Source: Podospora anserina
Lineage: Eukaryota
DNA: 64,000 nucleotides
Assembly (NCBI GenBank): GCA_017654855.1
Contig: CM030333.1
Span: 3,968,001-4,032,000 of the forward strand
Direction: 5' to 3'
Shown: one piece after another, positions 1 to 64,000 of the stretch
How the letters are laid out: each line of letters begins with the position of its first letter
How positions within the stretch are numbered: position 1 is the first letter of the stretch
The notes under the pieces: generated by a model
Database searches by the model: none
What the model was told of the DNA's origin: nothing
The model's input: only the letters and a program-made list of their open reading frames with translations
Translations under genes and position numbers: made by a program

Positions 1-1266
1 GATCTATTACGCGACACAGCCGGCGACTCGGCGGCAGCCTCCAGGGTGGGGTTCGTCATGGATACCGGGGAATGTGTGATGGTCTCTTGTAACGTCCATC
101 TGCGCTGGAGTTTCGAGCTCTCGCCATTGTCGGTCGGCGTTGCCGCGTCCTCATCTGTGGTGCCCAATAATGTGTTTTTGGGTGTCGAGAATCCGCCCTT
201 CTTCTCCTCGAGGCTGTCTCGAAGCACATCGACCTTGTTGTTGAAGTACTCCTCCAGGCAGTCCTCGAGTTTGATGCCCTTGCCCGACGGATCGGGAGGG
301 ACGGCAAGGTTGAGTAACCGCTCGTGTACCACTTTGTGATCATCCACATCGCCCTTTCCTTGGTGAAACAAATCGACCTGCAGCGTAAGTAGAGGTAGCT
401 GTAGTGTCTCTGTAATAAACGCAAAAGCCTCTGAGGTGTCTTGCTGTTCCAACAACTGGGCTTCCTTCCACCCACATGCAGCAAGCGATTCCTGGATGTG
501 TTGTGTCTGGACATCAAGTCAGTTTAACCCCGTCAATAAGACTGCTAGGCTCCTACCATATCCGTAGGAATCAACTTTCCGCTTCTCAACATGTTGACCC
601 ATAACCGTAACAAGGCAGCCAGTTTCCTTTGAGCCTCGTCCGTAGAGTCATTCTTGAGCATGCACTCGAAGGCCTGGAGCTTGGCGAACATGGCAAATAG
701 CAGGGCGTCGAGATAACAAGTAACATTTCCCCGGTTCACGGCGCCCAGCATTTGGACATTGGCGTTGTATGGCTGTATTATCCCAGCGAACGCCTGCTGT
801 TGTAGCTGTAACAGCTCCAGAGCCTTGTCGACGTCGCCGTCGGCGAACTTGGAGTCGAGGGCATAACGGATAATGTCGGTTGTGATCTCGTGGTAGTTGA
901 GCTCTTCGAGTTTCTTTTTGATCTCCTCGACCTGTAATATGACTGTCAGCACCTATTCAACTTCACAAGCTATAGAGGCTAGACGACTCCAACAAACGCA
1001 CCTTTCCAGCTTCTTTTTCCTCTACCTCCTTTTCCTTTTGGGCTTGTTTTGCGGACTCTGGCCTAAAGATAGACAGCCAGGAATCAATCCCCAATGGGCG
1101 AGCCTAGACAAATCGTCAGCAATTGAACAAGCTTTCTCGGAGCCGAGACAGCTTCTCCCACACAGACCTTTGCGCCGGGTTCAGACGACTTGTTTCGTCG
1201 GTGGCTCCCACTCTTGTCTCGCACGCTCCTGAATTTTTTAGGCATGATCATCTGTGCTGCCTTCAT
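1..1266 (-). CDS. Ubiquitin-specific protease / C19 deubiquitinase (CYLD-like), 5' part only; runs off the window start
   Basis: Spliced reading MKAAQMIMPKKF...GAK | ARPLGIDSWLSIFRPESAK...GK | VEEIKKKLEEL...NRGNVTCYLDALLFAMF...DM | TQHIQESLAACGW...QQDTSEAF. It has a USP Cys box and a QQD.SE.F motif, with GT..CTGAC..AG introns. The start codon is uncertain. Confidence 0.8.
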
Positions 1267-3609
1267 CTTGGTGCTTTTGCGCAGCGCATCGATATATGCG
1301 GCTGTTGGGAGAGCGAGGTGACTGTGTGTTGTATCCGCCACAGAGGTTGTACCATGTACGGGGCAGGTACCGGGACGTGGGGGACCGCACAGCAAGGCAA
1401 CCTATGCGAAAATGGGCATCGAAGGCGCAGTGCGACGGGGAGCAGTCAAAGAAAGGAAAAACAAGGCAAGATTAGTCAAGAATGAAGGTATCCGCCTCGA
1501 AGAAGTGTTGACCGTCGACCGGAAGATCCCAAGGTTCGTGTTTGGATATCGTTAAGGTAGTTGGGATGAGGGGTTAGGTTTCAGGCGCACTGAGCAAGTA
1601 TCAAGTTGGGGCTTTGCGATGAACCCTCGAGCGCTCAACAAGCGAAGGGGCGCCCGCCGGGCTGATGACGATGGGTGCCTGCCACCGGTGCTCCGAACCG
1701 AATTGCCTAAAATGACGAGGCCAACCGCTGGAGGCAACGTTGATATCAAGAGCGCTGGAGATAGAAAGGCTGAGCGCCAAAATACGGGGGACGGGAAGTT
1801 GAGAAGGCGGTAGCTTGTTCGCCAACGGACAAGGCCAACAAATTGAAGGGCCAAAGAGGGGCCCAAAGACGTGGGCAGCGCAACGCGTGGCGGATGGGGA
1901 TGTGGACAAGGATGATAAGACCTGTGGACCACAGGGGAAGTGGATGCCCAAATTGCTCCCTTTAGCTTTTGCTTATCATGGAGCAACAAGTTGCCAGAGC
2001 AGAGTTTCAGAGTTCAGAGTTCAGATGCTGCTCTTCTTCGGCCACTGATCATCGAGTCATTTAAGGCGTTCGTTGGATAGTAGCTCTGCTGGCTAAATGT
2101 CCACACACACGCGCGACTGATCAAAACCACGAGACAGCATCTTGAATTTCTTGCACAGATACGAATATACAAGCGCTGTGGCTACCTTACCCTACCTGCT
2201 GGCCTGCGATTGGATCGCAATGTCCCAGTGAACACCCAGATGCGCACTCCTGACCCAGAACCCCGTTTCTGTGGGGGAAGGAAGGTTAGCTGATGGCGCT
2301 CAATAGGGCTGGGCTGTCCATGATGTTGCATCGATAGCTGCGTCTGCACCTGTCAGTCGAACCGCGTTTTGGGATCTGCAGTTTGACAGAGACCCTTGCC
2401 CCGCCTTGCCCCCCGTTCGCAGGTCCGATCGGGAGCTTCGTTATGGTGCTTACCCTAAACGGGCAGATTGACGTCTCCAATGACGCTCTAGAAGATCTAC
2501 AAGGGTCTAGAAGAAAGCTTTATCTCGATGCCTGCTGTTGCTGCCATAGTATCGTGAGGGTGACTGGCGGCAAATGACGAGTGTGGTGTTGGCTGGATTT
2601 GCAGGTCTACGTAATTCTCAGACTGCTTCCAGAGTCCCAGTGGGAAAACGTGTCGTGAGGTGGTGGCAGATGGTCGTAGTTACCAGAGGGGCTTTCGCGG
2701 CGTAAGCGTCTCATGATGGCTCAGCAAATCGGTCCGGAGAGTCAGAGGCCCAGACACCGGGACGGCAGCACCGAATGTGATGCCTATTGGTACAAATATA
2801 CTTCTTCCCCTATAAATAAGCACACTGCGAGCGACCGTATTCTTTCATCCTTCGCAGCATCCTGGGCCACAATTGTGGTCCAAGAGGACATTGGTCACCT
2901 CATCAGATCCATGTCGCGACTGTGAGAACACACAAGTCTGTTTTAGGCCAAGTTTAGGGGGACTGTTTGATTGATATGCTGGCGCAGAGACATGACGTCA
3001 CGATAATATGTTCGTTGTGTTATGCTAGAGAAAATAAAGTGTGATGGAGTAATAGTTGATCTGTTGGCCATCAAGGTGTTGAGGGATAACGCTGAAGCAC
3101 TGTTTTCAAGGCGCAGTAATGAGTAAGGCAGCGGGGCTGGACATGTGAGACAGACGTCGACGCATGTATCGTAAGTTGAACTTTGGAGAAGATCCTGTTT
3201 TGCTAGTGATGAGCTGATCGCGCTACATGACCCGAGGTGAATGCTCCGGATATCATGGTGTTTCCCCATGGAAATGTGCAGTGGAAATGCTTACCAACAA
3301 CAAATGCGCGGAAAACGGCATGCGCCAACTGAGGGGTTCGATTGGACGGCCCCGGACTCTTGGCAGCCAGAGACCCACATTCCCCACGAAATCAACCTCG
3401 GCAGGGAAGGGGTAGCTTGGAACTCGGCTCAACCATCAGCTGAGCCGAACCATTCATCGCCATGCATTGAACTCAAAGTGCTCCCGTATTGACCTTGATG
3501 CATACGTTTATTAGCAGTGCTGTTGCCTCTGTTCTTTTAGAGTTTGTCGACCTTTTGCCAATTCACCAAATCAATCAAGTCTTGTTGAAAGTTTAAAGCC
3601 ACCAGAAAC

Positions 3610-5145
3610 ATGTCGGCCCAGATCCCCATTGCTGTATGATGAAGCCCCCATTGCATACGCTCCACCTCCGCATCCAGCAAGCATATCACTAACATCCAGG
3701 TGCAGGTCCGCGATCGCGTTAGCGACAAGGCCGCGAAGACGTTGGACATCGTTGCCAAGTTCGTTGATGAAGAGTGTATTCCGTATGGTTCACCTCACCG
3801 CTTTCCATATTGAAACCACAGCCGGTCTAATGATGTCACCTCAGTGCCGATACTGTCTTTGAGGCCCAGGTTGGCGTTGGTGAGGCGAGATGGCAGGCTC
3901 ACCCCAAGATCCTCGAGGACCTCAAGGAGAAGGCGAGGTCCCTCGGCCTCTGGAACATGTTCCTGCCCAAGGGTCACTACAAGGAGTCTCCGGGCTTCAC
4001 CAACCTCGAGTATGGCTTGATGGCCGAGTGGTTGGGCAAGTCTAGAGTTGCCTCCGAGGCGGTCAACTGTGCTGCTCCTGATACCGGCAACATGGAGGTG
4101 TTGGCCAAGTATGGCAATGATGCCCAAAAGGCTCAGTGGCTCAAGCCCTTGATGGACGGTGTCATCCGTTCGGCTTTCCTCATGACAGAGCCTCAGGTCG
4201 CCTCTTCAGATGCTCGGAATATTGAGCTGAAGATGGTCAGAGACGGTGATCACTATGTCTTGAACGGCTCCGTAAGTGCCATCGTCTTGCTCAACTACAC
4301 TGCGTAACACTAACAACACAACACAGAAATGGTGGTCCAGTGGTGCCGGTGACCCGCGCTGCAAGATCTACATCGTCATGGGCAAGAGTGACCCCAACAA
4401 CAAGGACCCATACAAGCAGCAATCCGTCATCCTTGTGCCATCAGACACAAAGGGCATCACTATCCACCGCATGCTTTCTGTCTACGGCTACGACGATGCG
4501 CCCCATGGCCACGGCCACATTACCTTCCACAATGTCCGCGTCCCGGCTACCAACCTTGTGCTTGGAGAGGGTCGTGGCTTCGAGATCATCCAGGGCCGTC
4601 TCGGTCCCGGCCGTATCCACCACGCCATGAGAACCATTGGTGCTGCTGAGCGTGCCTTGGAGTGGATGCTTATGCGTATCAACGACCCGACAAAGACTCC
4701 CTTCGGCAAGCAGCTTCGTGAGCATGGCGTTATCCTCGAGTGGGTTGCCAAGTCCCGTCTGGAGATTGACGCTGCTCGCCTGGTTGTTCTCAACGCTGCC
4801 ATCAAGATGGACGAGCAAGGTCCCAAGGCCGCGCTGAAGGAGATCGCCCAGGCCAAGGTTCTTGTTCCCCAGACTGCCCTGACTGTCATTGACAGGGCCG
4901 TCCAGTCCTTCGGTGGAGCCGGTGTCAGTCAGGACACTCCCTTGGCCAACATGTGGGCTCAGATCCGCACCCTCAGACTGGCGGATGGACCAGATGAGGT
5001 GCATCTGCAGCAGATGGGCAGGAACGAGAACCGCCGTGGCAAGGAGGTTGCTGCCAAGATTGCTGCTCAAAAAGCAAAGGCTGAGGAGTTGTTGAAGAAG
5101 TACAACATCACCAGATCGGAGATTGGCTCCAACATCAAGCGCTAA
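3610..5145 (+). CDS. Acyl-CoA dehydrogenase (ACAD10/11-like), 4 exons
   Basis: MSAQIPIA|..[33 protein letters not shown]...[13 protein letters not shown]...[13 protein letters not shown]...[15 protein letters not shown]...[10 protein letters not shown]...[10 protein letters not shown]. Introns at about 3634-3699, 3783-3844 and 4272-4326. Confidence 0.93.
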
Positions 5146-5861
5146 TTTTTTATGCTATAAACCCTCTTGGATTCTGGCGAATATTTTTGGCATCTGGGAA
5201 TGACATTACATTATCAATATTTTGTATCTACTGCTCCACCAACAGAATGGGATTTTTCAGTGACTTGTTGATTTCTCGCTGTAAACAATGGGTGTTTTGG
5301 GGTGATCGCAGTCGCCGAGCGCCGTGACTGTGCCTCTCGCCAGGGGCAAGGGCTTGGGGTGTTGTGGAGCCCGTGCGTCAATGCTCGGTTGCCCGGTCGT
5401 TGTTACCCAAAACGGTAGTCTGTTGTTTTTTTTCTGCCGGAACCTGTTTCCTGCACCACACACTTGCTCAATTCACTTGCGGTCCAAACAACCCACAGCC
5501 CAGCATTGACTCTCGCCCCAGTTTGGCAGCCAATTTAAACCGACCAACCGCTCCCTTCACCAATTTTGCCCCTCGTCGCCTCCAGATACCAGCATCTTTG
5601 CTACCTCGGACAACACAAATCCTGCTTTTTTGGCTCCCCCATCTCGTGTTGTTTACGCAACCTACCTTTCAGCTCGGATCGCTCGGACAGATTCGATTCG
5701 TCGATTGCACCTACCCTCCATTCCAGTAGCAGCCCGAGCCCTTCCGTTCCCGTTGCTTGCCCAACCGACCGACCAAACCAAAAACCAGTTCTTGTACGAC
5801 CAAAACAAACCATTACACCATACAACCATCAGCTGGCAAACCAGTCAAACAACATATAACG

Positions 5862-6361
5862 ATGCCTTCCAACGTCCTCGCTGCCAAGGACGTCAACATG
5901 TCGCTTCCTACCACCAACAACAACAACACGACCCAGACCTCGACTGATACCTGCGGCAAGCCCGATACTATGAGCATGGAGTACCACCGTCAGGTCTTTC
6001 AGAACAAGATGGCGGCACAGGAGGAGTATGTCTTCCCTCGATCATTCTACTTTCTGTTTGATCAAGTCGCTAACACGCACCCTCCCAGGAAAACTTACAT
6101 TTCCCCCTCGGATAACCTTATGTCCCCTTGCACAGCCAAGCTGAGTGCCTTCCGCAGCAAGCAAGTCGGCAAGTAAGTACACACCTCGCTACCTCTGTCC
6201 TATCTTCTGACCACAAATGCTAACCGCACTCCCCCAACAGAGTCAAGCCCAAATCCCTCTTCGCCCAGGCGTCCTCTAAGAAGCTCGACGCCGCGGGCCA
6301 GAGCAGCCTGCTGTTCGGCAACAAGCCCAAGCCCGCCGCTCCTCCTGCCGGCAGCAGCTAG
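5862..6361 (+). CDS. SPO12: Spo12-family protein, 3 exons
   Basis: Motif YISPSDNLMSPCTAKL...K|VKPKSLFA is typical of the Spo12 family. Introns at about 6027-6088 and 6173-6240; TAG stop at 6359-6361. Confidence 0.8.
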
Positions 6362-7032
6362 GCATTGGACACGGCGAAACATGAACACCCTTTTTCTTTT
6401 TCTCTTCGACATGACCGTTCTCCTCCGACCATAACGGAAACCATTATTTTCTGTTTGTTTGGTTACATCGCTTCTATTTTTTCTTTTGTCAGAGTACACA
6501 CACTCCCTCTACACAAGAGGGGTGAAGGGGGCAAATTGGTCTATCGGGGGTTTGGGAGGCATTGGGAAACATCAAAGGCGTTTGAGGTTTGGCTTGCTAG
6601 AGAGTTTTTGCTTTGACACTTTACTTTGCCAGACTACCCAAAAGAAATCGGGGGGAAAGGAAGGGGAGTTTTTTTACTGGGGAAAGATGATTACTACATG
6701 ATGGATTACACTTTTGCTTTTTTAGACACAGACAAAACAATTGATGGGTGGTGCATTATTGCTGCCGTATACATTATCTCTGTCTTTTTCTTTTTTGTTG
6801 GTGATTGTGTTACTGGCTGGTCTTGACCAGAGTGTTTGTTATCGAGGGTGGCGGTTTGACGTTTGACACATGGTACCGGGTTCTTCTCATGGCATTTTCA
6901 TCACCCCTTCCGGATACAGATAATCCACAGCTACAACTCTCAATCTCAATTTATAGACACATCACATCAACAGTACCTATCTTGTTACTTGTTTCAGCGC
7001 TAGAATCATTCTCATATTTTTCTCGACTAACT

Positions 7033-7053
7033 ACCACCACCACCACCACCACC
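7033..7053. repeat. (ACC)7 microsatellite in the RBG2 3' UTR
   Basis: Read directly. Confidence 0.85.
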
Positions 7054-7064
7054 ACGAAACGAAA

Positions 7065-8481
7065 CTAAGCCTTCCACCCACTGACAATATATACCACATC
7101 CTCATCGCAAACCGGATGACTCAACCCCACCCTCTGCGGTATATGCCTCGCGCTGGCGCCCCAAACGAGCGCATACTTGAACGTATCCTTCAGCGTCCTA
7201 TGAATCCTGTCACACACATCCTCGATGGTGCTATTACTCCTCACAATCAACGCCTCGCTAAAGTCGGGGTCGTTCCCCTTCCTCTTGGTGTAAATCCTGA
7301 CCAGGTTCAGCTCCTTCCAGCACCGGTCAATCACATCCTGGATGCCGAGGTCCAGCTCGCAAGACATGACAACCGTGTGGGGTTCCCGGGCGAGCTTGTC
7401 GAGGAAGTCGAGGGAGACGGAGTCGATCTTGTTGTAGACGTAGAGGCACTTGATGTACTTGCGGTGGTTGGCCATGATGACGTCGATGAGGTCGTCGACG
7501 GTACAGTTCTCGTCTCGGATGAGGACTTCGCAGTTGAGGATCTTGTAGTCGCGGAGGATGTTCATGATCATTTTTTCGTCGATTCCTTTGGGGGGGGATT
7601 GGAAGGTGATTTTCATGCCGCCGGCTTTTTTGGGTTTGAGGTAGATGTTACTAGGGACGGGGGGTTAGTGGGGGAGGGGGAGGAAATGGGGAGGAAAGGC
7701 GTACGGAGGTTCACGGTTGAGTCTGATGCCTACAGCTTCCAGCTCTGCTTCGAGAAGGGCGCGCTGTTCGGCTCTCTTGGTGGCGTCGAGGACCATGAGG
7801 ATGAGATCACTGGTTTTGGCGGCGGAGATGACTTGGCGGCCGCGGCCTTTGCCTTCGGAGGCACCTTCGATGATACCGGGTAGATCGAGGAGTTGGATCT
7901 CGGCACCGCCGTACTCGAGGACGCCGGGGATGGCGGTGAGGGTTGTGAAGGCATAGGAGGCCACTTCGGATTTGGTCTTGGTGACTTTGGAGAGGAAGGT
8001 CGATTTACCGACGGAGGGGAAGCCGACGAGGGCTATTCTGGCGTCGCCGGACTTGCTGACGTCGAAACCGGAGCCACCACCACCGCCGGCGCCCGGGCCG
8101 GGTTCGAGGAGTTGTGCGCGGAGACGGGCGAGTTTACTGGGGATGGTGTAAGTATGTAGGGGATGTGTTGAGGGGGAAGGGCCACTCACTTACCCCTTCA
8201 AGAGACCCAAGTGATATTCTAGGGTGAGTGTTAGATACTGTACGAATATGAGAGTGGTGAGGTATGAATTTACCAGTTGCCTTATTCTCTAGATATACCT
8301 GTTAGTGAGGTGTTGGGTGATAGACCAGGTGGTATGTACAAACTTTGAGTCTTCCTCATCTCATCCTCAATCCTATTTTATTTCACGATTCCGTCAGCCA
8401 GTCTGTGCTCACGAGACAACTGGATGAACATGATGATAAATGAGAGACTAACTCCTTGATCTTTTCCGTAATGTTCACCAT
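7065..8481 (-). CDS. RBG2: Developmentally regulated GTP-binding protein (DRG2/Rbg2), 6 exons including four 5' micro-exons
   Basis: Spliced N-terminus [36 protein letters not shown]; motifs [17 protein letters not shown] and NKID; C-terminal TGS domain. Confidence 0.93.
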
Positions 8482-8992
8482 CTTGGCGGTTACGAGACCT
8501 TTACAGTGTCTCTACTGTCCCTGTCGGGAGGGTGAGTGGTATAAACCGTAGGTTGATGGCGACAAGCACCAAGTTCATGTATCAAGCCGATATTCAGCTA
8601 TAATTCAAGACAGCAGCCAGGACAGACCCCACGTTTCTCAGGTTGGCAGAATTTCTGAGGGGCAGGAAGGGGCAAGAGTGGCACACTCAAATCTTCACCG
8701 CCTGCCCACTTTGACTAGCTTGCTTTTAAACTGGGGTCAGCAAGGTGCCTGGGAGCTTGTCAATTTTCCAGACCTACCGAGTGACGCTTGGCGCGTTGCC
8801 AGCAGCATCACTTTCGAATCGCGCATTTCACCACATCAAACTTTCCAGAGCTCCAGTCCAAGATTCAACCATCGCATTCATCGCCAGCGCACCAATTTTC
8901 ACTGCGACTGAACATACGTACAACATAGATCGTTCAACACACGCCATTCACGACACAACAGCATCATTCTCTCCAATAACACAACCGCAAAC

Positions 8993-10204
8993 ATGGCCGA
9001 AGTCGTCAACAGGCCAGACACGGCCGTCAACCTGCCCGAGATGGCCTCCGAAGACAGCCTTGCCCTCACCACCACAAAAAACACCACAGAAGTCACCGCG
9101 CCCGCCGAGAAGAAGGTCAAAAAGATCATTCGCCGCAAGAAGCGACCAGCGCGCGCCCAAGTTGACCCAGCCACTGTCAAGTCGGAACCCCCAGCACAAA
9201 CCGGCACGACATTCAACATCTGGTATAACAAATGGGCGGGCGGCGACAAGGAGGACTCGGCCATGAGCCAAACCCACGCCAAGGGAAGATGCAACATCGC
9301 CCTCGACTCGGGGTACACCAAAGCCGATGGCCATCCAGGCGCCTTCTTCTGCCTATACTTTGCCCGCGGTGTCTGCCACAAGGGTCAGGACTGCGACTAC
9401 CTTCACCGTCTTCCCGGCCCGTACGACATCTTCCCCCAAAATGTCGACTGTTTCGGCCGCGACAAGTTCTCGGATTACCGCGATGACATGGGTGGTGTTG
9501 GGTCTTTCAGTCGGCAAAACCGCACGATTTACGTGGGGAGAATTCATGTGTCGGATGATATCGAGGAGATTGTCGCGCGCCACTTTGCTGAGTGGGGACC
9601 GATTGAAAGAATAAGGGTGCTTTCCAACAGGGGCATTGCGTTTGTCACCTACCGGGACTTGGCCAATGCCGAGTTCGCAAAGGAGGCTATGGCGTGGCAG
9701 TCACTGGAGGGCAATGAGATCTTGAATTTGAGGTGGTCGCTTCCAGATCCCAATCCCATGGCCCAGAAGCGAGAGGCGAGGAGGATCGAGGAGCAGGCTG
9801 CCGAGGCGATCAGAAAAGCTCTGCCTGCTGAGTTTGTGGCTGAAATTGAAGGGAAGGACCCAGAGGCGAGGAAGAGAAGAAAGATTGAAAGCGGGTATGG
9901 GTTGGAGGGGTACGAAGCGCCGGATGAGGTTCATTTTGCCAGGGGGCCTAATGCTGTTAATCCAAGGGGAAGGGAAGGGTTCGAGTTGGAGCATGAGCAG
10001 AGGCTGATGCTGGAGGCGGCGGAACAGGAGATGATGCAGGAACAACGGTATGATCAGCCACCACCACAACAGCAGCAGCAGGGCGGAATATTCTCCAGCA
10101 GCACTCTCGCCGCGCTTCAAGGCGCCCAGGTAGCAGTTGCTTCAAAACCAGCACCCAAGACATCTACAGGGCCGTTGGTGGCATACGACAGCGACTCGGA
10201 CTAA
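8993..10204 (+). CDS. CWC2: Pre-mRNA splicing factor Cwc2 (CCCH zinc finger/Torus + RRM)
   Basis: KKRPARAQVD, FNIWYNKWAGGD, CLYFARGVC..G.DCDYLH, DCFGRDKFSDYRDDMGGVG, then an RRM. Single exon. Confidence 0.95.
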   Translation: MAEVVNRPDTAVNLPEMASEDSLALTTTKNTTEVTAPAEKKVKKIIRRKKRPARAQVDPATVKSEPPAQTGTTFNIWYNKWAGGDKEDSAMSQTHAKGRCNIALDSGYTKADGHPGAFFCLYFARGVCHKGQDCDYLHRLPGPYDIFPQNVDCFGRDKFSDYRDDMGGVGSFSRQNRTIYVGRIHVSDDIEEIVARHFAEWGPIERIRVLSNRGIAFVTYRDLANAEFAKEAMAWQSLEGNEILNLRWSLPDPNPMAQKREARRIEEQAAEAIRKALPAEFVAEIEGKDPEARKRRKIESGYGLEGYEAPDEVHFARGPNAVNPRGREGFELEHEQRLMLEAAEQEMMQEQRYDQPPPQQQQQGGIFSSSTLAALQGAQVAVASKPAPKTSTGPLVAYDSDSD

Positions 10205-10304
10205 GCCAACTCAACCGACTTTGTAGAATATCATCATGGCGTTCCTTTTCTCATAGAAATACCTTGGCTACACAAAAGGCATAATGATACCACATCTGTC
10301 TCAC

Positions 10305-11335
10305 CTAACTATTAAATATCCTTGAATAAAGCACCTCGTGCCTCCCGAACCAAAGATCCATAACCGGTACATTCTGCCCTGCTCTTTCGACCTTGGTCCC
10401 CCACTCCCGCTTGATCATCTCCGTGATCAACTCCTGCACCGTCTCTCCAGCAAGTATCTTTTGCGCTTGATACGGCCCAAACATCCCTGCCCTGACCGCT
10501 GCTGAGACGAGTGCTTTGACATGCCCAAATAAAAAGATATACGCCGTCTGCTGCAGACTCAGTCCAACAACAGAACATATCGCCCCAAACAGCGGCGCAA
10601 GATGAGCGCTCGCGTCCGGGATCTCCTTGCTCGACCCCCTTTTGACCAGCAGCCCAAAAGCCTTGAGATCACCCCTTTGCGCTGCCGTTATCACTGACGA
10701 ACCCAGGGGGGGGAGGGATTGCGAAAACGACCTCTCCCATATCCCCAGCAGCGCCCTCCCTTGGGCTACACTCGCCCGACGGCCAACAGTGCAGATTATG
10801 CTTGCGTCCTGGGCGTCATCTAGCTCGACCAGATTCGACAGCGACGGGTCCCGATGCGCCGAGAGGACAAACGGCAGGGTGGTGGACGCGTAGGAGCTTA
10901 TCGACAGCGGGAGGAACGCTGCGAAGGAGGTGTGAGGGTGGTAAGGGTTTGACTTGTGGCCGTGGGCGAGGTACGACTCCAGCCCGGACGAAAAGGCGAA
11001 GCTCCCCAGTGGGAGGGCGGAGTCTGAGAGGAGGAGGTGGAAGTGGTTTGGGAGGTCTACCACCAGAAAATTAGTAAACCTGTAATTTTTTCCCCAAGAA
11101 TCAATCAGGGGTTAAAAAAAGGGGGGTGAAACAAACTAGGTGCCAACAGCGGTTGTTCCGGTGATGATGATGATGATGAGTCGTCGCCCTCAAGCCGGGA
11201 TCGGGGGTGTTTGCAACGCTTGGCTTTGGCTGCGGCCAGCTTGCGCTCCAGCTCGGCGATCTCATTGTCAAGGTCATCATCGGTGTCTGACTCACGATAT
11301 GAAGATATCGGGTCCTGAAATAAGTTTATCGTCAT
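10305..11335 (-). CDS. ureF: Urease accessory protein UreF, 2 exons
   Basis: LLLSDSALPLGSFAFSSGLES and terminal HEVLYSRIFNS. Exon 1 (MTINLFQD...LLAP) joins through an intron at about 11059-11136 (gtttgt..ctaat..tag). Confidence 0.9.
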
Positions 11336-12670
11336 TTTGTAACACTTCTGGAATTGTTTAGAACGAGTTGTTCAAGTGGGAAACGCAAATCAATTGTGAT
11401 ATCAAAAGGTCGTGTAAATAGACTCTCATTGATAAGAGCCGCAATTCGTCTTATCTAATGAAATCCATTATCTCACTCTCGTGCTTTCCTGATACTTGCA
11501 GCAACAAAATGTTTTGAGCCCGGTAGAATCGGATGCAATTGAGGATGCTCAGTCGGAGAGCTTGAGACATAAGCCATTGATCCAGAAAGGGTGGGTGGAG
11601 TTAGGAATTTCTGCTATTTTCCCTAGGTATCTCACACGTACACGGCAGCAACCACGGACAACTGTATGGTAACCAGCGCAAAATGTCCCACCCTTTCTGT
11701 GTCGTGCGATGCCTTTGCAATCACCATCAGTATAAATTGGTTCGTTCTGTAATGAAGAAATGCGTGTGGGAACATGGACAAGAAGAAATAATTCGTTATT
11801 TTACAGCACCGGGGGTTTATATATATACACAACCTGGAAGGAGGCACAATAGATAGAAAGCCTTGAAGTACCACCAGGCGTTGGCCATTGATGAGCATTA
11901 GGACCAAGCCTGTACTGAGCCACATCGCGCTGGATATGGGAATAGACGGACTCGGGCCCAAATCGACCGACCTCTGGTAATATTTTGCGCATCGGCAAAC
12001 TTTGCTTGTCGCGGACGATCTCTTGTTCTGCTCCTTTCCCTTTCCTTCACCCCCGCCCCAGTGTTTTGGTATGTCGTCATGAAAAAAGACAGCTTTTGAC
12101 AAGAATGGGGAGAAAGACAAAATGACAAGACCACTTGCAACCACAAACCAACCCAAACCCCAAAACCCCACCCAGCCACCGCCATGATTCAAAACATCTA
12201 TAGTACAGATTCGCGCCACTTTCTCTCTTTGGACATCATCGCCACATATATTGACCGTCTTCTGAAAATGATTAGGTCGAGAACTGGGGGGCATGCTTCT
12301 CTTAGTGTTCGGAGAGAGATATCGTGAGCGCGGAATGGGGGTCAAAAAGAACAGAAAACGTCCATCGTCCCGTCCATAAAAGGCCATCATTCAATGACCG
12401 TTGCGCTCGTGATCGACAGAAACCCCTTGCCGATGTCGTTATTGGTCGTAGGCGGGCCATGGAAGCCAACCCTTTATAGTAAAACAGGGGGTGAAGAAAG
12501 GATAACAGATTGCGAGCATCATCACCGGCAATGGCATCCGGCAAACTGGTCAGTTGTCACTGCCCGGCAGGAACTGGGCGGGAATTAAGTTGGATATGCG
12601 ATCTCGAGCGTGAGGGGCGAAGATACAAGGCCTGTAATATCTTACATTATCCGCGGACCTGCGGCAACAT

Positions 12671-14033
12671 TTAGAAGGGGATGTTGACCGGGGCAGCCTG
12701 GGAGGCGGCCATCATCTCCTGCTCGTCCATCTCAGGGGCAGCCTCGATGGCAATCGCAACGCCCACCTTCGCTTGTTGCTGTTGACAAAGTTAGTGAAAC
12801 GTTCGCGATTTGTTATGGTACAATTACGTACCGTCATGTGGTCAACGTCAGCAGAGAAGGTCATCATGAGAGGAGCCATGACGCGCTTCTCGAGCACACA
12901 GCCAAGTCTGCCCTTCGAGTCGATCTGCGCCCGGAAAGTCGACATTCTGAAGTCGTACTTGGCTCCGAAAGCAGTAACGCCCTCCTTCTGGAGACCGCCA
13001 CCCAACATGGGGTTAGCAGGAGCAACACTAAGCGACATATCGACACCAGCCTGAACCTTGTCAGAGAGGCGGCGCCAGTACGAGGTATTCAGAGCACCCT
13101 GGGCCTGCAACTGAGCGCTGGCGATCCAGTCCTCGGCCTTGTAACGGGCAACATAACTGACGGCCGTTACCGGAGGTTCGAGTCTCGACTGACGTTGCCA
13201 AACAGCTTCGAGGCCGACGGCAAGTTTGGGAGTGAGCGACTGCATGTAATGACCGATAAGGATACCGCTCAAACCGCCCTCGAGGACGGAGGGGTTGAGG
13301 GCCTTGAGTGAGGCCACAAAGTCGGCACCATTGTATTCGTGCTCGAGCTGGATGGAATCACCCTGTCCGGTGCCGACCTGGAACTGCGACTTGCTGACGT
13401 GTGTCGAGTCGGGGCCCCATCTCCAGTTGAATCGTCCAGAAAGAGCGCCAGTCTCATCAATGCTGCCCTGGGCGAAACACTATCCACCACATATTAGAAA
13501 TGCCAGAAGTAATAGTCCCGCCAAGTCACATACCCGGTTGGTTCCGTAAAGAGCTGCAAATGTATAGGGGTTCAGACGCTCGCCCAGCGCAAACTGATGT
13601 GATACTTGAAACCTTGAGATTGCCAGTTAGGATCATGTCTTGTAACTTCGGCCGCCAGCAACCATATCCATCGGCGCATCGCGGTGACGCTGGTACATGT
13701 TGAAATCATGGTTGCCGTTGTATAGAAGGAAACGTACAGAGGGCTCAGGCTGAAAGGCTTTGTGAGCTCGGCGCGAAGGCCGGAGAACATGTGCTGCTGG
13801 GCAAGAACATCTCGGTTGACCTCTGCAAGTTGGACACAGTCAGCGCCACTTCCCAATGCCAACGTCTTTTTCTTTTAGAGTCACATACCCTTGGAGATGT
13901 CTTCTACCTTTCCGGGATTTGACAAGCCGAGCTTTGCTCTCCTCTCTTGGAAAGCATTGTAAACATCTGAGAGACCGGAGAAGACGGGGTTATTTTGCAA
14001 TGCCGCAAATGGCGAGCTGTAGCTGGACGCCAT
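12671..14033 (-). CDS. TOM40: Mitochondrial import channel Tom40, 5 exons
   Basis: MASSYSSPF...[25 protein letters not shown]...[10 protein letters not shown]...|FQVSHQF...[19 protein letters not shown]...|[13 protein letters not shown]...VNIPF*. Confidence 0.95.
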
Positions 14034-15384
14034 TATGAGAGCAATCGCAGCTTGTGAGGGGCTGGTTTCGGCTGATTCTATATCGGAACGGAAGTTTCCT
14101 CGGCGGGAGGAGAGGCAGTTGGTAGTGAAATCGCCGGGGCTGGTCCGAGGGGTTCTCTCGATGTCGTGGAGTTTGAGCAGCTTGCTGGAGACTCTCGTCT
14201 GGTTTGCTAAGACCTGAGCTTGACGAAGGCAAGAGCCAGGCCAAAAATTTCGCGGTGCAGCAGGCTTGCCCAGTTTGTTGGCCCTTGCGCTGCATTTTTT
14301 GGTGGGGCTTGCTCCATGTTTGTTAGTGGTCGCCAAGGAACGAGCAAAACTCGCAGCACCCAAATCCAGGTGACGACACCGAACCGCCCGCCACGGCCGG
14401 GTCCGGAGAAAGTCACGACCGAATTCTGTACGAAAAACTCCGTACATAGAGAAGTATCCAGGTACTACACTAAGTAGGTAGGAGCAAGTCTCTTGCCTAG
14501 CATAGCACCCGATAAGATGCGATAAAGAAAGCCATTGAAACATCAAAACTATATGTCACATATGCCTCTTCCAGACGGCAAGACTGGAGACTTGAAATTC
14601 TATCCGAGTGAGGTGTAGCTGTGTGTTGAATGTCTTATAGTTGCAGTATATTTAACTCATGATCTTTGACGTGCCACAGTGGCCGTTCCCTTGTTTGACG
14701 GGAGGGTTGATCACTAACAGTGTAAGGTAGGCACATAGGTAATGCGCAGTGGCGCCTCACCCTTGGCCCGTTCCCTCCAGCGGAAGCCCGGATTCTTCCA
14801 CCTTCGATCTTAATAGCGCCCCGTGGGAGCCTCTTGCACTTGCTTCACGTCGGTCGTCTCTAAGCGGATAGCAGCGTCGCATTCGCCGCCCTTACACTAC
14901 ACGCTTCCATTTGCTCACGGCTTCTGATTTTGTTTCATCCGCTTGTCGTTCATCTTGTCCCCCATTCTCCATCCCGTTAACCTCCACGCTGAAAGTGGAG
15001 TCCCCATACCAGGCCCAAGTCCCACGAACTTCGCTCCTCATCTGAGATTTGCCCGCCAATGCTTATCTGTGGCCCATAAGTCGCCTGTTACATCATTCGG
15101 TATAAAGAGGCGACGCCGAATCCGAGCTTTGGGAAGCCCTCTTCTTCATCCACAGCTGGTGTGACAAACATATTCATCCACACACGGCCCCTCGTCGAGT
15201 TAGACGTCTTTCTTGGCAAAATCCATCTCGACCTACGACCTACCTGACTTGGCAAGGTTGAAGATAAAAGAGGGGCATCACCAGTTGCAGAGATCACTTC
15301 GTAATCCGAGGCGCAGAATATTACCCTCTCCCGTGTACATCCTACTGGACGCTCGCAAAACGCGGACAATCTTGAACGGTCACC

Positions 15385-17444
15385 ATGGATACACTCCTGT
15401 AAGTCAATGGTGGAGACTCCTAGACAGCACAGCTCCGTCGAGCCTCGATCAATGAAGGGCATCAGGGACAGCATTGCTAATGATGATAGAACTGCCGAAA
15501 TCGCGGCCAATGCCCCACGCTACCGCCGCAAGAGTTCAACTTTCATCGATGGCATTCACGATGTCCCAAGCGAGGTGGGCAATTTGGCCCCAGCCCAGTT
15601 GTACAGCACCATGTCTGGTCGTCTCTTCCATTCGGGGAGAATCGCCATCGTAATGGTTGGCCTTCCAGCTAGAGGAAAGACGTATGTTCCCTCGGTGAAA
15701 CCACATGCACCGTTTCGTGGCTGACAAGCAGTATATCAGTCACATCTGTGTCTCCATGGCACGCTATCTCTCTTGGTATGTTCCCCTTCTATGTGGCAGG
15801 ACGCAATGTGAAACTAACATACCCATAGGCTTGGTGTCAAGACTCGCATATTCCACCTTGGTGACTACCGCCGAGCTACGGTTGGCCAAGGAGGCCATGT
15901 TCCACAGGACTATTTCTACCCCAATGCCTCGCCAGCGTCTGTCATGCTTCGCCAGAAAATCCTCAAGAAATGCAGGGAGGATATTTACGGCTGGCTGAAC
16001 CATGAAAATGGCCAGGTTGCGATTTATGACGCCGTGAATCCCACCGCAAGCGGCCGTCGTGCCCTTGCCAAAGAATTTGCCAAGCATGATGTTCAGACAC
16101 TGTTTATCGAGTCTTTTGTGGATGATCAAGAGATCCTCAAAGAAAACGCCCGAAATGTCAAGATTTCGTCTCCCGATGTAAGTACAAAAAACAATGGTAG
16201 CTGCGCCTTGCGAGCAGACGGAAATGCTCACAGTGTGCAGTTCCACGGCATGGACCCAGATGAGGCCGCCAAACGCTATCTCAAACGCATCGAGACGAAG
16301 ATTCCCGTATTCGAAACCATGGCAGAGGAAGAGCTCAACTACGTCAAGATGATCAACGCTGGCCAGGCCTTCTTTTACAACAACGTCAGCTTCAACTACC
16401 TCTCGCACCGCATCGTCTTCTATCTCACCAACCTCCACATCAAACACCGTACCACCTTCTTTGTCCGTGCAGGTACCGCTACTGAGGAGGATTCTTACAA
16501 GGCCGATGCGCCGCTCTCCGCCGAGGGCGAGGCGTATGCTCAAGTTATGGCCGAGACGCTTATGCGGCATCGAGAGCAAGAGCGACAGGCGATTATCGAT
16601 CAGGGCGGCCCTGATGTTCCTCTACGTCCGCTCACGATTTGGACGTCGACCAGGCTGCGGACAATTCAGACAGCCGAGCCTCTTGAGAAGTTGGGGTACA
16701 AAGTTCGACACAGAAGCCAAATGTCACAAATTAACCCGGGAGTGTGTGAGAAGCTTTCGGAGAGGGCGATCAGAAATTTGTATCCTGAAGAGGTGGAGAA
16801 GCACGAGTTGGATCCGTATCATCATCGGTATCCCCGCGCTGAGGTATGTTTTCTTTTTCTTTTTCTTTTCTTGATTATTTATATTGTCCCCTAACCCCCT
16901 TTAGTCCTACCACGACCTAGCCGTGCGCCTCGAACCCATCATTCTTGAGCTTGAGCGTGAGCAAAATGATCTTTTGATCATCGCCCACGAGTCGGTCTTG
17001 AGGGTTCTGTACTCTTACCTAATGCACTGCTCTACTCGAGACATTCCCAAGCTTAAGTTCCCCCGAGATGAAATTATCGAGATCATTCCTGCAGCATATC
17101 AGAACGAGGCAAAGCGAATTCACATTCCGGGCCTCGACCCGCGGATGATACCTGGCAGCCCAGAGGATATAAGGATCCCGGTGCCGCCTGGGTTCGATGA
17201 CTTTGGGAAACGGCTTAGTCCGATTAGTATTCCGGCCATGATGATGGGGACTCCGCCTAGTGCCACCGAAGTCACGGTGGGGTTTGCCACGGGGGATAGG
17301 AAGGGGAGCATCAGTGTGAGTAATACTGGTGGACTGAGAAGTGTCAGCGGTAGTTTCAGTGGAGGGGAGAGACCGGTGACGGAGAAGATTGTGAATAACA
17401 CTGCGAAGGAGATGGTGGAGGACAAGGTTGAAGACGAGGATTAA
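15385..17444 (+). CDS. 6-phosphofructo-2-kinase/fructose-2,6-bisphosphatase-like protein (YLR345W-type), multi-exon
   Basis: MDTLL|TAEIAANAPRYRRKSSTFIDG...VMVGLPARGKT...YDAVNPT; C-terminal PGM-like domain ...YHHRYPRAE|SYHDLAVRLEPIILELER...IIAHESVLR. Introns at about 15399-15489, 15682-15738, 15776-15828, 16178-16240 and 16844-16904. Confidence 0.9.
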
Positions 17445-17682
17445 ATGGCCGGAAGAACACTGTTTTGGTGATTTTATTTATTCAGCGGTTACTTGAATAA
17501 TGAGTAGTATGAATATCAAACTGTTAGAATGTTCATGAATTGAACCTGGGCCGCGACATTAACCCTAACCCACGCGGACAAAGGCGATGACGTTACCCCT
17601 CTGCGCCCAATGCAAGCGATTCGGAGGGCAGCTTCCGGCCAGTTTCACCACGAGCCTTCTATCATACTCTTCGATTTCCATT

Positions 17683-18832
17683 ATGGGCGGCAAGACAGCA
17701 GTTGTCACGGGAGCTACCGGCCTGTTGGGGAGGCAGGTGCTTAAGGCTTTTGCAAACAATGACTGGACTGTCAAAGGAACTGGCTTCTCCCGCGCTGATG
17801 GCACTGACATCTTGAAGGTTGACTTGACCAATGCTGATGAGCTGAAGAAGGTCCTCGACGATGTCAAGTACGTATCACACAGCAAACAAAAGAGATGTGA
17901 CTGACTAACAATAACGCAGACCACAAGTGGTGGTTCACTGTACGTCAAGACTAGCATCTCATCTGATTTGATAGCACAGCTCTCAAACTAACCCACATGT
18001 TATCAAAGCCGCTGCCAACAGGTTTCCCGACAAGGTTGACAAAGACCCCGAGGGAACACGAGCTCTCAACGTCGAGGCACCTCGCACACTTGCTCGGCTC
18101 TGCGCAGAGAGAGGCATCTTGTTGACTTACATTTCCACCGACTACGTGTTCCCCGGCAAGCCCGGCGATGCTCCTTATGAGAACAACGCCGAGCCTGCCC
18201 CGACCAACCTGTATGGACAGACCAAGCTCGAGGGCGAGCGGGCAGTCCTCCATGAATTCAAGATGGCCGGAAAGGAAGGTCTGGGAGTGGTGTTACGTGT
18301 ACCCGTCCTCTACGGCTCAGCTAAGAGCAACGCTGAAAGTGCGGTGAATGTCTTGATGGATTCAGTACTCAAAGCTCAGCAGGAGGGTGCCAATATCAAC
18401 ATGGATCATTGGGCTCTCCGCTACCCAACAAACACCGAGGACATTGGCCGGGTGCTCAAAGGTGAGCATTTTCTGAGTTTGCCCCCAACAACCCCGACAA
18501 TTTTTAAGGAACGGGGAGGCTAATGGTCCCTGGTAGACATCGCTGCCAAGTATCTAGAGACCAGTGATCGGAACTCGCTGCCGAGGATTCTCCAATTTTC
18601 GAGCGAGGATAAGTACACCAAGTATGAGATTTGTCAGTTATTTGCAGAGATCAACGGATTGCCCATCGACCGGATCAAGCCCAACACGGAAGGGAACGAC
18701 CCGAATGCAAGTGTCCAGCGGCCTTACGATTGTCACCTCAGTACCAAGGCATTGAAAGACTTGGGCATTGACGTGTCGACCCAGGATTTCGTGGGATGGT
18801 GGAGAAGGGAGTTTAGGGCTTTTAGACACTGA
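17683..18832 (+). CDS. RmlD/dTDP-4-dehydrorhamnose reductase-like (MAT2-beta-like) NAD(P)-binding protein, 4 exons
   Basis: VVTGATGLLGR, 20-nt micro-exon encoding PQVVVHC, AANRFPD, YISTDYVFPG, PTNLYGQTK, RYPTNTEDIGR, QRPYDCHLST, GWWRREFRAFRH*. Confidence 0.88.
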
Positions 18833-19564
18833 TGATTGGGAGGTGTGAGACATGGGGAGACACGCCCGCTGAATCTCGATACTTGGACAGCTGCCCCTTG
18901 GCATGCCAGGCTTGACAGAAACGCGGCGAGCGGGAGGTGTGCTCAGGGGTTGGTATGTGATGGTGTTATGACTTGAGAATCGAGATAGAGCCCTGAGCGA
19001 CCCTTGCTTCCCACCCTTTGCAACCTTCAAGACAGTGATCAGTGAGTGGTTCGGCGAATCCATACTGGATACCGTATAGCGTCATATTGCCGAAGGCCGT
19101 GACGAATGCAAGTTTGCGTGGATTTCCGCGTTTGAAGGAGCCGTGCAAATTCCGCGGAAAGGCAGGCACATGTTTGTACCCGTGAAAAGCTCTGTATATC
19201 GAGATGAAGGGAGAGGTGGTTTGCCTTGTGACTACTTAATCATTTCCGGATCAGATCCCTTCCTTCTCTCTCTTTCTGCTTGGATCTCGTCCCCTAAAAA
19301 CGAAAAGATTGGCTCTGCAGCCTGCACCACCTACATAGCCTGGAGACCCTTCCGATCGATCTCAGGCAACCCGACGACGTGGTTGGCGTCGGCTATCTCC
19401 AGCAGCAGCCCCGGTACCCCTGTGGCAGGACCCCTGAACCGCTGAGTCCCCACTGATCGCGACACCTCGGCCGCCACCGGCCCCCCCGAAACCTGGCAAG
19501 CACAGAGTAACGGACCGCCAAGGATCCACGCCACCTGAGCAGACAGGTGCCAAGGAAGCCGGCC

Positions 19565-22500
19565 ATGGCAGCCACCAACCAGACCAACACCATCCACTTC
19601 TCACCAAGACTCAGAGGCAGCAGACGCCATGCCCTGACAGGCAAGACGGGGAATGTTTGGGCGGCCAGGCTTGCAGTAGACGATGGCTGGCTGCCCGCTA
19701 GCACAACTAGCAGCAGCATGGCAACCGAGAGCAGCACCAGCACCAGCACCAGCACCAGTACCACAAACAGCTGGGGGGTGAGAAGGGGAAGGGGAGGGGG
19801 CAGGAGACGGTCTCGCTCGCTCTCGTCGCTGCTGGAGGAGATGCGGGAGATACTGCCATTAGCTGTTGAGAAGGGACCTGGAAGCAGAGGAACTGCAAGA
19901 CGGACGACTGGAACTGCCTTCAACCCATCGTTCGAGCTCCCGCCTCTTCAGCCTCTCCTGCTGCCGCAGCCCCTGTCGTTGAGAAAGGACGGGGTGAATC
20001 GTGCTCAACCCAGACTCGTCGGTGCCGATGACGTGAATAATAAGTTCAGGCTGGCGGGGCACACGCCGCACGACAACCTTACCGAGAAGCTTGCTTGCTT
20101 GTCCCGCCCATCAGCTGCACCTGCCAGCACCCTCCCAGGCCCGGTTAATGGTAATGGTAATAGTAATAAGAAGATTGATGTCCGGAGCAAACCACTACCG
20201 TCACCACCGTCACCATCGTCCCAACCGTCCCAACAACTTCAACCATCGTCACCTTTGTCAGACATCAACATCAACCAGCAGCAACACCAGCAGCACGAAA
20301 CACGGCGCAGGCACGAGACGCCGCAGTTTGTCCGCGGGGAGCACGAGGTGGCACGGCTGGAAGCCGAAACGAACGGGACCCTTGCCGAACAGCGGAAGTC
20401 AGACTGCGACGTCCAACAGCAGGCGCACCAGCACCTGCAGCTATCCGCGGTACCACCGCTCACGCCCCTTTCAGCAACGTCCCCCATGGGATTCAGTCCG
20501 ATGCTGGACAAGTTTTTTTCCTCCGATCGTCGACGACGCAAGTCCAAGACCTCGCCTCCTACCTCTCCGGATTCCACTCCAACCACCTCACAGAAAACCG
20601 CTTCGCCCATCTCACCCAATTCCTCCCTTTCCCAGTGGTCGTTTTTTTCATCAAAGGACAAGGAGAAAGACATCACCAGCCAAACCGCTGGCAGCCAATC
20701 CCCGGCTCAGAAAATCATGCCTCGACATTACATCAAGGCAGGTGGACAGACGAGCACTGGCGCACGAGATGTAAGTGGGCCAATGTGACATCACACTTCC
20801 GGGGAAGGGTTCACTAACAGGTTTTATGCAGTCGCTCACCATTTTGTGTAAGAACGACTTTGTGGATGTTGCCATTAGTCGCGAAACCACAGCACACGAT
20901 GTACTCGTGGAGCTGAAGTCTCTGGAGCAGTTGGCAGAATTATCGTCTGGTGTCCTGATTGAACAGTACAATGCTTTCGGCCTCGAAAGACCGCTGCGGC
21001 GACAGGAGCGACTGCGCCATGTGATGGACACTTGGGGCCCAGACTCGAAAAACACACTCGCCCTGTCTCATGATGGCCCACCACACGGCTTGAAGCTGGA
21101 TCTCGAAGGTGCGCCCCAGACTCGCGAGGCACCACCGGGCTTTTGCTTGTTCATGTACTATCGGGGCCCAGGTCCGAAATTCAAATGGGTGAAGCGGTAT
21201 ATCATACTGTATGAGGACGGGAGAATGATTGCTTCGAAATCTAGCAACCCAAAACGTGGCGACAAGGACGTTGTGGCTATATGCCATCTCTCAGATTACG
21301 ACATGTACCACCCGACGGAAGCTCAGCTGAGGAGACACCTGAAACCACCAAAAAGAAACGTCATCGCCATGAAGAGCCAGGAGAGAATCAACACGTTTGA
21401 AAACACGGACAAGTATGTGCAGTATGTCTCTGCCGAAGACAAGGAGATTATCAGAAGGTTTCAGAGTCACGTACAGGCCTGGAGGAACTGGCACCTGGCC
21501 AAGAGTCTGCTGAGAGAGCCCGAGCCCGAAAAACCACCACAAATCATGACCGTGGCAGCCGAGCCAAGGAGGACGGTGAAGGAGGTTGGATTAGGAAACG
21601 GGCACAAAACAAGGATATCAGTGGACGAATCGCCTTACACCATTGGAGCGTTTAAACCGCTGATTGATCTCGACCGGTTCAACAAGTCAATCGACGATTT
21701 TGGCAAGGATTGGACGCTGGTTGACGGCGCCGAGAGGAATGATCCATCTGCTGCTGCCGCTTTTCCCGAAAACTCGCTGCTTGGCGCGGCATATGAAGAG
21801 CGAAAGCAGCAGCTGGAGTCCAAGTCGGCAACGGTAGCCGGAACAGCAGGTGCTGGTGGTAGGCGAGCATTTCCCCCCACCCCGGCGGCGGGCGAGAGTG
21901 GTGGGAGCGGTAGTTGTTTTGTCGACCACTCGAGGACTGTTTCAGCTACAGACCGGCGACCGCAAAGCCCAGATTCTGTTCGGTCGATTCCTAGGGACGC
22001 CATTCCTAGTACTAGCACGGCCGCTAGAGGGAGAAACGAGCAAGTTGGTTGGTTTGCTTCTGCGGCGGAGCATTCAAGACAGCAACGCAGTCTTATTGAG
22101 CAGCAGCAACAACAACAGCAGCAGCAGCAGCAGCTATATCATCAGCAGTCGATGCCACATCAGATTTTGATACAACGGCGCCCTAGTACGAGTGCAGGAT
22201 CTCGAATGATGGGCGGTCTTGGACGGTCAGTGTCTCAGCGGAGATCACATGGTAACAGTTTGGGTAGTGGTGGTGGTGTTGGTCATCCGGTACCGCTTCC
22301 TCAACAGCAGCAGTTTAACCAGCCAGCGTCGAACCCACAGCCCCGTCGACCGATGAGGCAGCAGCCTCAACCCCTCCTTGATTTGACCCCCGAATTTCAG
22401 GAGGCGCCGCAGTGGTCGAGGGAGAATAAAGGACGGGCGGTGAAGCCTCAGGATGGGAGACCGTTGGTTGATTTGGCTACCGGGCCGGCGTTGGTTTCGG

Positions 22501-22946
22501 GCGCGGCGAAGATTGAGCAGCCCCCCAAGGCGTTGATTCATCGGAGCGAGCAGCAGGCTTTGATGATGCAGAGACAACAGCAGCAACAGCAGCAGCAGCT
22601 GGGCATGAGGCCTGGGACTAGTGCTGGGCTGCAAAATAGCATGGTATTGGGAAGAAGGGGGACGGTGAGGAGTAGTGGTGGAGGGATAAGGCCGGGAACT
22701 GGTGATACGATGAGGAGTGGAGGCGGCTACCCACCAGGAGGGGACTATGGAAGGCAAAGGGGGATGTCGCTTGCTGGGCAGGGCGGTGGTGGTGGGTTCG
22801 TGGATAATAATGGGCTGGGAACGCAGCCAGATCCGAGAGTGATGCAATATGTTTTGCAGCAACAGAAGGAGTTGCAGAAGCAGCAGCAGGAGGGGACTCG
22901 GATGGGGAGGTTGAGAACCACGAGTGGTGGGAGTCAACCTCAGTAA
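19565..22946 (+). CDS. Large protein with a Ras-association-like + PH module flanked by low-complexity/polyQ regions, 2 exons
   Basis: ORFs 19547-20788 and 20775-22946 join through intron 20771-20830 (gtaagt..ctaac..cag). GLERPLRRQERLRHVMDTW resembles an RA domain and KWVKRYIILYEDG a PH domain. The start codon is uncertain. Confidence 0.7.
22101..22133 (+). repeat. CAG/CAA polyglutamine tract (11 Q) in the RA-PH gene
   Basis: Read directly. Confidence 0.85.
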
Positions 22947-23902
22947 TTTTGGACTTCCAGGTCTACAGGACATACTACAACTACGCATGATACCCATTGG
23001 GATTGATGACACGGGGAACAGATACAGGTCTGTTAACGGACAGGACAGAGGGGGTGGGTGATGTTTTGGTTGATTTTGGGAGTTATTTTAGCTTTGAACA
23101 AGCCGGTCTTTTTGTTTTGTTTTTATTTCTCTGGTTTAATTCGAGAGTTGGGACTTTGTATTAGTCTTTTGCTGGTTATCTCTCTGACTTGGGGTGTTTT
23201 TGGTGGTTATCTACTGATGGGATGTTTTATGTGTTCACACGCGATTACTTCGGTTTTTTTCTTTGATGTTCTGTTGTTGTGTGTCTGTCATGCGTTTATG
23301 AAATTTGGTCTGGGAAAAGCAAAAAAAGTCAAACATAATTTTGTTTAATAGCGGGTGGAAGGGGAGAGGAAAGGAAGAAAGTTATCAAGGTGCAGGTCTG
23401 TCTCTGTGTAGCTCAGAGGTTGTGGGGGGGGTTGAATGAACAACCGGAAAGAGATGTTTTTTGTATTGACCTTGTTTTGTAATTGTTCTGCTGTGCTTTA
23501 TTGTGTGTGTGTTCTTGGTCGTTTGGAGTTTCTTCTTGTTGGGTTATTGTCCTTTCAGAGTTTGGCAGCTTTAAAAGAGGCTATCAAATCCATAGCATGG
23601 CTTCTTGGACATCGTGTAAATGAAACCTGCACATATACAAACATAGAATACATAGAATACATAGACAAGGACTTAGACAATCAACTTCTTACTTCACTGT
23701 TTCAGTTATTGGAGTGTCATCCATGTGTTTATATGATTAGGTTAGGTGTATTGCTTTACTATTCTGATTTATTATTCTTTTTTCATGTCAAGAGTTGCAA
23801 CCCGAGATGGCCTTCTATAGCTATGGGAAGGAAATCCCAACGACGCTCGCTTTTTATTGCAGCCCCCTTCTTATGAAGTCCTCCTCCACAGAAACCCGGC
23901 AT

Positions 23903-25018
23903 TTATTTGCTGCGCTTGTAAATCTTGGCCAAGAAAGCTTCAAACACGCTCTTCTTGAGCCCCTCGGCCTCATCAATCTGGCCGATCCGCTCCCGGATCT
24001 CAGTGACAAACTTCTCCTCATAATCCTGGTAGCGCTGCTCAAGCTTGAGATCGTCATACAGCTTCTTGATGACCGTCTCTTTGGCCTTGTCCTTGCGGCC
24101 GTAGTTCTCCTCGAGGATCTTGCGCTGGTCGGGGGTGACAATGGCAAGAGCCTGGTTTACAAGCCAGGAGCACTTGTTGTCCATGATATCGGTGCCGATC
24201 TTGCCAATGTGCTCGGGAAGTCCAAAGTTGTCGAGGTAGTCGTCCTGGATCTGGAAGTACTCACCCAGAGGGATGAGGATGGACTCGGCCTGCTTGAGGT
24301 TGGCGGGGGTGGCGATGTCGAGGAGGAGCAAAGAGAGAGCGACGGGGAGGTAGAAGGAGTAATAGGCCGTCTTGTAGATGACGATGAAGCGGTACTTCTC
24401 CATGGAGAAGTTGTCGAGGTTGACGACGTCCTCGGGGGCGGTGAGGAGGTCGCAGAGCTGGCCCATCTCGGTCTGGAAGGTGACCTCGTGGAAGAGCTCG
24501 AGGAGGTCGACGTAGCGGGGGTGGTCGCGGAAGTACTTCTTGAGGAGGGTGTAGATGGCCGCCTCGAGCATGAAAGCGTCGTTGATGGCGACCATGCCGA
24601 CGCCCTCGTGGCGGTACCAGCAGGGCTTGCCGCGGCGGGTGATGGACGAGTCCATGATGTCGTCCGAGACGAGGAAGAAGGCCTGGAGGAGCTCGGTCAT
24701 CCAGCCGAGGGTGGCCGACTTGAAGTACTCATCTTCGGTGAGGGGGCGGCCGAGGAGGAGGGAGACGGAGTCGGGGACCGACATGCCGCGGTTGCACTTG
24801 CCGCCGACGGCATTGATCTCGAGGGACTGGGAGGAAAGGCATGTTAGTCTTGTTTACTTCGGCCAGCTTGATACATGGAACGGGAGGCCTACCTTCTTGT
24901 ACCAAGCGAGCTCCTTCTCGGGGAGATTGTACGACTTGGCATGCTCGAGTAGAACCTCCTCGAGCTTGGGGAAGACGGACTCGAATTCCTGGAGGGTGGT
25001 CTTTTGCGGCGCAGCCAT
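23903..25018 (-). CDS. ERG20: Farnesyl pyrophosphate synthase, 2 exons
   Basis: [27 protein letters not shown] (first aspartate-rich motif), FQIQDDYLD (second), terminal KIYKRSK. Intron at about 24828-24892. Confidence 0.96.
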
Positions 25019-25813
25019 CTTGTCTGGGGATCTCTGAAGAGACGAAGTGTTCACCGTCGGTCAGCTTGGGCCGCTATTCGGAAGGTTGGAGAAGATAGGG
25101 GTTCGGGGGAAGCAAGGCAGCGGGAGAGGTGCGGGGGGTGTGTTTCCTTACATATAAATTACAAGCGAAGGGGAAAGGGGCGGGCAGTTGCCGATTTACT
25201 GCCTGTTTGGGTATCACGGGAGAACAATAACAGATGACAAGGCGATTCTACCGATCAGGTACCACAAGTGACAAAGGTGGATATCAACAACTGGGCCGTT
25301 ACGTACTCGGCGGTTTCTCCCCAATTTCACGACCCCTCCTTGCCCCCCTTTGTTGTGGGGAGCTGCGATTATGGCGATAAGAGAACCCTGATGGCTCATT
25401 CGAGCAGGCGGTGAGCTGTTTTGCTGGCTGGCTGTCGTGCTGGCGGCGGGAAGTGGGGCTGGCAGATTTCCAAGGGACCAGGGGACAGGACAGGGGGAAA
25501 TGTCTTGGCGCTGTCTGTCGCGGTGGACCGAAGACAGACGCGTTCCTGTTGGGGGTTTCGTCATTGACAACTGCGCCTTGCTGTCACCCATAGGTTGCGA
25601 CGATATCCACGATTGCATTTTTGGCTTTAGATATTTGGCCGCCGTTATGCTTGATTGACAAACGCCTGGTTAACCGCCGTTTTGGGACCGATATCAAACA
25701 TATCTCCCCTCCCCATTTGGAGCTATTGTTTTGGTACATCCTAGCCAAGACAAGACCATTTAACAACACCCTCGTCACTGGAGGGGTTGCACCACAACCA
25801 CAAAGCAACCACC

Positions 25814-27868
25814 ATGGGCCTCTCTGCAAAGGATGCTTTGCAACTACGAGATACGCTGCAAATAGCAGTGGTAAAATGCTCCGAAAGATGTCTTTACCAC
25901 GCTGCCAAATGGTATTTGGTCCATCATGGCTACCTTTTTAAACACTTCATTCAACTAACACTCGGTGTACATAGGGCGGCCGAACTCCTCGATGCGCTTC
26001 CTCAACCATCTGCTGCCGACTTTAAAGCAACGCAAGACTTACCATCGTCTTACATTCATCCTGCTTTCACACCAAATCATGATCCTGCCGAAGCGGCTCT
26101 CGAAGCCAAGGAGCTCAGCCGTTACCTTCTCGCCAAATCGTTATTCGACTGCAAGGAGTTCGACAGATGTGCCGCCGTATTCCTTCCCGAGTCTTCATTG
26201 GCAGAGATGTTGGGGACAAAAGTAGACGATGCCACCACTACGGAAGGGAGCGAAAAGCAGAGGCCTTCGGTTGTTCTACCTTCGGAGAGAGCTTTACCTC
26301 AGATCAGCCAGAAAAGCTTATTTCTCGCGCTGTATGCCAAAATGATCTCGGGCGAGAAGCGAAAGGAGGAGGAATCTGAAATGATCATGGGGCCGCAAGA
26401 CTTGGGGACGATTACGAACAAACAGCTGGCCGTGGTCAGTCGGTTCCTCACAAAGTGGTTCGACCAGCGAAAGTCGGAGGGAGGCGATGTTGCGCCCAGC
26501 CAGGGCTTCCTCGAGTATCTCTACGGCATGGTTTTGGTGAAGGAGAAGAACGACAGGGCTGCTTTGCAGTATTTGGTTGAAAGTGTGCAACTATTTCCGT
26601 GGAACTGGGGTGCCTGGATGGAGATCACCAACCTCATCACCAGAGTTGAACAGCTGAACGAAGTAACACCAAAGCTACCCCAGAACATCATGTCTTTCAT
26701 CTTTCACGCCCATGCTTCGATCAACCTTTACCAGCAAGGCGGTGAGATCGCCAATGCTCTGAACGACTTGCTGGTCGTGTTCCCAACATCATCGTTCCTT
26801 CTAACCGACAAAGCACTGCTATATTATCACTCGAAAGATCTTGTAGCAGCCGAGCAAGAATTCAGTCAGCTACTTGGACTTCATCCCCAAAGGATAGATG
26901 CCCTGGACCATTATTCCAACATTTTATATGTTTTGAACCTCCGACCAAAGCTGGCCTTTTTGGCCCATCTATGCTCTAGCATTGATACGTTTCGTCCAGA
27001 GTCTTGCGTCGTCATTGGTAATTACTACTCCCTACTATCTTGCCACGACAAAGCAGTCCACTACTTCCGCCGGGCGCTCATGTTGGACCGCTCATGTCTT
27101 TCCGCGTGGACACTCATGGGGCATGAGTATGTAGAGTTGAAGAATACTCACGCAGCCATCGAATCCTACCGAAGAGCGGTAGACGTCAACCGGAGGGACT
27201 ACCGCGCCTGGTACGGCCTTGGCCAAACATATGAAGTACTCGAAATGCACGCGTATGCACTATGGTACTACAAGAAGGCCGCTGGTCTGCGTCCCTGGGA
27301 CGGCAAGATGTGGCAGGCGGTGGGTTCGTGCTTGCAAAAGATGGGCCGCGACAAAGACGGCATCAAGGCGCTCAAGAGAGCTCTGCTTGCGGATTCCTAC
27401 TACGATTCGTCAGCAAGTAGCTTTGGAAGCACAGGGACGATCGATCGGATGACGCAGATGGATCCTGAGGTCCTGCTGCAAATAGCGGCAATGTATGATC
27501 GGATGGAGGAAGAAGAGGAGGCCAAGGCGTACATGGAGTTGTGCGTTGCTCAGGAGGATGGCGGGGTTACCAATGATCAAGGACCAGGTCTAGGAGATTC
27601 CATCGGCGTCCGCGCTGATAGCCCCGGCTCAGATGATGGCGAAGGCGGAGGGGAAAGGGTGGCGGCTGCTGAGGGGACAGGGGTTACGGTGGCAACGAGC
27701 AAGGCCCGGATGTGGTTGGCGAAATATGCCATGAGGGTGGAGGACTACGAGACGGCGAATCGTCTCGCGACGGAGCTTTGCCAGGATGGCGTTGAGGTGG
27801 AGGAAGCCAAGGCGCTGATACGGGAAGCGAGGTCGAGGATGGAACAGACGAGTATGATGGAGAGCTAG
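25814..27868 (+). CDS. CDC23: Anaphase-promoting complex subunit 8 (Cdc23/Cut23), TPR protein
   Basis: CSERCLYHAAKW|AAELL, YLLAKSLFDCKEFDRCA, AWTLMGHEYVELKNTHAAIESYRRAVDVNRRDYRAWYGLGQ. In-frame 63-nt intron at 25912-25974; TAG stop (see findings). Confidence 0.95.
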   Translation: MGLSAKDALQLRDTLQIAVVKCSERCLYHAAKWYLVHHGYLFKHFIQLTLGVHRAAELLDALPQPSAADFKATQDLPSSYIHPAFTPNHDPAEAALEAKELSRYLLAKSLFDCKEFDRCAAVFLPESSLAEMLGTKVDDATTTEGSEKQRPSVVLPSERALPQISQKSLFLALYAKMISGEKRKEEESEMIMGPQDLGTITNKQLAVVSRFLTKWFDQRKSEGGDVAPSQGFLEYLYGMVLVKEKNDRAALQYLVESVQLFPWNWGAWMEITNLITRVEQLNEVTPKLPQNIMSFIFHAHASINLYQQGGEIANALNDLLVVFPTSSFLLTDKALLYYHSKDLVAAEQEFSQLLGLHPQRIDALDHYSNILYVLNLRPKLAFLAHLCSSIDTFRPESCVVIGNYYSLLSCHDKAVHYFRRALMLDRSCLSAWTLMGHEYVELKNTHAAIESYRRAVDVNRRDYRAWYGLGQTYEVLEMHAYALWYYKKAAGLRPWDGKMWQAVGSCLQKMGRDKDGIKALKRALLADSYYDSSASSFGSTGTIDRMTQMDPEVLLQIAAMYDRMEEEEEAKAYMELCVAQEDGGVTNDQGPGLGDSIGVRADSPGSDDGEGGGERVAAAEGTGVTVATSKARMWLAKYAMRVEDYETANRLATELCQDGVEVEEAKALIREARSRMEQTSMMES

Positions 27869-29623
27869 AGGCAGCAGTTGTCGCATCAGAAGTTCCTGGA
27901 GTTTGTGGAAGGTTTGAAGATGAGAGACAACACGAGATTTGCTCGTCGTGATCCTCGACAGCCTGCGATTGTGAGGTCTGGGCCGGGTCCGAGAGGCGCA
28001 AACCGAGAGGAAGAGGGAGAATGGTATTCGCAACTGGAGGATGATCTGAGTATGAGGAGGACTTCGTGGCGGTGAGTCTGTATGCGAGTGTAGATGTAAG
28101 CATCATTGTTTCCATCACTATCGACGGTTGGTTGAGCCACACGATGAGTTCGATAAACAACGCAATTCGATACCCTGTTTTAATGGCATAGCTTTCCTCC
28201 AGCTTCTGCTCTAGGTACACCTGTGCTTCACTATGGTGATGGTCACAAACATGAAACTGGTGGCTGGCAAATGTTGGCGCTCGGTGTCTCCGCTTGCGTG
28301 TTGGCAGTTGGGTTTCCGTTGCCTTCACTCCTTTTGTTGCGATTCCGACCTTCGCTTACCCCCCAGATCTTCACAAGACATGCGGTTCTCGCGTTGCGTA
28401 CAAGCTTCGTCTCGGGGTGAGACATCCTGCACTGTCCTACGCACAGTCATGATGACCAAGAGAACATCATCAATGCTTGCAAACCAGCTCAAGACGGGAG
28501 TGGGGGTACAAGGTGATATCCAATTCTCCCATGTAGTTGAATTCGGCCAACCTCAAGCTTAGCATCGCCGTCCTCGTGGGGCCTTCTAGGAATACAAAGC
28601 CCCTGCCTCCCGGTGTCACATCCCGCGATTAAATTCCCGGAGCCGCCTTGGCGAGACCAGATTTAGTGTACGGGTGGCAGGGCTGAACTCCAGCTCTGGA
28701 ACATGTTCTTGTTCTGACTTGGTACGAGGAAGCTTTGCGTGAAATGAAAACCAGCATCTATGATCGATACTTGGGGTTTGAGCAAGCAGTTTTTTGCAAT
28801 CACTATTCTGTGTGGCTGTTTCTTATCTACAACATGTACCACAACCTAACAATACCGACAAGGCTGCAGTACTTTCCGCCGCCGGTGCCGCTCGCCGAGC
28901 TCCAACCCTCCCAGCGTCGGTTTATCAAACATATCTCCAAATCTGGACCGCGGAATTGACTTCTTCACATGGCGTGACGATGCGAGTTCCGACCTGTGTG
29001 CCAGCCATTACCAGCCGCCTCGACCTGTGAGAGCTGAACACGACCATACCTACCCCTCAAGGCGTGCGTGGGCTGCCATGTGCATACATTCAATGTTCCA
29101 TGCAACCAGGCACACCAATGGCGGATGAGGCGTTCCTGGACCTAGTCCGTCTGCACCACGGATAGAACCGCCCAGTCAGGGGAGACTGGGCTCTCCACCT
29201 TACATAGTTCCCCCCAACCACCACGCAGCCACACCACACTTGATCCAAAGTTGGAGGTGTGTGTGTCTCTTATCTCTGTGCTCTGCTGCTGTCTTGGTGT
29301 GGGCGTACCGCCTAACCTCCCGAGAAGGGGGAAGATCTCCGGGTGTTAGCTTTCAGGAACACCTTCCTGCTCCTCTGGGATAGGCAGCCTTGCGAGTAGT
29401 TGAAACTGAAAAGTTGGCTGACTTTGCATACAGTGTACGTCCAAAGACAGCCTGCCTCCATGATCAAACACCAGAAGCTTACGAATGTGATGGCGGTTGG
29501 TCTGCACTGGGGACGCCCCCTTTCACACCGCGATGCGAGAACAATTGCTTTTCTTCGGCAGTCGAGCGGGGAGGGGAAATGGCTGGGTTGTCTGTGGGTT
29601 TGCTCAAGAAGCCTCGGGGATGG

Positions 29624-29630
29624 TATATAA
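29624..29630 (+). promoter_or_regulatory. Putative TATA box of the secreted-protein gene
   Basis: TATATAA about 300 nt upstream of the ATG at 29934, followed by a pyrimidine-rich leader. Confidence 0.4.
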
Positions 29631-29933
29631 GTGTGTCTGTTACCTCACCTCGAGTCGTTGCGAGTGCTGTTGAGATTTCTTCTTCCGTACCTCTCCTGCT
29701 CGGTTGCTCCACGAGTCTAGAGTGAGGCCCCCTCAAACCATTCCGGACTCTGAATAATTCGTACTCGACGTGGCTGCCAACTTCTTATGATCTAGCTTTT
29801 GCTGGTATTCAGGGCTTACTTTAAAATCTTGTCAATTCTCATCCAAGCAGAAAAAATATTCTTCCCAAGGAGGTCTCCTGACTTCTTCTCTCTCTGACAC
29901 CCAACCCCCTACCACGTCCGTCCATCCGCCACC

Positions 29934-30659
29934 ATGAGGCTCTTCAGCACAATGACGCTGGCCCTGGCCTGGATCGTCTCCGCCCTCGCCGAGCCCAAGG
30001 TCACCTTCATCAACCAAGACAACAAGCACCGCACCATCGTCTTCACCCCCAGCGTCCCCCACAAGGAAATCAAGCCCCTCCGCGTCCCCGCCCACCAAGA
30101 GGTCACCCAGCCCTTCCCCCACGGCTGGATCGGCAACTGGTGGTCCGTCACCGATGGCAAACCTTGGATCCCCGGCATGCTGGGCGAGGTCACCTTCAAC
30201 GGCTACATGGGCCTGACCTTCTTTGACGTCTCCGCCATCGCCAACGACCGCGACACCAGCGGCGTCAAGATGATGTGGCCCAGGAAGTCGGCCAGCGTCA
30301 CCTCGGGCTGCGACGTCTTCTCCTGCGGGAACGAGTACACCTACCCCGACGAGGTGCAGACCAAGGCCACCGACGAGGACCACCTCATGTGCAGTCTGGG
30401 TGACGGTGTCAGCCCTGTCTACCCTCGTGGTGCGAAAAAGTGGAAGAAGGAGGCGCGGAGGCAGGGGGAGGAGGAGAAGGTCGTCGTGGTCAAGCCCTCC
30501 TCTAAGCCCAAGCCTTCCGCGGTCCCCACCACCCCAGCCAAGGAGCAAGAACAACAGGGCTTCAGCAGCGGCGGTGAAAACACCTACAACGGCGACAACG
30601 ACAACCTTTACCGATACCGCCGCCACCGCTATTACCGCCCCGGCAACCTCGGCGAGTAG
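29934..30659 (+). CDS. Secreted fungal protein (signal peptide plus small beta-rich Cys-containing domain, a family often labelled 'DNase1 protein'); likely extendable to 30911 through three TAG codons
   Basis: CCACCATG start context; signal peptide MRLFSTMTLALAWIVSALA; WIGNWWSV...GMLGEVTFNGYMGLTFFDVSAI...SGC..FSCGNEY..PDEVQTKAT; strongly C-ending codons. Confidence 0.85.
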   Translation: MRLFSTMTLALAWIVSALAEPKVTFINQDNKHRTIVFTPSVPHKEIKPLRVPAHQEVTQPFPHGWIGNWWSVTDGKPWIPGMLGEVTFNGYMGLTFFDVSAIANDRDTSGVKMMWPRKSASVTSGCDVFSCGNEYTYPDEVQTKATDEDHLMCSLGDGVSPVYPRGAKKWKKEARRQGEEEKVVVVKPSSKPKPSAVPTTPAKEQEQQGFSSGGENTYNGDNDNLYRYRRHRYYRPGNLGE

Positions 30660-32343
30660 GTCGACATCCTCGACGACGCCGGCGAGCACATTGACGCCAA
30701 CAAGATCAAGTGGGACAAGATGAACTAGGACGCCATCAAGTGGGAGGACGTGGACTGGGGCACCCTCGACTTCACCGTCAACAACTACTTGGACTGGCAC
30801 CTCCTCGAGGCGTCCAGGCGTCCGAGATACCAGAGGTGGACAGGGCTGCTTTATAACCCCCGTCCTGGGTGGGGGAGGTAGGCTCCTGTTGATGTTAAGG
30901 GGGATGAGTGAAATGTTGATGAAAACTCAGAGCTATGACTTATGTCTTTATGAAGGAAATCGTGGGGAAAACAACGGATACGAAATGAAAGAGTTGGATT
31001 ATGTTCTCATGATTTTGATGGCCATTATTTATTAGAGGTCAGGAAGTTACGAAGTGTGATACCCCCGTCATTTCACCTTGACGAGCGAGGGAGGAAATAC
31101 AGACGGTTTGCCGGGATGGAGTCATGAATGATGCTTTATGATACCAACGGGATGATTAACAACGTATGAGATTGTCTTTTCAGAAGGGAAAGGAGTTTGG
31201 GATCACAACAAGGTCGGATTGTGGTAGGGTTGGTCGAGGACAGGAGAAGGGGGGGGTTGGCGTTGGCGTACTGGATATAGTTTGGTTTTTTGGACCAGGC
31301 TCAGACGTTATACATATTAATTTCGAGGAATACAAAACACAATAACATAGAAAAATAATTTACTAGATTTTTAAACTGTGATGCTTCTTCTTGTCAATGT
31401 TGGCTATTCTATACGATGCTTATAAAAACAATTCTTTACATATCTTCTCACGAGCACAGAACCGCAAAAGCTGGCCACAAATAGTGTGATTTGTTGAAAC
31501 GGAAATCAGTGACAACCTCCACGCTTTTTTCACAGCTCACTCCCAGCAGCCCTTTTTACCAGCATCCATATCTGATCTGGAAGAGTGTGAGTAGATGTCG
31601 CTACACACCCAGACATTACACCTAGCATCTCCATAAAAAATAAGTGTTTAATGAATACCTTACACTACCTAACAGAAATTGGCTGTAACCATTGGCTCTT
31701 TAGTTGGAATCCTCGTCATTCCCGACCACTAACCACCTAAAAGCATCGGTCTTGTCATATCTGACTGATCCATAAGCTCAATGAAAAGCAAAGCAATGAC
31801 GCAAAAAAGAACGATATTGACCACTACGGCCGACACCCCGCGGTAGTAAGGAACGAGGCAAACCCACGCAACCATTCGGCCTTTGGTATGCCCATGTCCA
31901 AGAGGCTGTCGTGTAGGGCGTAAGATGCGCATATCTATTTCCTCCTTTCCGTCTGATTGGCGTGCCGAGAACAAAGAGGTGAAAAACAAGAAATCCATTA
32001 TTGCCCAGTTCCAGTCAACCCCCCATAATCTTTTTTGCCTTTGTGCCAAGTTCTTGTCTGTTGTTAAAGGGTCCCAGCCCGTCCCGGACTGTCCCAGACC
32101 ATCCTGTCCCGTCGGTTGCCCACCTATGCTCATGTCATAACGCGAAAAGAAAGAAAAGAAAGAGAGAAAACCAGGCATGATCTCATATAACCACAGTGCT
32201 CCCGCGCCGATCCGTCAGACTCCTCTCCCATTCCCAACCAAACTGCACGTTTGCCAAGCCATATTAAAACCGAAATGAATACAGAACCACCCGCCAAAAA
32301 AATAGAAAAGCAAACAAAAAAACCAATACAACATAAAACTTGC

Positions 32344-35033
32344 TCAAGCAAAGGTAGGTGCCGTATAAATCAGAGTGCCCATCACCATAGCTCCGCCAAT
32401 AGCCGCAATCCCTACGCGCTCTGCGAGACGGAACAACCGAACTTTCTTTGTCGGCCTCTCAAACGGACGAAGAACTTGGATAGAGGACTCAACAGTCTGG
32501 CCACGAACCTCTGTAGCAGCCTCCTCGAGGCCATCGGCCTTGAGGACCTCAGTACCCGCCGTCTCTGGCACACCGCCCCACTTCAAGTCGTCCTCTGTTT
32601 CTACCGACATATCCTCAGCCTTTCTCTTGCGCTTTACAGAGTCAGAATTCGCCTTCGGCTTCTCTGCCTCGACAAGCGACTGAGGCTCATCAGCGGTCTG
32701 GATCGTAAACTGCACATTGACCTTCTGAGATTCAAGATCGCTGGTCTTCGACGCCACGTTCTCAGCGTTTTGGTCCACGGGCTTCTCAGTCTCGGGCTCC
32801 TTAGTCTTCTTAGTCTCAGGCTCCTTAGTCTTCTCTTGCTCCTTGTAGGCGTTTGGCTGATTTCCGCGGCGTGCAGAGCTCGACAGTAGGCGATCAAGAC
32901 TATCAGAACAGATCGACTGTGTTACGGTGCTGTTGAACGAGGTTTCCATGGGAGGCAATCTAGAAAAGACCTGTTGATCTAAGCCTGATAGATCTCTCGT
33001 GTGCATCTCGTTGTCAAACCGGGGGTTGGTGGGCATTGCATTGCAGAGAGCATATACCGACGACGCTGGGCGAGCGGCAGTCTGAGTCTCCAAAGCAGCC
33101 TTGTTGAAGGTCTGGCCAGAGGTCTTGTTGAAATATGCCTTGTTCCCTTCTCGTGCAGACCAGAAGTCTCCTTTGCCTGATTTCAGACACAGAGACTCAA
33201 AATCTCCCTTGAAAGAAGCCGGCCACGAGTTAGGCTGGGTAGTCTTCCGAAGTTCAGGAAGAGGGGGGCCTTGGTGCATAGACTGCGCCACACCGGGACG
33301 GTCATTCAAGAGCTTTTCAATTGCAATGGGATTGGTACTCTTAGCACAAGCTTCATCCTTTTTCGAGTTGACAGGAATGACGGGCGATGCGGTGTCTGAA
33401 GCCGGGTGGTCCAGAGTGTCGTCTTGCTCATCAGACACTACAGGTGCAGTGTGATGGTTATGGACAAGGGTCGGTCTGCCCATCATCGGGGAGAGTGGAA
33501 GGGGAGATGCTGGCTGATCACAGTCGAAGATATCTAGGTCGCCAATAACACCTGCTTTAATGTCAACATTTGAATCGGTAGGCTTGATGGAATAGCAAAG
33601 TAAAGACATACTCTGATGCTCAGAGGCAGACTCATTGTCATCATCCTCAGAGTAGTTCACCATATCCTCGTCGAGAACGCTTGACCCGTCGCTTTGATCA
33701 TCCATGTCATGATCGCTACCGCTGTCATCGTCATCATCGCTCGAGTATTCACCTTCCATGAAATTTTCAGGATAGTTGACGTTGCTTTCGGCGTCACTCA
33801 ACTCGCTGGTGTTGTCCTGATCCAAACTGTCGAGGCTATGGTCGCTACTATAGTTCGAATCCATGTCAGAATCGAGGACGGTTTGCTCAATTGCCTCCAA
33901 AGATTGGGCAGTCTGGCCAAGCGCCGAGGCGAACTCGGTCAAACGAGAAGTAGCAGCCCCCAAGGGCGAGGTACTCTGGATGGGAACACGCCTCGCTGGC
34001 TCAGAAATGCTCAGGATGTCAAGGTGGTCACCCCCGACATCCTTTGTAACCGCAGCACCAGATGATCCATACTCGGCATCTCTATCCTCTCGGAACATAA
34101 GAGGGGACAACGGAGGTGAGGAGAGATCGATGAAGGCGGGGCTGCTATTGTTGAAAGAGCCTGCGTTCAGTTTGGAGGTCCAGGTATGGCTCTGGCTGGA
34201 GGCCTCAGGCTCCGTAAGATCGATCACCTCGACTCCAGGGACAAATTTGGGCGGAAGCGAATGTAGTGAGGTCGAAGCTGTCTGGGGATTCATTGTCGCG
34301 GAGTGGCTAGAATAAATGCTGCTGTCGCTAGAATAATCATCAACATCAGAGCTGACTTCGGAGTCGTCCGGGACCTGAAATGTTCTCGAGCCACATTCGT
34401 CGCCGACGCTGAAGGTCTCAGTCAGTGCCGACGAGGCAAATGAGGATGGGACGTACTGTTTAGTGGGCTCGTTGAACGAGACACCAAACTTGACCGAAAC
34501 AGGCATGAATCTCGAAGTGCCACGATCGACTGGAAGACCGAAGGTGAGCCTGTCGCCGTCTTTGAGCTCTCTGGGCTCTTTCTCAAGCTTCTCGCGCTCG
34601 TTGAGATAGGTTCCGTGCAGAGAACCCTTGTCCCGGACCTGGACTTTCTACATGGGTAATCAGTAAGCATACGATGGCAGAAGCTGAAACGTCACCACGA
34701 ATCCCGTACCTTCTCGTCGATATCAACGCTAATTTCAGCGTGGTCCCGTGACATAACAGCGCTGTCAAACCAAGCGTTGTTTTCGGCAGGAACGAACCCT
34801 TTGGCAGAGACCTTGGAGGCACGACCGATGGCAATCGTGTTGTTCAAGGCTGTCAGGGTGATTTGTCGCCGAGAGTAGGTGGTGGCTGCGGCTGTGCTGC
34901 TTTCTGAACTCTCAAGCGTGAGATCGATTTGAGCTGTATGAAGACAGAGTGTTTAGTTGGTTGAATTGAAGAAGAAAAAGGAAAAGAAAACAGGTGACAG
35001 ACCTAGACTCTCGGCACGTGAATTGGCCGCCAT
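32344..35033 (-). CDS. FHA-domain protein with a long acidic disordered region and a C-terminal hydrophobic anchor
   Basis: MAANSRAESL|AQIDLTL...IAIGRASK...NAWFDSAVMSRDHAEI...|KVQVRDKGSLHGTYLN...LKDGDRLTFG (FHA GR/S..H/GT motifs), continuing into the 720-aa ORF that ends VGIAAIGGAMVMGTLIYTAPTFA. Confidence 0.82.
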
Positions 35034-36908
35034 CTTGCTCTTTGCCTTGACGGAATGGCGTATGTGGGTGGGTAAGGTGGCCAGAGTTTAAACGGGAGTT
35101 GAGAGAGCAAGCTTTTGGCTGCAGAACAGTCGAAGTCAATTCTGCCAGCGAGCAAGCCTGGCGGTGATGATAAGAGGAGGGCGAGACCGGGGAGCTCGGA
35201 AAGTCAGGTGCAGTCGCACGAAGAGGAGGGGAAATCGAATGAGAGAATGGTTGAAGCAACCGGAGTGAAGCGGTCCCCCTCCCACGTCAGACAAAGCTCG
35301 GGCCTATGACTGGCGGGTTGGATGGTTTGTTAGCTGGCTGACTCTTGTGTGATGACTAGGTTGGGGTGCTCTTCCAAGGTTGCTGGCTGAGAAGAGAGCG
35401 AGAGGCGGCAGATAACGAGGCCAAACAATGGGAGTCGAGTGAAATAGAATGGGGGACAGCTGGAGAGTCGCGCAGCGGTCCTCAGGTTTGTTTACGGTTC
35501 AAAGAATCAAACAGGTATCGTGGATAGGTAGCCTGGAGGCAAGTGTGAAAGGAAGAAGAAATGGAAGGGACAGAAGCGGGCAGTTTAGGTTCAGGCAGCC
35601 CCGGAGAGTAGGAAGGTGCTCGTGATCTACTATGGGAGCCTTCCCGGGCGGGGCAATACGCTGAGCTTCCCCAATCAGGCGGACAGACACATCCGATAAG
35701 TGAAAGGCTGTCTTATCGCGCGATGGCTTGGGCAATTTGGAAGGGTGAAATGGGGGTGAATCATTCGTATGTGGCTGAACTAAGCTTGGAGGTGGAGGAC
35801 TGGATAGGCCGGTCTGTCGTTGACTTCGCTGGCTCCGGGTTTGCCATGTCCGAGTTGAGCTCCGTAGAATTATCTCAGGTTTGGTGGTAAGCAAGCTTTC
35901 ACTGGATACCTGGGACCACCTTCTTTGAAGAGATGGTGATGTCGAGGGTGCTTCCGGCGAAGTGCTGAATGCGGGGCAGCTTGGAACGGGACTGAGGTGA
36001 CAGCATTCACCAGCTGCCATTGGTAAGGACGAAGGCTGCCTGTTTGCTACGGGACCACGCCGCAGCCCGGATTCGCAAGCACTTGCTCACGTTTAGGTCG
36101 TTGGCCGATGCTGGGTTCATGCCACAATGTTGATGGAGGCCTTTCGATAACTTGACAACTTTCAACCTCGAAGACAGACTACGAGTTTCGAGGGACATTC
36201 ACCTGCACAGTTTCAAATGACTGCTAGTGAGAGACATCAAGATAACAACAGACCTTGCTTTTGGTAGGGATATAAGTCCCTGGAACGGCCATGAATGCCT
36301 TGACCGAGTCTATCCAAGTACGGAGAGCATTTTCCAATTTCATAAAAAGGCTTAATGTCTCATTCGAGCATGAACCTTGGGGTGGTATTTGCAGCATGAT
36401 AGTCCCACAAGTCACCCTTTAACACTGATTCAAAGTCTGTGTATAAGTGGTGTCGCCGTCATGGCTGATCGCTGAGACTGGGGTCCCCTGTAAACTGCCC
36501 CTCCATCCAAGTTCAAATCACGTGCCAGGCTTTGAGGGTGGGCGAGTGGGTCTCGCTGTTTCGTGGCCCAGTGGGTGGCACAGGGGAGCTGGACGCTGCT
36601 GGGTACGTAAGTCGATATGGAACAGTCGACTTCTTGCGAGTCAAAGATACGCCGCATCACCAACCAACAGATCTTCACATATATGCACCCTCACATATAA
36701 AACCTGAGCGAGCAGGCGAGAACTTGCACCTCAACACAAACAACCATCCCCAGATTCTCGAGCCGACTCCCACTCGAGCCTACTGCGTGCGATAGATACC
36801 GTTCAGTGACCGCCACTTCACCGCCGAGACCAAACCTCCCCCGATTCCCAAAGACACCCAACATCCACATCAACACCACCGCTGTTGGCGCACAGCGATA
36901 TCACCAAC

Positions 36909-39298
36909 ATGACGGTCGACACACAAACGCTGGCCACCCCCGGCGGTATTTCCGACCCTGGCCTCATCAAGTATGCCATGCCCCCCGCCCCGCGCGCGCT
37001 CCCTCTCAGGCCCAGTTGTCTTGGCTCTTCTTTTCGTTCGTTAGGCACTAACCTCCGAATGTAGGCTGGTCAACAAGCTTCAAGATGTCTTCACCACCGT
37101 TGGTGTCAACAACCCTATCGATCTCCCACAAATAGTCGTCGTAGGCAGTCAGTCGAGCGGCAAGAGTTCCGTATTAGAAAATATCGTCGGTCGTGACTTG
37201 TATGTGCCCCCCCTGACAGCCCCCTATTCTCGCTCTTGGCATGGTTGAGCTGACGGTATTCTTCGATGCAGTCTCCCTCGTGGTTCCGGTATCGTCACTC
37301 GTCGACCGCTTGTACTGCAGCTTATCAACCGGCCTGCGACGGCTGACTCTAATGGCGTCGATGAGAAGCTTGCCGGTAGCACCGACAAGGCCGCCAACAC
37401 GGACGAGTGGGGCGAGTTCCTGCACATCCCCGGCCAAAAGTTCTACGACTTCAACAAGATCCGCGAGGAGATCAACCGAGAGACCGAGGCCAAGGTGGGT
37501 CGGAATGCCGGCATCTCACCTGCCCCCATCAACCTTCGCATCTATTCGCCCAATGTCCTGAACCTTACCCTGGTCGATTTGCCCGGCCTGACAAGAGTGC
37601 CCGTCGGTGATCAGCCGCGAGATATCGAGAGACAGATTCGTGACATGATCCTCAAGTTTATTCAGAAGTCAAACGCCATTATCCTGGCCGTCTCGCCTGC
37701 CAACGTCGATTTGGCCAACTCGGATGGTCTCAAGTTGGCGAGGGAGGTGGACCCCGAGGGTCAGAGAACGATCGGTGTGCTCACCAAGGTTGATTTGATG
37801 GACGAGGGAACTGATGTGGTGGATATTCTTGCGGGCCGCATCATTCCCTTGAGACTTGGCTACGTCCCCGTCGTGAACCGTGGTCAAAGGGATATTGACA
37901 ACAAGAAGCCCATCAACGCCGCCCTCGACGCTGAAAAGGCCTTTTTCGACAACCACAAGGCTTATCGTAACAAGAGCTCTTACTGCGGCACACCCTATCT
38001 CGCCCGCAAGCTCAACCTTATTCTTATGATGCACATCAAGCAAACGCTTCCAGAGATTAAGAGCCGTATCTCAAACTCTCTTCAAAAGTACACACAGGAG
38101 CTCGAGTCCCTTGGCCCATCGATGCTGGGCAACAGCGCCAACATTGTGCTGAACATTATCACCGAGTTTACCAACGAATGGCGAACGGTTTTGGACGGCA
38201 ACAATACGGAGCTTTCGAGCAATGAGCTGTCAGGCGGTGCCAGAATCAGCTTTGTCTTCCATGAGCTTTACTCGAACGGTATCAAGGCGGTTGACCCCTT
38301 TGACCATGTCAAGGATGTCGACATTCGCACCATTCTCTACAACTCGTCTGGCTCCTCCCCAGCACTCTTTGTCGGCACTACAGCATTTGAGCTTATTGTG
38401 AAGCAACAGATCAAGCGGTTGGAAGAGCCAAGCTTGAAGTGTGCTTCGCTGGTCTATGACGAGCTTGTGCGCATTCTTACGAACCTGCTTAGCAAGCAGC
38501 TCTACCGCCGCTACCCAGGACTGAAGGAGAAGATCCACGCCGTAGTTATCTCGTTCTTCAAGAAGGCCATGGAGCCGACCAACAAGCTGGTGAAGGACTT
38601 GGTCGCCATGGAAGCGTGTTACGTCAATACGGGACACCCTGACTTCCTGAACGGCCACCGCGTAAGTGTCGCTTATCTTGTTGATATATGACGTTCGTAC
38701 TGACCATGATTGTGAAGGCTATGGCGATTGTCAACGAAAAGCACAACCCTTCCAGGCCTGTTCAGGTGGACCCCAAGACGGGCAAGCCTCTGGCGAACAC
38801 GCCCAGAGCCGCCAGCCCAACACTTGTGGCCTCGGCGGATGGTGATTCCAACAACAGCGGTTTCTTTGGCAGCTTCTTTGCCGCCAAGAACAAGAAGAAG
38901 GCGGCCGCCATGGAGCCCCCACCGCCCACTCTCAAGGCCTCTGGCACTTTGTCAGAGCGGGAGAACATCGAGGTCGAAGTCATCAGTACGTACCATCATT
39001 CCTGTGAATCAAATAAATGGACCGGGCTAACAAAGGCTGTACAGAGCTGCTGATTTCCTCATACTTCAACATTGTCAAGCGCACCATGATCGACATGGTG
39101 CCAAAGGCTATCATGCTGAACCTTGTCAGCTTCACAAAGGAAGAAATGCAGAAAGAGCTTCTCGAGAACATGTACCGGCAGAGCGAGCTTGACGACCTCC
39201 TCAAGGAGAGCGACTACACGATTCGGAGGCGGAAGGAGTGCCAGCAAATGGTGGAAAGTCTTGGGCGGGCCAGTGAGATTGTTAGCCAGGTTCAATGA
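36909..39298 (+). CDS. VPS1: Dynamin-like GTPase Vps1, 5 exons
   Basis: [12 protein letters not shown]...[62 protein letters not shown] with [22 protein letters not shown]. Confidence 0.96.
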
Positions 39299-39875
39299 GG
39301 TATTTGAGTAGCAGACTTTGACCGCACGAAGGTTGGGCATGGAGGATTAATGTCTTGTTTGCTTATTTTTTAGAGGGACTCGATTCTCCTTTATCGATAC
39401 CATGGTTGAGCGTCGGGTAGCCAGAATCAGAAATGTTGCATGTTTATCTGTGCCATCCACACAGGTTGTGTGACACCGCTTGTATCATGCCACAGGACCT
39501 TGTTCTCCGGCACATGTCACCAACTCAAACGAGGCCCGGCAATGCTCGGGTTTTAGGGGCCGATATTTACGGGACAGGGTCATCATCCGACCACCTCCGC
39601 ACATCGGTTCGGGAAAGAGGGTAGTAAAATGTAGGTAATAGAAGCATTTTCCCCACTTTGTCGTGTTGAATCAATGAAAGTCGTCATCGCGGGTTGCCCC
39701 GATGACTGGGAGAGAGGCGGGGGGCGGGGGGTTGATATGCATATAAAATAAAGCTTGTTTGGCGCCTCGGGAACGGGGTGGTTTGGGGGTATGTGAACAG
39801 TCCAACATCAGAATCTATCGTTCCCAACTACAACACCACGTACGTTTTTTGACGAGTCTTTCGACAGCAACAAAC

Positions 39876-41831
39876 ATGGTTCTTACCACAGCGTCGGTTT
39901 TTCCTTCCAAGGGTGGGCATCAGTTCATGCCTTGGCCTTCCCGGCGCAGTGTGGTTCATAGCACCAAGGGGATTGTTGCTTGCTCTCAGCCTTTGGCGGC
40001 GAGGTGCGGGTTGGAGATTTTGAGAAAGGGGGGGAATGCTGCTGTGTGTTTTGTTTCTCGTTTACCAGCTTTTATCTATGGGCTGAATAGCTGATTGTTG
40101 GATAGGATGCTGCTGTGGCGGTCGCTGCGGGGATTAACATGACCGAGCCATGCCAGACGGGCATTGGAGGGGATATGTTTTGTCTGTTTTATGACGCCAA
40201 AACGAAAAAGGTGTCGGCGCTGAACGGCTCGGGGAGGGCAGGCGGGAAATGCACGCTTGAGACAATCAGAGGGAGTTTGGGGTTGGGTGGAGCGGATGAG
40301 GAGGGGAAGATTCCGATGAGTAGTGTCCATGCTGTTACTGTGCCTGGGGCGGCGGCGGGGTGGGTTGATACTGTTGAGAGGTTTGGGAGTGGAAAGCTGA
40401 GTTTGGAGGAGATTTTGGGACCGGCGATACAGCTGGGGGAGGAGGGGTTCCCGGTTCATGAGCAGACGGCTACCATTGTGAGTTTTTTTTCTGGATATGT
40501 CCGAGCGTGGCAGAGTTGGTGCTGACAAGTGGGCGGTGTAGTGGGCTCAAGGAGAGCAATCGCTTCGAGATGCCTCTCCCAACTTTAGGGAGATGTTAAA
40601 GGCTGATCCAAACGCCCCTGATGGTGTCAGAGCTCCCAAAGCAGGGGACATCATCAAGCTTCCCAACCTGGCCAAAACATTCCGTGCCCTCGCCGCAGAA
40701 GGCAAAAAGGGGTTCTATACCGGCCGTATTGCAGAAGAAATCGTCAAAGTCACCACCTCCCTCGGTGGCCACCTCACCCTGGAAGACCTGGAGCACCATC
40801 TAACCACCGGGTCCGAGCCCGTCGAGCCCATCTCACTCAAGTTCACCGGCCAAGGCGCCGGCAAGGCAGAAAACGCCGGTGTAGAAGTATGGGAACACCC
40901 CCCCAACGGCCAAGGCATCGTCGCCCTCATGGCCTTGGGAATTCTCCAACAACTCGAACTCTCGGGTAAGATCCCAACCTGGGCAGAAAAAGACCACAAC
41001 ACCGCCCCCTACCTCCACGCCATCATTGAATCTCTCCGCATCGCCTTCTCCGACGCAAACTGGTTCCTTGCCGACCCCAACGTCAGCGACGTCCCCACCG
41101 CTGGTCTGTTGTCTCCAGAGTACCTCTCCGAAAGAGCCAAATTATTCTCGCCCACCAAGTCCACACCCGAGCTCATCCCCCATGGCTCTCCCGCCCTCCG
41201 ATCCTCAGACACGGTTTACTTTGCCGTCTCCGACAGCGAAGGCAACGCAATCTCCTTTATCAACTCCAACTACGGCGGTTTCGGCACGGGCATCATCCCC
41301 GCCGGGTGTGGTTTCACCCTCCAAAACCGGGGCGCGAACTTTTCTCTCGATCCCAAGCATCCTAACGTTCTTGCTCCGAGGAAGAGGCCGTATCATACCA
41401 TTATTCCCGGTTTGGTGACCAACATCAACGATGGGAGCTTGCACAGTGTTTTTGGAGTCATGGGCGGGTTCATGCAGCCGCAGGGACATGTCCAGACGCT
41501 GCTGGGGCAGATCGTTGGGGGACTGAACCCCCAGCAGGCGTTGGATGCGCCGAGGGTTTGTATCGGGGCGGGGATGCCCGAGAATGGAAAGGTATATGAT
41601 ATGCGGGTGTATGTCGAGGAGGGGATGCCCGAGGAGACGATCAGGGGCTTGGAGGAGCTGGGACATCAGGTTACCGTTGTCAGGGCGACGCCGGGGGACA
41701 AGTGGCAGTCTAGGTCGCTGTTTGGGCGTGGGCAGATTATTCGGTGGACGGTGGATAGTGTAGAGGAGAACAGGGGAGTTTGGTCGGCGGGTAGTGACAT
41801 GAGGGGTGATGGGGGTGCTTATCCTGCTTAG
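39876..41831 (+). CDS. Gamma-glutamyltranspeptidase family protein (cytosolic type, no signal peptide), 3 exons
   Basis: [38 protein letters not shown]...TGIGGDMF; nucleophile Thr in [27 protein letters not shown]. Confidence 0.92.
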
Positions 41832-41975
41832 AAATGATACACTGCATACTTGGGGCGAGAGACCTAGATGCTGGAGTATTTCGAAAGGGAGATATATTAC
41901 AGTCTAGGGTATTCATACATGTCTTTTTCTCTTTTTTTTCTTTCTTTCTGCTTTGCTTTGTAATCGTGACAGTGT

Positions 41976-42598
41976 TCACTCCTTCTTGGCCTCCTCCTCA
42001 GCAGCCTCAGCTTCCACAGCCAAAACCTTCTTCTCCTCCAGCAGCTTCGCCAGCTCGCCGCTCTGGTGCATGGAAACGATTATGTCGCAGCCGCCGACGA
42101 ACTCCTTGTCGATGTAGAGCTGGGGAATGGTGGGCCAGTCGCTGTACTCCTTGATTCCTATTTTATTTCACCCAATTTTTGTTCAGCATCCCTCTCCCCC
42201 GACTTTCTGGATTCACCTTTTTGAAAATGGATGAAAAACCTACCCTGCCTCAGCTCATTGTCTTCCAAAACGTTAAACGCCGCAAACTTGGCTGGGTCCA
42301 CCCCCTGCATGCCCAGCACCTGGATCGACGCCCTCGAGAAGCCGCACTGGGGCGTCTCGGGGGTGCCCTTCATGAAGAGGACCACGGGCGCCGAGGAGAC
42401 GGCCTTGTCGATCGCTTGTCTTGTCTGGTCCGAGAGGAAACGGGTTTGTATCGAGGTGAGGAAGGAGGTGCGGGCTGCTGCAGGGGCGGCAAAGGCCGGG
42501 CGGAGGAGTTGCTTTTTTGGCAGAGTTGTTAGTATTTTTGGGGCACGAATAGGAGGCCAAAGGGGGCATACCCTCGAGAGGATCGTTCTGGCAAACAT
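41976..42598 (-). CDS. GRX5: Mitochondrial monothiol glutaredoxin 5, 3 exons
   Basis: Mitochondrial presequence, [46 protein letters not shown]. Confidence 0.95.
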
Positions 42599-42992
42599 GT
42601 TGGCTGTGTTTGGTGTGGTTGTGCTGCTGCTGGGAGGCTGCTACTGGAGTGATATCCGCTTGCGCCGGGTATCAGTGCTGGGACATTTTTTGGATGGCGA
42701 GCCGACGGCAACCCATGATGTAAGCGGTTTCGCTCGGTAATAAGAGGCTTAAGGGTTAGGGTTTTGATCAGGCCAAAGTACCTTGATGGGTAGCGGCCGG
42801 TAGGGGATTACTTCGCTTGTGATTGGTCGACAGGGGGTGAATTGACCGGACTGGGACGCAATGAATTGGCCTTGGTTTTTCAGTTTCTGGCACCGAATTA
42901 CGTTTTTGTCAACAGCTTCGAGAGAGATTTCATACTGAGTTTCATCCATCAAGGACAGTTGAGTTATTTGTTAAAGACAGAAAACCGGCAAC

Positions 42993-44144
42993 ATGGTCTT
43001 TGACCTGGTATCGTCGCTTATGCGCATGCCATACGTGTAAGTGACCCCTGATTTGGTGATATCATTCGAGGCGTGAGATTGACACATGAAAGACCCCCAT
43101 CCTTCTTCGCACGCTTCTTACTCCACCAATTTCTCCCCATTCCTATCCCTGATACGGACTACACCAACAAGACCGTCATTGTCACCGGAGGCAATGGCGG
43201 CCTTGGTCTCGAGGCTGTCCGCCACTTCGCCCGGCTCGGAGCGAGAGTGATTATTGCCTGCCGCAACGCTGACAGCGGTCAGCAAGCCAGAAATGACATC
43301 CAGCGCGCCAATTACCCTGGCACAGTTGAGGTATGGCCGCTTGATCTCTGCTCTTTTGACAGCGTCAAGTCCTTCTGCGTCAAGGCCAACACGGTATTGG
43401 ACAGACTGGATGTTCTCCTGCTCAATGCAGGCATCATGGCCAAGGAGCTACAGACGCCCGAAGAAGGTGGTGGTTATGAGAGTACAATCTTGACCAATGT
43501 CATCTCGACTTTTTTGGTGGCATTTATGTTGATGCCGTTGCTGAAGCAGACGGCCGAGCAGCAAGCGGACAAGGCTGTGGTGACAGTCGTTTCCAGTGAG
43601 GCTCACTTTTTGGTAAGACTTGCATCTGTCTATACGTATACTTTTTGACAAGAACTGACCGGCGATGCAGACTACATTCAAGGAGCGCCTTGAGCCCAAC
43701 ATATTTGGATGCTTCCGAAATGGCGACTTTGATCCGTATGAGAACTATAGCACTAGTAAGCTCCTCGACCTTTTGCTGGCTCGAGAGCTCGCCAACAGAC
43801 TGGACGCCTCTTCTCCAGCGGGGAACAGCAAGGTTATTGTCAACAGTGTCAACCCAGGGTTGTGCAGGTCTGGATTGTTTAGCAAGGTCCCTCTCATCGT
43901 CAACCTCTTCATTGGATTCCTCTCGCTCATCTTTGCACGATCGTCAGAGCAAGGATCGAGAACATTGCTGGCTGCTGCCGCTGGAGGACGAGAGACCCAT
44001 GGCAAGTATATGGATGCCGCCAAGGTGGCTCAGCCCAGTTCGTTTGTGATGTCAGATGAGGGCAAGAGAGCCCAGAAACGGGTCTGGGAAGAGTTGGTCA
44101 ACATTCTGGACGGTGTTGAGAAGGGGGTCAGTAAGAATATCTGA
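42993..44144 (+). CDS. Short-chain dehydrogenase/reductase (retinol dehydrogenase/WWOX-like), 3 exons
   Basis: MVFDLVSSLMRMPYV|PPSFF...VTGGNGGLG, LLNAGI, YSTSK (YxxxK), VNSVNPG. Introns at about 43037-43092 and 43613-43670. Confidence 0.88.
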
Positions 44145-44428
44145 CCCCTGCAGCGCTGGTGGAGAGAGGTGCTGCTTGGGGGAGCTACCCCGCAAACCCA
44201 CCCCCGCGATCTACCCCAGAAACAGCCCCGTCAGCTGCTGGAGCCTCGGTAACATTGCTTGAATGTGACAGGGATAATGAGGCATGTTGGTTCCTTTCAA
44301 GGTGTTTAAACTGGACATATGTATCAGCGGATTTCCTTCTTTGTATCTATTTTCTCGATTATATACATGTACTCTATAGAATTCAGTAATTCATTATTTT
44401 CTCTTTGGTTCCTAATCGCAACTTCAAG

Positions 44429-45703
44429 ATGGTAGGCCCGCCTCCTCTCCAAGGCATCAAGGTGCTTGAATTCGCCGGCCTGGCTCCAGGTATGTTCTCC
44501 CACACCCGCCCCCCGCCCCCCCAGTTCTCGACAACAGATGAACTAACACCCATCTCAGGTCCCTTTGCCGGCCTACTTCTCTCCGACTCAGGCGCCTCGA
44601 TCCTCCGCATCGACAGGCCCTCTTCCTCGCCCTCTCCATTACCAACCCCTGACCTCCTAACCCGCCGCAAAAAGTCCATTGCCGTGGATCTCAAGTTCCC
44701 CCTCGGCGTCGAACTCGTCAAGTCCCTAGCAGCAAAAGCTGACATCCTCATTGACCCGTTCCGCCCCGGTGTCCTGGAAAAGCTCGGTCTAGGCCCTTCC
44801 GTCTTATGCTCTCTAAATCCAAGATTAATCTACGCCCGCATGACCGGCTTCCGCCGCGATGGGAAATGGGCCAAAATGGCAGGCCATGACATCAACTACC
44901 TCGCTGTTTCAGGGTCGTTATCTTTGCTAGGAAGGAAGAACAGTCCGCCAACACCACCGGTCAACATTCTGGGTGATTTTGCTGGCGGGGGAGCCACGCT
45001 GTTCCAGGGGATACTCCTCGCGTTGCTGTCGAGGGCCACTACAGGGAAGGGACAGGTCGTGGAGGCAAATATGGTCGACGGGGCGTCGTATCTGGCTACT
45101 TTCCCCCGGTTCGCGCTGCACACCATGACTGGGTCGCTGCCGAGGGGGGAGAACTTGTTGGATAGTGGATGCCCTTACTATGATTGCTACGAGACAAGAG
45201 ACGGGAGGTGGATGGCGGTTGGGGCGCTGGAGCCGCAGTTTTTCGGGGATTTGATCAGGGGGTTGGGGCTGGAGGGGCAAGGGTGGGAGGAGAGGAGGTA
45301 TGATAGGGGTAATTGGGGGGAGTTTAGGGGTTTGTTGGAGAGGAGATTCAAGGAGAGGACGAGGGAGGAGTGGGAGAGGGTGTTTGAGGGGACGGATGCG
45401 TGTTGTACGCCGGTGTTGGAGTATGGTGAGATGGAGAGGGAAAAGGAGAAGAGGGGGGGCGATCAGAGACCGATGGTCACGTTGAGGGAGACGCCACTTT
45501 TGGGGGTGGTGAAAGGAAAGGATGGAGATGCTGTCACGCATGGACAAGGGGAGGGAGTGAAAGGAGATGGGTACAGAGGGGAGCCTCTGGCGCCTGGGGA
45601 GGGTGGCGAGGAACTCTTGGAAGAGTGGCTGGGTTGGAAGAAGGGAAGGGAATTTGATGTAGCGGGTGGAGGGTTGGTGGTGAAGGAAAAGGCAAGGCTG
45701 TAA
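44429..45703 (+). CDS. Alpha-methylacyl-CoA racemase / CoA-transferase family III, peroxisomal (PTS1 -ARL)
   Basis: PLQGIKVLEFAGLAP|GPFAG, DPFRPGVLEKLGLGP, AGHDINY, NILGDFAGG, terminal KARL. In-frame 69-nt intron at 44490-44558. Confidence 0.92.
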   Translation: MVGPPPLQGIKVLEFAGLAPGMFSHTRPPPPQFSTTDELTPISGPFAGLLLSDSGASILRIDRPSSSPSPLPTPDLLTRRKKSIAVDLKFPLGVELVKSLAAKADILIDPFRPGVLEKLGLGPSVLCSLNPRLIYARMTGFRRDGKWAKMAGHDINYLAVSGSLSLLGRKNSPPTPPVNILGDFAGGGATLFQGILLALLSRATTGKGQVVEANMVDGASYLATFPRFALHTMTGSLPRGENLLDSGCPYYDCYETRDGRWMAVGALEPQFFGDLIRGLGLEGQGWEERRYDRGNWGEFRGLLERRFKERTREEWERVFEGTDACCTPVLEYGEMEREKEKRGGDQRPMVTLRETPLLGVVKGKDGDAVTHGQGEGVKGDGYRGEPLAPGEGGEELLEEWLGWKKGREFDVAGGGLVVKEKARL

Positions 45704-46182
45704 CGGTTTGTACGTCCCTGTCAGGATTCTGCGGTTCCACCTAGAAAGATAGCCAACAACAGGGCAGATCATAATCAGGACTGCGGCAAGGTTGAGTTGG
45801 AGGAAGTTTCCAAGCACGCGAAGAACTCCTGAGTGGCAATACTTGGGGGCTGCTTTGAGCGTGGTCTTCCGGGAATGCTGTTTTCCAGCAGCCAGCGTGG
45901 ACCGGCTTTCCGTACAATGGGCTTGCAACAATCCTCGGTAGCTTCTCTTGGTGTGAGACTAAAGTTCAACTCACATTCAGTGGATGTGCTTTTAAGTTTC
46001 TCAGGTCTCGTCCCTTCCAGAACCATCAAGCCACAGCCCAGGTCATGCCCCCGCACTGCACTGAGTTAATATTTATTTCTCTCATCAATTTCAAACTGGG
46101 AAGAAGGCGGCCAAATCAACCACCGTCGACTTACCTTACCTGTCACTGGCTAGTACTTCAACTTCCTATCAGCCGACTCATC

Positions 46183-47451
46183 ATGCACGACAACAGCACC
46201 ATTCCCATTGCAACAACACGTCCATCGACCTTCCCTCACTTCCCCCGTCTTCCATGTAAGCTACGAGAGAAAATATGGGAGATGGCCATTCGACCGGATT
46301 CTCCGGCGGTACACCGCTTCTCTCTCCACCATCAGGACGCCGTCAAAGAGCTAACAACCAGGGACAAAGTGATTTTACATTACGGCGATTCCAACCTCGA
46401 TATCTCAGGGCTCTACGATAAGCCCAGAGGGAATGTGTATGGGCATTATAGACTCTGCGCCCCTCGAACTACCACGACATCTAACTCCTACTCGTGGAGT
46501 AAGAACAGCATGTCGGCATACATGTGGGACGCTGGACTGTGGGGGGAGCAAGTGCCGAATCTAGGCGGATAGCGATCAGAGTATGGAAAGTCGGGGTTGA
46601 GGCTGATATTCTGGAGGAGATACGCTTACACAGAAAAGCGGGCCGTCCTTTGAAATCCCCTGAACAGCAGGTCAGAGAAATCTACAAGGGACATTATCCT
46701 TCCGGTTCCACGGCTCCGATGATACAATATGACGACGACAACGTGGGTTCAACACCGCGGAGTAACAAACCCACCGCTCCGCTCATTGTCCGGGCATCAT
46801 GAGACTTGTTTTGGATAGACATTCCATTTTCAGGGTCGCCTTTGGGCGATGGCGTCTCTTCATATGTTTATCTCCTGCTCAGTCAGCAATTGTTCCCTGG
46901 AGCTTCGGGTGGTTGTCGGCTCTGGCCTAGTAATATCGCCATTGATTTTGATCCCAGATGAAATAATACTCGTTCGAAATGGCCCTTCAATCATGAGGAT
47001 GAACTTGAGGGCGAGCCCACAACTATCGGGGTCGCAAAGACCCTCAACATTGTGCCTCGACTGATACGGATGTGTTACTTTAATGGAGACCGATATACGG
47101 AGACTCCATTCATCTGGCTGATTGACCGCGGGCGTGGAGCAGCCAAATATCGCCAGCGTCTCGATCATAGTACAATGAGCAAGGAGGATGGCTCGTCATC
47201 ATCATCCCTGTCTCCACAGTCCCAGTACTGTACGTACGAAACGGAAGAATGGGCAAAAGGTGCCGTCTTCTATGATGGCCAGCACAGGTACATGGAAGCA
47301 AACAGTTACGGCCCGTCAACTGGCACGCTTATCGACTCCTTCTCCTTCAACGAAGGCGGCGTAGGTTACACTGATGAGTGGTTTTAGACAGCCGATTGCT
47401 CCATCCAATGTGCGCCGACCTGTCGCGGTGCTTGTCGAGTGTCAAGATTGA
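46183..47451 (+). pseudogene. 2EXR-domain protein pseudogene
   Basis: TFPHFPRLPCKLREKIWEMAIRP is a 2EXR signature. There is a frameshift in the G6 run at 46541-46546 (DAGLW/ASAESR) and in-frame TGA codons at 46800 (RAS*DLF) and 46959 (NIAIDFDPR*), with further frame changes. Confidence 0.7.
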
Positions 47452-47652
47452 GCAAATGTTGCTGGCTTAGATATACGCAATTGAGACTTGGCTGGCAGGG
47501 AAAGTGTGGTTTTGGTACTGGGCAAATCATAGCTCAGGTCAAAAAATGAGATCGTTATAATGGTTTGATGGTCAATCAATGCAATGGACTTCTTTTAACT
47601 GTGGTGACAGCAATGTTGCTGGTTGAATAAAAGAGTTAGAAGCTCATCTCCA

Positions 47653-48423
47653 TCACGCTCGCCCCGAACTTTGCTCCTCCTCCCTCAAATCCCTCACCAG
47701 CTTCCTCCCCGGCCCCTCCAAGCTCTCCACCTCATGCGCCTCATGCCTCTCCTTCTCCTTCACCCCGGCAGCAACCCACTCCCTCACGCCCTCCAGCCCA
47801 TTGATCCTCTCCATATACCCCTTCGCCCTCTCCCCCAGGAACCTTTCCCCCGCCCCCAAGTAACTCCCAAGCCGCAACACCACCGGCGCGAAAAAAGCAT
47901 CCACCGCCCCAAACTCCCCTCCCGCAAGGAAAGGCCCCCCAAACTTTGCTAGCCCTTCCTCCCAAACCTCGTTGATCCTCCTCAGGTCCTTCACCAACCC
48001 CTCGTTAAACGCCTCGTCTGACAGCTCCACACGAATGGAAACATTCATCCCCATCTCCTGCCTTATGCTCCCAAACCCGGCGTGCATCTCCGCCACTGCT
48101 GACCGTGCCCAGGCGCGTGCGGGTAGGGAGTCGGGGTAGATTCTGCTGTTGGGAAACTGCTCGTGGAGGAACTCGACGATGGCGAGGGATTCCCACAGGA
48201 TGATTGGATCAGAGAAGCCGGAAGGGGGGTGGTGGTAGTGCAAGCAGGGGACGTGGCAGACGGGGGAGAAGGACTTCCACTGGGGCTGGCGGTAGCCGGA
48301 GCCGGGGGCCAGCGGGTGGAGGTGCTCCTCGAAGGGGAGGGAGAGCTCCTTCATCAGGAGCCAGGGGCGGAGGGACCAGGAGGAGTAGTTTTTGTTGGTG
48401 ATGTGGAGGTGGTAGGAGGACAT
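47653..48423 (-). CDS. Glutathione S-transferase family protein (single exon)
   Basis: ITNKNYSSWSLRPWLLM, SPVCHVPCL, LWESLAIVEFL, ARSAVAEMHAGF, GPFLAGGEFGAVDAFFAPV. Confidence 0.9.
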   Translation of the reverse strand: MSSYHLHITNKNYSSWSLRPWLLMKELSLPFEEHLHPLAPGSGYRQPQWKSFSPVCHVPCLHYHHPPSGFSDPIILWESLAIVEFLHEQFPNSRIYPDSLPARAWARSAVAEMHAGFGSIRQEMGMNVSIRVELSDEAFNEGLVKDLRRINEVWEEGLAKFGGPFLAGGEFGAVDAFFAPVVLRLGSYLGAGERFLGERAKGYMERINGLEGVREWVAAGVKEKERHEAHEVESLEGPGRKLVRDLREEEQSSGRA

Positions 48424-48926
48424 TTTGGGTGATGATGGGTGAGGTGGTTGAAGACAAGTGGCGGGTGATGAAAAAAGTGGGTTGTTGAAGAGGTGTGGTA
48501 TCGTAAGGGTGTTGTTAGTGTGAGGTTGTCCAAAAGGGTAGGTAGTGGAAAGGAGAGATGGATGAGTCAGTATACGCAAGGGGTGGGGGTTGACTAAATG
48601 AAATAGACAAGTGACTCGACCATACTCCAAGGCTGAAAATGCTGTAAATATATCTAACTGGAGAGAAGAACAAAAAAAACATCGTACCCGCAGAGCTACC
48701 CCGTATAGGAAGCTCACATCTCCACGCCCTATCAATGACCGGTCCTCCCCACCCACCTGCTACCTTGCTGCAAGTATTATCCCCAAGGGCGCATAACACC
48801 ACCACAACAATTCCTCCATACCATCGTTATCCACCATGGTGTGACTCACTCGAACCATAAAGATACGACACTTTGGGAATAACTTCTATTTTCGCCCAGC
48901 AAAGAACAACTGAAAGGAATCATAGG

Positions 48927-50716
48927 CTAAGCAGCGGCAGAACCCTCCTTCTCCTTGGCCTTCTGGGCCTTCTTCGCCTCTATCTGTCTCTGCTTTTCCA
49001 GCTTCTTCAATTGGTTCTTTGTGAGTTTCCCATCACCGCCCTCGGCACCCTCAGCACCTTCTAGCTTTGGTACCACAATATCGGCCTTGGGTACTTTGGG
49101 GTTGCCCATCCAGGTGAGAGGTCTGATGTCGGTGAATTGCTTGACAGCTGCATCGTCGACCTTGGCTCTCCTCTCCTGGAACGCCGCGACGAAAGTCTGG
49201 AGCTCCTTGATGCAAAGCGCCTTGAGCTCACCCGTGAGGAGCTCGCCCTTAGAGTAGGCGACCCGGATCTTCTCAAGTTCTTCGTCATCCTCGAGGAAGA
49301 AGCGGAGGTACTGGTAGGCAACGTCTACGTCTGTGTCACCTCCCACTGCGCGGTGCTCCTCGACAGACACCTTGCCACCACTGAAGGCGTATTTGTTAAC
49401 CTTGTTCTTGATCTGGTTGGGAGTGTCGGTCATGAAGATGGCGCTGGAATCAATCGAGGCAGACTACATTGTGTGAGCAATAACGAGACGTATTCAGAGG
49501 AAAACACACTCACCATCTTGGTGCCTGGCCCCTGGAGGGCTGGCAAGAACAAAGAATGGATCAAGGACGGCTTCGCAAACCGCACCCCCTGGTAGGTAAG
49601 TCTGGCGGCAACATCACGGGTCGCTGTAACGCTTAGTTAAATATTTACTCTTGATCATGGAACACTGGATATCACAAACCTCTGAAATATGGGTCCTGAT
49701 CAACGGCACATGGACTGGGGAATGCGTTAGATCGATATCACACCGAGTTGAAAGAAGGTCCTCACATCAAGCATGGGATGCCGACGGTCTTCTTTTCGTC
49801 CTCACCGAAAATGTGAGGGAAGCTGTTGGCAAAGGCAGCAGCACCCTGAATACTTCCAAAGTGAATCTTGCCAATGTTGGAGGAGTCGTTGAAGCCGAAA
49901 ATGGCACGCGCTTGGTTGAGCGTGATGTGCTTCGCTAACCGCGTGATTTGGCGATAGAATGCGCCGCCAACGTAGTCGTACTGGTAGTTTGTTAGACCAC
50001 GTAGGCAACAGAGGCCTGGGATATCCGTACATCAGAGAAAATGAATGTCTTGTTTGGGTCAAAGCCCATGCTGATAATGTCCCGAATATTGCTATCGCAG
50101 TACCCTTGAACTTCCTCAATTGTGCGCTTCTCCGAGAACAGGTACTTTTCGTCGTCCGTCAACATGATTACAAGCTAGAAAGATCCTTATCAGTAGCTGG
50201 TTATACAGAAGAAATCCTACAAGACCACCTACAGGAACGTCAAAGGTATCCTGAAGCCCTGTGATCCCGTGTTAGTCAACCTTCCACGCTCGCCAAGCCG
50301 TTCTCCTGAATCTCCATACATTTTGTAAACATAAAGGGCGTGCAGTGTCCAACATGGATGGAGTCGCTCGAGGGCCCACGTCCAGTGTAAAGAAAGAATG
50401 GCTCATTGCGCTCGTATCGGTCGAGAATAAGCTCGAAGTCGCGATGCGAAAAGACGATGCCTCTGCGGAGGAAATGGTGTGGCTTCTTGCCCGTTACGCG
50501 CTCGAACCTGGCGAGGAGCTCCTCGTCAATCTTCTTGGTGCCAAACTCCTCAATCAGCTTGTCGTAGTTGATTGCCTTGATCTGGCCGTCTGCGCCGACC
50601 TCCCCTTGAACGTTCCAGGGGTCAACTGTCTGCTTGGACCCTTGGGCAGCGGCTTCGGCCGGGACTTCGGGGACTTGGGACTCATTGAGAGCCACGGCAT
50701 TGGCGGTTTCGGCCAT
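48927..50716 (-). CDS. WRS1: Cytosolic tryptophanyl-tRNA synthetase, multi-exon
   Basis: [80 protein letters not shown]. Confidence 0.95.
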
Positions 50717-51098
50717 GGTATCGATGTCGAACAGTGTTGAGAAAAGAAAGAAGCCGGTAAACAAGTAAAAAAGTAGGTAAAAAAGGATAGAGGTGAGTCA
50801 AAAAGTCAGAAGAGATCAGAATGCGCCTGCCGGACCGCCGCTGAGTCGTCCTATCATGCCGTGTCCAATTCACCACCCATTATGGTGGGGGAGGGGCACT
50901 TGGAACCAGGGGTGTATGACTCCACCCACCCACTTCCAGAAGGCGGAGAAGAGCGGCAGAAGAGCGTTGCCTGCCGGGAAATTTCGAGGATTGGATGAGA
51001 AGCTGCAGGGCCCGTCTGAGTCCAGTGTCAGCAGCTCTGGTTGGGCAGGCGGATCCTGAGAGATTCTGCGCTGATGCCTGTAACTTAAAACTACGACA

Positions 51099-52444
51099 AT
51101 GTTGGCGGCACCATGGGTGTGTCGAAGCTGCGTGCGATCGCTCAGGCGAATCGGCTTTTCGCAGCAGTTTCTACGGAGGGCTAGCACAGGTAAAGTAACG
51201 TTGATTGCCGTTATGGTTTTCTGCTAACAGCGCGAGTAGACTCCTTCAAGCTTCCCCCAGCTCTCCTCGACCGCGCAAGATTTCTTACCGCCGAACACGA
51301 TCAATTGACGGCACAACTAGCTGATAACTTTGACGAGAAAATTGCAAAGCGTGCAGGCGAAGTTCACAGGATCGCAGAGGCCTTCAAGAAGTTCGAGCAT
51401 GCCAAGGCTTCTCTCCGGGAGCTGGAGGGGCTCTTGAAGTCAGACGATGCTGAAATGCGGGAGATGGCGCAAGAGGACCTCGCGGCTACCAATGAGCAGC
51501 TGGCTGAGTCGAGTCGGAATCTGTCCGTGGCTTTGACTCCCAAGCATCCTTTCGCCGACATGCCGTGTCTCATTGAAGTCGTCCCTGGGCCAGGAGGAAC
51601 CGAAGGTCGCTTCTTTGCCGACTCGGTATTCAAGATGTACCAAGCATATTGCGCCAATAAAGGCTTCCGCACAAAGGTTGTACAGTACTTGGCCGCCGAC
51701 AGTACCGGCGAAAAGGGAGGTGATGGGGAGACAGCCCTTCAGGAAGCTGTACTTGAGGTGATGGAGGAGGGAGCGTATGCCCACTTCCGTGGTGAAGCGG
51801 GCATGCATCGGGTTCAGCGTGTCCCGGCAACGGAGAAGAGTGGAAGGACTCATACGAGTGCTGTAGCCGTCTGGGTGCTGCCGTCTTTCGCTGAGAACGC
51901 CACAGCCTCTGATGGTGACTGGGACAACCCGGAGAGTGACTTCTACATCGACCCGGCCGAGGTGAAATCTGAAAAGATGCGAGCCAGCGGAGCAGGAGGA
52001 CAGCACGTCAACAAAACCGAGTCTGCTATTCGGTTGACGCACATTCCCACGGGCATCACCGTCAGCATGCAGGATTCTCGTTCACAACACACCAATCGAG
52101 CCGATGCCTGGAGGTTACTTCGATCAAGAATTGCACAGAAAAGGCGTGAGGCCAGAGAAGAGGCCGCTAGGGCACTAAGAAGCAGCGTGTTGTCATCAGC
52201 GCAGCTTACACGGGGCGATAAAATCAGAACCTACAACTATGGCCAGGACAGGTGTACCGACCATAGGGCCGGGCTTGACGTCCACAATCTACCAGATGTG
52301 CTCAGGGGTGGTGACACCCTGGGTAAGGTGATTGATGCCGTCCATGGCTGGCTCGCCGAGAAGGATATCCAGGCCTTGCTGGCAGATGAGGAAGCCGCTG
52401 CTGCTGCCGCGAACGCTCCTGGTAAAGGGAAGAAAGGGAAATAA
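51099..52444 (+). CDS. MRF1: Mitochondrial peptide chain release factor 1, 2 exons
   Basis: Arg-rich presequence MLAAPWVCRSCVRSLRR; intron at about 51190-51239; HRVQRVPATEKSGRTHTS (PxT motif), GAGGQHVNKT (GGQ), KIRTYN. Confidence 0.93.
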
Positions 52445-53295
52445 ATAACACATACCCCCACTATTTTAGAGTGTACTTGTAGTTGTATGATATTATTGAC
52501 GATAGAAATGTGTTCAAATATTCTTGACTATAGTTGGAAGTCGGGGGGTGTCAGGATTTCATGAATTGAATGCTGACCAATCAGCGTTGATATATCACCT
52601 CTTACCTTCCTAATACGGACGCGTACTCTTGAGGAGGGAAGGCATGATGGACAAGTCTACCTTCCATAACATTGTTTTGCCAGAGAAGACGTAGACCCAA
52701 GAAATTACATCTACTCTCTACATTGCGGTCCCTGTTGCTTCTCTATAGAGGAGCGGCGTCTCATTTTTGTTGTGTGAGTGTATCCACCACCTCTCAGCAA
52801 CACCTTGCTCAGAGGTGTTGACCTGGAACGGTCAATCCCGTCCAAGAAGATGACAGACAATACACCTCTGAAGAATCAAGCACTTTATGATGGGAGGTCA
52901 TCAGTCATCTTGTTCTTTGTTTTGCAAGCCGTCTTTCGAGCAATAGCTCCTTCCGATCTTCCTGCTTCAGCCTGGGCTGTTGTTCGATGCCTCATATGAC
53001 GGTAGCGATACCTTGTTAATGCTCAACAGAAGTTTCCGCCTACTTCTTTTTGACATGGCGAGTTTTAGGAGAGCTGTGTGCCTGCCAGGGAAGTGCTGGG
53101 AGCAATGGAGACAGTTGGCAATCCCATCTTTCCACCTCCCATGTGTTTCCTGGCCTGGTAGCGTCTATTTAATTTCCCCTGACCCTTCAGATGTACCACC
53201 CCCAGCGTTGTCTCACAATTAGTTTACAATTCGACCCAAGTCTCAAGTCTCTTCTTTTAAAGCTTCGCAAGCTCGGCAACAAAAACGAGTCGAAG

Positions 53296-54949
53296 ATGCG
53301 CCTCATCCCTGTGTTGGGCTTCCTCCTTACGGCAGTCGAAGGGCTCCGCACAGGAAGGGGTAGTCCTCTCCTGCGTCCGGGCATCTCGAAACACATCAAC
53401 AAGGTCGGCAAATCGACTGCTGCTGTGTTTCCTGACCCTCAAGACAAGCCGTTTCCCAAGCACAATTTTCTGAACGCCAACAGCACGAGTGAGTTATCTC
53501 CGAGTTCGAAAGTCGAGCCACGTTGACATTGACTCGGTGTAAATAGAATTTGCCGTCAATGGCACCGCCATTCCCGATGTCGACTTTGACGTTGGCGAGT
53601 CGTACGCTGGCTCCCCAATGAGCAAAGCAACCTCTTCTTTTGGTTCTTCCCCTCGCCAAACAAAGCAGCGAATAAGGAGATTCTGATCTGGCTGAATGGT
53701 GGTGTATGTTGATATCATTTGTCGCTTCATTGTTCAGCTTTTACTAACAACTCCTCCAGCCTGGCTGCTCCTCTTTCGAGGGTCTTCTGCAAGAACACGG
53801 TCCCTTCCTTTGGCCACCAGGGACTATAAAACCCGTGCGGAATCCTTGGAGCTGGCACATCCTAACCAGCATCGTGTATGTTGACCAGCCGGGAGGCACA
53901 GGGTTTTCGACGGGTGTTCCAACCATCACCAATGAGGAAGAGCTCGCTGCTCAGTTTCTAGGATGGTGGAAGAATTTCGTCGACACCTTCGGCATGCAGG
54001 GCTACAAGGTGTACATTTCTGGAGAGTCCTATGCGTAAGTCCTCTTCCAATTTCACGGCCCTTATAGCCAGGGCAACATCTTCTAACACCAAACAGCGGA
54101 ATGTACTGCCCTTACATTGCCAACGCCATGCTCAACACAAACGACACCACCTACCACCAATTATCCGGCATGTACCTGGGGGACGCTGTCATCGGCGACA
54201 ACACCCAACTCTACCAAAGCATCCCCATGCTCCGCTTCGTTGAATACCACAGCTCTCTTTTCCCCTTCAACAACACCTTCCTCGACAAGATCAGGACTAC
54301 TGACGCCGAGTGCGGCTACTCCTCCCTCCTGGACAACCACCTCGTCTACCCTCCTATTTCCCACCTGCCCTCTGCCCTCCCAGAAGTATCGGAAAACGGC
54401 ACCGTTACAGAGGAATGCACCTCTCTCTGGTGGTGGATCCTAGAAGCCGCCCTCCGCCTTAACCCCTGCTTCGACATGTACCACATCACCGCCTCCTGCC
54501 CCCGCGTGTCTGATGTTCTCGGGTTCCTGGCAGGGATCGATTACGTCCTCGAGGGGAAGAAGAGATACTTTGACCGCGGCGACGTAAAAGCCGCCATCCA
54601 CGCACCGAGGAATGTCACTTGGGAGGTGTGCGGTGAGAACCAGATTTTCGCCCAGCGAAGAGGACGGCTCCGGCCCGTCCATCATCTACGCTTTGCCGAG
54701 TGTTATCGACAAGACCCAAAACGTCATCATCGCCCACGGGCAGCTGGACATGGTCCTGCCATCAAACGGCTCCCTTCTCGCGATCCAGAACATGACGTGG
54801 GGAGGGAAACTCGGGAGGGTTGACTGCATGAATTGCACGACACCTTTACGGTTGGGCATCTGTATTACTCTGATCAGGCATCGAATGAGATGGGCGAGGG
54901 GACGGCGCCTCAGAGTTGGAGTGATCACAAGCCGGAGGAGGGCTTGTAG
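53296..54949 (+). pseudogene. Serine carboxypeptidase S10 pseudogene
   Basis: Signal peptide; [21 protein letters not shown] followed by a frameshift near 53610 into [40 protein letters not shown] second frameshift lies near 54650, and the catalytic His segment is missing after NMTWGGKLG. Confidence 0.78.
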
Positions 54950-55812
54950 GTAAAGAGCCCCAGATGGGAAGTCACCTTTCTAATATAGACGCTCAGCTAC
55001 AAACCCATAGAGAAGAAATGCAATGCGTTCCACACCACAACCCCTCTCGAAAAAAAACCATCTTGATTTGATAGCCAACTAACAACTACTACTAGGCAGT
55101 TACATAAGGTAGGGAAATAGGCCGTAAAGACTGTGCCAAAGAGAATCCCGATAGCCTCATGTTTTTCCGTTCTTTTTTGGCCTTCCTTTCCCTTTTTTGT
55201 CCTTCCTTGTGATGCGATACTCCTCCCCCTCGCCCAAAACCGCTGTTCTCACACACATTATCCTACAAAAGAGTGGAACCAGGACCAAGTCCCTCCGTTT
55301 CCACCTCATTCAGCCCAGACACATTTCCATCCCCTCCTCCCAGCAGTAGACCCGCCTTGTTCGGCGTCCACCAGTCCAATGACAAAACCAAAAAAAATCG
55401 AGGATATTCCTATACGCCATGCTTTCCGCCCGCCAACCGATGAAATGATAAAAACCAAAAACCAAAACCAGCGAAAATAGAGTAGGGTGGTGTTACAACA
55501 GTGTTAGAGGCAGGTACTGTCAGCATAGCAGCTGGCTTGCCTTCATCTCCGCGTATGTGTTGGAGATGGATCACTTTCGAGTGTATGATAGATATGCCGC
55601 CCCCAAAGTCGAATCGGCCCTGTAAGAGGTGTCGTTGGAGGAACCAAGAAAATGTAGCCCAGATGGATAGGGAACGGTGAAGAGTATGAGAAATATAAGA
55701 CCGGCCGAACCGCCTCCACCTCACCTAATGAATGTTTATGCGCACATGTCCTGGTAGTCATCACTTTCATAGCCGCTCTTTGATATCGTCAACTTTTCAG
55801 CGATAACGATCT

Positions 55813-56508
55813 TCAAGCAGCAGCCATACTCCGCTCTCTCGCGGCCCGCCTCAGCTCTAGCACACCAATGATCCCTGTCTGCCTCAACCTCTCCAGAATC
55901 ATCTTCATGCCCTCTCTGCTCTTCCCCAATTGATCCTGCGTCTTTGTTGAAGCCAGCGTTTCAATGCTCCTCTGGATACCCCTCGCTCCCAGCCTGGCGA
56001 AGAACCCGCCCTCCTGGGCAGTGGTAGACAGGTTCTGATGCGACAACTTGTCCCGGAGCTTCTCTCCCAACCTGGATCTGAACACAACCTTGGTTTCCAC
56101 CTCGGTGTTGTCCAGAGTTCTCGTCTTGGGAATGCTGTACATTTGTCTTTCGACTACCGACAGCACGCCGACGAAGTTGAGGTTGCGAGACTCGGTGGAC
56201 ATCCAGCCTTCGCGCATGTCCACCACGGAAGTCTCGAGGATGTACGAGGCCTGGGAGGCGGTCCCGCCTGTGAGGGTGGTAGGGAGGAGCTTCATGACGG
56301 CGGGGGGCATGCGGGACTTCTTGAGGTGGATGCGGGTTGTGTGGAGGCGGCCGGTGGCAGGGTCGATGTGGGAGTCGATGGTGTCGGTGCTGAGGACATG
56401 AGAGGCAAAGGGGTTGAGCTGGGGGGAGCAGTAGCGGAGGAAGAAAGCGAGCGAGACGGCGGGGAAGGGATGGGCGTAGGTGTGGTTGGTGGTGTGGGTG
56501 AGGACCAT
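55813..56508 (-). CDS. UPS1: PRELI/MSF1-domain mitochondrial lipid transfer protein (Ups1-like)
   Basis: HTYAHPFPAVSLAFFLRY..NPFASHVLSTDTI, SYILETSVVD, TESRNL, KSREGMKMILERL. Confidence 0.82.
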   Translation of the reverse strand: MVLTHTTNHTYAHPFPAVSLAFFLRYCSPQLNPFASHVLSTDTIDSHIDPATGRLHTTRIHLKKSRMPPAVMKLLPTTLTGGTASQASYILETSVVDMREGWMSTESRNLNFVGVLSVVERQMYSIPKTRTLDNTEVETKVVFRSRLGEKLRDKLSHQNLSTTAQEGGFFARLGARGIQRSIETLASTKTQDQLGKSREGMKMILERLRQTGIIGVLELRRAARERSMAAA

Positions 56509-58316
56509 TTTGGCTGATTTTGGTGATGATTGTTTATTTCACGATGGTTATGGGGTATCTTGAAGCTGGAGTAGTAAGTTTGGAGGAGTGACGGTGGTAG
56601 TTGGTGGTGGGCGGCGGAGAGTCGAGGAGCTAGGATCCTGGAAGTACGTGGGGGAGGCGAAAGACGGGAACGGGTTGATCGGCCGGTATGGTGTCGTCGC
56701 TCGCGCAGTACAGACGAAAGGGTAAAAAGCAGTAGTGCAAAGAGCACGTGTGCAGGAAAGCGGATTTACTTCATGAAGGAAGTGTTAGACACGGCGAGAT
56801 GTGATTGTCGAGACAAGCACACCCTCGAGAATGGGAAAGACGGAGAAGCTTTTTTTCTTGGCTTCTGCGAAAAAGTTCCCGGTCGCTCGGGGGTGCCCCA
56901 AGTTGATGAAGATGAGGAGGCCACAATAAAGCAGGTGGGTGGTGACGCAGGGAAACCGGATGAAGGGAGTTCAATTGCCAGAAAGACGCGGGGAGTTGGC
57001 CAGTTCAAAAAGAAGCGGGTGTCCAGGGAGTACAAGAGAGGGGGACGCAACTGTGACGATGATCATCGGCTCATTCTCCCAGATTCTTGCTCGTCTTTTT
57101 CAGTGGATTTCCAGAAGCCTTTTGAGCACAGCATCATTATGGCACCACTACCATCGGAGACCGCCCTGTGTAACTTTGAAGGTAAAGTGCAACCGGCGTT
57201 TCAGCCACAGGATATGACGTTCGCACCGAATTCACTACAAAAACAGCATTTCGGACATATACTCAAACTCTTTGATAAAAGTCAAAACAGCCCTGACCTC
57301 ACACATGATAATAGTCAATAGAGAGTGCCTCAATCTGCTGTTATTGTGTGAGGTTTCGATTGTTGCTGTCAGCCACATGCATCACTTGCCAGCGGGCTGG
57401 CTCGTAACCCCACTTTTTGCCTGAAAATCCAGGCCGACTTTCTGCTTGCGGAGCCCAGACTTCGGAACATTCCTCTCGCGGCTGACCTATTAATCATCTG
57501 ACCGTTGGCCAACTTTAATTAACCGAACCCCGAGCTCTCGACTTCTTCACCTCCACCAGCCCTTTTGCTCCAACAATCAACGACGACGGGTGCAACACAT
57601 CGCCAAAACCTTTTGCAGATTGACCATCGCAACAGTCGCTTTCCTCGCGAATATCTTCCTCTCGCATCTGGAAGAATTTTGTTGCGTCTTTGATCATCAC
57701 GCGGGATTGGCGCAACGGTGAAACAAGGACCAAGCAGCGGCGACATCGAAAAGGGCGGCGCGTCAGAGGAACGAACGTCCATCTAACCGATCCATCACAG
57801 GAATCCATCGCCATCACATTTCCATCGCGCCATCACCAGTCTGCTTGCAGGAGCATCTCCTTTGCTTGCTAGCGTTGAGTGGGGTCTGTTTTTTTGCTTC
57901 TTTTCGTTTGGCTGACAGAGCGTTGGGGACAAGTGTTGGCAAGTGATCAAGAAGGGGTGCTGTTTTTTAGGAGGGAGGAGTCGCACACGAATCCATCACT
58001 GCTTTTCAGCTCAATTGAATAGAGTGCTATTTTCGCAGCGCTGGGTCTTTGTACTTTTCCTTTTTTTAATCGTCCATTCACGAGGCGCTTTCTGTCTCCC
58101 CCGGAAAGCATATCAGAATTGATTCCCATTCAACCTGTTGAGTTGAGGAAAGAAGAAGAACAAAAAGGCAAAACGTCGTCACCTGGTTTAGGGAATCAAG
58201 AATTCAAGTTCGCTTCGCTTTACCCATTCCTAGTGTGCGAGCAGGTTTAGCAGAGAAGAGAGCGCCGACACGACTCTAATTGACAGCTACATTTTCGACC
58301 ATCAACCAGACCCAAG

Positions 58317-60381
58317 ATGGCGTCTTCAGTATTCTTCAAGTTCAAGTCGCAAAAAGAGCCAACACGAGTGGCCTTTGATGGAACAGGCATTTCTGTTTTC
58401 GAGCTCAAGCGCGAGATCATTCTTCGCGCTGGCCTCGGTGACGGCACAGATTTTGACCTGGCCATCTATGCTGATGAAAATGGAAAAGAAGGTAAGCAGC
58501 TAGGTTCAGCTTCACATTCAAGGTGTGCGAGCTAACAAGATGGCAGTCTATGACGATGACACCTCCATCATTCCCCGGTCCACCACTGTCATCGCCCGGC
58601 GCATGCCCCCGAAGAATCCCGGAAGAGGCGGCGCTGCTCGATATGTCTCTGGAAAGATGCCCATCCACGCGAAGAATTCGTCACGCAGGGAGCAAACAGC
58701 AAAGCCAGCGGCCAAGACCCAGTCCAACACTCTAGCGCAACTAAGCAGCGCCATGACAGAAGAGGAGAAGATGGCTGCCGTCTTCCAGGCCCAAACCGAG
58801 CACTTCACCTCGAGAGAAGAGGAAATGGCTACTCAACAGTATGTCGCCAAGGGTGGCCCCAAAAAGCCCGCCAATGTTCCCGACCACGACCCACCCCAAG
58901 GCTATATCTGCTACCGATGTGGTGAGAAAGGCCACTGGATTCAGCTTTGCCCAACCAACGACAATCCCGATTTCGACAACCGCCCTCGCGTAAAGCGTAC
59001 CACTGGCATTCCCAAGTCTTTCCTCAAGACAGTCGACAAGGCAACTGCGCTTGGTCAGAATGCTGATGGAGATGACTCCAAGACACCATCCGGCATCATG
59101 GTCAATGCTGATGGAGAGTACGTGATTGCAGAGCCTGACAAGGTGTCATGGGAAAGGTTCCAGGCCAAGGCCAAGTCGAACAACGCGGCATCAAAGGCAG
59201 CTATGGAAGGGGAGAAAGAGGTCCAAGAGAGAGGCTTGGAATGCTCCATCGACAAGAAGATGTTCATAGAGCCAATGAAGACTCCGTGTTGTAGTAAGAC
59301 GTATTGCAATGACTGCATCACCAACGCTCTCATTGAGAGCGACTTCGTCTGCCCTGCCTGCAATGCAGAGGGTGTCTTGATTGATGATCTCAAGACAGAT
59401 GAGGAAGCAGTCGAGAAGCTCAAGCAATTGCTTGCCGACAGGGATAGTAAAGCCAAGGAGGGTTCCAAGAGCCCAAAAAGCCCCAGCGAAGCATCAACCA
59501 AATCCACCCAGGCCACCGGTGTCGAACCAACAAACATCAAGAAGTCTGCTTCTCCTTCGCCGGCCCCTGCTAACCCGGCTGCGCCACCACAGCAAACTGC
59601 CCAGCAGCAAACCACGACATCCACCCCCTCGGTCCGAAGCGCCACCTCGACACCTGTCCACAGCGAGCCAAGCCAGCAAACATCCAAGAAGCGGCCCGCT
59701 GAAGATGCCCTCGAGAACCCCAAGATCCCCAAGGCGCCCAAGGCCATGCAGCCAACTCAACAGAAGCCACCAGTAAACCCCATGATGGGCGGCAACAACA
59801 TGATGAACGGCATGAACCCCATGGCCGGCGGCATGATGCCCGGTATGAACATGCCCGGCATAAACCCGATGATGTTCCCCGGCATGAACCCCATGAGCCT
59901 GAACATGATGGGCGGCTTTGGGGGCATGCCCGGCAGCTTTGGTGGACCAGGCGGCATGCCCAACATGAGCATGAATGGGATGAACATGATGAACCCGATG
60001 ATGAACACGATGATGAACCCGATGATGAACGGGTTCCAGGGAATGCCTAACAATAACAACAACAACAATAACAACTTCAACCCACGGCACAACAACTGGG
60101 GTGGGTCGAGTGGTGGTGGGTTTCAAGGGCATCAACAGCAACAACAACAACAACAACAGCAGCAGCAGCAGCATAACCAGCACCCGCCACAGCAGCAGCA
60201 GCAGAGGCCACCGCAGCAGATGATGGGTATGGGTATGGGCATGAACGGCGGCGGCATGATGAAGAACTTTTCCCACCAACCGGCTGATGACGAGGACGCC
60301 TACTTCCGGAAGCCAGTCAACCCGCACCGCCACCAGAACCGCCAGAAAAGGGTCAGGCCGAGTGATTACCGGGAGCTTTGA
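58317..60381 (+). CDS. MPE1: Mpe1/RBBP6 cleavage-polyadenylation factor (DWNN + zinc knuckle + RING/U-box), 2 exons
   Basis: MASSVFFKFKSQKEP..V.FDGTGISVFELKREII (DWNN); intron 58492-58546; YICYRCGEKGHWIQLCP; KRTTGIPKSFL; TPCCSKTYCNDCI...CPAC; M/N/G/Q-rich tail. Confidence 0.94.
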
Positions 60382-61046
60382 GCAGGCTGAGGTTTTTTTT
60401 TTTTTTTGTAACGATAATGATTTTCATCATGGGGGTGGTGAGGCCGGGCGGGGGTGTATATACATCATCACAAACAAGCGAACATAAGGATGTGTGTGAA
60501 ACGTGGGAAGCTATCTGGCTTTTGGAGCGGGGACCGGGTTTTCAAGAGGAGCAAGTTGCATTACTCTTCTCATTGGCGTTTTTTCCTCTTTCTTTTTTCT
60601 CACTCTCTTGATTCTTCTTGTAATCTTCTATATCTGGGGCTGTAGTTTGGGGGGGATGTTTTCGGGATTGGGGTTGGTTGTGACATGAATAATCACCACA
60701 AAACAACACCACATGGAGCAAATGTGGCTTGGTATGGCGGGGTTGTGAATTATCCTTGCTTTTTTTCCTTCTTTTTTCCACAGCAACGTACAGCACACAC
60801 ACACACAACAAAATAAAACAAGCGGGAAACAGGAAAGCGGTGGGATGTCCAAAACGAGCCGGGATAGGGAAGGTTGGAAGGGGGGTTATTCAACAAGGCA
60901 AAGGGACATAGGATGGATGGGTGGATTGGTATGGATGGATGGGATGCTGGAGTAGGGGCAATGGGAAAGCGAAGGGAAATTAGGAAATAACCGGGAAATT
61001 CGGATTGATAAACTGAGTGTTATTTGTGTATATATACCACACACTT

Positions 61047-61047
<1 letters not shown>

Positions 61048-61077
<30 letters not shown>
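61048..61077. repeat. (AC)15 microsatellite
   Basis: Read directly; lies between the convergent MPE1 and GET3 3' ends. Confidence 0.9.
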
Positions 61078-61079
<2 letters not shown>

Positions 61080-61851
61080 TCTCTCTTGCCTTTTGTTTCA
61101 TTCTTCTTGTTACTGGTTGGTGATTGTTTTTTTCAAGTCTTGTGCTGACATTCTGGGAATACAAAATTGAAATTCTTAAAAATCATGTTCCGTGCCTTAT
61201 CCCAGTGAAGCTTCCTCTTATCACATGAAAACTTGAGCTAGATATTCAAACAAAAATCAACAAACATGGAAAAGGACCAAAACTGCATTGGAAAGCAAAC
61301 CACATATTTTCGCTCGCTATATGCTCTAATTCTTCGCTACCCTCAGCATCCCAATACAGCAGATTAGCTAAAAAAGCCGCCCCGTTTCAAAAAGATAAAA
61401 CAGTTCGAATCCTTTCCTTTGGTGGTGGAGGCTTCAATTTATACCGTGGTCATCTTCTCACCTTCCAAGCCCTTGGAAGACCTGATCTGTACAGTCGCCA
61501 CAAATATCGCCGACCTGCGTCAGAAAGACCAGCTGCACCTATCGCTACGACTTCCCGAAAGCTTAAATCTAAAACACCCGCCTCGAACTGTGCAAGCCGG
61601 TCCTCGGCGATTTCCAGCCAGGTTAACCCCCCGCATTGAAATGGGAGTTCTACGTCCACTGCCTGCCCGTACGGCCACTGGCCAGTCCGACTCTTCAATA
61701 TGTGCCGCTGCCAGGGACCACCCCGCGCTGCTGATGTACAATCAGGGTATCCTTTCTCGGTTAGACCCATCAAAGCAGTGATAACTATCTTCCTCTCTCG
61801 TTCTTTAGAATACTAATCAATGTTTGAGCATGCTTGGTATCCGCCTGTATC

Positions 61852-62937
61852 CTATGACGGGGGAACAAAAGGCTTGACCAGCATCTCACTGAACTTCTCC
61901 AGCTTCTCCTTTCCTCGAACCTCCTCCACCAGAAGTGGCATTTTTACCACGTTGAACTCGTCGTAAAGCTCCTCAATCTGATCGAGGTACTTCTTTTGCA
62001 TGCGCCGTCTGGCCGTACATTGCTCGCAATCGGAACCGGGCTTCGGGAACAGAAGCTGATTGACCACAATACAGTGGGTATCAATCTGGTAGCTAGCCAG
62101 TTCTTGAATCATACGCTCCGTCTCGTAGAGAGACAAGAACTCTGGAATGCAGACGCAGACGAAGGTGGTGAGGCGCTCGTCCTTGAATTGCTGGTTGACT
62201 TCTGAAATGGTGGCGCGAAGGGCTTCGAGCTTTTCCATCATCTCACCGAGGTTCTGACCGTTGGGAAGGGCACCGTTGGCGCCCAGAAGTCCGTTCAGGA
62301 CTCCTCCAAACTGACTAGAGAGCTGCGAGATCTTCTTCAGGGCCTTCTCCAGAACAGAAGGGAACTGGAGGAAACGGAGTGTGTGGCCGGTTGGGGCGGT
62401 GTCGAAGATGATAGTCTCGTAGGAGAGTGACTTGACCTGCTTCAGGACTTCGGCAAAGGACATGGCTTCATCGATACCGGGAATCTGATAAGAAGTACGG
62501 TATTAGCCAGACTGGTTGATATATCACTGACAAACACTCTTATAACTTACCGAGAGGGCAAGGTCCTGCATCATACCCCCCATACCCCCCAAACCTTCAG
62601 CGCCCTCACCCTCAGCCTGTCCAGCAAGCAAGTCTTGCATGCTTCCATTTGGATCAATCTCCATGGCGAAGAGATTCTCGAAACCATCTACCTTGCGGGC
62701 GTCCTTGCCGAACTTTTGGCTGAAAGCGTCGCTCAGGTTGTGGGCGGGATCGGTCGAGATGAGAAGCACAGAGCGCCTGACCTTGGCCAGCTGGATGGCA
62801 AGACTGCACGAGGTTGTCGTCTTGCCCACACCACCCTTTCCACCTACGAAGATCCATCTGAGGCTGCGTTGGTCGAGGATCGACTGGAGCGTGGGCTCCA
62901 TAGCATCGTCGTCGGCGTTGATGACTGCGGTCGACAT
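61852..62937 (-). CDS. GET3: Get3/ASNA1 ATPase, 2 exons
   Basis: [29 protein letters not shown], |[40 protein letters not shown]. Confidence 0.96.
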
Positions 62938-63848
62938 CTTGGCGATTGTCTACTGAGTGTAGGTAGCGGCGGGAATTCTGGAGAGATTGCGGAATTACGG
63001 TCGTTCAAGAAGAGAGAGAGAAAGAAGGCAAGCTGTGCAAGTGGTGGTCAAGATTGGTCCAAGTTGTCGCGTCCCAAGGGGCTTTGGAAACAGCTGGAAA
63101 CCCACCGTCGGGTGTGGACGTCGCTGGGTCTGGCCTGCCAGCCCGCAACGTCACTGGCTTCGTGGCGGGGCAAGCTCGACCTCGACAGGGGGGGGGGTTC
63201 ATTTGGTGGGGTAATGTCTTGGCATCTGATGGGAGGCATCTTGTCTTGAAGTTCGGAAGGAAGAAATGGAGAAGCAGCTCAGCTTCATGCATCGCTACGA
63301 CGCAAACTGTTTTTTTGGCCCCAAGCTGAAGCTGACGAACTTCCACAACAGGTACACAGCTGAATCTGTTTGTTTACTAAAGCTACCACCTTTGTTGATT
63401 AGCGTGATCATCTCGCCGCCCTCAGGCAGATCAATAGTTGACGGACAGAAGAGCGGTGACTTTTTTGTTTCGCCTGAGCCGCATTTATCATCAGTGTTGT
63501 GGTTCGAGCTCACGGTGAGGCGAGGATACCACCGTTGTGTACAACGTCCTGTCTGTCCTCACCTGGAGGCAATAAAGGAAACAATGCAACACTTTATAGC
63601 CCCGTGCAAAGTATCCAAGCCAGGTAGGTATCCAACTGGTGGCATCCAAGCAGGCGGACAGCGGCAGATACCGACGCTTGTGTCCGGTGGCAGCGGGGCT
63701 GAGAAGCTCTCTGGAGTGGATGTTGAGCATTGGTGCACCCATGTGGCCATCGCATCAGCCCCCAAGAAAGCGCAAGCAAATCCATTCCAGGGGTATTAGT
63801 AGTGTAATGCTTCTTGTCGATCCTTTTCTATATGGTGACTTTCAAGTT

Positions 63849-63960
63849 TATAAATATCCTCTACCTATCCTCTCTCCATTGTTTCTTTGTCTCTCTCTAT
63901 ACATAGCTCACTCATCACAACAACAACCCCTCCTCTTATCGCTTCTGATAAGCCCATTCC
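63849..63960 (+). promoter_or_regulatory. Putative core promoter (TATAAATA plus CT-rich tract) of a gene beyond the window end
   Basis: TATAAATA at 63849 followed by a pyrimidine-rich, CAA-rich leader-like sequence. Confidence 0.45.
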
Positions 63961-64000
63961 CCCTGCTACACCACCCCACCACCCACTCACTCAGCTTGTA

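What the first reader, a model, noticed from the sequence alone, without database searches (positions are those of the whole stretch)
27866..28075. CDC23/APC8 TAG stop is followed by a protein-like 68-codon in-frame extension: candidate stop-loss editing of an APC/C subunit
Seen in sequence: after ...MMES-TAG the frame stays open as RQQLSHQKFLEFVEGLKMRDNTRFARRDPRQPAIVRSGPGPRGANREEEGEWYSQLEDDLSMRRTSWR-TGA. The sequence is purine/GC-rich and coding-like, unlike the T-rich 3' UTRs of neighbouring genes. The context AGC-TAG-AGG has U at -1 and G at +1 and +3, matching the reported fungal editing preference. Inference: editing would create a 69-aa-longer, meiosis/ascospore-specific Apc8. More speculatively, the extension begins with an RxxL (D-box-like) motif and ends in a hydrophobic-Arg dipeptide (WR), reminiscent of the IR tails that dock on APC/C TPR subunits.
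Basis: partly seen in the sequence, partly recalled or inferred. Interest (0 to 1): 0.72.

Follow-up and report, generated by a model that had tools for sequence, protein, structure and literature searches.

The report
Conserved hidden tail behind CDC23 stop
The Podospora gene for the cell-division protein Cdc23/Apc8 ends in a TAG stop followed by an open 68-codon tail, and related fungi keep the same TAG and a tail that evolves like protein-coding sequence, so the stop is probably read through at some stage, most likely by RNA editing that has not yet been shown.

Summary
RNA contigs show the tail lies inside the mRNA.

Within this window alone the open frame is within chance (3-5% by composition). 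The case comes from relatives.
- **Stop codon:** all 13 Sordariales/Coniochaeta-like lineages with DNA keep TAG, against 2 of 21 sequences outside the clade.
- **Open frame:** the in-frame run after the stop has a median of 48 codons, against 10 and 26 in the other two frames.
- **Coding signature:** in one Chaetomiaceae-like set the tail has dN/dS 0.05-0.28, only 3- and 6-nt indels, and alignment collapses after the second stop.
- **Annotation:** several Neurospora/Sordaria gene models bridge the stop into a conserved tail of about 110 aa starting KPPSL, the motif found after TAG in four other lineages.
- **Editing context:** the TAG matches 5 of 6 published flanking preferences. Its A sits in a predicted hairpin loop in 12 of 13 lineages; Podospora is the exception.

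Editing itself is not shown: four RNA contig sets read A, and contigs hide minor variants. The D-box and IR-tail ideas are not conserved. I read this as a probable new member of known fungal stop-loss editing.

The parts
25814..25911 (+). CDC23/APC8 exon 1 (ATG at 25814)
   Evidence: ORF and sequence. The splice joint is seen in the RNA contigs of X3, X6 and X8.
25912..25974 (+). 63-nt in-frame intron (GT..AG), retained in the 684-aa database model
   Evidence: table 5: the joint skips 63 nt in 3 of the 3 contigs that cover it. The spliced product is 663 aa, matching P0002 and P0127.
25975..27865 (+). CDC23/APC8 exon 2, ending ...MEQTSMMES
   Evidence: Pfam ANAPC8 plus TPR repeats. In the alignment of 25 orthologues, most Sordariales proteins end at this same column.
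27866..27868 (+). Canonical stop TAG; A27867 is the candidate A-to-I site (UAG to UIG, read as Trp)
   Evidence: TAG is kept in 13 of 13 clade lineages against 2 of 21 outside. Five of 6 published flanking preferences are met. All four RNA contig sets read A here.
27855..27888 (+). Predicted local stem-loop around the TAG; A27867 is a one-base bulge beside a 6-nt apical loop
   Evidence: A27867 is unpaired in all 1000 sampled structures: in a hairpin loop in 39% and a bulge in 61%. The fold is not better than shuffles (z -1.0).
27869..28072 (+). 68-codon in-frame tail (RQQLSHQKFLEF...MRRTSWR)
   Evidence: No Pfam family and no match in 1.84 billion representative proteins. It ranks 3rd of 2244 window peptides against a profile of full-length orthologous tails, at 4.8 bits and E 5.8. 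It ranks only 218th against a profile of the first 22 residues.
28073..28075 (+). Second in-frame stop, TGA
   Evidence: The second stop is TGA in 11 of the 15 complete tails of the clade.
28076..28547 (+). Remaining 3' UTR; RNA contigs end at 28187, 28202, 28325 and 28547
   Evidence: table 8. Contig ends are not mapped poly(A) sites.

Best explanation
The TAG of Podospora CDC23/APC8 is the local copy of a recoding site conserved across Sordariales, and probably Coniochaetales. The ordinary protein (663 aa after splicing) ends at the TAG. In some cells the stop is turned into a sense codon and translation runs 68 codons further to TGA, giving a 732-aa Apc8. The extra part is a short helical start, then a basic stretch, then an acidic and aromatic, mostly disordered end. 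The most likely mechanism is the sexual-stage A-to-I mRNA editing known in Sordariomycetes, in which UAG becomes UIG and is read as Trp. By analogy with FgDbf2, the tail would change the stability or dosage of Apc8, or its regulation, during ascus and ascospore development. What is shown: the TAG, the open frame, its presence in the mRNA, and the comparative signature in relatives. What is inferred: that editing happens at this site, the stage at which it happens, and what the tail does.
For: **Stop codon.** TAG is kept in 13 of 13 lineages (16 of 16 distinct sequences) of one clade of a quick tree. That clade holds Sordariales, Coniochaeta, L009 and L027 (31 rows, SH-aLRT 91). Outside it 2 of 21 distinct sequences use TAG; Fisher P = 1.1e-7.

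**Open frame.** The in-frame run after the TAG has a median of 48 codons, against 10 and 26 in the two other frames (Wilcoxon P = 0.013 and 0.006). Outside the clade the median is 7 (Mann-Whitney P = 1e-4). Markov simulations combined by Fisher's method give P = 0.007, or 0.023 without the window.

**Coding signature.** In the Chaetomiaceae-like set L003/L056/L004/L005/L021 the tail aligns up to a shared TGA with only 3- and 6-nt indels, and the alignment collapses directly after it. dN/dS is 0.05-0.28. Synonymous changes are 17 of 20 for L004-L005 (P = 1.6e-7) and 18 of 40 for L003-L056 (P = 0.004).

**Shared motif.** Four Lasiosphaeriaceae/Naviculisporaceae-like lineages share [KR]PPxLQF.. 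directly after the TAG. Their pN/pS is 0.34-0.62 in frame, against 0.46-1.02 and 0.95-3.4 in the shifted frames.

**Sordariaceae gene models.** Seven annotated Neurospora/Sordaria models jump from ...ALIRE into a tail. The five Neurospora tails are 109-114 aa and start [KR]PPSLAFP. The two Sordaria models join 12 residues further in, at YLPSAAR (98 aa). The current short models end ...VRSRMELADLTER. Tail identity is 72 of 97 between S. macrospora and N. crassa.

**Editing context.** Five of 6 published flanking preferences are met in 12 of 13 lineages including the window, against 9 of 26 other TAG trinucleotides nearby. The A lies in a predicted hairpin loop in 12 of 13 lineages, against 38% of shuffles (binomial P = 9e-5).

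**Transcript.** The tail lies inside the Podospora mRNA.

**Literature.** Stop-loss editing is frequent in Sordariomycetes: 323-403 genes in F. graminearum, 47 sites in S. macrospora, and 15 transcripts with peptide evidence. Extensions tested there destabilise proteins.
Against: - No edited read was seen. Contigs of X3, X6, X8 and X11 all carry A at 27867. Their stage is unknown and contigs keep only the majority letter.
- No database protein carries a read-through tail continuous with the canonical C-terminus. None of the 120 proteins listed covers more than 46% of the 114-residue query. None of the 33 covers more than 39%. One search found no hit for the tail.
- The Podospora tail itself has no significant sequence similarity to the others. 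It ranks 218th with the profile of the first 22 residues and scores only 4.8 bits, E 5.8, with the full-length profile, though that is rank 3 of 2244.
- Podospora is the one lineage of 13 whose A is not in a hairpin loop in the minimum-energy fold.
- RNAalifold finds no common structure across the 13 lineages: 0 pairs.
- No DNA of close Podospora relatives was available, so constraint on this particular tail is untested.
- Third-position composition of the tail is unlike the CDS.
- The tree is a quick one, and the 13 lineages are not fully independent.
Confidence: 0.58

Rival explanations
1. In Podospora the tail is a decaying or neutral remnant. The TAG is a plain stop, and the 68 open codons are chance or inertia, even though the tail is functional in other Sordariales.
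For: The open frame is within chance for this window. The conserved PP of the motif is QQ here. The first-22-residue profile does not pick out the tail, which ranks 218th. The A is a bulge rather than a hairpin-loop base in the minimum-energy fold. Tail codon position 3 has 7% C against 29% in the CDS. All RNA contigs read A.
Against: The TAG, 5 of 6 flanking preferences and a 68-codon frame are all retained. The frame is longer than the clade median of 48. The tail keeps the same three-part layout of hydrophobic start, basic stretch and acidic/aromatic cluster, and ranks 3rd of 2244 against the full-tail profile. A neutral TAG would be expected to drift to TAA or TGA, as it does outside the clade.
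Confidence: 0.22
2. The tail is made by programmed translational readthrough of UAG (a near-cognate tRNA), with no RNA editing.
For: The comparative signature (open frame, dN/dS, in-frame indels) shows only that the tail is translated, not how. No edited RNA was seen.
Against: Readthrough does not require TAG, yet TAG is fixed in 13 of 13 lineages. TAG is the only stop that A-to-I editing turns into a sense codon. The base after the stop is A in 9, C in 3 and G in 1 of 13 lineages; from recalled knowledge, this is not the leaky context. The site matches the editing preferences and sits in hairpin loops. The clade is one in which sexual-stage editing is documented.
Confidence: 0.12
3. The stop is bypassed by splicing, as drawn in the long Neurospora/Sordaria gene models.
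For: Seven annotated models join ...ALIRE to the tail.
Against: In Neurospora the removed piece would be 13 codons plus the stop, 42 nt. This looks like a device of the gene predictor (inferred from the proteins; no Neurospora DNA was seen). The current N. crassa and S. macrospora models end at ...TER. In Podospora, 4 contigs from 4 studies run unspliced across 27293-28187. In the Chaetomiaceae-like set, coding constraint starts at the codon directly after the TAG.
Confidence: 0.03

Closest known systems
FgDBF2 stop-loss A-to-I editing in Fusarium graminearum (Du et al. 2026, PMC13123824; abstract and sections 13 and 15 read)
   Same: A TAG stop of a conserved cell-cycle regulator, TAG bias within Sordariomycetes, the A placed in a hairpin, and a longer-than-usual, largely disordered tail with low sequence conservation between distant species.
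   Different: Here editing has not been observed and no function has been tested. The gene is an APC/C scaffold subunit rather than a kinase. The conservation I could document covers Sordariales and Coniochaeta-like lineages; two Xylariales-like sequences use TGA and TAA, and no Hypocreales DNA was seen. In at least two subclades the tail shows sequence-specific constraint, not only compositional constraint.
Stop-loss editing with peptide evidence in Sordaria macrospora, e.g. white collar 1 (Blank-Landeshammer et al. 2019, PMC6794485; passages read)
   Same: Same fungal order and same UAG-to-Trp recoding, adding a C-terminal extension.
   Different: Those 15 cases have peptides.
Premature-stop-correction (restorative) editing, e.g. 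PUK1 and FgAMA1 (PMC4817773 and PMC11156358; passages read)
   Same: An in-frame UAG inside a conserved coding frame, read as Trp only in the sexual stage. FgAMA1 shows that APC/C regulation is already a target of such editing.
   Different: The short Apc8 is a complete, conserved protein, and all TPR domains lie before the stop, so this is not a pseudogene-like case. Whether the tail descends from an older, longer C-terminus is an open lead. Magnaporthales, Remersonia and Mycothermus proteins run past this point and end in ..RG, as the Chaetomiaceae-like tails do.
Programmed translational stop-codon readthrough (general eukaryotic phenomenon; recalled, and introduced in PMC13123824)
   Same: Produces a C-terminally extended isoform from one mRNA.
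   Different: It needs no TAG and no editing-type context. The fixed TAG and the flanking preferences fit editing better.

Membership tests
Fungal sexual-stage A-to-I stop-loss editing site | A>G in RNA from sexual tissue at the A of the stop, absent from DNA and from vegetative RNA | tested here: inconclusive
   Contigs of 4 RNA runs from 4 studies all read A at 27867. Their stage is unknown, contigs keep only the majority letter, and no raw reads were available.
Fungal sexual-stage A-to-I stop-loss editing site | The stop codon is UAG, the only stop that editing turns into a sense codon | tested here: met
   TAG at 27866-27868. TAG in 13 of 13 clade lineages against 2 of 21 outside.
Fungal sexual-stage A-to-I stop-loss editing site | Flanking preferences as given in PMC9600606: -2 C/U, -1 U, +1 A/G, +2 G, +3 A/G, +4 A/G | tested here: met
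   The window meets 5 of 6; only +2 misses, and the paper rates that position least important.
Fungal sexual-stage A-to-I stop-loss editing site | The edited A lies in a hairpin loop of the local fold (a preference, about 62% of sites) | tested here: inconclusive
   In the window the A is a bulge beside the loop in the minimum-energy fold and lies in a hairpin loop in 39% of sampled structures. All 12 other lineages place it in a hairpin loop. There is no common covarying stem.
Fungal sexual-stage A-to-I stop-loss editing site | An in-frame open extension that lies within the mature mRNA | tested here: met
   68 codons. RNA contigs run to 28187-28547.
Fungal sexual-stage A-to-I stop-loss editing site | The organism carries out sexual-stage mRNA editing | not tested
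   Editing is shown in other Sordariales in papers read in passages. For P. anserina I found only a preprint passage that names ADAT genes regulated in sexual development. No editing catalogue for P. anserina appeared in the listing.
APC/C subunit 8 (Cdc23) | N-terminal ANAPC8 domain followed by TPR repeats | tested here: met
   PF04049 at E 2.2e-106 over residues 10-334, plus TPR_1/2/8. Orthologues are named Apc8/Cdc23.
   RxxL at tail position 1 occurs only in the window and L027, 2 of 13. In the window the ninth residue is F, not N.
   The tails end in WR, PR, EI, DL, GE, IE, RG, QG, RG, MR, IT and FR. None ends in IR, and 3 of the 12 complete tails end hydrophobic-Arg.
Programmed translational readthrough | A leaky stop context (recalled: UGA or UAG followed by C or CAR-YYA) | tested here: not met
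   The base after the stop is A in 9, C in 3 and G in 1 of 13 lineages. The motif is recalled from memory, not taken from a call.

The most novel reading that the evidence does not exclude
The Apc8 tail is an ancient, selectively maintained, sexual-stage-only module of the anaphase-promoting complex. A TAG has been held for the whole history of Sordariales and Coniochaetales so that editing can switch an essential cell-cycle scaffold between a short vegetative form and a long meiotic or ascospore form. The tail may descend from an ancestral longer C-terminus, since Magnaporthales proteins run past this point and end in ..RG like the Chaetomiaceae-like tails. That would make it a restorative edit rather than a new extension. 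It would be one of the oldest conserved stop-loss sites, and a clean test case in the current dispute over whether stop-loss editing is adaptive.
Probability: 0.35. Interest if true: 0.75.

Novelty: new member of a known kind. Interest (0 to 1): 0.6.

Why it matters
Hundreds of stop-loss edits are catalogued in Sordariomycetes. In the main texts I read, only DBF2 has been analysed functionally, and whether such edits are adaptive is openly disputed (PMC13684035 against PMC13684032, both read in full). A TAG kept across an order, followed by a tail under purifying selection, in an essential APC/C scaffold is the kind of case that can settle the question gene by gene. It also links RNA editing to the core cell-cycle machinery of meiosis and ascospore formation, alongside the already known editing of the APC/C activator AMA1. 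In practical terms, it explains why Neurospora and Sordaria annotations disagree on the length of CDC23 by about 85-125 residues.

Tried and rejected
- **Run search:** no RNA holder listed. 23 runs were listed, none on record as RNA.
- **Laying contigs of X3, X6, X8 and X11:** no G at 27867. Contigs keep the majority letter only and the stage is unknown, so this says little either way.
- **The window's own genome:** not held.
- **Earlier findings of this scan:** none.
- **Tail peptide against 1.84 billion representative proteins:** 0 hits.
- **Read-through C-terminus of Podospora against the protein collection:** of 172 hits, the 120 listed cover at most 46% of the query.
- **Read-through C-terminus of L004:** all 33 hits cover at most 39%. 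No protein carries a tail continuous with the canonical end.
- **RNAalifold on 13 lineages:** 0 consensus pairs.
- **Local fold of the window's site:** not better than shuffles, z -1.0 for 61 nt and +1.05 for 31 nt.
- **AlphaFold2 of the 753-residue read-through translation, in-frame intron included:** poor model, mean pLDDT 61 and pTM 0.42. The last helix runs on to about residue 707 at pLDDT around 70, and the rest of the tail is below 50. I did not use it for a fold search.
- **Profile of the first 22 tail residues:** does not pick out the Podospora tail, which ranks 218th.
- **Antisense gene as the cause of the open frame:** rejected. No antisense frame is open in all lineages: the window has 1 stop in the frame whose third positions coincide, L002 has 7 and L019 has 3.
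- **Splice bypass:** rejected; see the rival explanations.
- **PMC5604002 (the N. crassa editing paper):** not held.
- **Supplementary tables of the editing papers:** closed. They may already list this site.
- **Pfam on two neighbouring ORFs:** nothing found.
- **First run of the simulation script:** timed out and was rerun lighter.
- **Fisher test:** used 2 of 22 outside sequences by mistake. One search gives the corrected 2 of 21.
Full report
**What is there.**

The window carries CDC23/APC8 of a member of the Podospora anserina complex. Pfam finds ANAPC8 (E 2.2e-106) and TPR repeats. The C-terminus is 100% identical to P. comata Apc8 of 663 aa.

The gene starts at 25814 and has one 63-nt in-frame intron, 25912-25974. 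That intron is spliced out in 3 of the 3 RNA contigs that cover it. The gene ends ...MEQTSMMES-TAG at 27866-27868.

RNA contigs from four runs of four studies continue to 28187, 28202, 28325 and 28547, so the tail lies inside the mRNA. Read-through would give 663 + 1 + 68 = 732 residues.

**Is it more than chance?**

Not within this window.
- Composition gives P = 0.028-0.048 for 68 open codons.
- 10.5% of the window's 4060 stop-to-stop intervals are at least that long.
- 4 of 41 intervals behind long ORFs are at least that long.
- The tail's third codon positions (C 7%) do not look like the CDS (C 29%).

**Relatives.**

A scan of metagenome contigs returned 59 loci that encode CDC23 orthologues.
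- Six lack the C-terminus and one runs off its contig.
- The other 52, plus the window, give 39 distinct sequences.
- I dropped L055 (TAG) and L057 (TGA) because their C-terminal match is aberrant.

On a quick tree with named anchor proteins (the careful search did not finish), all 16 distinct sequences that have TAG and a tail fall in one clade. That clade has 31 rows and SH-aLRT 91, and contains Sordariales, a Coniochaeta-like sequence, L009 and L027. Two Xylariales-like loci use TGA and TAA. The more distant fungi use TGA 13 times, TAA 4 times and TAG twice.

I collapsed near-identical sequences to 13 lineages. TAG is then 13 of 13 inside the clade against 2 of 21 outside, Fisher P = 1.1e-7. 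One search used 22 by mistake.

| Measure | Value |
|---|---|
| Median open run after TAG, in frame, 13 lineages | 48 codons |
| Median in the two other frames | 10 and 26 codons (Wilcoxon P = 0.013 and 0.006) |
| Median after the stop outside the clade | 7 codons (Mann-Whitney P = 1e-4) |
| Markov simulations on each locus's own downstream composition, Fisher-combined | P = 0.007 (0.023 without the window) |

**Is the tail coding?**

In five Chaetomiaceae-like sequences (L003, L056, L004, L005, L021) the DNA aligns from the TAG to a shared TGA with only 3- and 6-nt indels. It stops aligning directly after the TGA.
- dN/dS is 0.05-0.28.
- Changes fall on third positions: 3/3/14 and 10/6/24 by codon position.
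- Synonymous changes are 17 of 20 (P = 1.6e-7) and 18 of 40 (P = 0.004) in two pairs that share no branch.

Four Lasiosphaeriaceae/Naviculisporaceae-like lineages share [KR]PPxLQF.. directly after the TAG, with many synonymous differences. Their pN/pS is 0.34-0.62 in frame, against 0.46-1.02 and 0.95-3.4 in the shifted frames.

No antisense frame is open in all lineages.

A search restricted to longer proteins then showed two kinds of Neurospora and Sordaria annotation.
- Short models of 671-673 aa end ...IREVRSRMELADLTER.
- Seven long models of 757-797 aa jump from ...IRE into a tail.
- The five Neurospora tails are 109-114 aa and begin [KR]PPSLAFPNIEEY.
- The two Sordaria models join 12 residues further in.
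- Tail identity is 72 of 97 between S. macrospora and N. crassa, and 92 of 109 between N. tetraspora and N. crassa.

The piece removed in the Neurospora models is 13 codons plus the stop. That is 42 nt, starting with the GT of a Val codon and necessarily ending in AG. This implies a TAG stop and a predictor's pseudo-intron. It is inferred from proteins only, because I saw no Neurospora DNA.

So the same motif follows the TAG in Sordariaceae, and the tail is long and conserved there too.

**Where Podospora stands.**

Its tail has the same layout as the others:
- a hydrophobic start, RQQLSHQKFLEFVEGL;
- a basic stretch, ..RFARRDPRQ..;
- an acidic and aromatic cluster, EEEGEWYSQLEDD.

The sequence similarity is weak. 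The tail ranks 218th against a profile of the first 22 residues. It ranks 3rd of 2244 window peptides against a full-tail profile, at only 4.8 bits. The PP of the motif is QQ here.

No DNA of close relatives was available, so constraint on this particular tail is untested. AlphaFold2 gave a poor model (mean pLDDT 61). It continues the last helix about 22 residues into the tail and leaves the rest below pLDDT 50. The tails hold 51-77% disorder-promoting residues, against 45% in the body of the protein.

**Mechanism.**

TAG is the only stop codon that A-to-I editing converts to a sense codon, Trp.

The published F. graminearum preferences are -2 C/U, -1 U, +1 A/G, +2 G, +3 A/G and +4 A/G (section read). 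They are met at 5 of 6 positions in 12 of 13 lineages, including the window. Among other TAG trinucleotides nearby, 9 of 26 reach that score.

In 12 of 13 lineages the A lies in a predicted hairpin loop, against 38% of shuffled flanks, 9 of 23 other UAGs and 7 of 20 stops outside the clade (binomial P = 9e-5). The exception is the window itself. There the A is an unpaired bulge beside a 6-nt loop, and lies in a hairpin loop in 39% of sampled structures. There is no common covarying stem.

The base after the stop is mostly A (9 of 13). From recalled knowledge this is not a leaky readthrough context.

Direct evidence is missing. The four RNA contig sets read A at 27867, but contigs hide minority variants and the stages are unknown. 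No database protein shows a tail continuous with the canonical end.

**Known context.**

- Stop-loss editing affects 323-403 genes in F. graminearum.
- It affects 47 sites in S. macrospora protoperithecia.
- It has peptide support for 15 S. macrospora transcripts.
- For FgDBF2 the tail is a destabilising element that lowers kinase dosage during ascospore formation. The same paper uses a conserved hairpin-embedded TAG, TAG bias and long disordered tails as its comparative signature.
- Whether such edits are generally adaptive is disputed.
- The APC/C activator AMA1 needs premature-stop editing in F. graminearum.

I found no fungal paper whose main text links CDC23 or APC8 to editing (searches; passages). 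Supplementary site lists were closed and may contain this site.

RxxL at the start of the tail occurs in 2 of 13 lineages. A hydrophobic-Arg end occurs in 3 of 12 complete tails, and none ends in IR. Neither idea is supported.

**Verdict.**

It marks the Podospora copy of a TAG-plus-tail arrangement that is conserved and, in at least two subclades, evolves as coding sequence.

The best reading is a conserved stop-loss recoding site of Apc8, most likely through sexual-stage A-to-I editing, at confidence about 0.58. The main rival is that the Podospora copy is no longer used. I class it as a new member of a known kind.

Noticed in passing
window 25912-25974: The 63-nt intron of CDC23 is in frame and free of stops. 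The 684-aa database model identical to the window's ORF (P0122) keeps it, while RNA contigs and the 663-aa models splice it out.
   Followed up: yes
proteins P0145, P0266-P0269, P0275, P0276 against P0263, P0264 (Neurospora, Sordaria): Annotations of CDC23 in Sordariaceae differ by about 85-125 residues. Some gene models bridge the stop with what looks like a 42-nt (Neurospora) or longer (S. macrospora k-hell) pseudo-intron and so include the tail.
   Followed up: partly
proteins P0148, P0116, P0150, P0151: Remersonia, Mycothermus, Pyricularia and Gaeumannomyces Cdc23 run 12-20 residues past the Sordariales stop position and end ..SRG..PRG..ARG and ..QRG. This resembles the ..PRG..WRG and ..SQG ends of the Chaetomiaceae-like tails. 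It may hint that the tail derives from an older, longer C-terminus, or it may be coincidence.
   Followed up: no
window 26890, 29397, 29444: All RNA contigs that cover these places differ from the window: A>G at 26890 (synonymous CAA>CAG, with A at -1), T>A at 29397 and A>C at 29444. Each is at full depth and seen in several studies. These look like strain or assembly differences, not editing.
   Followed up: partly
window 6957-7883 (+): Another long ORF (308 codons, no Pfam family) ends in TAG and is followed by 91 open in-frame codons. I have not checked whether it is a gene end.
   Followed up: no
L002:4650-4886: One Chaetomiaceae-like tail carries a run of histidines (an 8-His run inside an H-rich stretch) inserted in frame, yet ends with the same ..SRQSS..L..RG motif as its relatives.
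   Followed up: no
window 25000-25300: A highly covered transcript lies directly upstream, with a 118-nt joint at 25034-25151 (ends CT..AC, so it is an intron of a minus-strand gene). Contig depth is 53-673.
   Followed up: no
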